Below are positions 1-45,552 of a stretch of 45,552 bases of DNA, in pieces (position 1 is the first letter of the stretch; each line of letters starts with the position of its first letter). The notes beneath the pieces were generated by a model, which was not told where the DNA came from, ran no database searches, and saw nothing but the letters and a program-made list of their open reading frames with translations. A program made the translations under genes and the position numbers. This stretch comes from Candidatus Scatosoma sp. (GTDB lineage Bacteria > Bacillota > Clostridia > Christensenellales > Borkfalkiaceae). The stretch covers positions 1 to 45,552 of the forward strand of contig JAZKXK010000086.1 in the NCBI GenBank assembly GCA_045611525.1, given 5' to 3'.

Positions 1-1959
<1,959 letters not shown>

Positions 1960-1980
1960 GGATAGGAGGGAGAAAAAACA

Positions 1981-4596
1981 ATGGCTAAAAAAGAAACCAG
2001 CCCCGAATTGACCGAGGAGTTTAAGAAAACGCTCCAAATGACGAAAATGCTCGATATCGAGGTAGACGACGAGCTGAAGCGCTCGTTCATCGCCTACGCG
2101 ATGGCGGTCAACAAATCTCGCGCTATCCCCGACGTCCGCGACGGTTTGAAGCCCGTGCATAGAAGAATTTTATATTCCATGCACGAAATGGGCTTGTACA
2201 ACGATAAGGCGACCCGTAAGTGCGCCCGTATCGTCGGCGACTGTATGGGTAAATACCACCCCCACGGCGACAGCTCGGTATACGACGCGCTCGTGCGTTT
2301 GGCGCAGGATTTCACCATCAATTTCCCGCTCGTTTACGGGCACGGTAACTTCGGCAGCGTGGACGGCGACAGCGCGGCGGCTATGCGTTACACCGAGGCA
2401 AAGCTTTCCAAGCTGGCGGCGGAAATGCTCAAAGACTTGGACAAGGAAACGGTGGACTTTATCCCCAACTTCGACGGCAGCGAGGAAGAACCCACGGTAT
2501 TGCCCGCAAGATATCCCAACCTTTTGGTGAACGGCGCGGATGGTATCGCGGTAGGTATGGCGACGAATATCCCGCCCCACAACCTCGCGGAAGTCATCGA
2601 CGGCACGATTGCCATGATTGACAATCCCGAAATCACCGTGGACGAGCTGATGGAATATATCCCCGCGCCCGACTTCCCTACGGGCGGTTTGATTATGGGC
2701 AGAAGCGGTATCAAGCGCGCGTACAGAACGGGTCAGGGCAACCTCGTTATCCGTTCCAAGTGCGAAATCGAGGATTACGGCACGGGCGCGAACACCCGTT
2801 CCCGTATCGTCGTAACGGAAATCCCTTACCAAGTGAATAAGGCTCAGCTTATCAAAACGATTGCGGATATGGTAAACGACAAGCGCTTAGAGGGCATCTC
2901 CGATATCCGCGACGAATCGGGCAGAGACGGTATGCGTATCGTTATCGAATGTAAAAAGGACGCAAACGCGCAGGTCGTACTCAACACCCTCTATAAAAAG
3001 ACGAAATTGCAAATTTCCGACGGTATTATTTTGCTCGCGCTCGTGGAAAACGGTACCGAGCCTAAGACCTTGAACCTTCGCGAAATTTTATATTATTATT
3101 TGGAACACCAAAAGGAAGTCATCACGAGAAGAACGCGCTTTGAGCTGAACAAGACGGAAGAGCGCGCGCACATTATCGCGGGCTTGGTTTTGGCGCTTGC
3201 AAACGTAGACGAGGTTATTCGCATCATCAAGGCGTCGGCGGACAAGAACGCGGCAATTGAGGGCTTGACCTCGGCGTTCGAGCTGGATGACAAGCAAGCC
3301 AACGCGATTTTGGAAATGCGCTTGCAAAGACTGACCTCGTTGGAAGTCGAAAAGCTCAAGGACGAGCTTGCGGCGCTCCACGCGACGATTGCCGACCTTA
3401 AGGACATTCTTGCCAACGAGAGCCGCGTAATGGCGATTATTCGCGAGGATTTGTGTACGATCAAGGAAAAGTACCCCTCGGTAAGAAAATCGGAAATTTC
3501 CGTAGATTACGGCAATATCGACGACGAGGACTTGATTGATAGAGAGGACGTCGTTATCACGATTACCCACGGCGGGTATATCAAGCGCTTGCCCGTTGAG
3601 GAATACAGAGCGCAGGGCAGAGGCGGCAGAGGTATTACGGGACATAGACCCAAGGAAGAGGACTACGTCGAAAAAATGTTCGTTTGCTGCACGCACGACC
3701 CGATTTTGCTCTTCTCTTCTAAGGGTAAGGTGTACTCTATCAAGGGCTACGAAATCCCCGAGGCGAACAGAACGGCAAGGGGCAGAGCAGTCGTCAATAT
3801 CGTACAGCTTGACCAAGGCGAGAAGATAGAGGCGGTGCTCCCCGTGCTGGAAAACGGAACGGGTTACCTCGTAATGGCAACCGAAAGAGGCTTGATTAAG
3901 AAGACCCACACGGACGAGTTCAAGCGTATCGCAAAGAACGGTAAGATTGCGATTAAATTGCAAGAAAACGACCGTTTGATTTCCGTAGGCTTTACCACGG
4001 GCGACAACGAGATTTTGATTGCCTCACGCGAGGGTAAATGTATCCGCTTTGCAGAAACGGACGTTCGTGCAACGGGCAGAGGCACGCAGGGCGTAAGAGC
4101 CATCAACCTTGCCAAGAACGATATCGCGGTAGATATGCTGATTATCGACCCCGCGTTCGACTTGTTCACGCTTACCTCGCTTGGGTACGGCAAACGCTCC
4201 AAGGTAGAGGATTACAGATTGCAAACCCGCGGCGGTAAGGGTATCAAGGCAGGTATCTTCAACGAAAAGACGGGACACCTCGTCAACCTCAAACCCGTAA
4301 CGGACGAAAACGATATCATGATTATCACGACGGGCGGTACGATTATCCGTATGCACGCCGACACGATTAGCTGTATCGGCAGAAGCACCAGAGGCGTACG
4401 CGTAATGAACGTTAAGGACAGCGAGGTAGCCACCGTCGATATCACCGAACGCGACGACGAGGCGGAAACGCAAGCGCCCGAAGAAACGGCGGCGGATTTA
4501 AGCCCTGAGGACTTGGCAGGCGATACGGAAGTCGAAGAAATCGAAGAAGTAGTGCTTGACGAAGAGGTAGAAGAAACCCCTGCGGACGAGGAGTAA
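1981..4596 (+). CDS. gyrA: DNA gyrase subunit A, with an acidic C-terminal tail
   Basis: 871-aa ORF with RAIPDVRDGLKPVHRRILY, the active-site region AAMRYTEAKL and C-terminal beta-pinwheel repeats. The last ~45 aa are D/E-rich. AGGAGG RBS at ~1965. Confidence 0.97.
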   Translation: MAKKETSPELTEEFKKTLQMTKMLDIEVDDELKRSFIAYAMAVNKSRAIPDVRDGLKPVHRRILYSMHEMGLYNDKATRKCARIVGDCMGKYHPHGDSSVYDALVRLAQDFTINFPLVYGHGNFGSVDGDSAAAMRYTEAKLSKLAAEMLKDLDKETVDFIPNFDGSEEEPTVLPARYPNLLVNGADGIAVGMATNIPPHNLAEVIDGTIAMIDNPEITVDELMEYIPAPDFPTGGLIMGRSGIKRAYRTGQGNLVIRSKCEIEDYGTGANTRSRIVVTEIPYQVNKAQLIKTIADMVNDKRLEGISDIRDESGRDGMRIVIECKKDANAQVVLNTLYKKTKLQISDGIILLALVENGTEPKTLNLREILYYYLEHQKEVITRRTRFELNKTEERAHIIAGLVLALANVDEVIRIIKASADKNAAIEGLTSAFELDDKQANAILEMRLQRLTSLEVEKLKDELAALHATIADLKDILANESRVMAIIREDLCTIKEKYPSVRKSEISVDYGNIDDEDLIDREDVVITITHGGYIKRLPVEEYRAQGRGGRGITGHRPKEEDYVEKMFVCCTHDPILLFSSKGKVYSIKGYEIPEANRTARGRAVVNIVQLDQGEKIEAVLPVLENGTGYLVMATERGLIKKTHTDEFKRIAKNGKIAIKLQENDRLISVGFTTGDNEILIASREGKCIRFAETDVRATGRGTQGVRAINLAKNDIAVDMLIIDPAFDLFTLTSLGYGKRSKVEDYRLQTRGGKGIKAGIFNEKTGHLVNLKPVTDENDIMIITTGGTIIRMHADTISCIGRSTRGVRVMNVKDSEVATVDITERDDEAETQAPEETAADLSPEDLAGDTEVEEIEEVVLDEEVEETPADEE

Positions 4597-4618
4597 ACGC
4601 ATACATGGTATAGAGGAA

Positions 4619-4654
4619 CCCCCTGAATTGCAACTGCAATTCAGGGGGTTTGTT
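4619..4654 (+). terminator. Intrinsic terminator-like hairpin after gyrA
   Basis: CCCCCTGAATTGC-aact-GCAATTCAGGGGG is a 13-bp perfect stem followed by TTTGTT. A near-identical hairpin recurs at 5472-5499. Confidence 0.6.
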
Positions 4655-4655
4655 A

Positions 4656-4798
4656 GTGAAGTTTTTTGCTACGCAAAAAGTTGCGGGAATATTAATAACA
4701 GCCATAACTTGCCCCATAGGGGCAAACTTTACTTTCCGCAAAGCGGAAAACTTAACTTGAGTTATCAAACTTCTCTTTGCCGTCAGGCAAAACTTAAC
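4656..4798. repeat. Hairpin-ladder repeat, copy E1 (GTGAAGTT / AACTTnAC variant)
   Basis: One GTGAAGTT at 4656, then a centre GTTGCGGGAATATTAATAACA. Four short hairpins follow (GCCCC-ata-GGGGC, TTCCGC-aaa-GCGGAA, TTGA-gtta-TCAA, TTTGCC-gtca-GGCAAA), each followed by AACTT(T/A)AC. Confidence 0.7.
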
Positions 4799-4805
4799 TA
4801 TAAAA

Positions 4806-5030
4806 TTAATATTCCTTTTCGCGTTCTACGCAAAGGATTTCGTTAGCGTCTAAATCCAACGCCACGCAAAGCCGTGCAAGCGTATCCAACGCGGGGAGAG
4901 TTTTACCGTGTAAATAGCAAGATATTTGTTGTTGCCGAACGCCGATTTTCAGGGCGATTTCCTGTTGGGTCATACCGCTTTGTGTAATAGCTTCCGCGAG
5001 CTTTTTGGAAATATGGGTCGCTGTTATCAT
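4806..5030 (-). CDS. XRE-family helix-turn-helix transcriptional regulator
   Basis: 74-aa ORF with the typical HTH_3 core GMTQQEIALKIGVRQQQISCYLHGKTLPALDTLARLCVAL. Divergent from a second XRE gene. Confidence 0.8.
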   Translation of the reverse strand: MITATHISKKLAEAITQSGMTQQEIALKIGVRQQQISCYLHGKTLPALDTLARLCVALDLDANEILCVEREKEY

Positions 5031-5085
5031 ATTTTCTCCTTTAACCTATTTTCCTATTATTTTACTCACAATGCGTGTATTTTTC

Positions 5086-5115
5086 TTGACTTACATGTGT
5101 TGCATGTAATATAAT
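5086..5115 (+). promoter_or_regulatory. Sigma-A-like promoter with an operator palindrome in the spacer
   Basis: TTGACT (5086-5091), 18-nt spacer, TATAAT (5110-5115). The spacer is the inverted repeat TTACATG-tgttg-CATGTAA (5091-5109). Confidence 0.5.
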
Positions 5116-5140
5116 GAATGATGGAAAAAAGGAGAAAAGT

Positions 5141-5464
5141 ATGGAATACGAAAGATTTTTAGAAAAAATAAGGCAATTAAGAGTAGAAAAGAGGATATCT
5201 TGTAAGAAAATGGGGGAAGCGTTGGGGATATCGTACGCTCAATATGCGAACATTGAGAATGGAAAGAGCAGACTTAAAGTGGAAGATTTATTTACGGTAT
5301 GTAAGGTGTTAGAGGTACAGCCTAAATTTTTATTTGACGACGGCAGTATTAAATTAAAGGAATACTATGCGATAATCGAGGGCTTAAAGAAATTAAGAAA
5401 CCGTGATTTCCGCATCATAAAAGATTTGATTATGCTTATGAGCCTAAATTCTGACGATTTGTAA
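5141..5464 (+). CDS. XRE-family helix-turn-helix protein
   Basis: The ORF track starts at 5114, but that ATG overlaps the -10 box. The ATG at 5141 has GGAG 6 nt upstream. HTH core ISCKKMGEALGISYAQYANIENGKSRLKVEDLFTVCKVL. Confidence 0.8.
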   Translation: MEYERFLEKIRQLRVEKRISCKKMGEALGISYAQYANIENGKSRLKVEDLFTVCKVLEVQPKFLFDDGSIKLKEYYAIIEGLKKLRNRDFRIIKDLIMLMSLNSDDL

Positions 5465-5471
5465 AGCAAAA

Positions 5472-5505
5472 CCCCCGATTGCAACTGCAATTCAGGGGGT
5501 TTTTA
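5472..5505 (+). terminator. Intrinsic terminator, near-copy of the 4619-4648 hairpin
   Basis: CCCCCGATTGC-aact-GCAATTCAGGGGG followed by TTTTT. Confidence 0.6.
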
Positions 5506-5506
5506 G

Positions 5507-5678
5507 GTGAAGTTTTTACTTTGTAAAAGTGAATTGTCCGTTGGACGTGAATTGCGCCTTGAGGCACGTGAATTGTCTTGCTTTGCAAGACGTTGTGGAA
5601 ATATTACAATAATGCCGACGGAGTCGGCAATTCACGAAAAGCATAGCTTTTCAATTCACGCAAGACAACAAAGTTGTC
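5507..5678. repeat. Hairpin-ladder repeat, copy E2
   Basis: GTGAAGTT at 5507 and GTGAATTG at 5529, 5547 and 5568, each followed by a mini-hairpin. Centre CGTTGTGGAAATATTACAATAA. CAATTCAC at 5628 and 5652, each preceded by a mini-hairpin. The core is near-identical to 35135-35200. Confidence 0.8.
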
Positions 5679-8224
5679 TACTCGTCGGCAGGGTTCATCA
5701 TATCGAACGCCTTTATCAAGAAGCCCGATATCGGGAAGGACGCCTGCACGATAATGACGATTAACAGGATTTGAGGTAAGGAGAAGTTGACAAGCTCCCA
5801 GCCTTCGAACACGAAATTGCCCAAAATCGGCGCGGATACGACGATAAAGCACATAGCCGCCGCTACGACGAACAGCACCGCGCGCAGCGCGTTAAAGGGC
5901 TGACAAATTCGATACAGCATCACCAAACCGCAGAAGGTCAAGGCAATCATCATAAGCCCTTGGTATTCCAAGGTTTCCACGCCGTTTGCGTCCATAAACC
6001 CAAAGGTGGACGAAAGGGAAGTGTTATGCATACAGAACAAGGTCAAAATGCCAAGCGCCATGGTAAACGCCCCCGGAATCGCCCTGCTTAGAACGTAGGG
6101 GATAAACTTGCCCTTAACGCGCGCCGTATTCGGCTGCAAGGAAAGCACCAAGGAGGGGATTGCGCTGATAAAGAACTCGTACATGAGCATATGGCTCGTT
6201 TCGAAGAAGTACTTATTCGAGAGGGCGATACACACCGTAGCAAGGGTGAGGATAAGCAGGGTTTTCATAATATACAGCGCGGACGAATCCTTGATGTTAT
6301 TGATAACCCGTCTGCCCTCGTTAACGATTTTGGGCATTGACCCGAAATTATTATCCTGCAAAACGAGGTTGGAAACGTTTCTCGCCGCCTCGCTGCCCGA
6401 GGCTACGGATACGGCGCAGTCCGCTTCCTTCATAGCCAAAATATCGTTTACGCCGTCCCCCGTCATCGCAACCGTATGCCCTGCCTTTTTGATAGAGCGT
6501 ATCAAGATTGCTTTTTGTTCGGGGGTAACCCGCCCAAATACCGTGTATTGATTTGCCGCCGTTTCCACTTCCAAATCGGACAAGCCCTCAAGGGAAATAA
6601 ACTGCGCGGCGTTTTGGATACCGGCTCTGCGGGCGACTTCGCTAACGGTTACGGGGTTGTCGCCCGAAATGACCTTGACGGCAACGTCGTTTTCTCTAAA
6701 CCATTTAATCGTTTGAATGGCGTCGGGACGGATATTGTCCGAAAGGGTGATAACGGCTACGGCGCGCAAGCCCGCGGGCAATTTATCACCTTGGATAGCC
6801 CCGCCTGCGTGCGCCAAAACCAGCACGCGCAAGCCCATTTGCGCGTATTGCTTGACAATCTTATCGATACGCACGGGTACGGGCTTTAACACGAATTCCG
6901 GCGCGCCAAGCACGTACGTACCCGCTTCTTCAAAGGTAACGGCGGAAAGCTTTCTCGCCGACGAGAAGGGCAGGGTCGCCATGGGTTGCAGCGCGGAAGA
7001 GTGTCCAAACCGTTCGTAAAGCGCAATCGAGGTTTGGTTGTTATCGTTCAAAGAGGCGAGCATAGAGCCTAAAATATCGTCCACGCCGAACTCGCCCGTG
7101 GCGTTGAGCAGGATACAATCGCTGACCTTCATACGCCCGTCCGTAATCGTACCCGTTTTATCGAGGCAGAGTACGTTGACGCGCGCCAGCATTTCAAGGG
7201 AGTACATATCCTGCACCAAGGTGTTGTACTTGGCAAGCCGTATCATACCCGTGGAAAGGGCAATCGTCGTCAAAAGGAGCAAGCCCGAGGGAATCATACC
7301 GATAACGACGGACGCGGTTTTTCTAATCGTTTCGCGCACGTCCTCGTTGCCCGCCATAAGGTTTTTCCAAAGCCCGCCGCTTGCTTGCAAATCCGCCCAG
7401 CTTCCGCCGATTTCCTTGTAGTTGGTAAAGAACATTAAAACGGCTACGGGGATAATGATAAAGCCGATAACGCGGATAAAGAGGGTGATAGAGTTCATAA
7501 TCTCCGAGTTGGGACGCTTATACTTCTTCGCCCTTGCCGTCAGCTTACTGATATAGGTATCCTCGCCGATTTTATCCACGCGCACGGCGATTTGACCGCT
7601 GGCGACGAACGAGCCTGCGTACAGCAAATCCCCGTCCTCTTTCTTAATGGGTACGGATTCGCCCGTGAGCAGGGATTCGTTCAGCTCCGCCATACCCTCT
7701 ACGGCAAAGCAGTCGGCGGGTACTTGCTGACCTGCGGAGAGGAGCAAAATATCGTCGATAACGATTTCCTCTACGGGAATTTCCACACGCTTGCCCCCGC
7801 GCACGACCTTGGCGGTGGGGGAGGAGAGAATGGACAGTTTATCCAGCTTTTTCTTCGCGCGGATTTCGAGTACGATGCTCACCATCGTATTGATGAGGAA
7901 GATAAATACGAATAAGTACTGCGAAAAGGGGGCGTTTGCAAGGAGCAGCGCAATCGCCGCAATCGCGCAAAGCAGGTTGAAGCCCGTGCAAAGATTGCCT
8001 ACGAAAATACTGCGGTAAGACTTAGAGTACTTTTTCCCCGATTTATTCACCAAGCCCTGTTCTACGCGTTCTTGCACCTGCGCGCGGGAAAGCCCCTCGC
8101 TTGCAAGGGCGTTAAAACGCTGAACGTCGGCTACGGGCGTAGGCGGTTTTTTCTTTTCTTTTTTCTTATGGAGCAGGGAGGCGAGCTTGCCTTCCTTTTC
8201 TTCGTGCTGTTCTTGGTTTTTCAT
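5678..8224 (-). CDS. Cation-transporting P-type ATPase (HAD-IC superfamily)
   Basis: Motifs LTGESVP, CLDKTGTITDG and MTGDGVNDILAMKEADCAV, with about 10 TM segments. Start moved to the ATG at 8224 (MKNQEQ...), which has AAGGAG upstream; the track start is 8260. Confidence 0.93.
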   Translation of the reverse strand: MKNQEQHEEKEGKLASLLHKKKEKKKPPTPVADVQRFNALASEGLSRAQVQERVEQGLVNKSGKKYSKSYRSIFVGNLCTGFNLLCAIAAIALLLANAPFSQYLFVFIFLINTMVSIVLEIRAKKKLDKLSILSSPTAKVVRGGKRVEIPVEEIVIDDILLLSAGQQVPADCFAVEGMAELNESLLTGESVPIKKEDGDLLYAGSFVASGQIAVRVDKIGEDTYISKLTARAKKYKRPNSEIMNSITLFIRVIGFIIIPVAVLMFFTNYKEIGGSWADLQASGGLWKNLMAGNEDVRETIRKTASVVIGMIPSGLLLLTTIALSTGMIRLAKYNTLVQDMYSLEMLARVNVLCLDKTGTITDGRMKVSDCILLNATGEFGVDDILGSMLASLNDNNQTSIALYERFGHSSALQPMATLPFSSARKLSAVTFEEAGTYVLGAPEFVLKPVPVRIDKIVKQYAQMGLRVLVLAHAGGAIQGDKLPAGLRAVAVITLSDNIRPDAIQTIKWFRENDVAVKVISGDNPVTVSEVARRAGIQNAAQFISLEGLSDLEVETAANQYTVFGRVTPEQKAILIRSIKKAGHTVAMTGDGVNDILAMKEADCAVSVASGSEAARNVSNLVLQDNNFGSMPKIVNEGRRVINNIKDSSALYIMKTLLILTLATVCIALSNKYFFETSHMLMYEFFISAIPSLVLSLQPNTARVKGKFIPYVLSRAIPGAFTMALGILTLFCMHNTSLSSTFGFMDANGVETLEYQGLMMIALTFCGLVMLYRICQPFNALRAVLFVVAAAMCFIVVSAPILGNFVFEGWELVNFSLPQILLIVIIVQASFPISGFLIKAFDMMNPADE

Positions 8225-8389
8225 GGTAAAAAACTCCTTATTGCCTACATTATAACACACGAATAGGAAAAATACAAGTTTTTTGCGTGAAAATCACAGG
8301 AAATCACGTTTAGGACTTTTCATTTAATTGCTTTTATTATACAAAAGTTGTATAATAGGGAAGATAAATCAAGTTTTTCGAGGTGTAAC

Positions 8390-9679
8390 ATGATTGATAT
8401 TAACCTTATCCGCACGAATGCGGAACTCGTAAAAGAAAATATCCGTAAAAAATTCCAAGACCACAAGCTTCCCCTTGTGGACAAGGCGTTGGAATTAGAT
8501 ACCAAGCGCCGTGCCTTGATTGCGGAAGGGGACGCGCTCCGTTCGGCAAGAAACACTCTCTCCAAGCAGGTGGGTATGCTTATGAAAGAGGGCAAAAAAG
8601 AAGAGGCGGAAAAGGTAAAAGCACAGGTGAAAGCGGACGCGCAACGCCTCGTTGCTATCGAGAAGGAAAGCGAGGAAACGGAAGCCGAGCTGAAAAAGAC
8701 GATGATGACCATTCCCAACATTATCGCGCCCGACGTGCCTTTGGGTAAGGACGACAGCGAAAACGTGGAGCTTAAGCGCTTCGGCGAAGCGTCCGTACCC
8801 GACTTCGAAGTGCCTTATCACTTGGATATTTTGGAAAATTTGGACGGTATCGACGTAGATTCCGCCCGCCGTACTTCTGGACAAGGCTTTTACTACCTCA
8901 CGGGGGATATCGCAAGATTACACTCGGCGGTGCTTACCTACGCCCGCGATTTCATGATTGACAAGGGCTTTACCTACGTCATTCCCCCTTATATGATTCA
9001 CGGCGATGTCGTTTCGGGGGTTATGAGCTTTGACGAAATGGAAAATATGATGTACAAGATTGAGGGCGAGGATTTATACCTCATCGGTACCAGCGAACAT
9101 TCCATGATAGGCAGATTTATGGGTCAAATTATCGACGGCAAGAAATTGCCTATGGCGCTTACCAGCTATTCCCCCTGCTTCCGTAAGGAAAAGGGCGCGC
9201 ACGGTATTGAAGAGCGCGGTATTTACCGTATTCACCAGTTTGAAAAGCAGGAAATGATTGTCGTTTGCCGTCCCGAAGAGAGCGAGGAATGGTACGAAAA
9301 GCTTTGGAGCTACACGGTAGAGCTTTTCCGTTCGATGGATATTCCCGTAAGACAGCTTGGCTGCTGTTCGGGGGATTTGGCGGATTTGAAATATAAGAGC
9401 TGCGACGTCGAGGCGTGGAGTCCCCGTCAAAAGAAATATTTCGAGGTCGGTTCTTGTTCTAACCTCACGGACGCGCAGGCGCGCAGATTAGCCATTCGTT
9501 ATAAGGACGACGACGGCAAGGTGAAGCTTGCCCACACCTTAAACAACACGGTAGTCGCGCCTCCCCGTATGCTGATTGCGTTTATCGAAAACCATCTGCA
9601 AGCGGACGGCAGCGTGCGTATCCCCGAAGTGTTACAGCCGTATATGGGCGGGAAGACGGTTATTCTTCCTAAGAAATAA
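8390..9679 (+). CDS. serS: Seryl-tRNA synthetase
   Basis: N-terminal coiled-coil arm (MIDINLIRTN...) and class II motifs FRKEKGAHG...GIYRIHQFEKQE and GSCSNLTDAQARRL. Start chosen at 8390 (MIDINL), matching canonical SerRS N-termini. Confidence 0.95.
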   Translation: MIDINLIRTNAELVKENIRKKFQDHKLPLVDKALELDTKRRALIAEGDALRSARNTLSKQVGMLMKEGKKEEAEKVKAQVKADAQRLVAIEKESEETEAELKKTMMTIPNIIAPDVPLGKDDSENVELKRFGEASVPDFEVPYHLDILENLDGIDVDSARRTSGQGFYYLTGDIARLHSAVLTYARDFMIDKGFTYVIPPYMIHGDVVSGVMSFDEMENMMYKIEGEDLYLIGTSEHSMIGRFMGQIIDGKKLPMALTSYSPCFRKEKGAHGIEERGIYRIHQFEKQEMIVVCRPEESEEWYEKLWSYTVELFRSMDIPVRQLGCCSGDLADLKYKSCDVEAWSPRQKKYFEVGSCSNLTDAQARRLAIRYKDDDGKVKLAHTLNNTVVAPPRMLIAFIENHLQADGSVRIPEVLQPYMGGKTVILPKK

Positions 9680-9820
9680 AGCGTGTATATGCGTCGCATT
9701 TCATCGTCAGGCTTGCGGTTTGCCTCGCTCGTTTACGGATTAGTAAACTCCCGTCGGCAAATCCGCGCCTTCCTTGAACTGCTCGCATCTACCCACTTTA
9801 AGTGCGTACTGAATCTATAA

Positions 9821-9848
9821 AAAGGAACGGCTGAGCCGTTCCTTTATC
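9821..9848 (+). terminator. Hairpin AAAGGAACGGC-tga-GCCGTTCCTTT
   Basis: 11-bp stem with a weak T-run. It lies 140 nt after the serS stop and only 10 nt before the next ATG. Same core (ACGGCTGAGCCGT) as the terminators at 17235 and 19540. Confidence 0.45.
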
Positions 9849-9855
9849 AAGTAAT

Positions 9856-10809
9856 ATGAAATATTTATTTTTCGATATTGAATGTTCGGTAGTATCCAAA
9901 AAAGCGGCGAAAATTTGCGCGTTTGGGTATTGCTTGACGGACGAAAAATTTAATATTCTTGAAAAAGAGGACTTGCTGATCAACCCGCAGGGCGGTTTTC
10001 ATTTGACCGACAGAAAGGGTACGCAGGGACTCGTTTTGCCCTACGAATACGGCAATTTTAAAAAATACCCCGCCTTTCAAGAGTACGCGGAGAAAATTTA
10101 TTCCCTGCTCCAAGATACGGATACCCTCGTCGTAGGCCACGCGACCATGAACGACGTGAAGTATCTCAACCTCGAAAGCCACCGCTTTTCCCTGCCTTCC
10201 TTCCGCTTCGACTTTGCGGACACGCAGTTTTTATATATGAACCGCGTGGGGGATTTTTCCAGACAGTTCGGCTTGGGGATTATCGCCAAGGAGCTGGGCG
10301 TGCAGTTCGTTGCCCACCGCGCCGTGGACGACGCGTACGCGACCATGAAAATCGCCGAGGCAATGTGCAAAGAAGAGGGGGAAACCGCCACCCTTTTCGA
10401 CCTTTTGAAAAAATATCGAATCACCCTTGGCAGAATCGAAAACTACGAAATCACGCAAACGACCTCTGCGGGGCTTATCGACTACCGCGAGGCGCAGGAG
10501 CGCAAAAAAGGGGAAAGAGAACGCGCCAAAGCCGCGTTTTACCGCTTTATGGATAAGGAAAAACGCAAGCGCGCAAAAGAGGGCTTGCTCAAAAACCAAA
10601 CGGTGTGCTTTTCCCACCCGTTGGAGTTGGATTTGCCCTTGTCCAAAAAACTCCTTTCGGCGGCGTTTGCCCAAGGCGCGTTTTTCACTTCCCGCGCCGA
10701 GGAATGCGATTTGTATATCTGCTTTGAGGGCGAGGGCGGTCAACGCTTAAACTCCGCAAAAGGCAAAGTGCTTACCGCGCAGGAATTTTCCGCATATTTG
10801 GGGGTATAA
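9856..10809 (+). CDS. DEDDh-type 3'-5' exonuclease domain protein with a C-terminal extension
   Basis: ExoI FFDIECS, ExoII VVGHATMNDVKYL, ExoIII HRAVDDAYATMKI, plus about 120 aa of basic/unknown C-terminal region. No obvious SD upstream. Confidence 0.8.
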   Translation: MKYLFFDIECSVVSKKAAKICAFGYCLTDEKFNILEKEDLLINPQGGFHLTDRKGTQGLVLPYEYGNFKKYPAFQEYAEKIYSLLQDTDTLVVGHATMNDVKYLNLESHRFSLPSFRFDFADTQFLYMNRVGDFSRQFGLGIIAKELGVQFVAHRAVDDAYATMKIAEAMCKEEGETATLFDLLKKYRITLGRIENYEITQTTSAGLIDYREAQERKKGERERAKAAFYRFMDKEKRKRAKEGLLKNQTVCFSHPLELDLPLSKKLLSAAFAQGAFFTSRAEECDLYICFEGEGGQRLNSAKGKVLTAQEFSAYLGV

Positions 10810-10813
10810 GCCT

Positions 10814-12112
10814 ATGTTGCCTTCGAAATTTATAGAAAATATGAAAAAACAGCTTCCCGAAACCGAGTGGGAGGCGTTTTTTGCCGTGTATACGGAAAAA
10901 CCCTATAAAGGGGTGCGTTTGAACCCGTTGAAAGGGGGTATGGACGGGTTGGAAGCCCGTTTGCCTTTCTTGGGCGAGGGGGTGCCTTGGGAGAAAAACG
11001 GGTTTTACACCGACCTTGAAAAGGTGGGGAGTTCTCCCTATCACGCGGCGGGCTTGTTCTATTCGCAGGAGCCGTCCGCTATGTGCGCCGCCCCGCTTTT
11101 AGAGGTAAAAGCGGGGGAAAGAGTGCTTGACCTTTGCTCCGCGCCCGGCGGAAAGGGTACGCAGCTTGCCTGCGAAATGGGCGGAGAAGGGATAATCGTA
11201 CTCAACGAACCCGTCTTTTCCCGCGCGAAAATCCTTTCGCAAAACGTGGAGCGTATGGGGATAACCAACGCCGTGGTGTTAAGCGAATTACCCGAAAATT
11301 TGTCCGCGCTCTTTGCGGGATATTTTGATAAAATCCTCGTAGACGCGCCCTGTTCTGGCGAGGGTATGTTCCGTAAAAACGCCGACGAGGCGATAGGGGA
11401 ATGGAACGAGGAAAATATCGCGCTTTGCGCCAAGCGTCAAGCCCATATCCTCAGCGAGGCGACGAAAATGCTCAAAGCGGGGGGCAGGCTGGCGTACTCT
11501 ACCTGCACTTTTGCAACCGCCGAGGATGAGGGGCAGGTATGCGAATACTTAAAAAATCACCCCGAAATGCGCCTGATTTGCCAAGAGAAACTCTATCCGC
11601 ATAAGGCAAAGGGCGAGGGGCATTTTGCCGCGCTGTTTGAAAAGAAAACGAAAACGGGGGAGTGGGATACCCGCTTGAAGGAGAAAAAGCTCTTTTGCCC
11701 CCGCGAGGCGGAAAAGACGTACAGGGAGTTTGAAAAAGCCTTTTTCAAGCAAACATACGCCCGCCGTTTGTACGAGGCAGGCGGGATTTTATACGAACTC
11801 CCCGAAGGCGTGTTCGACTGGAAGGGCTTGCAGGTGCTTAGAGCAGGCGTACGGCTTGGAGAAGTGAAAAACGGCAGGTTCGAGCCTTCCCACTCCCTTG
11901 CCTTGGCAATACGCAAGGAGGACTGCGCCAACCCCGTAGACCTAAAAGAAAACGACCCGCGCGTGGAAAAGTACCTGCGCGGAGAGAGTATCGAGGCGGA
12001 TTGCAAAAACGGCTGGTGTCTAATTTGTATAGAGGGATATCCCTTGGGACTTGGCAAGGCGGTAAACGGCACGGTGAAAAACCACTACCCCAAAGCATTA
12101 CGGAAACAATAA
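10814..12112 (+). CDS. RsmB/RsmF-family rRNA (cytosine-C5) methyltransferase
   Basis: SAM motif DLCSAPGGKGTQLA, catalytic motifs DAPCSGEGMFRKN and YSTCTF, and a C-terminal PUA-like extension. Confidence 0.88.
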   Translation: MLPSKFIENMKKQLPETEWEAFFAVYTEKPYKGVRLNPLKGGMDGLEARLPFLGEGVPWEKNGFYTDLEKVGSSPYHAAGLFYSQEPSAMCAAPLLEVKAGERVLDLCSAPGGKGTQLACEMGGEGIIVLNEPVFSRAKILSQNVERMGITNAVVLSELPENLSALFAGYFDKILVDAPCSGEGMFRKNADEAIGEWNEENIALCAKRQAHILSEATKMLKAGGRLAYSTCTFATAEDEGQVCEYLKNHPEMRLICQEKLYPHKAKGEGHFAALFEKKTKTGEWDTRLKEKKLFCPREAEKTYREFEKAFFKQTYARRLYEAGGILYELPEGVFDWKGLQVLRAGVRLGEVKNGRFEPSHSLALAIRKEDCANPVDLKENDPRVEKYLRGESIEADCKNGWCLICIEGYPLGLGKAVNGTVKNHYPKALRKQ

Positions 12113-12142
12113 AAAAAGCACGGTTTTCAAAACCGTGCTTTT
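12113..12142. terminator. Bidirectional terminator between convergent genes
   Basis: AAAAA-GCACGGTT-ttcaa-AACCGTGC-TTTT. Confidence 0.65.
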
Positions 12143-12155
12143 ATCTTATCTAGGG

Positions 12156-15100
12156 TTATTTCTTTTTAGGGGAATAGCCTTTTTTCTTGCGTACAGATTT
12201 TACGATATAACGCACTGCAATGCTTATCACTGCCAAGAGGAGAACGCTCGCAACCGCAATCGAGCTTGCCAAAAGCCATACGTTTGCGCCGTCTTCCGTC
12301 GTTTCTTCGCTGCTGCTGTCTTCCGCGTTATCATCAGGTTTTTCCGCAGGCGTTACCTTTTTATCCGTCAAGGAGTAGTCCGCAAAAATGTTGTAGCTGC
12401 CGTCAGCATCTTGATAGAAGAGGTATGCAACGCCTTCCGTTTCTCCCGTGGAATCGTATTGCTTTTTGTAAAGGTTGCCGATTTCCTCGGTGTCGAGGCT
12501 TGCGTCGTATCTTACGAACTTATTGCTGTCGAAGTAGGAGAATACGCTTTCAAAATAGTCCGCGCCCTCGGCTTCCTTGCCGTCTTCCACCAAATCGAAG
12601 TTTGCCTCGCGGTAGTTGTAGTCGAATGCAACCAAGCCCGCTTCAGGCGTGCCGTTCTTCGTCGCGCTGTTCCAAACCTCTAAGCGGTAGTTTTTCGCCG
12701 TTTCGCCGATGTTGAGATAGAAGGTTACGCTTACCCATTCGCCGTTCGTGGAGATATTTTCCACCTTGAGTTCTTTATTTGCAAGGGCGGTGTAACGCGC
12801 GGTAAGTTTGTTTTCCGTAACGAGGTCTGCAAGGTTCAGCACTTTCACGCCGTTGCCGTTATCTTCGGTGTAATAAGCCCCGTCGTGGAGATAGAACGCC
12901 TCTCTGTTCCAAGTATAGTCGTGATATTCGTGGCTTGCGCCGTTTTCCGCAACGAGAAGGTTACCGTCGCCGTCCTTTTCCGTGTATGCGTTAAGGTTTG
13001 CGAAATAACCGTTCTTTTGTTCTTCAGTGAGTGCGTTGTAGCCGTTCCAGTTCTTGTTTGCTTTGTACAAGCCGTTGGATTGCAGCTTAAACGCAACCTG
13101 CGTACCTTTCTTGCTGGAATCGCCCGTGCAGATATTGCCGTCTTTGTCGTACCAGAAGGTAAGTGTTCTGCCGATAGACAAAGCGTTTTGGTAGCTGCCG
13201 TCGTCCGCGTCGATGAGATATACGGAAGCCTTTGCCCCGCCCATCGTCTTCACGCGAAGGGTGATTGCCTTTTCACCGCCGCTTGCCGTCGTCTTTGTGC
13301 CGATGAAGCCGTAGGACTTCGTCATACCCGTCTTATTCCAAATCATAAGGGGCTGGGTAGCGTCGCCGAATACTGCGTTCCAAACCTTATCCGCCGCCGT
13401 TTCGCTCGTAAGGGATTGAATACCCGTAAGCCATTCTGCGCCCGCGCTTGCGGTAAGAACGTCGGCAAAATGTTCCTTATTTAAAAGGCCTGCGTTTTTG
13501 TACGCGTTGATTTTACGCTTCTCTTCTTGTGCGTCAGGAGTATCGTTGGGGTCGGGAAGGCTTACGCGATAGTTGTCGCTGTAAACGCCCTTGTAGTTCG
13601 CAGGGTCGCCAAGCCCGACTTCCAAAGCGTTATCGGGTACGCCTTTCACGCTGTCAAAGCCTTTATTGCCCGCGCCTTCTTCTTCCGCAACGCCTTCCTT
13701 TAAAGTGATAAGCTGCGCATACGTGCTGCTCTTTACGCTTTCGTATTCCTGCTCGCTCATAGCGTAGCTTTCAAAGCCCGCAAACGCCGCGAAGCCGGCA
13801 ACGAAGGCATCCTTCGAGGTGTTGGCGTCGATATCGGTAGGGCCATAGTTGAATTTCAATTTGAAAGAGCTGCTTGTCAACTCTTCGTCAAGCTCAACGA
13901 AGAAGAAACATTTTTGCCAACCGTCGTAAACGTTTTCAGTATCGCCGATCTTTACGCCTTCGATATCGTAAATATTAAGAGAGGTAAACGCCGTTTCTTC
14001 CAAGCCGTTTACAAGCGTTACGCCTGCGCCCGTACCCGAAGAGAGGTCGGAAGTCTTTACGAAGAAGGAAAGCGCCATATACGCGGGTTTATCCGTCGTG
14101 CCGTCGTCCGTATCCAACGCAAAGCTGAAAGAGGATTCCGCCGTGTACGCCGTACCGTTTGCGGAAAGGAGCATATAAATATTCTGTTCCGTCAAGGTAT
14201 CGAGGAAGTAGTTGCCGTCCTCGTTGGTATCGCCTAAGAAATTGTCGTAGATGACTTCAAGGTAGTTATTGCTTGCCTTTGCCGTTTCGATAGCCTGTCT
14301 GTTATCAAACAGCGCGGTAACGTCGTTGGTATTTGCGTCGGGGTTGACGCCGTTCAAGTTACTGCTAACCGTGCTGGTCGTAGCGGTAGCCGTAACGCCG
14401 TTAAAGATAGTTGCGGTTTGCTGCGTCCAGTCGGTAGGGTCGCCGAAGAAGTTGAGCGCAAATTTCTTTTGGCTGTCCTTGTACGCGTTAATCGTTTTGG
14501 TTGCTTTGTCGTCGTCAAGGTCGGCGATATACGCGGAGTCAAGCCCTTCGATGCCTTCGTCAAAAGCCTCGTTACTAATAAGCTCGCAGCGGATATCGTC
14601 GAAGAAGGCGTAACCGTTTACGTATTCGTATCTGTCCGTACCGCCGCCTTGGCCAAGTCCAAGCACGATAGAGAAGGTGGTGTCGGCATAAGCGGTACTC
14701 TTCAAATAGAAAGTATATTGTGCCCAACCGTTATTTTCCGTAACGTCTGCGGTGTTGATATTTTTAACCTCGTAAGCGTCGAGGGATTTTGCGCCGACCG
14801 AGTGGGTGATTTGGATATACGCGCCCCTATTTACTGCTTTTTGCGTGTCGCCGCCTGTCGTGGAGGTTTGCAAATTCGCCGTCTTTACCCAAACGGAGAC
14901 GCTTGCCGCCGTGCCTGCGGGTACGGTAACGGTAGACGAGCAAGAATACTTTTGCGCAAGACCTATCGTTTTATTCGAAGCCGAGGTGGAGGTAGGGTCG
15001 GGGTTTTCGTTGTGAATCATAAGGATATTCGTATTGTCCTTATTATCCTCGTAGCCTTCCGCGCCTTCAACCCAGTGGGTCTTGGGGTTTGCAACCGTCG

Positions 15101-15644
15101 GGACGTCTCTTTCGATAATATTCAGCTTTTGGTATTTTTCAAAATCGTTAGCGATATCGCCGTCGGGATTTCTTTCTTCCCACGCCTCGTAGAAGACGAG
15201 CTTGTCCTTTGCGGTAAAGTTATCCCACGCCGCAATCGCCGCAGCGTCGTCCATTGCCTTAATCGCATCGTCGGTGTAGGTGTCGTTGTCTGCGATATAG
15301 CTGTCCCATTCCGCCGTGTCTACGATACCGCTTTTCGCCTTGGAAGAGGCGGACGAACCCGAGGATGAGGTGTTAAGCGAGGAAGTCCAGCCCGTAACGG
15401 AAGTGCCGATAACGTTTTTACCGTCGTTTTTATTAAAGGTTTCAAAGTCGCTGTTTTTGATAAGACCCGTGTCCTTGACTTCGTCGTTGTCGTCGGTAGC
15501 CGAGCTGTCCACGGAGGAAGAAACGGAGGACGAGGAATCGTCCGCGTCGGTACAGGACGCGAACGCCGCGCCTGCAGTCGATACCATCATCAGCGATAAG
15601 AGAAGGGCAAGAAGCTTGCTCTTTTTGGTGTTGTTCTTTTTCAT
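12156..15644 (-). CDS. Large secreted lipoprotein with jelly-roll/CBM-like modules and a C-terminal TM anchor
   Basis: True start MKKNNTKKSKLLALLLSLMMVSTAGAAFASC at 15644, with AAAGGTGG RBS. Lipobox Cys followed by an S/D-rich linker. Module endings such as GYAFFDDIRCEL resemble carbohydrate-binding beta-sandwiches. C-terminus WLLASSIAVASVLLLAVISIAV plus RYIVKSVRKKKGYSPKKK. Confidence 0.85.
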   Translation of the reverse strand: MKKNNTKKSKLLALLLSLMMVSTAGAAFASCTDADDSSSSVSSSVDSSATDDNDEVKDTGLIKNSDFETFNKNDGKNVIGTSVTGWTSSLNTSSSGSSASSKAKSGIVDTAEWDSYIADNDTYTDDAIKAMDDAAAIAAWDNFTAKDKLVFYEAWEERNPDGDIANDFEKYQKLNIIERDVPTVANPKTHWVEGAEGYEDNKDNTNILMIHNENPDPTSTSASNKTIGLAQKYSCSSTVTVPAGTAASVSVWVKTANLQTSTTGGDTQKAVNRGAYIQITHSVGAKSLDAYEVKNINTADVTENNGWAQYTFYLKSTAYADTTFSIVLGLGQGGGTDRYEYVNGYAFFDDIRCELISNEAFDEGIEGLDSAYIADLDDDKATKTINAYKDSQKKFALNFFGDPTDWTQQTATIFNGVTATATTSTVSSNLNGVNPDANTNDVTALFDNRQAIETAKASNNYLEVIYDNFLGDTNEDGNYFLDTLTEQNIYMLLSANGTAYTAESSFSFALDTDDGTTDKPAYMALSFFVKTSDLSSGTGAGVTLVNGLEETAFTSLNIYDIEGVKIGDTENVYDGWQKCFFFVELDEELTSSSFKLKFNYGPTDIDANTSKDAFVAGFAAFAGFESYAMSEQEYESVKSSTYAQLITLKEGVAEEEGAGNKGFDSVKGVPDNALEVGLGDPANYKGVYSDNYRVSLPDPNDTPDAQEEKRKINAYKNAGLLNKEHFADVLTASAGAEWLTGIQSLTSETAADKVWNAVFGDATQPLMIWNKTGMTKSYGFIGTKTTASGGEKAITLRVKTMGGAKASVYLIDADDGSYQNALSIGRTLTFWYDKDGNICTGDSSKKGTQVAFKLQSNGLYKANKNWNGYNALTEEQKNGYFANLNAYTEKDGDGNLLVAENGASHEYHDYTWNREAFYLHDGAYYTEDNGNGVKVLNLADLVTENKLTARYTALANKELKVENISTNGEWVSVTFYLNIGETAKNYRLEVWNSATKNGTPEAGLVAFDYNYREANFDLVEDGKEAEGADYFESVFSYFDSNKFVRYDASLDTEEIGNLYKKQYDSTGETEGVAYLFYQDADGSYNIFADYSLTDKKVTPAEKPDDNAEDSSSEETTEDGANVWLLASSIAVASVLLLAVISIAVRYIVKSVRKKKGYSPKKK

Positions 15645-15828
15645 ATAACCACCTTTGGTTTTTATTGCGTTGTTCTGCATTTTCGTGAAAATGGGTAAAC
15701 TCCCACAATTCGCGATTATGCACTCTACTATTTTAATACAAAATCCGTCCAAACGCAAGCGTTTACGAAGTAAAATACAAGAAAAAGTTTGATATTTTGC
15801 AAAAATCTGCGCAATATATATTGTATAT

Positions 15829-16194
15829 ATGGAAAAATTAGTAAAACAAAGGGGAAAAGGAATACTCTGCGGAACGCTTCTCGGCGGGGCGAACAGCCTG
15901 TTCGGGGGCGGGGGCGGTATGATAGCCGTACCCTTGCTCGTCAAAACGGGCTTGGATGAAAAACGGGCACACGCTACGGCGATTTTGCTGATTTTGCCCG
16001 TTTCCCTGCTTTCGTTCGTGTTATACGCGATACGGGGCTTTTACGACCCTCAGGTGCTTATCCCCACGGCGATAGGGGTAACCGCAGGCGGGGTTTTGGG
16101 CGCAAAGCTTTTGGGGAAATTGCCCGTCAAGGCAGTGAATATTACCTTTGCCGTACTGCAGGCAATCGCGGGCTTTTTTTTATTTTTTGGGTGA
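15829..16194 (+). CDS. TSUP (TauE/SafE) family membrane protein, half-size (4-TM)
   Basis: 121 aa with GGGGGMIAVPLLV, the typical first helix of TSUP repeats. Confidence 0.75.
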   Translation: MEKLVKQRGKGILCGTLLGGANSLFGGGGGMIAVPLLVKTGLDEKRAHATAILLILPVSLLSFVLYAIRGFYDPQVLIPTAIGVTAGGVLGAKLLGKLPVKAVNITFAVLQAIAGFFLFFG

Positions 16195-16197
16195 GTT

Positions 16198-16566
16198 ATG
16201 AGCTTTTATCTGTATCTGCTATTGGGCTTTCTCGGCGGGATACCCGCAGGTATGGGTATGGGCGGGGGTACGGTAACGATACCCCTGCTCGTACTCGTTG
16301 CGGGCGTGGAGCAAAAAATCGCGCAATGCGCCAACCTGTTCGCTTTCCTGCCTATGAGCGTTTTTGCACTAAAAACGCACGCGGAGAATAAACTGTTACA
16401 AACGCGCGGAATATTATGGATAATCCTGCCCGCGCTTGCTTTTTCGGCTTTGGGGGCTTGGGCGGCGGCGGTTTTGCCCTCGCAAATACTCAAAAAGGGG
16501 TTCGGGGCGTTTTTGATAGGACTGGCGGTAAACCAAGCGAGAAAAACGATTGACAACCCCTCGTAA
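16198..16566 (+). CDS. TSUP (TauE/SafE) family membrane protein, half-size (4-TM)
   Basis: 122 aa with GMGMGGGTVTIPLLV. Starts 4 nt after the preceding half. Confidence 0.75.
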   Translation: MSFYLYLLLGFLGGIPAGMGMGGGTVTIPLLVLVAGVEQKIAQCANLFAFLPMSVFALKTHAENKLLQTRGILWIILPALAFSALGAWAAAVLPSQILKKGFGAFLIGLAVNQARKTIDNPS

Positions 16567-16587
16567 ATATGCTAAAATACGGCTGTT

Positions 16588-17250
16588 ATGCAAAAATACA
16601 AGTATATTTTATTTGATTTAGACGGCACGCTGATTTATTCCCATCCGGGGATTTACGCTTGCTTTTATCACGCCTTAGAGAAAATCGGCTGGCAGCCGCC
16701 GACTGCGGAGCAGTTAAAGCTTTGTATCGGGCCGAGCCTTATGTATTCCTTCCAAAACTACTACGGCATGGACGAAAAAACGGCGTGGAAAGCCACGCAA
16801 ATCTACCGCGAGGAATACGGCAGAACGGGGGTATTGCAAAACGAACCCATTCCCGGCGCGGTCGAGCTTTTGCGGGATTTGAAAAACGCGGGCTATAAGC
16901 TTGCGATGGCGACCTCTAAGCCCGAAAAATACGCCCGCCAGATTGCGGATAGATTTGGGTTCTCGGCGTATTTTTGCGTACAAACGGGCTGTGGGTTTGA
17001 CGGCAGTTTTCCCACCAAAGCGTCCGTTATCGAGGAAACGATGAAACGGGCAGGGGCAACGGCAAAGGAGTGCCTTATGGTCGGGGACAGAAAGCACGAC
17101 AGCGAGGGCGCAAAGGAGATGGGCGTGGACTGCGCTTTACTTAAAATCGGCTACGCGGAAAGCGCGGACGAATACGAAAAGGCAACCCCTAAGTATATCT
17201 TTGACGGGTTTGACGAATTAAGGGAATTTCTTATAAAAAAGGACGGCTGA
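16588..17250 (+). CDS. HAD-superfamily hydrolase (phosphoglycolate phosphatase-like)
   Basis: Motif I ILFDLDGTL, motif II MATSKP, motif IV MVGDRKHD. The stop codon TGA is the loop of the terminator hairpin. Confidence 0.88.
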   Translation: MQKYKYILFDLDGTLIYSHPGIYACFYHALEKIGWQPPTAEQLKLCIGPSLMYSFQNYYGMDEKTAWKATQIYREEYGRTGVLQNEPIPGAVELLRDLKNAGYKLAMATSKPEKYARQIADRFGFSAYFCVQTGCGFDGSFPTKASVIEETMKRAGATAKECLMVGDRKHDSEGAKEMGVDCALLKIGYAESADEYEKATPKYIFDGFDELREFLIKKDG

Positions 17251-17750
17251 GCCGTCCTTTTTTGTGATATTTTTATTTTGCAAAAGAGCAAAATATGAAA
17301 AATTTTAACATCTTTCAAGAAAAAATATTTTTTGAGATAGCTTATGGAAAAAATTCCCTTTTCTATGGTATAATATATACAATAAATATTTATTTTTCGG
17401 AGGAGAGAAATGAAAAAACTCAAGAAGTACTAGTTTTCAACGTTGGCACTTGTCCTGACGATGGTCGTTGGGGCATATTATGCGCTTAGTTGTTTCTTTT
17501 CGGTAAAGCGTGAAGAAGTAATCGCAAGCGTAAGAACTGTTCAATTAAACGATACTGAAATGGATTATCAAGCAATATTGAACGAATTTGAGGATTCCGA
17601 ATTGACCACGGAAGGCTCGCTCACAACCTTTACGGGTTATCAAACCCTTAATTCTTCGCTTTTTGAGGGAATTGACAACGTAAGCGAAAGCGATGTTGAA
17701 GTTTTAGACGAGTGTAACGTTGGATATAAGTTTACATATGACTACGAAAA
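17155..17750 (+). repeat. Direct repeat copy 1 (about 600 bp; partner at 19460-20055)
   Basis: Colinear at a constant +2305 offset with scattered substitutions and no net indel. Covers the HAD 3' end, terminator, promoter, RBS and the first ~113 codons of the paralog gene. Confidence 0.9.
17235..17263 (+). terminator. Intrinsic terminator of the HAD gene
   Basis: AAAAAAGGACGGC-TGA-GCCGTCCTTTTTT. Confidence 0.75.
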
Positions 17751-18624
17751 TGGCATAGTAACGATTTGTGCGGAAATGAATAATGAGCATGGTGAAATTG
17801 AAATTGATGAGATGTCAGGTATGGCATTTCTAAATGACAATGATGAAATTGATGCGATTTTCATGATGGAAGAAGGCGAGAATATTTTGCTTAGCGATTT
17901 ACGTGATGCGGGCATGATTAATAATGCGGGCTGGCTGTCGCGGGTGTTTGAAGCAGTAGTAGTTGCAACAACGACAGTTGTGGCAACGGTAGCTACAGTT
18001 GTTACTGCAACCGCTGGGGCGGCTGCAACCGTGGCTGTTGCAGTTGCTTCCACAGTTGCGTATAATAAGCAAGAACAAGCACAAGCGGATAAAAATTATG
18101 AAGCTAATAAAAAGCTTGATAATACAGTATCAGGGGTAATTAACGGTCAAAGTAATTATAAAGATTGGAAATTTGGTGCGAAAACCTTTGATTATAATGG
18201 TTGTGGAGTTATAGCTACTTATAATGTAATGACTTTACTGGGACACAAGGTAAAATTGTCTGAAATTGCTTATGAGTTTGAAAGCAAAAAAGGTACTTTT
18301 GTATGGGGCTTGTTTGGTACAGACCCCTCGCACCCTTATGAGTATTTCAAAGAAAAGGGAATAAAAGTTGAGCAATATCTTAGTTATAGCAAATATGAGA
18401 AAGCTTTTAGGAATATGAACACAAATCAATGTGCGATGGTTTGTTTTTGGAATAATAAGAAGAATATAAAAGAGGGTGCCCATTTTGTGGCGGTCAAAAA
18501 AAATGCGAACGATAAATATGAGGTTTTTAATTATGAAAATAATAATCAATACTCAAAAACATTTACAAGTTTATCTGCAATTTTAGCTAACAAAAAGATG
18601 ATAGTTGGACTTATAGTTGGATAA
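17410..18624 (+). pseudogene. Polymorphic membrane protein, paralog A (papain-like Cys/His C-terminal domain), interrupted by an in-frame TAG at codon 8
   Basis: ATG at 17410 with GGAGGAG RBS, reading MKKLKKY then TAG (17431-17433) where paralog B has TGG. The track ORF restarts at TTG 17443, which has no SD. The C-terminus has YNGCGVIATYNVM (Cys codon 18202) and GAHFVAVKK (His codon 18481). Confidence 0.6.
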
Positions 18625-18659
18625 TATCAGATTTAGATGTTTAAGATTGGAGAAAATAT

Positions 18660-19454
18660 ATGCCCAAATTAAAGCAAAGATTGAATCTTTTTTTATTCTT
18701 AATATTTTTTTTAATATTAGTTTTATTCAATGCTTGTACTCCTGCTTGGGTAAATAAGCAACAAGAGTTGAAAAATGTGATTTGGAAAACGGAAGACACA
18801 ACCGAAAATATGCTAACTTTGGAATTTCTTGTTTTGCAGGACAATGCGAACCATTTTGGTTATATTGAGTATAATAACCAGAGATATGAAATTTCACTTG
18901 ACTGGGGAAATAGCAGTTTTGATATTTGTGCAGTGAATTACTATGGTCAGCGTCAACCGGAAACAACGGTAGTAGGTGGTGGGTATAACATTTTAGATGA
19001 TACCCAAGTCGAGCTTGAAATTCTTTACGACTATTTATTTAACGGAGCACTTGTTGATAAACGCATTACAGTAAAAGCAACTGCCGTTGACCCGAAAAAC
19101 TATGGTGCATTTGATAGGCATGAGCTGCGCTGGCAAAACGAAAGCGTAGGATTGGAGTTTTTCGTTTATCAATGTTATAGGCGATTTGGCGTAGGCACGT
19201 GCAATATTGCAGAAGAAGAAAGAGCTATCGTATTCTATTGGCGGGAAAATAACCGTTTTGAAATATTCGAGTTGATAGGCGGGGTGCAGAGTGAAACTTG
19301 TTTGTTGTCGGGTACTTACACGGATGATACCGAAAACAGCGTAACTTTGCAATTCGAAGCCAACGAAATATTTGATGGGTTGTCGTCCCTTTCTTTGGAA
19401 ATAGGAGATTCTTGGATAGACGATCCGGATGAATATTGGTATCCTGCCGAATAA
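18660..19454 (+). CDS. Lipoprotein of unknown function (candidate cognate partner/immunity of paralog A)
   Basis: 264 aa with signal and lipobox LILVLFNAC. GGAG RBS at ~18650. Two internally similar halves. AT-rich. Confidence 0.7.
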   Translation: MPKLKQRLNLFLFLIFFLILVLFNACTPAWVNKQQELKNVIWKTEDTTENMLTLEFLVLQDNANHFGYIEYNNQRYEISLDWGNSSFDICAVNYYGQRQPETTVVGGGYNILDDTQVELEILYDYLFNGALVDKRITVKATAVDPKNYGAFDRHELRWQNESVGLEFFVYQCYRRFGVGTCNIAEEERAIVFYWRENNRFEIFELIGGVQSETCLLSGTYTDDTENSVTLQFEANEIFDGLSSLSLEIGDSWIDDPDEYWYPAE

Positions 19455-19459
19455 AAGGT

Positions 19460-19555
19460 GCGGAAAGCGCGGACGAATACGAAAAAGCAAACCCCGAATA
19501 TATCTTTGACGGGTTTGACGAATTAAGGGAATTTCTTATAAAAAAGGACGGCTGA
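19460..19555 (+). pseudogene. Orphan 3' fragment of the HAD hydrolase gene, with a duplicated terminator
   Basis: Encodes ...AESADEYEKANPEYIFDGFDELREFLIKKDG*, matching the last ~31 codons of 16588-17250. There is no upstream coding part. Confidence 0.8.
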
Positions 19556-20055
19556 GCCGTCCTCTTTTGCGATATGTTTATTTTGCAAAAGAGCAAAATA
19601 TGAAAAATTTTAACATCTTTCAAGAAAAAATATTTTCTAATATTTTTTATGGAAAAATCTTCCTTTGCTATGGTATAATATATACAATAAATATTTATTT
19701 TTCGGAGGAGAGAAATGAAAAAACTCAAGAAGTACTGGTTTTCAACGTTGGCACTTGTCCTGACGATGGTCGTCGGGGCATACTATGCGCTTAGTTGTTT
19801 CTTTTCGGTAAACCGTGGAGAAGTAAACGCAAGCGTAAGAACCGTTCAATTAAGCGATACCGAAATGGATTATCAAGCAATATTGAACGAATTTGAGGAC
19901 TCCGAGCTGACCACGGAAGGCTCGCTCACAACCTTTACGGGTTATCAACCCCTTGATTCTTCGCTTTTTGAAGGAATCGATAACGTAAGCGAGAGCGACG
20001 TCGAAGTCTTAAAAGGGTGCAAAGTAGGTTATAAGTTTACATATGACTACGAAAG
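19460..20055 (+). repeat. Direct repeat copy 2 (partner of 17155-17750)
   Basis: See copy 1. Beyond ~20055, similarity persists only at the protein level, to about codon 185. Confidence 0.9.
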
Positions 20056-20896
20056 TAATATTGTAACCCTTTATGCTCAAATGCAAAACGAGTTTGGCGA
20101 ATTGGAAATCGATACGCTTAGCGGGGTTGGATTTATCAACGAGAAAGGCGAAATTGACGCAGTAATGAACGTAGAGGGCGAAGGCATTTTGTTAAGCGAA
20201 ATGCGCGATGCAGGAATGATTCAAAACTGCGGTTGGTTTGCCAAGGCGGTTAAAAAGGTTGCCCAAACCGTGATAAACGTAGCGGTAGCGGTCGTGGCGG
20301 CGACAGCAGCCGTAGCCGCTACCGCTGTGGTTGTTGCTGGGGTTGGCACTGTGGGGGTAGCCGCCGCTGCAACAATTGGTACATATGCATTGGCTACTGC
20401 AGCTGTGGCGGCAGGCGTTATGCTTACAGTAGATATGTGGGAAGCTTCCTACCCTGGTATTAAGATTAATAAAGTTAAAAACATTACATATGCTACATGG
20501 GATGAAAAAACTAGAGAGGCTATAAGGGATATTGTTCTTACCAACAAAAAAAGCTCGGGAGACCCTGCAATATACTTTGAATGTGTTGGTAATTCCAATA
20601 GACCGACAAAAGTTAGGGTGGATAAACCGTACACATCTGTTGAAATGGCGAGTTTAATGTCTACGCAAGGTAAAAGTTCGGTAACCTATTTGCAAGATGA
20701 TGCTATGTCAGTAATAATGGCGGCTGTGCCTGTGGGGTATCCTATATTCCTTGATGTGCCCACCAATGAAGGGGGCGTTCCACATTATCAGGCAATAGAT
20801 ATTTTAAGCGCTAATTATAGTGCAGAACGTCCTGTCGAGGAAAATCCTCGTTACAAAGTTGCAGGTAACACATTACATTCTTTTTGGGAGAAATAA
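19715..20896 (+). CDS. Polymorphic membrane protein, paralog B (intact; unrelated C-terminal domain)
   Basis: 393 aa. N-terminal MKKLKKYWFSTLALVLTMVVGAYYALSCFF anchor, a shared ~150-aa module, a ~60-aa A/V/G/T-rich hydrophobic stretch, and a ~150-aa unique C-terminal domain. Confidence 0.85.
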   Translation: MKKLKKYWFSTLALVLTMVVGAYYALSCFFSVNRGEVNASVRTVQLSDTEMDYQAILNEFEDSELTTEGSLTTFTGYQPLDSSLFEGIDNVSESDVEVLKGCKVGYKFTYDYESNIVTLYAQMQNEFGELEIDTLSGVGFINEKGEIDAVMNVEGEGILLSEMRDAGMIQNCGWFAKAVKKVAQTVINVAVAVVAATAAVAATAVVVAGVGTVGVAAAATIGTYALATAAVAAGVMLTVDMWEASYPGIKINKVKNITYATWDEKTREAIRDIVLTNKKSSGDPAIYFECVGNSNRPTKVRVDKPYTSVEMASLMSTQGKSSVTYLQDDAMSVIMAAVPVGYPIFLDVPTNEGGVPHYQAIDILSANYSAERPVEENPRYKVAGNTLHSFWEK

Positions 20897-21561
20897 TGCT
20901 TATGTATAGTTTTATAGGCTCATTTAATAAAATTAAAAATCATCGTGATTGTGAGTATTGTAAAGACGAATACGGAATGGAATATCATTTTGATCATGAA
21001 GCTTATAAAAAAGTATCTTTGCAAATTAAAACCTTGCTTGGTAACAAAGAAAAATATACGGGGCAAGAGGCTTTTCGTTTTTTTCAAAAACAATTTGCAG
21101 CTTTTCCTATTGACATTCATCGCTATTTTGATTATATCGGTATAACTTCGGTTGGGATGGATTCCTTTGTCAAATATAATCGTTTAAAAGACTCTGATTT
21201 TTTAGATTTAGAGGGGTTTGAGCAATTTTATTCTTTCCTTGGAGGAAAAGAAAAAAACTTGGTGTTTGTCATTGATACGGTTAATAATACTTTTTTACAG
21301 GATAAGTATCCTGAAATCGAGGAGTTCAAGAAAAAACAAATTAATCGTATGCAACACTATGGTCGGGTTGTGAAAGAAATCGACGGTTGGTGGTTATATA
21401 CTAATGAAGGAAAAACTTCAATTGGCGGTATCGAGCGAAACATTATTATTGCCATTGGGTCATTTGACGGCACAACTATTAATTCCATGAAAACCTTATC
21501 AGGAAGTGGTCAACTTGCCGATGTTGAGTATGCTCTGGAATTTTTCCGCTTGCATAGTTAA
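20896..21561 (+). CDS. Hypothetical cytoplasmic protein (candidate cognate partner/immunity of paralog B)
   Basis: The ATG at 20896 overlaps the upstream TAA (TAATG), and GGGAG lies 7 nt upstream, suggesting translational coupling. No signal peptide. Confidence 0.65.
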   Translation: MLMYSFIGSFNKIKNHRDCEYCKDEYGMEYHFDHEAYKKVSLQIKTLLGNKEKYTGQEAFRFFQKQFAAFPIDIHRYFDYIGITSVGMDSFVKYNRLKDSDFLDLEGFEQFYSFLGGKEKNLVFVIDTVNNTFLQDKYPEIEEFKKKQINRMQHYGRVVKEIDGWWLYTNEGKTSIGGIERNIIIAIGSFDGTTINSMKTLSGSGQLADVEYALEFFRLHS

Positions 21562-21594
21562 TAATTATAAAGCATAAAACATAAGTAGTTTGTT

Positions 21595-22308
21595 ATGAAA
21601 AACAAAAGCAAAAATATTTTAATCAGCGTAGGAATAGCGGTAATGTTAATTGCCGCTATTCTTTGCGCGGTGTTTATTCCTGCGCCAAAACCGAGCAAAA
21701 TTTATCAAAACAACTTGCAGAGTATCGTAGAGGTAAAGGCGTCAAGTGAAACCGTAGGCGAAAGCTTTGGTACGGCGGAATTGATTAATAAAGACGGTAC
21801 GCTTATCACCAACGCCCACGTAGTAACCTATACGCAATTAGGGACGGTGAATGTGTTTGAGGAGTATTCAATTCGCTTTGCAACGGAAGAGGAATATCGA
21901 AAAGCGGAGCTTGTTAAATACGATACAGCGTTGGATATTGCCGTTTTAAGATTGGTGGATATATCCTGCAAATTTATTCCCATGAAGTTGGGAGATTCGT
22001 CCGCTTTGCGTAGCGGGGATAAGGTGTATGCAATCGGTAACGCGGTAAACTACGGATTATCCTTATCGCAAGGTATGATAGGCATACCTTTGATAAAGAT
22101 AGAGTATGCAGGTGTTATTCGAGAAGTAATACAATGCGATTTGACGATAGCCGAAGGAAACAGTGGCGGCGCGTTATTGGATGAGCGAGGGCGTTTGGTG
22201 GGGATAACCACCTTTCGCACGAAAGATAACGCGGGAAACGTGATTTACGGGCTTGCGTATTGTATTCCTATCCATATCGTTATGGAATACGTGGAAAGCG
22301 TGGATTAA
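21595..22308 (+). CDS. Membrane-anchored trypsin-like (S1C-type) serine protease, no PDZ domain
   Basis: N-terminal TM ILISVGIAVMLIAAILCAVFI. Catalytic triad contexts TNAHVV, DIAVLRL and GNSGGALL. Confidence 0.85.
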   Translation: MKNKSKNILISVGIAVMLIAAILCAVFIPAPKPSKIYQNNLQSIVEVKASSETVGESFGTAELINKDGTLITNAHVVTYTQLGTVNVFEEYSIRFATEEEYRKAELVKYDTALDIAVLRLVDISCKFIPMKLGDSSALRSGDKVYAIGNAVNYGLSLSQGMIGIPLIKIEYAGVIREVIQCDLTIAEGNSGGALLDERGRLVGITTFRTKDNAGNVIYGLAYCIPIHIVMEYVESVD

Positions 22309-22384
22309 ATTAAAGACAATTGAAACAATATGCCCCCAAAGGTTGGACAAACCTTCGGGGGTATAGCATCAACGTGCTACCTAT

Positions 22385-22450
22385 TCATAACTTTTTTACG
22401 AAGTAAAAACTTCACCATAACATTTCCCCATAAGGTAAAATTGCACGAAA
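22385..22450. repeat. Degenerate fragment of the hairpin-ladder repeat family
   Basis: TTTTTAC-gaa-GTAAAAA hairpin followed by AAACTTCAC (22407-22415), then AAATTGCAC, then a poly-A/GCGC/poly-T hairpin. Confidence 0.45.
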
Positions 22451-22664
22451 AAAAGCGCTTTTTTTGTCAAGAAAGAAAGAATTTTAAGAAAAAGCGAAAA
22501 AATTTTTAAAAAGGGTATTTACAAAACGGGTTTTATGTGGTAAACTATGGGAAAAATTAGAATGGGAAAGAAGGCATACTCTTCTATGCCTTTGCCAGAT
22601 ACATATACACGCAAAGCCTTGCCGATAAAAAGGTAAGGGAGGACAGACTAAAAAGAGGTGTAAA

Positions 22665-24176
22665 GTGGAAAAAATAGGGATTATCGATTTAGGCTCGAAT
22701 ACGGCGAGGCTCGTCATCGTAAACATGTTTGCGGACGGGCATTTTATGGTCGTGGACGAGCTCAAAGAAAGCGTCCGTTTGGGACAAGATATGGATAGGG
22801 ACGGGTTCCTCAAGCCCCAAAGAATTGCGGAGACGATTAAGACCTTGAAAATGTTCAAGCGTCTTTGCGACGCAAGCGGGGTAGAACGCATTATCGCCGT
22901 CGGCACGGCGGCGGTTCGCCGCGCAAAAAACCAGCGTTCCTTCTTGGACGAGGTACAGGTAAGCTGTAATATCACCATTCGCGTGCTTTCGGAAGAGGAA
23001 GAGGCGTTCCTTGTTTACCGCGGAGTTATCAATTCTATGGATATCCCCAAGGGCTTGATTTTGGAAATCGGCGGGGGCAGCACGAAGATTATCTACTATA
23101 ATAGAAGAAACGTACTCGGCTATGCGACCTTGCCCTTTGGCGCGGTTACCTTGACCGACCTGTTTGCAAACGACGCTTCGCCCGAACAGTCCGCGCTCCA
23201 TATCGAAGAATTTTTCACCGAACAGCTTAAAAAACTGCCTTGGCTTGCCGAGGTAGACCCCGAAACGCAAATGATAGGGGTAGGCGGTTCGTTTAGAAAC
23301 TTGTTCAAAATCAGCAAACTCGTAAGAAAGTATCCTATGGATACCGTACACAACTATAAGATTGCAACCGAGGATTTCTTGGGCATTTACGATATGCTCA
23401 AAATGCTCGACGTGGACAAGCGTAAGAAAATCAAGGGGCTTTCGCCCGCCCGCGCGGATATTATGCCCGCGGCGATGGCTATCGTAAAATCCTTCGTCAA
23501 CCATATGAATATCGAAGGCTTTACAATCAGCAGTTCGGGGCTTAGAGAGGGGCTTATGGTCAACACTGCCCTGCCCATTACGCTGGAAAAGCCCATTTCC
23601 GACGTACTCAACTACTCCCTTGACCGCTTGGTGAAATATTACGGGTGCGACCCCAAGCACGTGGAAAACGTACTTATGCTTTCGGTACAGCTTTTCAAGC
23701 AGCTCCGCGTGCTGCATAAATTCCCCCGTCCGTACTTAAAGGTACTTAAAATTGCGGCGAGTCTGCACGATTGCGGTATGAACACGCAATACTATAGCCA
23801 CGCAAGACATAGCTGTTATACCATTTTGAACTCCACGATTTACGGTGCAACGCATAGAGAAATCGTTTTGGCGGCGTTCGTGGCGGGCTGTCATAACAAA
23901 GAGGACGTGCCTATGGCGGACTGGCAAAAGTACAAGGGTATCGTTGGCGAGGAGGACTTGGACGCAGTCAAAAAGCTCGGCGTGCTTCTCCGTATCGCGG
24001 AAAGCTTGGATAGGTCGCATTCGGGAGTCGTAACAGGCTTAAACTGCGACGTTTTGGGGGATTCGGTGATTATGAAAACCCTGCTTTCCGGCGACGCAAC
24101 GCTGGAAATCGCCGACGCGGAAAAGGCAAGCGTCGAATTTAAGAGAGCCTTCAAAAAGAACCTCGAAATTCTTTAA
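22665..24176 (+). CDS. Ppx/GppA-family exopolyphosphatase/phosphohydrolase with an HD domain
   Basis: GTG start with AGAGGTG RBS. ASKHA motifs IIDLGSNTARLV and LEIGGGSTKI. C-terminal HD region ASLHDCGM. Confidence 0.9.
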   Translation: MEKIGIIDLGSNTARLVIVNMFADGHFMVVDELKESVRLGQDMDRDGFLKPQRIAETIKTLKMFKRLCDASGVERIIAVGTAAVRRAKNQRSFLDEVQVSCNITIRVLSEEEEAFLVYRGVINSMDIPKGLILEIGGGSTKIIYYNRRNVLGYATLPFGAVTLTDLFANDASPEQSALHIEEFFTEQLKKLPWLAEVDPETQMIGVGGSFRNLFKISKLVRKYPMDTVHNYKIATEDFLGIYDMLKMLDVDKRKKIKGLSPARADIMPAAMAIVKSFVNHMNIEGFTISSSGLREGLMVNTALPITLEKPISDVLNYSLDRLVKYYGCDPKHVENVLMLSVQLFKQLRVLHKFPRPYLKVLKIAASLHDCGMNTQYYSHARHSCYTILNSTIYGATHREIVLAAFVAGCHNKEDVPMADWQKYKGIVGEEDLDAVKKLGVLLRIAESLDRSHSGVVTGLNCDVLGDSVIMKTLLSGDATLEIADAEKASVEFKRAFKKNLEIL

Positions 24177-24214
24177 CAAAGAGCCGTCAAACGACGGCTC
24201 TTACTACATATGCT

Positions 24215-24817
24215 ATGGAATGGATTTTAGCAAGCGCTTCTCCGCGGCGCAAGGAACTGTTTGCGGAAATCGTAAAAGACTTTGACATTATTCCCGCCAA
24301 GGGCGAAGAAACTGCGGACAAAAACCACACGCCCGCGGGGCTTGTCTGCGCGCTCGCCGTTCAAAAAGCGGAAGAGGTCGCGTCCCTGCCTTGCGCAAAG
24401 GGCAAAGCAGTGCTCGGCGCGGACACGGTGGTAGCGTATGGGGGAGAAATCCTCGGCAAACCCAAAAACGAAGAGGACGCTCGGCGTATGTTAACCTTGC
24501 TTTCGGGTAAGGCACACGAGGTCTACACGGGGATTTGCGTGCTCTACCCCGCGAAAGAGGGCTATAAAAAAATATGCGAGGCGGTTTGCACGAGGGTGCA
24601 TTTTAATGCCCTGTCGCAAGAGCAAATCACGGCGTATATTCAAAGCGGTTCGCCTATGGATAAGGCTGGGGCGTACGGTATTCAAGACGGCGGCTTGGTG
24701 GAGCGCATAGAGGGCAGCTTTTCCAACGTGGTCGGCTTGCCGGTAGAGGCTTGCAAAGAGATAATAAACGGTATTCAACCCATACCTGCCCCCATCAAAG
24801 GAGAAAAAAATGATTAA
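24215..24817 (+). CDS. maf: Maf-family nucleoside triphosphate pyrophosphatase
   Basis: ILASASPRRKELF, GADTVV and AGAYGIQD. Confidence 0.9.
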   Translation: MEWILASASPRRKELFAEIVKDFDIIPAKGEETADKNHTPAGLVCALAVQKAEEVASLPCAKGKAVLGADTVVAYGGEILGKPKNEEDARRMLTLLSGKAHEVYTGICVLYPAKEGYKKICEAVCTRVHFNALSQEQITAYIQSGSPMDKAGAYGIQDGGLVERIEGSFSNVVGLPVEACKEIINGIQPIPAPIKGEKND

Positions 24818-25817
24818 ACTTGCAATCGATTTAGGTTCTTCCGTAACCAAGATATACCGCGCGGATACCAACAGCGGTATCGTGCTTGCCGAGCCTTCCT
24901 GCGTGGCAGTTTCGGGCGAGGACGGCGAGATTAAAGCCATCGGTAAAGAGGCAAAAAATTTAATCGGCAAAACGGCGGAGTTTACAAAAATCGTCTACCC
25001 CGTTTACGAGGGCGTTATCGTAGATATGCGCCTTGCGGTGGCGATGCTTATCGCCTTTTTATCCCGCATTGGGATAAAGAAAAGCACGCTCAAACGGGCG
25101 CAGGTGCTTATGAGCGTGCCGTGCGGGCTTTCGGGGAAACGGTTTGCGGAATATCAGCAGCTTGTAGAGGATTGCGAGTTAAGAAAGGTTCGTTTTGTGG
25201 AGCAGCCCTATCTTTCCGCGCTCGGTGCGGGGGCGGTAATCAGCGATACCGACCCTATCTTTTGCTTGGATATCGGCGGCGGGGTAACCAACGCCGCGGT
25301 CATTTCGGCAAACGGGATTATTTCGGGGCTTTCCATCAACGTCGGCGGGAATAATATGGACGCGAATATCATTTCCAAAATCGCAGCCAACAATTCCCTG
25401 CTTGTCGGGGCGTTAACGGCGGAGAGGATAAAAAACGAAATCGGGTCGCTTTCGGTCAGCGCGCTGGGGACTATGGTCGCGGAAGGCAGCTCTACGGAAA
25501 CCTGCCAGCCCGCGTCGACTTCCGTGCAGGCGGCGGATTTGACCGAGTGCATACGCGTGTATATCAATAAGGTAATCGAATACGCGGCGGGCGTGCTGTG
25601 GCAGTTACCTGCCGAGGTTGCGGCGGCGGTCAATCGAAACGGCGTATACCTTTCGGGCGGGGTTATGAAAATTTCCCAAGTCCCGCAGTATATCGGGGCA
25701 AAGCTGAATATGCGTTATCACGTCTGCGAGGAACCGCAATTCGCCACCGTTTTAGGCGGCGGCGTCCTGTTGCAGGATAGAGAACTGCTGGGTAGCTTTG
25801 CAAAAAAAGAGGAATAA
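24810..25817 (+). CDS. MreB/Mbl-family actin-like protein (divergent)
   Basis: AIDLGSSVTKIY, LDIGGGVTNAAVIS and VYLSGGVMKI. Overlaps maf by 8 nt. No mreC/mreD downstream. Confidence 0.8.
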   Translation: MIKLAIDLGSSVTKIYRADTNSGIVLAEPSCVAVSGEDGEIKAIGKEAKNLIGKTAEFTKIVYPVYEGVIVDMRLAVAMLIAFLSRIGIKKSTLKRAQVLMSVPCGLSGKRFAEYQQLVEDCELRKVRFVEQPYLSALGAGAVISDTDPIFCLDIGGGVTNAAVISANGIISGLSINVGGNNMDANIISKIAANNSLLVGALTAERIKNEIGSLSVSALGTMVAEGSSTETCQPASTSVQAADLTECIRVYINKVIEYAAGVLWQLPAEVAAAVNRNGVYLSGGVMKISQVPQYIGAKLNMRYHVCEEPQFATVLGGGVLLQDRELLGSFAKKEE

Positions 25818-25829
25818 AAAGAAAAAACG

Positions 25830-25865
25830 AAGGCTCTTATATATAATGTAGAGCCTTTTTCTTTT
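25830..25865 (+). terminator. Intrinsic terminator after the mreB-like gene
   Basis: AAGGCTCT-(12-nt loop)-AGAGCCTT followed by TTTCTTTTC. Confidence 0.65.
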
Positions 25866-25867
25866 CT

Positions 25868-25937
25868 AAAAAAAATTCTAAAAAATTTAAAAAAATTTTA
25901 AAAAACCTATTGACAAACGCTGATTTTATGCTATAAT
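25868..25937 (+). promoter_or_regulatory. Strong-looking promoter with phased upstream A-tracts
   Basis: A-tracts start at 25868, 25880, 25889 and 25900. TTGACA (25910-25915), 16-nt spacer, TGcTATAAT (25929-25937). Confidence 0.6.
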
Positions 25938-25943
25938 AAAGGT

Positions 25944-26675
25944 ACAAAAGAAAGAAAGCAACAAAAAATGTTAATTTCTTTCATATGATAAGGGGTAAAA
26001 ACCGATGAACTGATAAGGGGGAGCTGGTGAGCTCAAGGTCGCCGTAGGGACACGGCAGAAAAACTAAAAAAGGAGGGTACGAAAAGCGATGATTCCTTCC
26101 CACAGTGAGGCGGACGCCTAATAAACACGATTACACCCATTCACGAAAGAACCGTGAGCGAGGCAATGGGGAGTTGACGAATTCCCGGTAGGCACTCGAC
26201 AAGCCGCAGGCAGGTGAAAGCGTGAATGAACAGTAGGCTAACGGAAAGGATTTGACGAAATTCAAGAAGAAGCCAAAGAATGCGGGAGAAACCGCAAGAA
26301 CGAAAAGCGGAGGTACACGGGAATGATTTGTGTAACTTCAAGAAAAACCGATACGAAAGAGGATACTCCAACGTACAGGTAAACCCCTAACGACGGGACG
26401 TCGTAAGGACAATTTGTTAAAGGAGGTACGAGGGAAATGATTTTATTCCATTCGGCAAGAAGGTACTTTAACAAAGAAGACAAAGCGAGGTAAAATCCAA
26501 TGAACCAAGCAAGTGAGGAATGCAAGTAAATACAATCCGTAAAAGGTAAGAGCGCGAAAAGATACGGCGCATTGAAATTGAGTTCAAAAAGAAACGGATT
26601 CAACGCAAAAGTGCATTCTTAAAACTGAATAACGAAGATAATTCTCCTGTCAGGTTGGCAGGAGATTATTTTTTC
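25944..26675 (+). ncRNA. Candidate large (~730 nt) purine-rich non-coding RNA, unclassified
   Basis: Bounded by its own promoter and terminator. No + strand ORF of 60 aa or more. Contains internal repeat modules and multiple local hairpins. 5' end estimated from the -10 box. Confidence 0.5.
26643..26675 (+). terminator. Intrinsic terminator of the non-coding unit
   Basis: TCTCCTG(tc)-aggtt-(gg)CAGGAGA followed by TTATTTTTT. Confidence 0.7.
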
Positions 26676-26678
26676 AAG

Positions 26679-26708
26679 TTGACAACACGCCCGTCCGCGT
26701 GCTATAAT
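26679..26708 (+). promoter_or_regulatory. Promoter of the sbcD/sbcC-like operon
   Basis: TTGACA (26679), 18-nt spacer, TGcTATAAT (-10 at 26703-26708). Confidence 0.55.
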
Positions 26709-26725
26709 AGAAAAAAGGAGTTTTT

Positions 26726-27790
26726 ATGTTAAAGCTGATTCATTGTGCGGATATCCATCTTGGCTCGAAAATGGAAGCCAAGCTGACAAAAGAAAAAGCG
26801 GACGAAAGGCGGGCAGAGGTGAGAAAAACCTTCCACCGCTTAGTGGAGTACGCCAAAAAAGAGGACGTGCGCGCGATTTTGCTCGCGGGCGATATTTTCG
26901 ATTGCGACAGACCCTTGAAAAGGGACAAGGAATTTTTCTACGACGTGGTCAAGGGCAATCCCGAGCTGGATTTCCTCTATCTTCGCGGTAACCACGACGG
27001 TGAGGAGTCCTATACCGAAGAAGGAATAACCAACCTCAAAACCTTTTCAAACGAGTGGACGGTATACGAATACGGCGATACGAGCGTATACGGCATCGAG
27101 CTTGTAAAGGAAAACGCGCTTTCCCTGTACTCCACCTTTAAGGCGGACGGGCATAGAAAGAATATCGTTATGCTCCACGGGCAGGTAGGCGCTTCGTCGG
27201 GCGCGGACAAGATAAATACGGCGAAATTTGCGGAAAAGCATATCGATTACTTAGCCCTTGGGCATATCCACTCGTACAGCCAAAATAAGCTGGACGATAG
27301 GGGTATGTACGCGTACAGCGGTTGTTTAGAGGGCAGGGGCTTTGACGAAACGGGCGAAAAAGGGTTCGTTTTGTTAGAGGTCGGCGAGAAGGTCAACAGC
27401 CGTTTTATCCCCTTTGCAGAGCGTACGGTTTGCGAGGAATTCGTGGATATCTCGCTTGCGCAAAACGCCTACTCGGCATACCAAGCGGTAAAGGCGCAGG
27501 TAAAGTTCAATCCTAAAAATTTGTACCGTATTCATCTTATCGGCGAAATCGATTTCGACAACGGCGCGCTTAGCGAGGATTTGGAAAAGCTTCTTGCAAA
27601 CGACTGTTATTTCGTATCCGTCAAGGACGGCACGCAAAGGAAAATCGATTTGACCGCGTACGAGGGGGATATTTCCCTGCGCGGGGAGTTTATCCGCGCC
27701 GTATCCGGGCATACGGAGTGGAGCGAAGAGAAAAAACGGCAGGTCATCGCCTTAGGGCTGAGGGCGCTGTCCGGGCGCGAGGTGGAATGA
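26726..27790 (+). CDS. SbcD/Mre11-like metallophosphoesterase (YhaO-type DNA repair exonuclease)
   Basis: LIHCADIHLG, LLAGDIFD, LRGNHD, VMLHG and ALGHIH. Confidence 0.88.
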   Translation: MLKLIHCADIHLGSKMEAKLTKEKADERRAEVRKTFHRLVEYAKKEDVRAILLAGDIFDCDRPLKRDKEFFYDVVKGNPELDFLYLRGNHDGEESYTEEGITNLKTFSNEWTVYEYGDTSVYGIELVKENALSLYSTFKADGHRKNIVMLHGQVGASSGADKINTAKFAEKHIDYLALGHIHSYSQNKLDDRGMYAYSGCLEGRGFDETGEKGFVLLEVGEKVNSRFIPFAERTVCEEFVDISLAQNAYSAYQAVKAQVKFNPKNLYRIHLIGEIDFDNGALSEDLEKLLANDCYFVSVKDGTQRKIDLTAYEGDISLRGEFIRAVSGHTEWSEEKKRQVIALGLRALSGREVE

Positions 27791-30363
27791 TGAAGCTTAT
27801 TTCCTATCATATTGAAAATTACGGAAAAATCCACGGTGCCGACGGGAGCTTTGCAGAGGGTTTGACCAGTCTTTGCGAGAAGAACGGGTACGGGAAAACC
27901 ACGCTGGCGTCCTTTATCAAGGCGATGTTTTACGGCTTGCCTACCTACACAACGAAAACCAAGGCGTTTGACGACAGACAGCATTTCTATCCCTTTAACG
28001 GCGGAAAGTTCGGGGGCAATCTTACTTTTGAGATGCAGGGAAAAACCTATAAAATCGAACGGTTTTTCGACAAAAAAAGCAGTAAAGGCGACGAGCTTAA
28101 GGTCTACCAAAACGGCGCGCCGTATTTTGGCTTCGGGGAAGAAATCGGCAGGGAAATTTTCGGCTTGGACGAGGACGCTTTCAAAAAGACGGTGTTTATT
28201 ACCGCCGATGAAATCGAAATTTCTTCCACCCAGAGCATCAACGAACGCTTGCACGGGGATATCGCCTCGTTCGGCGAGGACGGGGACTGCGAACGGGCAA
28301 TCGAGGCGTTGGACAAGGTGAAGAAGGAACTCAAAGCCGCGCGCGGAAACAACGACCTCATCAGCAATCAAAAACAGCGGGTTTTGGAACTGTCCGCGCA
28401 GATTAGCAACCTCAATGATATGAGCGAGGGCTTGCAAGAAGAATATTTGGAACGCGAACGCCTGCAAAAAGCCCTTGAAACCCTTGAAAAAATGCAAAAG
28501 ACGGCAAACGAGCGCAATCTCGTCTTGCAAAAATGGGAAACGGCGGAGCGTATGGAACGCCAAGCGAACGAAAAACGCGTCCGCTTTCGGGAAATCCACG
28601 CCAAGTACCCCCACGGTATCCCCACCGAGGAAGAACGGGCGCGCTTACGCGAATGCGTAGAGGAAAAAAGCTCGCTTACGGGAGCCATCAACGCCCTTTC
28701 GTTTGGGCATGAAAAAGAAGCCGCCCTGCAAGCCTTAGAAGAAAAATTTCGCGGCGGCTTGCCTACGGAAGAGGCTTTGGACGGGGTACAGGCGGGTATA
28801 CATACGGCAAACGCCCTTCTTGCGGAAGAGGAGAGCTTAAAAAACCGTACGAAAACGCAAAAGGAACAGCTTTTAGAGGGTAAATTTTCTTTGCGCGCGC
28901 CAACCGAGCAGGAGTTAGAGCAAATGCGCCGAACGGCGCAGGAATACAAAGCCGCCGATATGAAAATCAAAACGGTTTCCGCAAACCTTTTATCGGCTTC
29001 CCAAACGGTGAAAAAGTCTTCGGTTTGGTCGATTGCGCTTGTGCTTGCCGTAGCGATGGCGATTGCGGGCGGGGAGTTGCTATTCGTCTATCCCCCGATA
29101 GGCGCAGGGGTGCTTGCCTGCGCGGCGGCGGTACTCGTCGGGGGGATTGTTCACCTGAAAAAGGGCGTGAACCAGACCATGCCCCCCTCGAATATGAATA
29201 CGGAGCTTGTAAAACTGCAAGCCGAGCTGAAAACGGCGGAAGAAAAGCTCCGCGCGTTCACCGTACCCTACGGGTATTACGGGGGCGCTGGCGCGCTGTA
29301 TGATTGCGCGAGCCTTGAGGAAGATTTGACGGCGTATAACGACTATTTGCAAGCGGAAAAAGCGCGGGCAGCCAAAATTTCCGCGCTTGAAGCGCGAAGA
29401 CGGGCTTTGCAAGACGAGCTTTCCGTCTTTTTCGCGGACTACGGAGAAAGCGCGGAAAACGGGCAAAGGGCGGTCAACGCTCTGCGTTCGGCTTTACAAA
29501 ACTATAAAACCCTGCGCGCGGACAAGCAAGAGGCGGCAAAAAGCGGAGAGGGGTTGCGCCTGCGCCAAAAGGACAACGAAAGACAGACTGCCGAAATCCT
29601 TGAAAAGTACGGATTTTCCCCGTCGGTGGCTACCATGGACGGGTTGAAAGGGCTTGAACTGGACTGCAAAGCGCTTTTGGACGCGAGAAAGGAAGGAGAA
29701 ACGCTGGTGAAAGCCCTTGCCGAATACAAGGCGCAAAACGGCTTAAACGAGCGTCCCGAAAGCGAGAAAGAGGACTTAGACGAGTTACACGCCCGCTTAT
29801 CCGCGGTGAGAAGAAATCTTGCCGATTGCGATAAGCGTATCGCGGAAACGGAACGCTACGTGGAAAAGCTGCCCGATTATCAAAGCGCGCTCGAATGCGC
29901 GGAAGAAAAGCTTAAAGACTATAAGGAAAAGCACGCCTTGTTTGCCGATACCATAAGCGCGTTGCAAGAAGCGGACAGGAGCTTAAAGGAGCGATATATC
30001 GCCCCCGTCAAGGAACGCTTTTCCCATTACGCCGAGGCGTTGGAACGGGTACTCGACGAAAAGGTGCGTCTGGACGCCGATTTGCATATCCTATTCGAGC
30101 GCGGGGGCGAGGACAGGAGCGAACGCCATTTGAGCGCGGGCGAGCGCAGCATTTGCGCTCTGTGTTTGCGCCTTGCTCTTGTCGATAATATGTATGAGAC
30201 GGAAAAGCCCTTTATCGTTATGGACGACCCCTTCGTACACCTCGACGGGGAACACTTGAAACGGGCGAAGGCTCTGCTTGCCGAGCTTAGCAAAACCCGT
30301 CAAATCGTGTACTTTTGCTGCCACGAATCGCGGGATATGACCCTTGAAAATTTGTCATTATAA
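27787..30363 (+). CDS. SbcC/Rad50-like AAA ATPase (YhaN-type) with a central TM hairpin
   Basis: Start at the ATGATG that overlaps the upstream TGA (ATGA). Walker A EKNGYGKTT, long coiled coils, signature LSAGERSICALCLRLAL, Walker B FIVMDDPFVHLD. Two hydrophobic helices are encoded at ~29020-29160. Confidence 0.85.
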   Translation: MMKLISYHIENYGKIHGADGSFAEGLTSLCEKNGYGKTTLASFIKAMFYGLPTYTTKTKAFDDRQHFYPFNGGKFGGNLTFEMQGKTYKIERFFDKKSSKGDELKVYQNGAPYFGFGEEIGREIFGLDEDAFKKTVFITADEIEISSTQSINERLHGDIASFGEDGDCERAIEALDKVKKELKAARGNNDLISNQKQRVLELSAQISNLNDMSEGLQEEYLERERLQKALETLEKMQKTANERNLVLQKWETAERMERQANEKRVRFREIHAKYPHGIPTEEERARLRECVEEKSSLTGAINALSFGHEKEAALQALEEKFRGGLPTEEALDGVQAGIHTANALLAEEESLKNRTKTQKEQLLEGKFSLRAPTEQELEQMRRTAQEYKAADMKIKTVSANLLSASQTVKKSSVWSIALVLAVAMAIAGGELLFVYPPIGAGVLACAAAVLVGGIVHLKKGVNQTMPPSNMNTELVKLQAELKTAEEKLRAFTVPYGYYGGAGALYDCASLEEDLTAYNDYLQAEKARAAKISALEARRRALQDELSVFFADYGESAENGQRAVNALRSALQNYKTLRADKQEAAKSGEGLRLRQKDNERQTAEILEKYGFSPSVATMDGLKGLELDCKALLDARKEGETLVKALAEYKAQNGLNERPESEKEDLDELHARLSAVRRNLADCDKRIAETERYVEKLPDYQSALECAEEKLKDYKEKHALFADTISALQEADRSLKERYIAPVKERFSHYAEALERVLDEKVRLDADLHILFERGGEDRSERHLSAGERSICALCLRLALVDNMYETEKPFIVMDDPFVHLDGEHLKRAKALLAELSKTRQIVYFCCHESRDMTLENLSL

Positions 30364-30429
30364 CATATGACAAAGAAAATTTCAAACAAAATCCTTGTGA
30401 TTTCACAAAATTATCAATGAAAATTCACA

Positions 30430-30463
30430 AAACGTCCGCATAACAAGCGGGCGTTTGTTTTTT
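30430..30463 (+). terminator. Intrinsic terminator after the sbcC-like gene
   Basis: AAACGTCCGC-ataacaa-GCGGGCGTTT followed by GTTTTTT (one stem mismatch). Confidence 0.6.
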
Positions 30464-30507
30464 AAAGTGATAAAAAATAACATTTAAAAAGTGGAAAAAA
30501 TTTTTTG

Positions 30508-30536
30508 TTGACACTTGTATTTTGTTTGGTTATAAT
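30508..30536 (+). promoter_or_regulatory. Promoter of the ABC module
   Basis: TTGACA (30508-30513), 17-nt spacer, TATAAT (30531-30536). Confidence 0.55.
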
Positions 30537-30594
30537 AATAATGTCGAAATATGCGTACGTGTGAGCGCGCGTGCGTAAGAAAGGAAGAAATAGT

Positions 30595-32856
30595 ATGCAA
30601 GGATTGTACTACGGAATTGCCGCTGTGTTTGCGGCGCTGGCGTCTGCGTTGCAGGTCGTCGTAAGAAAACATAAAAAAATAGGAGAGAGGACGAAAGGGA
30701 TTGTCTTAAAGGTATTCGTATACGTTTTCATGGCGGTATTCGCTTTGAGAAACTTATGCGGTAAGGTCGTCTTAACGGGAACCATCGGGCTGAACCTTTA
30801 TTCTCCGTTTGGAACGGACGGGCAGGTAAAGACCTTTTTGGCAACCGTTTCCCTTTGGGCGGTAGTGCCTGCATTCGTTATCAGCGTAACTTATCCTTTT
30901 TTCAAGGACAAAATCCGTTCGCTGACAGGGCTTATGAAGTTCTTTGTAACCCCCTTGTACCTCTTCGGGTTTGTTACCATTTTCCCCGCGCTTATCGGTA
31001 TGGCGGGCGCGGAGATTGCGGATAAAGTCGTTTTGCAGGGCGTCGTGTACGCAGCGGAGCTGGGTATGGGGCTTGGGCTTTGCGCCGGCGTTTGGGCGGA
31101 CAATTATAAAACCAGGCTTGACTATAAAGCCATGGGCAAGATTGCGCTTATGCTGATTCCCATGATTATCATGTGTATGCCCGTGTACGTACCGCAGGTA
31201 CTCCTCGGCGCGGGGCCGAAAACGATTACGCTCAAAGGCTTAGGGCTTGAACACAGACTTGTGCTGTACGGAGCGTTTATCATTCCCGTGCTTATCGGGA
31301 CGGTGCTTTCCCGTTTCGATTACGACCACCGCCGTTACGGGTTGATTTTCATTGCGACGGCGGGCATGATAGGGTATTCTTTCAGGTTGGATTTCAATCA
31401 CCTCTCCAATCCCATTAACTGGCCCTTGCATCTTTGTAATACGGCAATGTTTATCATTCCTATCTGCTTGTATTTCAAGCTGAATAAGGTATTCTACTTC
31501 ACCTTGTTTATTAACGTACTCGGCGCGTTCTTTGCTATGGCAATGCCGAATACGGCGGCGGATACGGCGATATTCTCCGTGCGCTCGGCAGAATTCTGGC
31601 TCAATCACCACTTAGCGTTCTATATGCCGATATTGCTTATCGCTTTGGGCATGTACGAGCGCCCGAAGATGCGGCAGTTCCTGTACTCCTTGGCGGGCTT
31701 TGGCGGATACTTCCTGTTGGTGCTTATCCTCAACGCGTGGTTTAGTAACTACGGTAGCGTGGACTTCTTCTTTATCAACAGTGATTTCATTGCCGAAAAG
31801 CTGGGCAAGTGGGCGGAAGACTTGCGCGACGTCGTAACGACGTTTAACGTGGGGGAGCTGACCCTTACTTTCTATCCCTTATACCAAGTGCTGTTCTTCC
31901 TCGTATACGTGGCGTTGTCCTTTGCAATGTGGTTCTTGTACGAGCAAGGGTTTATGGTAGCCGACTTATATCAGGAAATTTTCAAACGCAACAAAGCAAT
32001 CAAAGCCGACCGCCTTGCATTAGAGGTCAAGCTTGCAGGAAGAAATATTACGGAGCCTATGAATATGGAAACGACAAACAAACTTATATTGAAAGATTTT
32101 TGCAAAAAATACGCCACGAGCGACGTGTACGCCGTGAAGAACGCGAACCTTGAAATCGAAGGGGGACAAATCTTCGGTTTCCTCGGCCCTAACGGCGCGG
32201 GTAAGAGTACGATTATCAAGAGCATCGTAGGTATCCAGTCGATTACCTCGGGCAGTATCAGCGTTTGCGGTTACGACGTGCAAACGCAGTCGGTAGGCGC
32301 GAAAATGCAAACGGGCTTCGTACCCGACCACTACGCGCTTTACGAAAACCTTTCGGGGCGCGAATACGTCAACTATATCGCGGACTTGTACGGCGTAAGC
32401 AAGGAAGACAGAAACGCGCGTATCGAAGAATACGTAGAGCGTTTCAATTTGCAAGCGGCGTTCGATAACCCCATCAAGACCTATTCCCACGGTATGAAAC
32501 AAAAGATTACGATTATGTCCGCGCTCGTACACGCGCCCAAGCTTTGGATTTTGGACGAACCCTTGACCGGTCTTGACCCCGAGAGTATTTTCCAGGTAAA
32601 AGAGGCAATGAAAGCGCACGCAGCGGCAGGGAATATCGTATTCTTCTCCAGCCACATCATCGACGTTGTGGAAAGAATTTGCGACCGCATCGCGATTATT
32701 AGAAAAGGTCAAATCCTTTGCACACATACCTTGAAAGAGCTTGAAGAAAAGGGTATTCAGCTTGAACAGTACTATATGGAAAAGATTGAAATGAACCCCG
32801 AGGCAGACCAAGCGAAAAAGCAAGAAAAAGAGGCAGCCGAGGCAGCCGAGGCGTAA
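30595..32856 (+). CDS. Fusion protein: polytopic membrane region including a YwaF/TMEM164-like domain, plus a C-terminal ABC ATP-binding domain
   Basis: ATG at 30595 with AAGGAAG RBS. About 500 aa of TM helices with INWPLHLCNTAMFIIP. Then GPNGAGKST (Walker A), YSHGMKQK (signature), LWILDEPLTGLD (Walker B) and FSSH. Confidence 0.85.
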   Translation: MQGLYYGIAAVFAALASALQVVVRKHKKIGERTKGIVLKVFVYVFMAVFALRNLCGKVVLTGTIGLNLYSPFGTDGQVKTFLATVSLWAVVPAFVISVTYPFFKDKIRSLTGLMKFFVTPLYLFGFVTIFPALIGMAGAEIADKVVLQGVVYAAELGMGLGLCAGVWADNYKTRLDYKAMGKIALMLIPMIIMCMPVYVPQVLLGAGPKTITLKGLGLEHRLVLYGAFIIPVLIGTVLSRFDYDHRRYGLIFIATAGMIGYSFRLDFNHLSNPINWPLHLCNTAMFIIPICLYFKLNKVFYFTLFINVLGAFFAMAMPNTAADTAIFSVRSAEFWLNHHLAFYMPILLIALGMYERPKMRQFLYSLAGFGGYFLLVLILNAWFSNYGSVDFFFINSDFIAEKLGKWAEDLRDVVTTFNVGELTLTFYPLYQVLFFLVYVALSFAMWFLYEQGFMVADLYQEIFKRNKAIKADRLALEVKLAGRNITEPMNMETTNKLILKDFCKKYATSDVYAVKNANLEIEGGQIFGFLGPNGAGKSTIIKSIVGIQSITSGSISVCGYDVQTQSVGAKMQTGFVPDHYALYENLSGREYVNYIADLYGVSKEDRNARIEEYVERFNLQAAFDNPIKTYSHGMKQKITIMSALVHAPKLWILDEPLTGLDPESIFQVKEAMKAHAAAGNIVFFSSHIIDVVERICDRIAIIRKGQILCTHTLKELEEKGIQLEQYYMEKIEMNPEADQAKKQEKEAAEAAEA

Positions 32857-32866
32857 GGAGAGAGCT

Positions 32867-34558
32867 ATGTCGCAAAAAACCAAAAAAGAATTCGGCGGTT
32901 TCCGTCAAACGCTTTCCTCGTTGAAAACGCTGACGGCAATGCAGCTGAAAGAAAAAATGGATAGAAGTAAATCGAAATCTTTCGCGAAACGCTTCTTCCC
33001 GATTATCTACTTCATACTCGGGTTCGTAGCGGTGACGGCGATTTGTTTCCTGCTCTTCAAGGCGGCGAACATCCTTTCGATTTTCTCCCTCGTAGGAGAT
33101 ATCCCCGTAAGCGTAATGGCAATCGTGTTCGGGAGCATGACTTTGCTCTCTATCGTGTTTACGATTTTCGGGCTGGTCAAATCCTTGTACCTGTCGAGGG
33201 ATAACTTGGTGCTTTTGACCTTCCCCGTCAAGCCCTCGATTGTATTTTTGTCCAAGCTTTTAGTATATTATATATATGAATTAAGGAAGAACTTCCTCTT
33301 CCTCATTCCCTTCTTCGTAGCCTACGGGCTTGTGAAGAGCTTGGCGGCGTTCTACTTCGTATGGGTGCTGGTACTGTTCTTGTTTGTATCCCTGCTTCCC
33401 GTACTCATTGCGGCGATTTTGTCCATTCCTGCGCTGTTTATTTGCCAGCTTTGCAGAAAGCTCCGCATTTTGCAGTATATCCTCGTTTTGGCAGGGATCG
33501 CGCTCGTAGCGTGGGGGGTAATGGCGGCAATCAATATCATCCCCGATAATATCGACCTCGTAGCAACGTGGGGTACGACGTATTGGAAGATACAGGACTT
33601 CCTTGCCGCGTTCGAGGATAAATTCGGTATCGTCGTGAAGTTCACCCAGTTGATTATCGGCAAGCGCGTGGGGATGTCCAACGTCCTGTTCACCAAACAG
33701 ACCCTTCCTCACCTGCTTATCTTAATCGGCGTGCTTGCGGCGCTTATCGGGCTTTGCTTTGCGCTTTCCCAGCCCTTGTTCTACAAGATGGCGTCCAAGC
33801 CTTTCGAGTATAGAAAACGCGTCTTTGATAAGAGCAAACCCAACCGCAAAACCCCCGTATTCCTTTCCGCATTGAAAAAGGAATGGATAGTGGGGCTTAG
33901 GGATAACAGTATTTTGTCCTTATTCGTGCAAACGGTAGTGATATTGCCGATCGCAATCGAGCTTTTGAATAAGCTGTATTCAGCAATGGATACGCGGTTC
34001 TTCGGGCAACAGCTCGCTATCGCGTTCAACCTTTTAATCGTGCTGTTGTTCATGCTTTCGGGCAGTATCCGTATCGCCAGCGCGTATTCTAAAGACGGCT
34101 CGACGGCGTACCTCAATAAGGTACAGCCCTCGACCTACGGCAAATTGCTGTTTGCCAAGCTCGTTATTCCCTTGCTCGTCGGTTTTGTCGGCGTAGCGGT
34201 GACGACGTACGTGTTCGCAGGCCATTCGGGCTTGAGCACGAGAAACAATATCCTTTTCGGCGCGACGGTATATTTATTCTACGCAACCCACCTCTTGTGG
34301 AGCGCGGAAATGGACCTCATGAATCCCCAGTACGCCCAGTACGCAACCTTTGCAAACCAAGCCAACAACCCCAACGAGGGCAAATCGACGATTTTGTGTT
34401 TTGTACTCTCTTTCTTGGTGGCGGGCGTAACCCTGCTTTTGTCCTTGGAAAGCGTGTCGAGCGCGTGGATTAAGGTAACCCTTATCGGGCTTGCGTTCTG
34501 CGCATTCAAGGTTTGGTCGTACTTCATTAAAATCAAAGTATTCTATAAGGAGAAGTAA
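32867..34558 (+). CDS. Polytopic membrane protein, putative ABC exporter permease component
   Basis: 563 aa with about 12 hydrophobic helices. AGGAGAG RBS. Lies immediately after the ABC ATPase fusion. Confidence 0.7.
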   Translation: MSQKTKKEFGGFRQTLSSLKTLTAMQLKEKMDRSKSKSFAKRFFPIIYFILGFVAVTAICFLLFKAANILSIFSLVGDIPVSVMAIVFGSMTLLSIVFTIFGLVKSLYLSRDNLVLLTFPVKPSIVFLSKLLVYYIYELRKNFLFLIPFFVAYGLVKSLAAFYFVWVLVLFLFVSLLPVLIAAILSIPALFICQLCRKLRILQYILVLAGIALVAWGVMAAINIIPDNIDLVATWGTTYWKIQDFLAAFEDKFGIVVKFTQLIIGKRVGMSNVLFTKQTLPHLLILIGVLAALIGLCFALSQPLFYKMASKPFEYRKRVFDKSKPNRKTPVFLSALKKEWIVGLRDNSILSLFVQTVVILPIAIELLNKLYSAMDTRFFGQQLAIAFNLLIVLLFMLSGSIRIASAYSKDGSTAYLNKVQPSTYGKLLFAKLVIPLLVGFVGVAVTTYVFAGHSGLSTRNNILFGATVYLFYATHLLWSAEMDLMNPQYAQYATFANQANNPNEGKSTILCFVLSFLVAGVTLLLSLESVSSAWIKVTLIGLAFCAFKVWSYFIKIKVFYKEK

Positions 34559-34563
34559 GCGGT

Positions 34564-35043
34564 ATGAAAAAGACGGTCATTATAGCCATTTTGCTTATCT
34601 ATTTAGGCTCTATCGTACTTGTAAACTTCTTCGGCTTGAACGTGAAGAATTTCGAGGGTACGAAATACGTAGAGAGTATCACCTGCGAGGTTATCCATAG
34701 AGGGGAAGACCCCAAGGAAATCAAAGCGGTGCAAGACCCTACGGACGACGTTGTTTGGCAGATTTTTGATTTTATCCCCGGGTATTACGACGAAACGAAT
34801 ATAGACGCTAACCCGAACACGGTGCAGATTTTACCGCACGTATACCCCGAAACGGCGGATAATACGGAAGTAAAGCTTATCTACGATAAGGAAACGACCA
34901 GCGAATATTGTCACGTTAACGAAACGGCAAAAACGGTCACCTTTTTAGAGCCCGACAGAGGTATCACGATTGAAATCGTAGCGGCGGACGGTTCTAATAT
35001 AAAGACGAAGGTATTCATCTTACCGAGAACGCCTAAGCATTGA
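34564..35043 (+). CDS. Small N-terminally anchored extracytoplasmic protein, unknown function
   Basis: 159 aa with TM VIIAILLIYLGSIVLVNFF followed by a beta-rich domain. Starts 5 nt after the permease stop. Confidence 0.55.
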   Translation: MKKTVIIAILLIYLGSIVLVNFFGLNVKNFEGTKYVESITCEVIHRGEDPKEIKAVQDPTDDVVWQIFDFIPGYYDETNIDANPNTVQILPHVYPETADNTEVKLIYDKETTSEYCHVNETAKTVTFLEPDRGITIEIVAADGSNIKTKVFILPRTPKH

Positions 35044-35044
35044 T

Positions 35045-35072
35045 AAAAAAGCTCCCCGTGGGGAGCTTTTTT
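35045..35072 (+). terminator. Intrinsic terminator
   Basis: AAAAAA-GCTCCC-cgtg-GGGAGC-TTTTTT. Confidence 0.8.
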
Positions 35073-35073
35073 A

Positions 35074-35286
35074 GTGAATTGTGAACTTTGTTCACGTGAA
35101 TTGTACCTAACGGTACGTGAATTGTCCGTTGGACGTGAATTGCGCCTTGAGGCGGGTGAATTGTCTTGCGTAGCAAGACGTTGTGGAAATATTACAATAA
35201 CGGCAACGAAGTTGCCAATTCACGACGGCTATGCCGTCAATTCACGGCGTAAGCCAATTCACGAAAAGCAAAGCTTTTCAATTCAC
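35074..35286. repeat. Hairpin-ladder repeat, copy E3 (most complete)
   Basis: GTGAATTG at 35074, 35096, 35117, 35135 and 35156. Centre CGTTGTGGAAATATTACAATAA (35179-35200). CAATTCAC at 35216, 35238, 35255 and 35279. Every inter-unit spacer is a 3-6 bp hairpin. Confidence 0.85.
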
Positions 35287-35385
35287 GTTTATCCCGTCAT
35301 AAAAATACATGACAAAAAAAGCTTGCCAAACAAAAATATATATAGTATAATGTAAATACAAAATTTACAATAGGTAGGTTTTACT

Positions 35386-37770
35386 ATGAGAAAAATCAAG
35401 AAAATTCTTGCGGCAACCATGGCGTTGACCATGCTTGTTTCCGCAACGGGTATTACCGCTTGTGATTTCGGCGGTTCCCGTGAGCTCACGGCAATCGTTA
35501 TCGCAAACGGTTCCTATGACGCAAGCTATACCTTAAACGAAACGGTTAGCTTTGCAGACATCGTTATCACGGCAAAGTATAACGACGCGTCCACTGAGGG
35601 CATCGATTTTAGTAAGGTGAAAGTATTCCTTGCAGGCGAGGATATCACGAACAACCTTAACAAAATCACCGAAAGCGTAGGTACCAAGCTTGTAACGATT
35701 GAATACGAGGGCAAAACGGCTAAGCTTACGATTACCGTATCCACCGACGTAGGCGGCGGCGACGTAACCGAACCCGTTATCGTTTCCGGCTTTGAAGCGC
35801 CCAGCGCGTACACCACCCACCTTTCCAAAAAAGCAGCGGCAGGCAAAACGGCGTACACCAAAGAAAAAGGCACGCAAAAGAACGCTTACGAAACGGAATT
35901 CGCGAAAGGCGACGATATGTTCATGGCAGGCGACGACAACGAATTCAAGTTCTTGCCCACTCTTCGTTTCTTGGACGCAAACGACCAGCCCGAAACGGCG
36001 ACGAAATTCCCTTCGACGACGACGGTTAGCCTTCATAACGGCACCGAATACGGCGCGCTTGAAAGCAGAGCGAAAGAGGGCGCAGAAGGCGTTGTAGAAT
36101 ACTTTGAAGGCGACACCGTATACCTTACGGCAAACACCGAAAACAACACCTACGATTTCGCAGACGCGGCAATCGGCAAGCAGTTCAAACTTGCAGTTCT
36201 TCCTGCAGGCAACTTCCAGTACACGGGTACGAAATCGGTAGACTGCGAAGTGAAGGTAGTAGACGGCTTCAACGTATACACCGCAAAACAGCTCGGCGTT
36301 ATCGACAACGACTACGTTGATGTGAATCAAGACCCGAATAGCTTAGCGCCCAGAGACGGCGCTTGGGACGATATCAAAGTGGCGGAAGGCTTGGTAGGCG
36401 TTAACCCCACGGCGGTTATTTTCCAAAACGATATCACTATGACCAAGGACGATATTCCCGCAGCGATGCAATATACGCTTACGGATAAAGAGGTCGTATA
36501 CTACGAAGACGCTGACGCGCAAACCAAGGAAAATCCTATCGCAGGTTCTAACACCTTCCTCTACGACTATCTCAACAGCAGCAAGGTTATGCACAATTCC
36601 AACACTATCTTGTATCGTTCGATTGCAGAAGGCGAAAGCTTTGCTATCTACGGCAACTACTTCAATCTCGACTTGTCGAAAGTACCTCTTGTAGCGTCCT
36701 TCGGTACGGATGAGGGCAACACCTTTGAAGACGGCTACGGCAGCGATACCTCTAACGCGTCCTTCCTTGTAGTGGACGGCGTAGGTACGGACGAGACGCC
36801 TACCGCAGGCGGCAACTTTGCGATTAAAAATCTTGACGTAAAGGGCAACGCAAACATTGAACAGCACGTTTACGTGACCAAGAGCGGCGATAAGAAAGCG
36901 GTATACGCAGGCGGTTTGATTTTCGTTAAAACGGGCGGCTTATATACGAACATTGAAAACGTACTCGCGCGTACCTTCTTCATTCCTCTTATGCCTCACG
37001 GTAAGGGCGAAGTAGCAACCTATAGAAACGTTAAGGTATACGATTCCTATCAGGACGCAGCGTTCATTTGGGGTAAGAACACCATTGCTTTTGAAAACTG
37101 CAATTTTGAAAGAGCAGGCGGCCCCTTGATGATTGCACAGGATATCGATCCTGAAGAACCCACTCTTAACAACTTCCCCACCATTACGGCGGACGAAAAC
37201 AGCAACTTCGTGAACATGGTCACGGGTCAAGAGTTCTGGTTCAACCTCTTTGGCGCACAATCACAAATCGCGAGTATAAGAGCCTTGGATCAACTGTTCG
37301 CATATATGGAAATTCCTAAGGCGGTTACTTCCGAGGATAAGATGAACATGGTTCTCCTTTCCATGCCTATCGGTTCTGATTTAAGTATTATCGGCCAGTA
37401 TCAAGCGCAAATTTCCTTCACCTACACGAAGGGCGACAAGGCGTATGCGCTTGACAGAGTAAATAACAGAGCGAACTGGATGACGGAGCTTCCCGATACC
37501 GTTGGTGAAAAGGTACACGACACGTTGGCTATCTTCAAATCGCAGTATAGTCGAGACGGTATGGTATTCAATGCCGGCGATGCAATGGGGTATATGACGA
37601 GTGATACGTCTGCTTCCTTGGGTTATATAACGGCGCAAGGTCCCGTTTCCTTAACTCAGCAAGAACAACTTGTATACGCGCAGGGCTTTGCGGCAAGCGA
37701 ATATCTTTCTATCAACTTCGGTGGGTTCGGCTTGTTCCTTGAATTCTTTACAACGCAACCTCAAGCTTAA
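35386..37770 (+). CDS. Secreted lipoprotein with an N-terminal Ig-like domain and a possible beta-helix region
   Basis: MRKIKKILAATMALTMLVSATGITAC lipobox. An Ig-like segment ends KLTITV. Later repeats resemble parallel beta-helix rungs (low confidence). Promoter TTGCCA-17-TATAAT at ~35322-35350. Confidence 0.85.
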   Translation: MRKIKKILAATMALTMLVSATGITACDFGGSRELTAIVIANGSYDASYTLNETVSFADIVITAKYNDASTEGIDFSKVKVFLAGEDITNNLNKITESVGTKLVTIEYEGKTAKLTITVSTDVGGGDVTEPVIVSGFEAPSAYTTHLSKKAAAGKTAYTKEKGTQKNAYETEFAKGDDMFMAGDDNEFKFLPTLRFLDANDQPETATKFPSTTTVSLHNGTEYGALESRAKEGAEGVVEYFEGDTVYLTANTENNTYDFADAAIGKQFKLAVLPAGNFQYTGTKSVDCEVKVVDGFNVYTAKQLGVIDNDYVDVNQDPNSLAPRDGAWDDIKVAEGLVGVNPTAVIFQNDITMTKDDIPAAMQYTLTDKEVVYYEDADAQTKENPIAGSNTFLYDYLNSSKVMHNSNTILYRSIAEGESFAIYGNYFNLDLSKVPLVASFGTDEGNTFEDGYGSDTSNASFLVVDGVGTDETPTAGGNFAIKNLDVKGNANIEQHVYVTKSGDKKAVYAGGLIFVKTGGLYTNIENVLARTFFIPLMPHGKGEVATYRNVKVYDSYQDAAFIWGKNTIAFENCNFERAGGPLMIAQDIDPEEPTLNNFPTITADENSNFVNMVTGQEFWFNLFGAQSQIASIRALDQLFAYMEIPKAVTSEDKMNMVLLSMPIGSDLSIIGQYQAQISFTYTKGDKAYALDRVNNRANWMTELPDTVGEKVHDTLAIFKSQYSRDGMVFNAGDAMGYMTSDTSASLGYITAQGPVSLTQQEQLVYAQGFAASEYLSINFGGFGLFLEFFTTQPQA

Positions 37771-37800
37771 TCACAACGCGTAAACGCTTGATTTTATGGT

Positions 37801-37843
37801 AAAACAAACCCGTTTGCGGTATATCCGTAAACGGGTTTTGTTT
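37801..37843. terminator. Bidirectional terminator
   Basis: AAAACAAACCCGTTTGCGG-tatat-CCGTAAACGGGTTTTGTTT. Confidence 0.7.
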
Positions 37844-38052
37844 GTGTTATGGAGAAGCTGGCGTTCGTTCCCGCTCTTCTTGGCTTCTCCTTGGGGAGAA
37901 GCTGGCGAAGCCTGATGAGGGGTTCTCTATTTTCCACCTCATTCGTCAACTTCGTTGACACCTTTTCCTTCAGCGGAGACGCAAACCCCTTTGTCCTACG
38001 GACATTTCCCCTAACAGGGGAATCGCCTCAAGGAGAAGGCAAGGGGGAAACT

Positions 38053-38931
38053 TTACTTATTCTGCGTTCTTTTGCTTTCTTCCGCTTTTATTGCCGCTTT
38101 TTCTCCAAGGATTGCAAGCAAAGACATAAGATATGCCGCTACCGTAAAGCCTACGATATACAGCCCCAAGAACACGATATACGGAACGGATTTTTGTATC
38201 GCTTCGAATACGGGCAAAAGGCAGCTGCCATAAGGGGAGATATAGAACATATTGAAATCGTAATCGGGATTGCCGAACTCTCCGTAGAGAATATTCATAA
38301 TCAAGGCAATGGTAACGAGCACGACGAACACGGGCATGCCTTTGAGGGCAGTTTGCTTTGAAGCGGGGATTTTACGGCAGGTATACATCATTACGCCGAC
38401 GACGACCATTGCGCCGTGGTGTATCATCGTTTGCAGGTTGATGCCTATTGTTTCGGTGAATACCGTGCTTGGATAAAGCATAACCGCCGCGCCTGCGAAC
38501 AGTCCGTAAGTACCCAAAAAGCAGTACAAGGCTTCGCGTATGCTTTGCTTTTTGATAAATACCGCCGCGAGCATGACATACATAGGCGTGGAGCAGAACT
38601 GGAAAGGGAACGCGCCCCAGTGGAACGCCCAGCTATCGTCGTCGGGATTATAGGCAAAGTTAAATTGCTTATAAATCTCTAACGCAATCAGCAAGCCCGC
38701 GATACTGCCAAGGACAATATCGAATTGCTTATCGTTTAAATTTTTTGCCTTTACGCACACCAGCGCGCACGCTCCTAAAAGAGCGAATAGGCAAAGCCAG
38801 TGGAACCAGCCGTAAAGGGACGGCTCGGTCATTTGTGCGTTTAGCACCGTCAAGATTTTTTCAAAAAAGGTAACGTTGGGCTGTTCGATTTGAATAGAGA
38901 TATGCCCGATATTTTGGGAAAAGTTTGCCAT
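38053..38931 (-). CDS. YwaF/TMEM164-like integral membrane protein
   Basis: 292 aa with about 7 TM segments and the motif AFPFQFCSTPMY, equivalent to WPLHLCNTAMF in the 30595 fusion. Start lies 2 nt after the mnmA stop, with GGAG upstream. Confidence 0.78.
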   Translation of the reverse strand: MANFSQNIGHISIQIEQPNVTFFEKILTVLNAQMTEPSLYGWFHWLCLFALLGACALVCVKAKNLNDKQFDIVLGSIAGLLIALEIYKQFNFAYNPDDDSWAFHWGAFPFQFCSTPMYVMLAAVFIKKQSIREALYCFLGTYGLFAGAAVMLYPSTVFTETIGINLQTMIHHGAMVVVGVMMYTCRKIPASKQTALKGMPVFVVLVTIALIMNILYGEFGNPDYDFNMFYISPYGSCLLPVFEAIQKSVPYIVFLGLYIVGFTVAAYLMSLLAILGEKAAIKAEESKRTQNK

Positions 38932-38933
38932 TA

Positions 38934-40127
<1,194 letters not shown>

Positions 40128-40146
40128 TTAAAAAACTTTCACAAAT

Positions 40147-40223
40147 GTACTCGTAGCTCAGCTGGATAGAGCACAGGCCTCCGACGCCTGGTGTCGTTGG
40201 TTCGAATCCAATCGGGTACGCCA
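40147..40223 (+). tRNA. tRNA-Arg (anticodon CCG), CCA encoded
   Basis: Manual cloverleaf. Acceptor GTACTCG/CGGGTAC (one G-U), D-arm GCTC-AGCTGGATA-GAGC, anticodon stem CAGGC/GCCTG with loop CT-CCG-AC, T-arm GTTGG-TTCGAAT-CCAAT, discriminator G, CCA. Confidence 0.92.
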
Positions 40224-40225
40224 AA

Positions 40226-40251
40226 AAAAGCACTCCCTAAGGAGTGCTTTT
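40226..40251. terminator. Bidirectional terminator (tRNA and convergent XRE gene)
   Basis: AAAAGCACTCC-ctaa-GGAGTGCTTTT. Confidence 0.75.
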
Positions 40252-40444
40252 AATCTTCAACAAGCTCGTCTAACGAGATTTCAAAAAATTTTGCGATTTG
40301 CGTAAGCTGGGCTATCGAAGGCTCGGTATATCCCGTTTCCCAGTGCGATATCGTTTTTAAAGATACATTTAACGCTTCCGCCAGCGCGTTTTGCCCTAAA
40401 TTTCTTTCCGTCCGTAAAGTTTTTAGATTGTCTTTAAATCCCAT
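40250..40444 (-). CDS. XRE-family helix-turn-helix regulator (cI/Cro-like)
   Basis: 64 aa with LGQNALAEALNVSLKTISHWETGYTEPSIAQLTQIAKFF. Confidence 0.8.
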   Translation of the reverse strand: MGFKDNLKTLRTERNLGQNALAEALNVSLKTISHWETGYTEPSIAQLTQIAKFFEISLDELVED

Positions 40445-40487
40445 ATCCGTTCCTCAATAATATAGTATCAAAAATTGAGAATAATGC

Positions 40488-40516
40488 TTGACTTTCTCAA
40501 AATTTGAGAATATAAT
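40488..40516 (+). promoter_or_regulatory. Promoter whose spacer is entirely a perfect operator palindrome
   Basis: TTGACT (40488-40493), TTCTCAAA-a-TTTGAGAA (40494-40510), TATAAT (40511-40516). An imperfect second site gTATCAAAaaTTGAGAa lies at 40465-40481. Confidence 0.6.
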
Positions 40517-40544
40517 TAAGGTATCAAACAAGAGGAGTGGAAAG

Positions 40545-40727
40545 ATGGAAGAAATCAAGGCGATATTGACGGGAATTTATAAGAAATTGACTGAGATGGA
40601 TGATAAGTTGCATAAAATCAATTCCAATGCCATGGAAATGACTATGGGGCTTTCGGTTATGCAAAAAGACGTTTCTAATATCCAGTACGACCTTTCAAAT
40701 CTTGCGGGGGAGGTAGAGGAAAAGTGA
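40545..40727 (+). CDS. Small (60 aa) coiled-coil protein, unknown function
   Basis: ATG at 40545 with AGAGGAG RBS. MEEIKAILTGIYKKLTEMDDKLHKI... is heptad-like. Confidence 0.45.
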   Translation: MEEIKAILTGIYKKLTEMDDKLHKINSNAMEMTMGLSVMQKDVSNIQYDLSNLAGEVEEK

Positions 40728-40853
40728 GTTAGATGCACGTTTGTCAATGGTATTCATGACAAAAACCAAGCAACTTTTTTCTTGAAAATCTTGACAAATT
40801 CTACCGATTATGCTATAATTATTATACTATAATTTTTTTGGAGGACCAAAAAT

Positions 40854-41234
40854 ATGAAGAAATTTTTAGTTGCACTTATGGCTGCTCTTACCTGCCTTGC
40901 TTGCGTAGCTTGCGCTCCCTCTAGCGTTGAAAAAGCAGAAGAAAAGTTGAAAGATGCAGGCTACACGATTGTTACTGTTTCGGACAAAGCTGTTCCTGGC
41001 GTTGATGGTTCTGTTGGTTCGATTACCGCAGCAAAAGCTGACTCGGTTGCAGACGCTTTGACTGGTGATGCTGATGGAATTTTTGCCATTCTTTTTGAGT
41101 CGGCTTCTGATGCAAAAGAATACTATGAAGAACATAAAGACGAAGCTGAAGAAGATGAAACATTTAAACGGGACGGTAAGTGGGTTTGCGTTGGCACCGA
41201 AGACGCTATCGAAGATTTCACCAAATTGTTCTAA
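40854..41234 (+). CDS. Small acidic lipoprotein, unknown function
   Basis: MKKFLVALMAALTCLACVACAP signal and lipobox. GGAGG RBS. Own promoter with TGcTATAAT at ~40811-40819. Confidence 0.7.
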   Translation: MKKFLVALMAALTCLACVACAPSSVEKAEEKLKDAGYTIVTVSDKAVPGVDGSVGSITAAKADSVADALTGDADGIFAILFESASDAKEYYEEHKDEAEEDETFKRDGKWVCVGTEDAIEDFTKLF

Positions 41235-41253
41235 TCCAAAACAAAAACATAAA

Positions 41254-41279
41254 ACGGGCGCGGATGCGCCCGTGTTTTT
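41254..41279 (+). terminator. Intrinsic terminator
   Basis: ACGGGCGC-ggat-GCGCCCGT followed by GTTTTT. Confidence 0.75.
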
Positions 41280-41348
41280 GTGTAAAGAGTGGGGTACAGG
41301 TACGCGTTGAAAATAAAACGACCCTACCATGTACGCATTGAAAATAAT

Positions 41349-41383
41349 ATAGGCAGGTATGCGTTCAACGCGTACCTGCCTAT
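41349..41383. terminator. Long hairpin terminator of glyQS (bidirectional)
   Basis: ATAGGCAGGTATGCG-ttcaa-CGCGTACCTGCCTAT, about 15 bp with one G-U. A T-run follows on the minus strand. Confidence 0.7.
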
Positions 41384-41399
41384 GTTCTTTGTTCTCCGC

Positions 41400-42800
41400 T
41401 TAGAAATCTATCTTTTCTTCGATATATTTGATTGCCTCTTCGACGGGTACGCGGATTTGTTCCATCGTATCGCGGTCGCGCACGGTTACCGTATTGTCTT
41501 CAAGGGTTTGGAAGTCAACCGTTACGCAGTAAGGCGTACCGATTTCGTCCTGACGGCGGTAGCGTTTGCCGATAGAACCCGTGATATCGTAGGTGGTGGA
41601 GAATTTCTTCATCATCTTCGCGTAAATCTCATCCGCTTTTTCCGCTAAGTTCTTTTGCAAGGGCAATACCGCGCATTTATAGGGAGCAAGGAAGGGATGC
41701 AATCTCAAAACGGTACGTACGTCGTTTTTCGCCTCGTCAACCACTTCTTCGTCGTATGCGTCCGTAAGGAAAGCGAGCACGACGCGGTCTGCACCCAAAG
41801 AGGGTTCTACCACGTAGGGTACGTATCTTTCGTTGGTTACAGGGTCAAGGTAGGTGATAGGCTTACCGCATTCTTTGGCGTGCTGGCTCAAATCGTAGTC
41901 CGTTCTGTCCGCGATGCCCCAAAGCTCGCCCCAGCCGAATGCGAATTTATATTCAAAGTCGGTGGTGGCTTTGGAATAGAAGCAAAGCTCCTCGGGGGAG
42001 TGGTCGCGAAGGTGAAGGTTTTCCTCTTTCATGCCGAGGGACAAGAGCCAGTTTTTACAAAAATCTTTCCAGTAGGCAAACCATTCCAAATCCGTGCCCG
42101 GTTTGCAGAAAAATTCAAGTTCCATTTGTTCGAACTCGCGGGTACGGAAGGTGAAGTTGCCGGGGGTGATTTCGTTACGGAAGGACTTACCTACCTGCGC
42201 GATACCGAAAGGCACTCTAAGGCGGGTGGAGCGCTGTACGTTTTCAAAGTTCACGAAAATGCCCTGCGCCGTTTCGGGACGAAGGTATACGGTGTTTGCC
42301 GAATCTTCGGTAACCCCTTGGAAGGTCTTGAACATAAGATTGAACTTTCGAATCGAGGTGAAATCGCTGTTCCCGCAAACGGGGCAAACGATTTTGTGTT
42401 CGTTGATGAACGCTTCCAAAGCGTCGTTGTCCATCGCCTCTACCTTAACGTCCAAATTCTTTTTCGCGACGTACGCCTCTACGAGATTGTCCGCGCGGTG
42501 GCGAGCCTTACAGCTCTTACAATCCATTAAGGGGTCGGAAAAGCCTCCGAGGTGTCCCGACGCCTTCCAGGTGCGGGTGTTCATCAAAATAGCGCAGTCC
42601 ACGCCCGTGTTGTAGGGGTTTTCCTGCACGAACTTCTTCCACCACGCTTTTTTCACGTTGTTTTTAAGCTCTACGCCTAAGGGGCCGTAGTCCCAAGTAT
42701 TCGCAAGCCCCCCGTAAATTTCACTGCCGGGGAAGATAAAGCCTCTGTTTTTGCAAAGAGAAACGAGTTTTTCCATCGTTACTGCTCTTTTGTCTGCCAT
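41400..42800 (-). CDS. glyQS: Glycyl-tRNA synthetase (alpha2 type)
   Basis: [20 protein letters not shown] and [25 protein letters not shown], plus a C-terminal anticodon-binding domain. Confidence 0.95.
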
Positions 42801-43068
42801 AACCGTAAAACCTCTCGATTAAAATTTATACATGGTTATTATACAATGTTTTGGTAGGATAAGTCAAACGAAAGGGGGGGAGAAAATCAAGAAAAAATTC
42901 ACGCTTTGCGCGGTTTTTGAAAAGAACGGAAAAAAAGTTGGAAAAAAGTCAAAAAAAATCAAAAAAATCCTTGAATAACTATTCCCTTTTTTAAGAAAGT
43001 ATGCTATAATGATAGAACGAGAATATATATTCTATATATTCGCGGGCAAGTACGAAGGAGTAGAGAAT

Positions 43069-44724
43069 ATGCTGTCGGATATCGAGATTGCGGAAAGCGC
43101 CAAGCTTATCGACATACGCGAGGTTGCCAAAACCCTCAACTTAACGGAAGAGAATTTGGAACTGTACGGAAAATACAAGGCGAAAATCGCCCTGCCGAAA
43201 AATGCGGAGCGTAAAGCCAAGCTCATCTTGGTAACCGCAATTAACCCGACTTCGTCGGGCGAGGGGAAAACCACCGTGTCTATCGGGCTTGCGGACGGAC
43301 TTTCCAAGCTCGGCAAGCGGGCGTGTCTTGCGCTTAGAGAGCCTTCCTTGGGGCCCGTATTCGGTATCAAGGGCGGCGCTGCGGGCGGCGGTTACGCGCA
43401 AGTCGTGCCCATGAGCGAAATCAACTTGCATTTCACGGGCGACCTGCACGCGATTACCGCGGCGAACAATTTGCTTTGCGCCCTTATGGATAATCACATT
43501 TTCCGCGGGAACGAACTGAAAATCGATATCGACCAAATCTATTTCCACCGTTGTATGGACATGAACGAGCGCCAGCTTATCAACGTTACCGTCGGCGGTA
43601 AGGGCAGAGGGGTGGAGAGAGAAGACCACTTCGACATCACGGCGGCAAGCGAAATTATGGCGGCTTTGTGCCTTGCAACCGATATCGACGATTTGAAAAA
43701 GCGTTTGGGCAATATCATCGTGGGCTTGAACACGGACGGCGACTATGTGCGGGCAAAGGATATTCCCGGCGCGGTGGGTTCGATGGCGGTGCTGCTCAAA
43801 GACGCGATGAAACCCAACCTCGTACAGACCTTGGAGCATACCCCCGCAATCATTCACGGCGGGCCGTTTGCGAATATTGCCCACGGCTGCAACAGCGTAC
43901 AGGCGACCTACGCGGCGATGAGCCTTGCGGAGTACGCGGTTACCGAGGCGGGCTTTGGGGCAGACCTTGGCGCAGAGAAGTTCTTGGATACCAAATGCCG
44001 CGCGGCGGGTATCGAGCCGAACTGCGTGGTCATCGTAGCGACGGTAAAGGCGTTAAAGCTGCACGGCGGCGCGGACAAAACGACGCTGAGCGAAGAGAAC
44101 CTTGTGGCGCTGGAAAAGGGTATGCCTAACCTCTTAAAGCATATTGAAAATATCAAAACGGTATACAAAAAGCCCGTCGTTGTGGCGATGAACAGGTTCT
44201 TCACCGATACGCAGGCGGAAACGGATTTCGTTATCGAAAAGGTCAAAGAAGCTGGTTCGGTGGCGGTGTTCACCGACGTATTCTTGAAAGGCGGCGAGGG
44301 CGGTAAGGAGCTTGCGGCAGAGGTTGTCAAGGCTTGCGAAATCCCTTCGAAGATGGAATACGCTTACGGATTAGACGAGGGCGTATGCGAAAAGATAGAG
44401 AGCGTGGCAAAGAAGATTTACGGCGCGGACGGCGTGGATTTTAGCGAAGACGCGCTTGCGAAAATCAAGACGATTGAAGAAAAAGGCTGCGGGAACCTGC
44501 CCGTGATTATTGCAAAAACGCAGTATTCCCTTTCGGACAACGGCGACCTGCTCGGCAGACCTACGGGCTTTAGGGTTACGGTACGGGACGTCGTACTGAA
44601 AGGCGGCGCGGGCTTTATCGTAGCGATTGCGGGCAAGATTATGCTTATGCCCGGGCTGGGCGCGCACCCCGCGGCGGAAAAGATAGACCTGCTCAGCGAC
44701 GGAACGATTGTGGGATTGTCCTGA
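43069..44724 (+). CDS. fhs: Formate--tetrahydrofolate ligase
   Basis: Start MLSDIEIA at 43069 with GAAGGAG RBS. P-loop PTSSGEGKTT. Full-length FTHFS homology pattern. Confidence 0.95.
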   Translation: MLSDIEIAESAKLIDIREVAKTLNLTEENLELYGKYKAKIALPKNAERKAKLILVTAINPTSSGEGKTTVSIGLADGLSKLGKRACLALREPSLGPVFGIKGGAAGGGYAQVVPMSEINLHFTGDLHAITAANNLLCALMDNHIFRGNELKIDIDQIYFHRCMDMNERQLINVTVGGKGRGVEREDHFDITAASEIMAALCLATDIDDLKKRLGNIIVGLNTDGDYVRAKDIPGAVGSMAVLLKDAMKPNLVQTLEHTPAIIHGGPFANIAHGCNSVQATYAAMSLAEYAVTEAGFGADLGAEKFLDTKCRAAGIEPNCVVIVATVKALKLHGGADKTTLSEENLVALEKGMPNLLKHIENIKTVYKKPVVVAMNRFFTDTQAETDFVIEKVKEAGSVAVFTDVFLKGGEGGKELAAEVVKACEIPSKMEYAYGLDEGVCEKIESVAKKIYGADGVDFSEDALAKIKTIEEKGCGNLPVIIAKTQYSLSDNGDLLGRPTGFRVTVRDVVLKGGAGFIVAIAGKIMLMPGLGAHPAAEKIDLLSDGTIVGLS

Positions 44725-44944
44725 CGGGAAGTCCAGAAACTCAGTTTCTGGCGGGTTGCAAGGGTAGAACCCTTGCGCCTCAACGGCAGTCGTTGCGCGC
44801 AAGCGTAAAACCGTACCCCAAAAAGCAAAACGCCAGAGGCGTTAAGACGCAACCTATCGGTTGCTTATAAGTGTACCATATCGCGGGGCTCTGCCCCTGC
44901 ACCCCGCAAGAGGCAGCGCCTCTTGACACCAACCAGAGAGAACT

Positions 44945-45552
44945 ATGAAAACGATAGAAGCGACGAATTTTATTGAACAAATCATCAACGACGATATCGA
45001 GAACGGAAAGATTTCCGCGGTACAGACCCGCTTCCCCCCCGAACCCAACGGGTATTTGCATATCGGGCATATCAAGAGTATGCTCGTCAACTTCGGTACG
45101 GCGAATAAGTACGAGGGCAAGTGCAACCTCTTCTTCGACGATACCAACCCGTCCAAGGAAAAAACGGAATTCGTAGACGCTATCCGCAAGGATATCGAAT
45201 GGGTGGGCTACGGCTGGGCGAAGGAAGTGTATGCGTCCGATTTCTTCGATACCATTTACGAGTACGCGGAAAAGCTCATTACGGACGGCAAAGCCTTCGT
45301 TTGCGACCTTTCTCCCGAAGAAATCAGCGCAACGCGCGGTACGCTCACCGAAGCAGGCAAGGAGAGTCCGTACAGAAACCGTAGCGTGGAAGAAAATTTA
45401 CAACTTTTCAGAGAAATGAAAGCAGGGAAATATCCCGACGGGAGCAAGTGTTTGCGTGCAAAAATCGATATGAGCTCGCCGAATATGAATATGCGCGATC
45501 CCGTCATTTACCGTATTTTGCGTGCAACCCATCATCGCACGGGTGATGCGTG
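44945..45552 (+). CDS. glnS: Glutaminyl-tRNA synthetase, 5' partial (runs off the window)
   Basis: Hand translation gives [45 protein letters not shown]... (HIGH motif) and ...[18 protein letters not shown]. Absent from the ORF track because there is no stop codon within the window. Confidence 0.9.

Follow-up and report, generated by a model that had tools for sequence, protein, structure and literature searches.

A self-contained RNA gene of gut Clostridia with covarying structure and conserved, putatively translated mini-ORFs

The DNA analysed here (the window) is a stretch of 45,552 nucleotides from a Candidatus Scatosoma sp. assembly. Between an MreB-like gene and the promoter of sbcD it carries, on the + strand, an RNA gene of ~0.73 kb that is a genuine self-contained unit with its own promoter and terminator. 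The sigma-70-type promoter (25910..25937) consists of TTGACA at 25910, a 16 nt spacer and the extended -10 element TGcTATAAT, a 12/12 match including the TG, and it is essentially invariant in 17 of the 18 copies of the gene that have 5' ends, the exception being L018. Phased, UP-element-like A/T tracts precede the -35 element (25868..25905); they form direct repeats with 20 nt spacing, and their consensus, AAAAAATTTTTCAAAAACC, is kept in nearly all copies. From the position of the -10 element, the 5' end of the RNA is predicted at ~25944-25946. The intrinsic terminator (26643..26675) has a 10 bp stem (26643-26665, 5 GC pairs) followed by a U-run, and 5 of 9 stem pairs change on both sides across copies. 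A separate sbcD promoter follows (26679-26708), which also scores 12/12. All of this bears out the original prediction of an autonomous promoter and terminator, as does the composition, described there as about two-thirds purine: the sense strand between 25945 and 26642 is 65.8% purine, versus 53.1% for the whole window. The RNA is probably strongly expressed. The same prediction held that the unit contains no ORF. This is misleading; the longest stop-free stretch on the + strand is indeed only 46 codons, but five mini-ORFs of 2-19 codons, each with a Shine-Dalgarno (SD) sequence and an ATG, lie within the unit.

We found 19 copies of the element, all of them from MAGs of Candidatus Scatosoma-like Clostridia and from gut metagenomes, and the gene is confined to this small group of uncultured gut Clostridia. 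Absence or lack of conservation in close relatives had been named in advance as evidence against the candidate; instead, the element is conserved as a unit in 19 loci while its neighbours change. Upstream lies an MreB-like, RuvX or hydrolase gene and downstream a UvrD-exonuclease fusion, SbcD or SipL. In L025 and L028 other genes are inserted between the element and the repair genes, and what lies downstream in L016 (SipL) and L017 (convergent ECF-S) is unrelated. A near-consensus separate promoter follows the terminator in 8 of the 11 loci examined. The element is conserved across SbcD identities from 91% down to 64%. No copy is present in the DNA around sbcD in L003 (SbcD 70%) or in L008-L011, L013, L014 and L029-L031, where SbcD is at most 62% identical. 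When a spurious antisense ORF was used as a search handle, only one extra contig was recovered. An origin in a mobile element or phage was considered and rejected: a conserved 31-nt pattern is absent from IMG/VR, and blastn against phage and plasmid collections matched nothing.

As had been noted by eye for OLE, GOLLD, ROOL and HEARO, the element cannot be assigned to any of these, nor to raiA, and cmscan found no matching Rfam family. At the gathering threshold the whole window yielded only a tRNA; the region alone, searched permissively to E = 10, gave chance-level matches to unrelated small families (best E = 0.97); and an Rfam scan of six homologous loci gave 0 matches. The predicted difference from the OLE gene context also holds: oapA immediately downstream is the defining neighbour of OLE RNA, and none of the neighbours listed above is oapA. 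The unit resembles the large ornate RNAs (OLE, GOLLD, ROOL, HEARO/omega-RNA, raiA) in its size class of 0.6-0.8 kb, its stand-alone organization, its occurrence in anaerobic Bacillota, its covarying helices and its GNRA-type loops. It differs from them in a far lower helix cover, in its translated-looking mini-ORFs, in a very narrow phylogenetic range and in lacking their neighbours (oapA, tRNAs or phage genes, IS605-family genes). A CsrA sponge of the CsrB/RsmZ type was rejected on motif counts (GGA 17 vs 18.6 +/- 3.3 expected; AGGA 6 vs 7.4 expected).

The structure of the RNA is real and covarying. Across the copies, 96.6% of the cells are paired, compared with 37-48% in slid controls, and double-sided pair changes number 16, compared with 4-7 in slid and 6.9 in shuffled controls (0/500). 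The MFE z-score of the RNA is -7.64. The conserved helices, at least 12 in number, nevertheless span only ~136 of ~700 nt (~20%). The 5'-terminal hairpin P1 (25950..25982), seen in both the MFE fold and RNAalifold, pairs GAAAGAAA with UUUCUUUC around AACA/UGUU; its inner helix is invariant and its outer helix 91.7% paired. P2 (GAGCU-GGUG-AGCUC, 26021..26034) folds in 19/19 copies with ~9 different stem sequences. P3 (GCCGU-AGGGAC-ACGGC, 26041..26056) is 100% paired, with 3 of 5 pairs changed on both sides and an invariant AGGGA in the loop. The GC-rich hairpin P5 (UGCGG-GAGAAA-CCGCA, 26281..26296), upstream of SD2, is present in most copies and differs between them in sequence and orientation (CCGC..GCGG, CCGU..ACGG, CGCGG..CCGCG). 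A further hairpin at 26386..26408, whose loop is often of GNRA type (GGGA, GUGA, GAGA), is 97.6% paired, with 4 of 7 pairs changed on both sides. Helix 7 joins UUUGUUAAAG (26413-26422) to CUUUAACAAA (26466-26475), enclosing SD3 and the start of ORF3; it is 98% paired and its changes are from A-U to G-U only.

The 3' domain (26515..26620) is closed by H8, in which GAGGAAUGCA (26515-26524) pairs with UGCAUUCUU (26612-26620), and encloses H9 (AUCCGU 26535-26540 with ACGGAU 26594-26599), H10 (26552-26570) and H11 (26573-26586), all supported by RNAalifold and the MFE fold. H8 shows several compensatory changes in L017 (three in alignment A3, two scored in A4), and one pair of H11 shows 4 double changes. 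By comparison, a domain at 26122..26275 is variable, being present only in the window, L001, L002, L020, L021 and L017. This insert holds two GACG-tetraloop hairpins, at ~26168-26186 (in the MFE fold) and ~26248-26263, together with a degenerate copy of the ORF2/ORF3 start module at 26241-26271 (repeats D1, D7). The local hairpins listed in the original prediction all exist, but with unequal support from the homologs: those at 26041-26056 and 26386-26408 show compensatory changes, that at 26108-26119 shows one-sided (wobble) changes only, and those at 26141-26157 and 26168-26186 belong to the insert of some copies. Likewise, the first two members of a proposed mutually exclusive GCGG/CCGC/GCGG trio (26282-26310) form a position-conserved hairpin, but a conserved switch is unsupported, because the third GCGG occurs only in the window and is missing from L001, L002, L020 and L021.

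Every full-length copy carries the five SD + ATG mini-ORFs (2, 10, 19, 18 and 9 aa in the window). Three of the start sites correspond to the repeated module GGAGG(G)TAC-N-ATGATT, noticed earlier at 26072, 26309 and 26422, which occurs nowhere else on either strand of the window; the likeness noted between the modules at 26243 and 26319 amounts to 77% over 31 nt, and there is a third copy at 26431. We identify the GGAGG(G)TAC-N-ATGATT modules as the putative SD sequences and start codons of the mini-ORFs. ORF0 (25990..26013) is a minigene in which the SD-like AAGGGG is followed after 9 nt by ATG AAC TGA (26005-26013). All 19 copies have the SD-like run, CC[ACG]ATG, one or two codons and a stop, so that ORF0 is 2 or 3 codons long, a difference of 3 nt. 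The ORF1 region (26072..26121) comprises SD1 (GGAGGG, 26072-26077) and ORF1 (26089-26121, MIPSHSEADA), which has 10 codons in 19/19 copies and ends in TAA or TGA. A 34-nt block of this region is invariant in all 19. SD1 pairs with CCUUCC (26095-26100) and a hairpin AGGC-loop-GCCU follows (26108-26119); the variable positions are exactly the 4-nt linker and the tetraloop.

ORF2 (SD2 GGAGG, 26309-26313; ORF 26323-26382, MICVTSRKTDTKEDTPTYR; whole feature 26309..26382) keeps its ATG in phase with a conserved TAC codon that lies 18, 17, 13, 11 or 9 codons away, and does so in 19/19 copies; its stop is TAA, TGA or TAG, and its frame holds 0 in-frame stops versus 14 and 11 in the other frames. In ORF3 (SD3 GGAGG, 26422-26426; ORF 26437-26493, MILFHSARRYFNKEDKAR; whole feature 26413..26493) 18/18 copies keep the ATG and RYF in one frame, separated by 8 or 5 codons and with 0 in-frame stops, while the SD3-to-ATG spacing drifts from 8 to 11 nt. 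SD4 (GAGG, 26487-26490) overlaps the ORF3 stop and precedes ORF4 (26500-26529, MNQASEECK; whole feature 26487..26529). SD4 and ATGAAC are conserved, but ORF4 as a real cistron is doubtful: L004, L016 and L017 have a broken or divergent frame, and its 'EEC' codons are the 5' strand of H8.

Taken across the copies, deletions of 1, 3, 5, 7 and 10 codons leave ORF2 and ORF3 in phase, whereas the untranslated SD-to-ATG spacers shift by 1-3 nt. These in-phase indels represent only ~5-7 independent events, and the copy counts overstate independence because the copies are phylogenetically related. No copy has an in-frame stop in ORF0-ORF3, while the other frames hold 3-26; the identity of the stop switches among TAA, TGA and TAG, but its position does not. 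SD1-3 match the anti-SD at a median of 9/12, as strongly as or more strongly than the real genes in the window, with 8-10 consecutive matches for the strong SDs. In every copy, each of the five ATGs has an SD-like run 8-12 nt away, the 12 nt between SD1 and its ATG being long. The conserved SD, ATG, phase and stop thus suggest that the mini-ORFs are translated. Conservation in a 3-nt pattern rather than in covarying pairs had been put forward as evidence against an RNA gene. Both kinds of signal are present, so that this objection holds in part: phase survives in-frame deletions, and the helices covary.

The peptides, on the other hand, appear hardly constrained in sequence, even though start, stop and phase are kept for ORF0, ORF2 and ORF3. 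Overall pN/pS is 0.56-0.76, reaching 1.07 for ORF3 codons 2-8, and the value of 0.60 for ORF2 is matched by one control frame at 0.55. Codon-level purifying selection was therefore discarded as proof of coding; since the NG86 test is uninformative or negative, the case for coding is built on phase, stops and starts. Much of the seeming conservation of codons also has an explanation in the RNA itself: besides the ORF1 and ORF4 cases above, RYFNK of ORF3 forms a helix 7 strand, the last codons of ORF3 are SD4, and the TP codons of ORF2 pair with SD2.

On balance we lean toward the view that the locus encodes a structured RNA that is also translated as multiple mini-cistrons, and the earlier label of candidate large ncRNA is better replaced by this description, as start, stop and phase of the mini-ORFs are conserved. 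Since these features are selected while the amino acids hardly are, ribosome loading and translation are most likely what matters, and not (or not only) the peptides. A purely structural ncRNA, acting through its fold, with mini-ORFs that yield no productive translation and with GGAGG and AUG serving as helix strands or as binding sites for ribosomes, 30S subunits or proteins, is the less likely but most serious alternative. It would account for the covariation and the strong MFE z-score, for the placement of SD1, SD2 and the SD3 region in predicted helices, for a 34-nt block that is invariant even at synonymous sites, for near-neutral peptides and for ORF4, which H8 explains. What it leaves unexplained is why deletions leave ORF2 and ORF3 in phase next to spacers that change by 1-3 nt, why in-frame stops are missing when other frames hold many, and why five ATGs stand at a functional distance from an SD in every copy; the helices, moreover, make up only about a fifth of the RNA, and it matches no Rfam family.

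We consider it improbable that the locus is an ordinary small-protein operon, in which ORF2, ORF3 and perhaps ORF1 would be the functional products and the hairpins stabilisers or intercistronic elements. The conserved SD, ATG and stop, the in-frame indels, the conserved C-terminal (D/E)TPTY of ORF2 and RYF.KE.K.R of ORF3, the paralog-like appearance of these two ORFs and the precedent of the yrzI operon (PMC12067863) fit such an arrangement. But pN/pS is near neutral, the residues that are conserved fall on RNA helices or on the following SD, ~110 nt of covarying 3' domain together with P2 and P3 lie outside any ORF, and ORF0, with only 2-3 codons, cannot encode a functional protein. Very improbable is a cis-acting leader or attenuator, with leader peptides controlling terminator read-through into the UvrD-exonuclease fusion, SbcD and SbcC. 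The element does lie upstream of uvrD/sbcD/sbcC on the same strand in most loci, and its leader-peptide-like mini-ORFs pair with their own SDs; attenuation of a repair operon is nevertheless rejected because of the separate downstream promoters and the variable context, and, in addition, the terminator is strong, no conserved antiterminator is apparent in the consensus or MFE folds, and the GCGG/CCGC/GCGG switch is not conserved. An antisense protein gene or decayed pseudogene is hardly credible: although the antisense strand, rich in pyrimidines, is free of stops over long stretches (a 113 aa ORF) and in one public contig a gene caller predicted a 168 aa 'protein' on it, the open stretches shift position from copy to copy and range in length from 83 to 231 aa, there is only one database match among 5.8 billion proteins, both the promoter and the terminator are conserved and belong to the + strand, and conservation over the whole range of SbcD identities together with covarying helices is incompatible with decay.

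For a structured RNA translated as mini-cistrons, we propose the following mechanism. The consensus extended -10 promoter and the A-tract UP-like element would start transcription, which the unit's own terminator would end. The very strong SDs, together with the 5' hairpin, may recruit ribosomes, and the loaded ribosomes could shield the A-rich RNA from 5'-to-3' decay, by analogy with B. subtilis hbs and yrzI. The strong SDs are predicted to belong to or adjoin helices with a segment of their own mini-ORF (SD1:CCUUCC, SD2:CUCC and helix 7 around SD3/AUG3), an arrangement suggesting that translation and RNA folding are coupled. The covarying domains outside the ORFs (P2, P3 and the 3' domain) hint at a role at the RNA level, and either these domains or the micro-peptides may carry a putative trans-acting function.

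Among known systems, the unit comes nearest to the dual-function sRNAs and to the yrzI/spyTA small-peptide mRNA of B. subtilis. RNAIII is ~0.5 kb, and the hbs mRNA of B. subtilis is a further case of ribosome shielding from 5'-to-3' decay. In the ermC, cat and trp leaders and the lambda bar minigenes, translation rather than its product matters. Like leader peptides, uORFs and minigenes (PMC2490762), our unit has SDs sequestered by downstream ORF segments and, in ORF0, a 2-3 codon ORF with a good SD; unlike leaders, it has its own terminator and no regulated cistron downstream on the transcript. In the yrzI mRNA, a ribosome on an exceptionally strong SD blocks RNase J1; the yrzI/spyTA species of 0.5-0.8 kb encode peptides of 38, 49, 17 and 52 aa, of which the 17 aa ORF is translated, and these are conserved at the peptide level and make up a toxin-antitoxin pair (PMC12067863). 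The unit is likewise a Firmicute transcript of similar size with several tiny ORFs, a strong SD and a terminator hairpin, a likeness of description and not of compared sequence. It is polycistronic in the same sense, with five SD + ATG units between one promoter and one terminator, but its ORFs have 2-19 codons, its near-neutral peptides lack conservation as amino acid sequences (by the pN/pS values above), and large covarying domains lie outside the ORFs. Dual-function sRNAs (reviews PMC12310071, PMC12612679) such as RNAIII/hld of S. aureus, SR1/SR1P of B. subtilis and SgrS/SgrT are likewise RNAs with several hairpins, a promoter and terminator of their own and a small ORF inside, and RNAIII is comparable to the unit in size. 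Those sRNAs have one ORF, a conserved peptide and defined pairing seeds, whereas the unit has five mini-cistrons and unconstrained peptides. We regard it as a new family of a known general kind.

A bolder proposal, which we think quite unlikely, is that the unit represents a new class, an abundant, ribosome-operated regulatory RNA whose five mini-cistrons act as switches and which reports or buffers translational capacity in trans. Ribosome loading and transit would then open the SD:anti-SD-like helices, so that the CU-rich CCUUCCC element, which is invariant, and the GUAC motifs become exposed, and ribosomes would determine how long the structured P2/P3 and 3' domains persist.

The practical reach of these findings is narrow for now, because the family is confined to uncultured, poorly known Candidatus Scatosoma and its relatives in the guts of ruminants and other animals. 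If the locus is indeed a translated, structured RNA, it would blur the line between coding and non-coding in a transcript the size of the enigmatic large bacterial ncRNAs, and it would be a warning to ncRNA pipelines that accept or discard candidates by an ORF-length cut-off. It would also be a clear natural case, outside leaders, of frames that are selected for being read while their products drift almost neutrally.

The promoter and terminator proposed for the element, a ~0.73 kb RNA gene on the + strand, were both recovered. A promoter scan found TTGACA at 25910, then a spacer of 16 nt and, with its TG extension, a TATAAT that ends at 25937, matching the consensus at 12 of 12 positions, and the same scan of the window placed the terminator at a 10 bp stem (26643-26665) followed by a U-run. 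The phased A-tracts (25868-25905) appear as direct repeats with 20 nt spacing, and the sense strand from promoter to terminator is as purine-rich as it had looked by eye (65.8%, versus 53.1% in the window). The predicted sbcD promoter (26679-26708) is a second perfect extended -10 promoter (12/12), starting 4 nt past the element's terminator U-run. Near-consensus promoters may be common in the element's clade, which would weaken the case for regarding the element's promoter as exceptional.

The original prediction had left the element unassigned to any family. Rfam 15, run at gathering thresholds over the whole window, returned a tRNA only; a permissive Rfam search of the element region alone gave only chance-level matches (E of at least 0.97), and six homologous loci gave none. 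The absence of Rfam matches rules out OLE, GOLLD, ROOL, HEARO and raiA as these families are defined. Searching the literature for similar large RNAs turned up no equivalent, and the element is outside every defined family tested. A CsrB-like sponge was rejected, as GGA is not enriched. The sole RNA gene detected in the window by Rfam or ARAGORN is a tRNA-Arg (anticodon CCG) at 40147-40223.

Homologs were collected with the downstream SbcD-like protein as search handle, from a genome scan, a metagenome scan with the most conserved 31-nt block, one contig to which a spurious antisense "protein" led, and contigs with genes for relatives of SbcD. This yielded 19 copies, 18 of them full length, exclusively from Candidatus Scatosoma, unnamed Clostridia MAGs or gut metagenomes. 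In one metagenome contig with ~1x coverage (L018, 600-690) unrelated sequence stands in place of the promoter and the element's 5' portion, probably through chimeric assembly or rearrangement.

The predicted fold (-198.5 kcal/mol) is much more stable than that of shuffled sequences (-155.0 ± 5.7; z = -7.64), and RNAalifold, applied to 9 and to 18 copies, agrees with the fold of the single sequence in its helices. Covariation was counted over 68 curated pairs in 12 helices of an 18-sequence alignment, with partners slid by 1-3 columns and 500 shuffles as controls. Paired cells made up 96.6%, compared with 37-48% in the slid controls, and 16 pairs changed on both sides, compared with 4-7 in the slid and 6.9 ± 1.8 in the shuffled alignments; none of the 500 shuffles reached 16. 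We conclude that the RNA structure is real. The hotspots are P3 (26041-26056), in which an invariant AGGGA loop caps a covarying stem; the hairpin 26386-26408, whose loop is often GNRA-type; H8, the helix closing the 3' domain (26515-26620), with two covarying pairs scored in one alignment (A4) and three compensatory changes in the distant copy L017 in another (A3); H11; and the terminator. The P2 hairpin (26021-26034) was misaligned by MAFFT; folded copy by copy, it occupies the same position in 19/19 copies, its stem having about nine distinct sequences among them. Helices SD1 GGAGGG:CCUUCC, helix 7 (UUUGUUAAAG:CUUUAACAAA) and H9 are invariant or show A-U to G-U changes only, so that the data are consistent with their pairing but do not prove it. 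Conserved helices span ~136 of ~700 nt, the remainder being A-rich. An insert domain of ~150 nt (26122-26275), which contains a pair of hairpins capped by the same GACG tetraloop as well as a degenerate version of the start module of ORF2/3, is patchily distributed, occurring in the window clade and L017 and missing from intermediate copies. The GCGG/CCGC/GCGG trio pointed out earlier is no conserved switch, because its third GCGG is confined to the window's own sequence.

The longest stop-free stretch on the + strand of the element is 46 codons, in keeping with the predicted lack of any ORF of 60 aa or more; the picture of an RNA devoid of ORFs did not hold, since five mini-ORFs (ORF0-ORF4), each with a Shine-Dalgarno sequence (SD) and ATG, occur in every copy covering the region (19 copies for ORF0-ORF2, 18 for ORF3 and ORF4). 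The GGAGG(G)TAC-N-ATGATT repeats (26072, 26309 and 26422), for which neither strand of the 45.5 kb window offers another match, are Shine-Dalgarno sequences with start codons. Against the canonical Firmicute anti-SD, SD1-3 reach a median of 9/12 matching positions, in runs of 8-10, and are at least as strong as those of the window's real genes. ORF0 consists of an SD-like run, CC[ACG]ATG, 1-2 codons and a stop, and its 2- and 3-codon variants differ by exactly 3 nt. The others encode MIPS[HQ]xEAxA (ORF1, always 10 codons), M[IT]CVTSRK...(D/E)(D/G)TPTY(R/T) (ORF2, 19 codons), Mxxxxxx[KR]RYF[NS]KE[DE]K[AE]R (ORF3, 18 codons) and MNxxxEEC[KR] (ORF4, 9 codons).

In 19/19 copies the ATG next to the SD of ORF2 shares its phase with a conserved TAC codon lying 18, 17, 13, 11 or 9 codons away, and in 18/18 copies that of ORF3 does so with RYF, 8 or 5 codons away, while the untranslated spacer from SD3 to the ATG varies between 8 and 11 nt. 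As a comparative argument, we regard this phase conservation as decisive. In-frame stops are absent from ORF1-ORF3, compared with 5 and 18, 14 and 11, and 3 and 26 in the other two frames of ORF1, ORF2 and ORF3, respectively; the terminal stop switches among TAA, TGA and TAG at a fixed position. The 34-nt SD1-ORF1 block shows no variation, synonymous sites included. Five copies of GGTAC, a motif that includes the self-complementary GUAC, are present (25941 at the predicted 5' end; 26076, 26312 and 26425, one behind each of SD1-3; 26462 inside ORF3), against 0.46 expected in dinucleotide shuffles (0/2000 reach 5). The modules at 26243 and 26319, whose resemblance had been noted, are 77% alike over 31 nt, and a third copy lies at 26431. 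ORF0 (25994-26010) and ORF4 (26489-26505) have paralogous start regions (GGTAAAAACCGATGAAC and GGTAAAATCCAATGAAC, 88% identical), and ORF2 and ORF3 likewise resemble duplicates of each other, which suggests that the RNA expanded as SD-ATG modules were duplicated.

The peptides are under very little constraint. By the Nei-Gojobori method pN/pS is 0.56 for ORF1, 0.60 for ORF2 (equalled by one control frame, 0.55) and 0.76 for ORF3, rising to 1.07 over ORF3 codons 2-8, and most conserved residues fall on features of the RNA itself. In ORF1 the variation maps precisely to the 4-nt linker and the tetraloop of hairpin 26108-26119; the TP codons of ORF2 pair with SD2; the YFNK codons of ORF3 form one strand of helix 7 and its final codons are SD4. 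ORF4 is doubtful as a cistron, because its EEC codons supply the 5' strand of H8 and in three copies (L004, L016, L017) the frame is shifted or divergent while H8 is kept by compensatory changes. ORF1 is ambiguous. Translation is probable for ORF0, ORF2 and ORF3, where selection would act on the fact that they are read and not on what they encode. A pure ncRNA would fit the structure and the neutral peptides but leaves the phase conservation and the absent stops unexplained, and we consider it unlikely, if still a serious candidate. A plain micro-protein operon is improbable given the near-neutral pN/pS and the covarying domains outside the ORFs.

Upstream the copies adjoin Ppx-Maf-MreB, RuvX/DUF1292 or a hydrolase; on the downstream side the next gene is SbcD in some, and in others a UvrD-DEDD-exonuclease fusion and then SbcD; an additional gene (646 aa, or VanZ) occurs as well, while L016 has a SipL-like gene and L017 an ECF transporter gene in convergent orientation. 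In 8 of 11 loci examined the next gene has its own near-consensus promoter beyond the terminator. No copy was found near sbcD in loci whose SbcD is at most 62% identical, nor in L003 (70%), and IMG/VR, phage and plasmid collections gave no match. Taken together, these findings mark the element as an autonomous gene of narrow phylogenetic range, and neither a leader nor a mobile element. A leader serving a repair operon is very improbable, as the downstream genes have their own promoters and the context varies. An antisense gene or pseudogene is scarcely credible in view of the covariation, the unconserved antisense frames and the single database match, a public 168 aa gene call (P0001; L020 346-852) that is the only such "protein" among 5.8 billion sequences and is a spurious ORF arising because the antisense strand is pyrimidine-rich.

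The fusion found between element and sbcD in most relatives (L005 2138-4954; L012 2213-4936; L024 7293-9962) is a ~900 aa protein in which the C-terminal domain of a UvrD-type helicase carries an inserted DEDD (RNase T-like) exonuclease, and its genes have promoters (TTGACTTTT-N-TGGTATAAT) similar to the sbcD promoter of the window. It is missing in the window, L001, L002 and L021, where sbcD directly follows the element (window 26676-26725). A more distant relative lacking the element (L030) carries a Wadjet-like JetC/JetD pair and a RelB/PIN toxin-antitoxin pair near sbcD (1-2245 and 6012-6685).

We lean, with some reserve, towards an RNA that is structured and also has translated mini-cistrons; we are much less confident of any particular downstream function. 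The element combines a consensus promoter and UP-like tracts, a conserved 5' hairpin and five SD-ATG units; each strong SD is linked by a helix to a segment inside its own mini-ORF, and the structured domains outside the ORFs covary. In this view ribosomes would be recruited by the very strong SDs and, by translating the mini-cistrons, would shield the A-rich, weakly structured RNA from 5'-to-3' decay; their transit would also couple folding of the SD-containing helices to translation. The micro-peptides, or P2/P3 and the 3' domain, could provide a trans-acting output. Such shielding has been demonstrated in B. subtilis for hbs and for the yrzI/spyTA polycistronic small-peptide mRNA, in which an SD with 11/12 pairs to 16S rRNA blocks RNase J1 (PMC12067863). 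Dual-function RNAs and yrzI-type mRNAs are nearest to the element in mode of working, and it shares SD-ORF coupling with leader peptides.

What appears new is a clade-restricted family joining an ncRNA-like covarying architecture to five phase-conserved, sequence-unconstrained mini-cistrons. The family is phylogenetically narrow. The element is a good candidate for an RNA whose function is translation itself, and a warning to screens that identify ncRNAs from a lack of ORFs.

What the first reader, a model, noticed from the sequence alone, without database searches (positions are those of the whole stretch)
35074..35286. Hairpin-ladder repeat: constant 8-mers alternating with variable mini-hairpins, mirrored around a central loop
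Five direct GTGAATTG units lie at 35074, 35096, 35117, 35135 and 35156. Each is followed by a different 3-6-bp hairpin (TGAAC-ttt-GTTCA, TACC-taa-CGGTA, TCC-gtt-GGA, CGCC-ttga-GGCG, TCTTGC-gta-GCAAGA). A centre CGTTGTGGAAATATTACAATAA follows. Then come four CAATTCAC units (35216, 35238, 35255, 35279), each preceded by a different hairpin (GGCAAC-gaa-GTTGCC, GACGGC-tat-GCCGTC, GGC-gtaa-GCC, AAAAGC-aaa-GCTTTT). Unit spacing is 17-24 nt, about two helical turns. The hairpin sequences differ while pairing is always kept, so the hairpins themselves are under selection. If transcribed, GUGAAUUG/CAAUUCAC pairing would form a long helix studded with side hairpins. As DNA it would be a phased array of 8-bp sites on one helix face, or a cruciform. 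Copies E2 (5507-5678) and E1 (4656-4798, a GTGAAGTT/AACTTAAC variant) show it is a dispersed family. Each copy starts with T(T)AG(G)TGAA immediately after a terminator T-run. It is not CRISPR and I do not recognise it as a described REP, BIME, BOX, ERIC or Correia-type element.
Basis: seen in the sequence. Interest (0 to 1): 0.62.

Follow-up and report, generated by a model that had tools for sequence, protein, structure and literature searches.

The report
Mirrored mini-hairpin repeat, Gut-1 relative
The hairpin ladder is real and is one copy of a multi-copy intergenic repeat of uncultured gut Clostridia whose arms belong to the little-known 'Gut-1 RNA motif' family; the evidence suggests a REP-like DNA repeat rather than an RNA gene.

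Summary
GTGAATTG occurs 14 times in the window against 1.3 expected, and every occurrence lies in E3 (35074-35286) or E2 (5507-5659). E1 (4656-4798) is a diverged copy.

The same architecture recurs in about 40 loci of gut Clostridia MAGs. It is a 7-nt linker plus a G...C-closed mini-hairpin, repeated 3-5 times. A conserved polar centre (CGTTGYGG..AT-rich..WTAACG) follows, then the mirror-image arm. Of 178 inter-linker spacers, 152 are distinct and 90% are hairpins, with heavy covariation.

It is not undescribed. The arms match Rfam Gut-1 (RF01706) at 30-33 bits, below the cut-off of 50. A homologous element with the identical centre scores 51-53 bits. The 2010 Gut-1 seed sequences show the same terminator, arm, centre and mirrored arm.

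The long ladder helix and helical phasing are not supported. Arm numbers differ, linker variants are uncompensated, and periods run 16-25 nt.

The following point to a REP/REPIN/BIME-like DNA repeat, not an sRNA:
- mirrored loop bias;
- no G·U excess;
- either orientation relative to genes;
- placement directly behind terminators;
- filled versus empty orthologous sites;
- a 13-44x depth peak in DNA runs with no such peak in metatranscriptomes.

The copying mechanism is unknown.

The parts
35045..35072 (+). E3: terminator-like palindrome AAAAAAGCTCCCCGTGGGGAGCTTTTTT of the upstream 159-aa gene (34564-35043). The element starts 1 nt after its T-run.
   Evidence: The consensus terminator scan does not list it because the A-run and T-run pair.
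35074..35178 (+). E3 left arm: five units of GTGAATT plus a G..C-closed mini-hairpin (stems 4-7 bp, loops TTT, TAAC, GTT, TTGA, GTA).
   Evidence: Positions 35094-35167 match Rfam Gut-1 over the full model length at 30.2 bits.
35179..35200 (+). E3 polar centre CGTTGTGGAAATATTACAATAA(CG). It is the best conserved part of the family.
   Evidence: The 24-mer is identical in L057, L115 and L119, which come from other species.
35201..35286 (+). E3 right arm: four units of mini-hairpin plus AATTCAC, the mirror image of the left arm (loops GAA, TAT, GTAA, AAA).
35323..35351 (+). Context, not part of the element: the promoter-like site TTGCCA-17-TATAAT of the downstream lipoprotein-like gene (35386-37770). 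E3 therefore lies between a terminator and a promoter.
   Evidence: 11 of 12 consensus matches
5468..5504 (+). E2: terminator-like hairpin whose stem contains the linker pair (GATTGCA..GCAATTC). It is 82% identical to the one before E1.
   Evidence: (repeat D7)
5507..5590 (+). E2 left arm: one GTGAAGT unit and three GTGAATT units.
   Evidence: Positions 5505-5579 match Gut-1 at 33.4 bits.
5591..5612 (+). E2 centre, identical to that of E3.
5613..5659 (+). E2 right arm: two hairpin-plus-AATTCAC units. It runs into the 3' end of the convergent P-type ATPase gene (5678-8260, - strand).
4619..4654 (+). E1: terminator-like hairpin CCCCCTGAATTGCAACTGCAATTCAGGGGG plus TTTGTT, after gyrA (1981-4596).
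4656..4798 (+). E1, a diverged copy: one GTGAAGT unit, the centre GTTGCGGGAATATTAATAACAG (4680-4701), and a right arm of four hairpins with AACTTNAC linkers.

Best explanation
Shown:
- E3, E2 and E1 are copies of a lineage-specific, multi-copy, mirror-symmetric intergenic repeat of uncultured gut and rumen Clostridia.
- Each arm is an array of modules. A module is a 7-nt linker (GTGAATT here; GTGAAAT or GTGATAT in relatives) plus a G..C-closed mini-hairpin.
- Hairpin stems co-vary. Within a genome the stems are conserved and the loops are hypervariable.
- The two arms are true inverted copies around a conserved polar centre.
- The arms belong to the Gut-1 motif family (RF01706). The window copies are a sub-threshold variant of it.

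Inferred, and my preferred mechanism:
- The element works and spreads as DNA, in the manner of REP/REPIN/BIME elements.
- What is recognised, and therefore conserved, is the linker plus the foot and stem of a hairpin formed in single-stranded DNA.
- Whole elements are copied into, lost from or replaced at intergenic sites, often immediately behind a terminator T-run. A trans-acting enzyme that I could not identify would do this.
- Copies whose stems or linkers decay leave no descendants. Loops drift freely.
- Any RNA hairpins made when a copy happens to lie inside a transcript would be a by-product, or a secondary use such as mRNA-end protection or insulation.
For: Family and architecture: searches give about 40 loci and 22 elements with the polar centre.

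Hairpins are conserved as structures:
- 90% of 178 spacers have a perfect stem of 3 bp or more. 58% have 5 bp or more, against 0.8% of shuffles.
- On 47 units of equal length, 95% of cells pair against 60% in shuffles. The covariation score is 0.857 against 0.197, and slid controls pair at 25-44%.

Membership of the Gut-1 family:
- The window arms score 30.2 and 33.4 bits over the full model.
- In L119 the right arm of an element with the identical 24-nt centre scores 51.0 bits, and a second arm scores 52.9. The cut-off is 50.
- The Gut-1 seed sequences with flanks show terminator, arm, centre and mirrored arm.

DNA rather than RNA:
- Loop bias is mirrored between the arms. On the GTGAATT strand the first loop base is T in 95 of 137 units and the closing pair is C-G in 115 of 137. 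The right arm shows the reverse complement, with GNA and GNNA loops.
- Stems are almost purely Watson-Crick. There are 6 T.G-type against 8 C.A/A.C-type oppositions in 742 pairs, so no G.U signature on either strand.
- Elements lie in either orientation and in all intergenic types.
- E3 sits between a terminator and the next promoter.
- DNA runs show a 13-44x depth peak on the element. Metatranscriptome contigs show none, with depth at or below that of neighbouring genes.

Gain, loss and copying:
- L115 has an element where the orthologous 60-nt spacer of L010 has none.
- L010 and L039 carry elements at the same site with opposite centre orientation and different hairpins.
- After gyrA, only the window and its closest relative L120 carry elements. 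About 60 relatives with 67-87% GyrA identity do not.
- Four paralogues in MAG SIG406 share the same order of eight hairpins. Their identity is 97% in linkers, 93% in stems, 89% in the centre and 51% in loops.
Against: - No transposase, RAYT-like gene or any recurrent neighbouring gene was found.
- No consistent target-site duplication was found.
- Complete genomes could not be scanned, so copying is inferred from the distribution of copies and was not observed.
- At least eight copies fill the whole spacer between co-directional genes or abut an RBS and start codon (L039, L069, L113, L022, L005). These copies must be transcribed, so an RNA role cannot be excluded.
- Conserved stems with variable loops could equally reflect host-level selection on each copy.
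- The RNA-depth argument rests on assembled contigs of unmatched samples. Hairpin-rich RNA is also poorly reverse transcribed.
- Some metatranscriptome contigs do contain element ends.
Confidence: 0.5

Rival explanations
1. It is a structured non-coding or cis-acting RNA, as Rfam files Gut-1 (type 'Gene; sRNA'). The hairpin array, possibly the full ladder of four-way junctions, would be the functional transcript. It might be a protein sponge, or a processing or stability element in UTRs.
For: - Very stable predicted folds, z = -9.
- Strong covariation.
- Weinberg et al. 2010 rated Gut-1 a likely RNA.
- Several copies lie in positions that must be transcribed, directly upstream of an RBS.
- Metatranscriptome contigs contain element ends followed by an RBS.
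Against: - The opposite strand folds equally well.
- Loop bias is mirrored, so one transcript cannot present both arms in the same form.
- There is no G.U excess.
- Elements lie in either orientation relative to genes.
- No promoter is conserved.
- Copies sit directly behind terminators.
- RNA contigs show no multi-copy peak, although DNA runs show 13-44x.
- Ladder pairing is not conserved.
Confidence: 0.2
2. It is a host-serving DNA or transcript punctuation element, as REP/BIME elements are thought to be. It would be kept behind terminators to insulate neighbouring transcription units, absorb supercoiling by extruding hairpins, or block 3' exonucleases on read-through RNA.
For: - Copies abut the terminator T-run in all three window copies and in L002, L020, L065, L120 and the Gut-1 seeds.
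- In some subfamilies the terminator-like hairpin is part of the repeat (E1/E2 repeat D7; the BAAZ seed sequences).
- Elements persist at the same site in different species, for example L022 and L115 upstream of the same gene.
- Stems are conserved in every copy.
Against: - About 60 related genomes show no GTGAATT element in the 12-kb stretches around gyrA that were fetched.
- Orthologous sites are empty in relatives.
- Hairpin content turns over quickly.
- There is no functional test.
Confidence: 0.2
3. It is a double-stranded DNA array of 7-8 bp protein-binding sites, comparable to iterons, a centromere or transposon-end sites. The sites would be phased on one helix face around an AT-rich core.
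For: - The linkers are invariant, direct in one arm and inverted in the other.
- The core is AT-rich and flanked by the inverted half-sites CGTTGYGGAA and TTCCWTAACG.
- The modal period is 21-22 bp.
Against: - The period varies from 16 to 25 bp, so phasing is not kept.
- A duplex-binding model does not explain why the spacers are always palindromes of unrelated sequence.
- Tens of copies per genome is unlike an origin or a centromere.
Confidence: 0.1

Closest known systems
Gut-1 RNA motif (Rfam RF01706; Weinberg et al. 2010, Genome Biol 11:R31, PMC2864571)
   Same: - Three or more consecutive short hairpins separated by a constant GUGAAAU-type linker, with C-G-closed UUC/UUGC-type loops.
- A gut metagenome origin.
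- In the seed flanks, a terminator followed by an arm, a centre and a mirrored arm.
- L119 carries an element with the window's exact centre whose other arm passes the Gut-1 cut-off.
   Different: - The window's linker is GUGAAUU, which differs at one position, and E1 uses GUGAAGU.
- The window's arms score 30-33 bits against a cut-off of 50.
- Rfam models only one arm and calls it an sRNA.
- The mirrored whole element, the conserved centre, the multi-copy dispersed nature and the host lineage are not in the 2010 description that I could read.
REP / REPIN / BIME elements (REPIN definition from Bertels and Rainey 2011, PMC3116915)
   Same: - Short extragenic palindromes in high copy.
- Organised as inverted pairs or mosaics.
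- Predicted hairpins in ssDNA or mRNA, with compensatory changes.
- Found near the 3' ends of genes.
- Gained and lost between relatives.
   Different: - REPs are 20-40 nt palindromes of conserved sequence with a GTAG-type tetranucleotide, and they go with a RAYT gene.
- Here the constant part is a 7-nt linker.
- The palindromes are 9-18 nt, of many sequences, and arrayed 3-5 per arm.
- No RAYT has been seen.
Modular repeats such as pneumococcal BOX (A-Bn-C), Neisseria NIMEs, and the small dispersed repeats embedded in heptamer arrays of Nostoc. These are recalled from my own knowledge; the last is mentioned in PMC3116915.
   Same: - A modular build with a variable number of internal modules.
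- Constant short motifs alternating with variable segments.
- Intergenic location and high predicted structure.
   Different: There is no sequence similarity. Module size, mirror symmetry, and the combination of variable palindromes with an invariant linker are distinctive. These comparisons rest on memory and were not tested here.

Membership tests
Gut-1 RNA motif (RF01706) | Covariance-model score at or above the curated gathering score of 50 bits | tested here: not met
   The window arms score 30.2 bits (35094-35167) and 33.4 bits (5505-5579), over the full model 1-77. Whole-window E-values are 0.051 and 0.0077. The homologous locus L119 does pass, at 51.0 and 52.9 bits.
Gut-1 RNA motif (RF01706) | Three consecutive hairpins separated by the conserved linker GUGAAAU | tested here: inconclusive
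   The architecture is met. The linker is GUGAAUU, one base different, and GUGAAGU in E1. Both GTGAATT and GTGAAAT linkers occur within single elements (L010, L105, L119).
Gut-1 RNA motif (RF01706) | Homology, meaning a shared element rather than convergence | tested here: met
   In L119 the left arm uses GTGAATT linkers, the 24-nt centre is identical to that of E3, and the right arm passes the Gut-1 cut-off. The Gut-1 seed flanks show mirrored arms.
Gut-1 RNA motif (RF01706) | Acts as a transcribed sRNA (Rfam type 'Gene; sRNA') | tested here: inconclusive
   RNA contigs show no multi-copy peak, whereas DNA runs show 13-44x. There is no G.U signature and no conserved promoter. Some copies must nevertheless be co-transcribed.
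REP / REPIN / BIME | Extragenic, multi-copy palindromes in inverted arrangement that can form hairpins, with compensatory changes | tested here: met
REP / REPIN / BIME | A 20-40 nt palindrome of conserved sequence with a GTAG-type 5' tetranucleotide | tested here: not met
   The palindromes are 9-18 nt and 152 of 178 are distinct. The constant part is the 7-mer GTGAATT.
REP / REPIN / BIME | A cognate single-copy RAYT (Y1/HUH) gene flanked by the repeats | not testable with these tools
   Only 8-kb loci could be read. No recurrent neighbouring gene appears among 40 loci. Whole genomes could not be scanned.
MITE (non-autonomous DDE element) | Terminal inverted repeats | tested here: met
   The ends read (A)AA-GTGAATTG ... 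CAATTCAC-TTT(T), and the whole arms are inverted.
MITE (non-autonomous DDE element) | A target-site duplication of fixed length | tested here: not met
   The flanks of 23 complete elements show no consistent direct repeat. Only L020 has TTTTTTGC on both sides, and that lies within T-runs.
MITE (non-autonomous DDE element) | Filled and empty orthologous sites | tested here: met
   L115 is filled and L010 is empty. The window and L120 are filled, while the roughly 60 relatives with 67-87% GyrA identity have no GTGAATT element after gyrA (L122, L123, L126 and L180 run straight on to the ATPase gene). L010 and L039 carry elements at the same site in opposite orientation.
MITE (non-autonomous DDE element) | An autonomous partner element with the same ends | not testable with these tools
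   None was seen in the loci.
CRISPR array | Direct repeats of 23-50 nt separated by unique, non-palindromic spacers, all in one orientation | tested here: not met
   The repeat is 7-8 nt, the spacers are 9-18 nt palindromes, and the arms are inverted. Rfam gave only a chance-level CRISPR-DR hit elsewhere in the window, at 40018.
Iteron or centromere-like duplex binding array | Constant helical phasing of the sites | tested here: not met
   Periods range from 16 to 25 nt.

The most novel reading that the evidence does not exclude
The Gut-1-type arrays may be the cis-acting substrate of an unrecognised REP/RAYT-like system of Clostridia that acts on single-stranded DNA. An enzyme would read a 7-nt guide-like linker plus the foot of a mini-hairpin and copy whole mirrored elements to sites behind terminator T-runs. 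The hypervariable loops would be a footprint of hairpins that really form in vivo.
Probability: 0.25. Interest if true: 0.7.

Novelty: new variant of a known kind. Interest (0 to 1): 0.5.

Why it matters
Gut-1 has sat in Rfam since 2010 as an orphan 'sRNA' known only from human gut metagenomes. It has had no host, no full-length definition and no function.

This window places the family in named gut and rumen Clostridia MAGs, including Candidatus Scatosoma, SIG403, SIG406, SIG410 and RGIG bins. It also shows three things:
- The Rfam model covers only one arm of a larger mirror-symmetric element with a conserved centre.
- The element behaves like a multi-copy genomic repeat.
- The repeat breaks short-read assemblies.

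If a dedicated enzyme exists, this would extend REP/REPIN-type biology to Bacillota with a very different cis-element design. In practical terms, annotation pipelines should treat Gut-1 hits as repeats rather than as sRNA genes.

Tried and rejected
- Phage origin. blastn against phage records found nothing. The triple-linker pattern in IMG/VR gave 27 stretches, all plain tandem repeats without hairpin spacers. The centre pattern gave 2 chance matches.
- Many genome hits to the triple 8-mer are (GTGAATT)n 7-nt microsatellites or other tandem repeats in Bacteroidota and other phyla. They are unrelated and were set aside.
- Promoter inside the centre. Only weak, non-conserved sites of 9 of 12 matches were found.
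- Target-site duplication. None was consistent.
- An associated protein. No gene recurs next to the elements.
- G.U asymmetry to pick an RNA strand. None was found.
- Orientation of the polar centre relative to the upstream gene. The split was 14 to 7 with crude ORF calls, which is not convincing.
- Exact-protein look-up of the upstream 159-aa gene. It is not on record.
- Literature search for the 8-mer or for Gut-1 beyond the 2010 paper. Nothing relevant was found.
- CRISPR, iteron and long-ladder readings were rejected, as set out in the membership tests.
- The resemblance of the linker to half of a parS site comes from memory only. It was not tested and is not relied on.

Full report
**1. 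The observation**

The region reads exactly as described. GTGAATTG occurs 14 times in the 45,552-base window against 1.32 expected (largest shuffle value 5). All 14 lie in two places:
- E3 has five on + at 35074-35156 and four on - at 35216-35279.
- E2 has three on + and two on - at 5529-5659.

The 21-mer centre GTTGTGGAAATATTACAATAA is identical in both copies. Every spacer between units is a perfect mini-hairpin.

E3 with its terminator folds at -107.7 kcal/mol, z = -9.0. The opposite strand folds just as well, z = -9.3.

E1 (4656-4798) is a diverged copy. It has one GTGAAGT unit, the centre GTTGCGGGAATATTAATAACAG and four hairpins with AACTTNAC linkers.

All three copies start 1-2 nt after a terminator-like hairpin and T-run. 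The hairpins before E1 and E2 are 82% identical over 56 nt, and their stems contain the linker pair TGAATTG/CAATTCA.

The window is a bacterial chromosome. It carries gyrB, gyrA, two small HTH genes between E1 and E2, a P-type ATPase, and ABC transporter genes upstream of E3. It comes from a gut or rumen organism.

**2. The family**

Many are unrelated microsatellites.

About 40 loci show the same element. All are Clostridia MAGs:
- Clostridiales SIG403, SIG406 and SIG410;
- several Candidatus Scatosoma species;
- RGIG ruminant bins;
- a Hadza gut MAG;
- Christensenella sp. UBA3798.

The general form is (GTGAATT + hairpin) x 3-5, then CGTTG[TC]GG..AT-rich..(TTCC)WTAACG, then (hairpin + AATTCAC) x 3-5.

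The centre is polar and conserved in 22 elements. The 24-mer of E3 is identical in L057, L115 and L119, which belong to other species. Half-elements also exist, made of one arm plus the first half of the centre.

No relative was found in phage records or viral contigs.

**3. The hairpins are conserved as structures**

- Of 178 inter-linker spacers, 152 are distinct.
- They start with G in 168 cases and end with C in 167.
- 90% contain a perfect stem of 3 bp or more that covers 94% of the spacer on average.
- 58% have stems of 5 bp or more, against 0.8% of shuffled spacers.
- Loops are 3-4 nt.

On 47 units of equal length, 95.0% of cells pair against 60.1 +/- 2.3% in shuffles and 25-44% when partners are slid. 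Five of six pairs change on both sides. The covariation score is 0.857 against 0.197.

Within the window, E2 and E3 differ in one right-arm hairpin by two compensatory pairs: GCCGAC..GTCGGC against GGCAAC..GTTGCC. One left-arm loop is wholly different (TTT against GTA). The linkers and the centre are unchanged.

**4. Unit polarity, the ladder and phasing**

Read on the GTGAATT strand, the loop-closing pair is C-G in 115 of 137 units and the first loop base is T in 95 of 137. In complete elements this bias is mirrored. Left-arm loops are TNC-like. Right-arm loops on the same strand are GNA or GNNA-like, such as GAA, GCA, GTA, GTAA and GTTA. The arms are therefore true inverted copies at the unit level.

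The long GUGAAUUG/CAAUUCAC ladder is the predicted minimum-energy fold, but comparison does not support it:
- Only 8 of 21 complete elements have equal numbers of units in the two arms.
- Where a linker varies, the partner does not follow. In L010 all four rungs are GTGAATT opposite ATTTCAC, and 9 of 10 variant rungs are mismatched.

Linker periods range from 16 to 25 nt, so helical phasing is not kept.

**5. It is related to a described family**

With permissive thresholds, Rfam gives one meaningful match. The left arms of E3 and E2 align end to end with Gut-1 (RF01706) at 30.2 and 33.4 bits, against a cut-off of 50.

The Gut-1 consensus is three hairpins separated by GUGAAAU, with C-G-closed UUC and UUGC loops.

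Among family loci, L119 has two hits above the cut-off, at 51.0 and 52.9 bits. One of them is the right arm, with ATTTCAC linkers, of an element whose left arm uses GTGAATT and whose centre equals that of E3.

Weinberg et al. 2010 say only that Gut-1 occurs in human gut metagenomes (43 representatives) and is probably a non-coding RNA. Their alignment file with flanks shows the same whole element in at least 6 of the 12 sequences I read. BAAZ01000095 reads terminator, (GUGAUAU + hairpin) x 3, centre, (hairpin + AUAUCAC) x 4. BAAV01002358 does the same with GUGAAAU and AUUUCAC. I found no later literature.

**6. Context, gain and loss**

Using crude gene calls, 20 elements lie between tandem genes, 9 between convergent genes and 6 between divergent genes. 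The polar centre points either way.

Many copies abut a terminator T-run. These include the window copies, L002, L020, L065, L120 and the Gut-1 seeds.

Others fill the spacer up to an RBS and start codon (L039, L069, L113, L022, L005). Those copies must be transcribed.

Orthologous comparisons:
- L115 has an element where L010 has a 60-nt spacer without one.
- L010 and L039 carry elements at the same site with opposite centre orientation and unrelated hairpins.
- L022 and L115 share a site and two hairpins but differ in the number of units.

After gyrA, only the window and its closest relative L120 (90% GyrA identity) have elements. In L120 the centre is split by about 215 nt. About 60 relatives with 67-87% identity have none. 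In L122, L123, L126 and L180, gyrA is followed after a few hundred nucleotides by the convergent ATPase gene.

No gene recurs next to the elements, and no consistent target duplication is seen.

**7. Paralogues within a genome**

Four SIG406 elements share the same eight hairpins in the same order. Pairwise identity is 97% in linkers, 93% in stems (with compensatory changes), 89% in the centre and only 51% in loops. The three SIG403 elements aligned also keep the linkers and the centre but share only some of their hairpins.

**8. RNA or DNA?**

- Stems are almost purely Watson-Crick. Among 742 pairs, 23 are non-standard, with 6 T.G-type against 8 C.A/A.C-type. Neither strand shows the G.U tolerance of a structured RNA.
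- In DNA runs the element bins reach 13-44 times the depth of the flanks. Examples are 256.7 against 5.8, 64.5 against 2.8, and 152-199 against 10-17. This indicates tens of copies per genome equivalent.
- In four metatranscriptome runs the same bins are at or below the depth of neighbouring genes, at 0-6.5.

Caveats: these are assembled contigs from unmatched samples, hairpins are hard to reverse transcribe, and a few RNA contigs do contain element ends.

E3 itself lies between a terminator and the 11-of-12 promoter of the next gene.

**9. Interpretation**

Shown:
- The feature is real.
- It is a member of a multi-copy, mirror-symmetric, modular repeat family of gut Clostridia.
- Its arms are a sub-threshold variant of Gut-1.
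- The hairpins, the linkers and the centre are under constraint.
- Copies are gained, lost and replaced.

Inferred: it is a REP/REPIN/BIME-like DNA element recognised as linker plus hairpin in single-stranded DNA and copied by an unidentified enzyme. Under this view the loops drift because they do not matter for copying. I give this about 0.5.

Rivals are an RNA element (0.2), a host-serving terminator-associated punctuation element (0.2, partly compatible with the first) and a duplex protein-binding array (0.1).

**10. Novelty**

This is a new variant of a known kind. The motif family was described in 2010. The following appear to be new:
- the whole-element architecture;
- the conserved centre;
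- the hosts;
- the behaviour as a repeat;
- the pattern of conserved stems with variable loops.

Noticed in passing
window 44725-44935: A second, different multi-hairpin intergenic repeat lies here. Its hairpins are ccagaaacTCAgtttctgg, aacgccAGAggcgtt, gcaaccTATCggttgc and caagaggcAGCgcctcttg, and it has no GTGAATT linkers. The same hairpins occur in L022 at 4150-4430 and 5618-5636.
   Followed up: partly
window 41290-41375; L120 about 3330-3400: A short repeat, CCATGTACGC(R)TTGAAAA, is present two to three times next to a terminator. It is also found beside the element of the closest relative.
   Followed up: no
window 4611-4666 and 5462-5517: A 56-nt direct repeat (82% identical) covers a terminator-like hairpin and the first GTGAAGT unit. 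The two copies bracket E1 and the two divergent HTH genes (4806-5030 on -, 5114-5464 on +). Relatives at 82% GyrA identity have neither the HTH genes nor the elements between gyrA and the ATPase gene.
   Followed up: partly
L002 2085-2125 and 6945-6985; L065 6843-6885; L020 about 3390-3425: Another widespread repeat, GTCATTCTGAGCGAAGCG..GCGCAGTCGAAGAATC, abuts or interrupts the elements in SIG406 and Scatosoma loci.
   Followed up: no
many loci (for example L012, L049, L070, L100): (GTGAATT)n heptamer microsatellites occur in Bacteroidota, Chloroflexota and other MAGs. The heptamer is the same as the linker, but there are no hairpins.
   Followed up: partly
window 17155-17454 and 19460-19759: A 300-nt direct repeat (94% identical) covers the upstream regions and starts of two 393-aa paralogous ORFs. 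Similar terminators lie at 9816, 17232 and 19537.
   Followed up: no
L058, L075, L086 (Hadza MAG CAKQWM01): Here the linker-plus-hairpin units are interleaved with other repeat modules (for example CCCCTACCAGGTGAAGGC and GGCTTCACCCTGTGGGGGAAGCTGGC). They form larger mosaics rather than simple mirrored elements.
   Followed up: no
window 35100-35156, run X1: Metagenome contigs skip 53-55 nt (two to three units) and carry other units in their place. These are either unit-number variants of this locus or paralogous copies. Assemblies break at the elements.
   Followed up: partly
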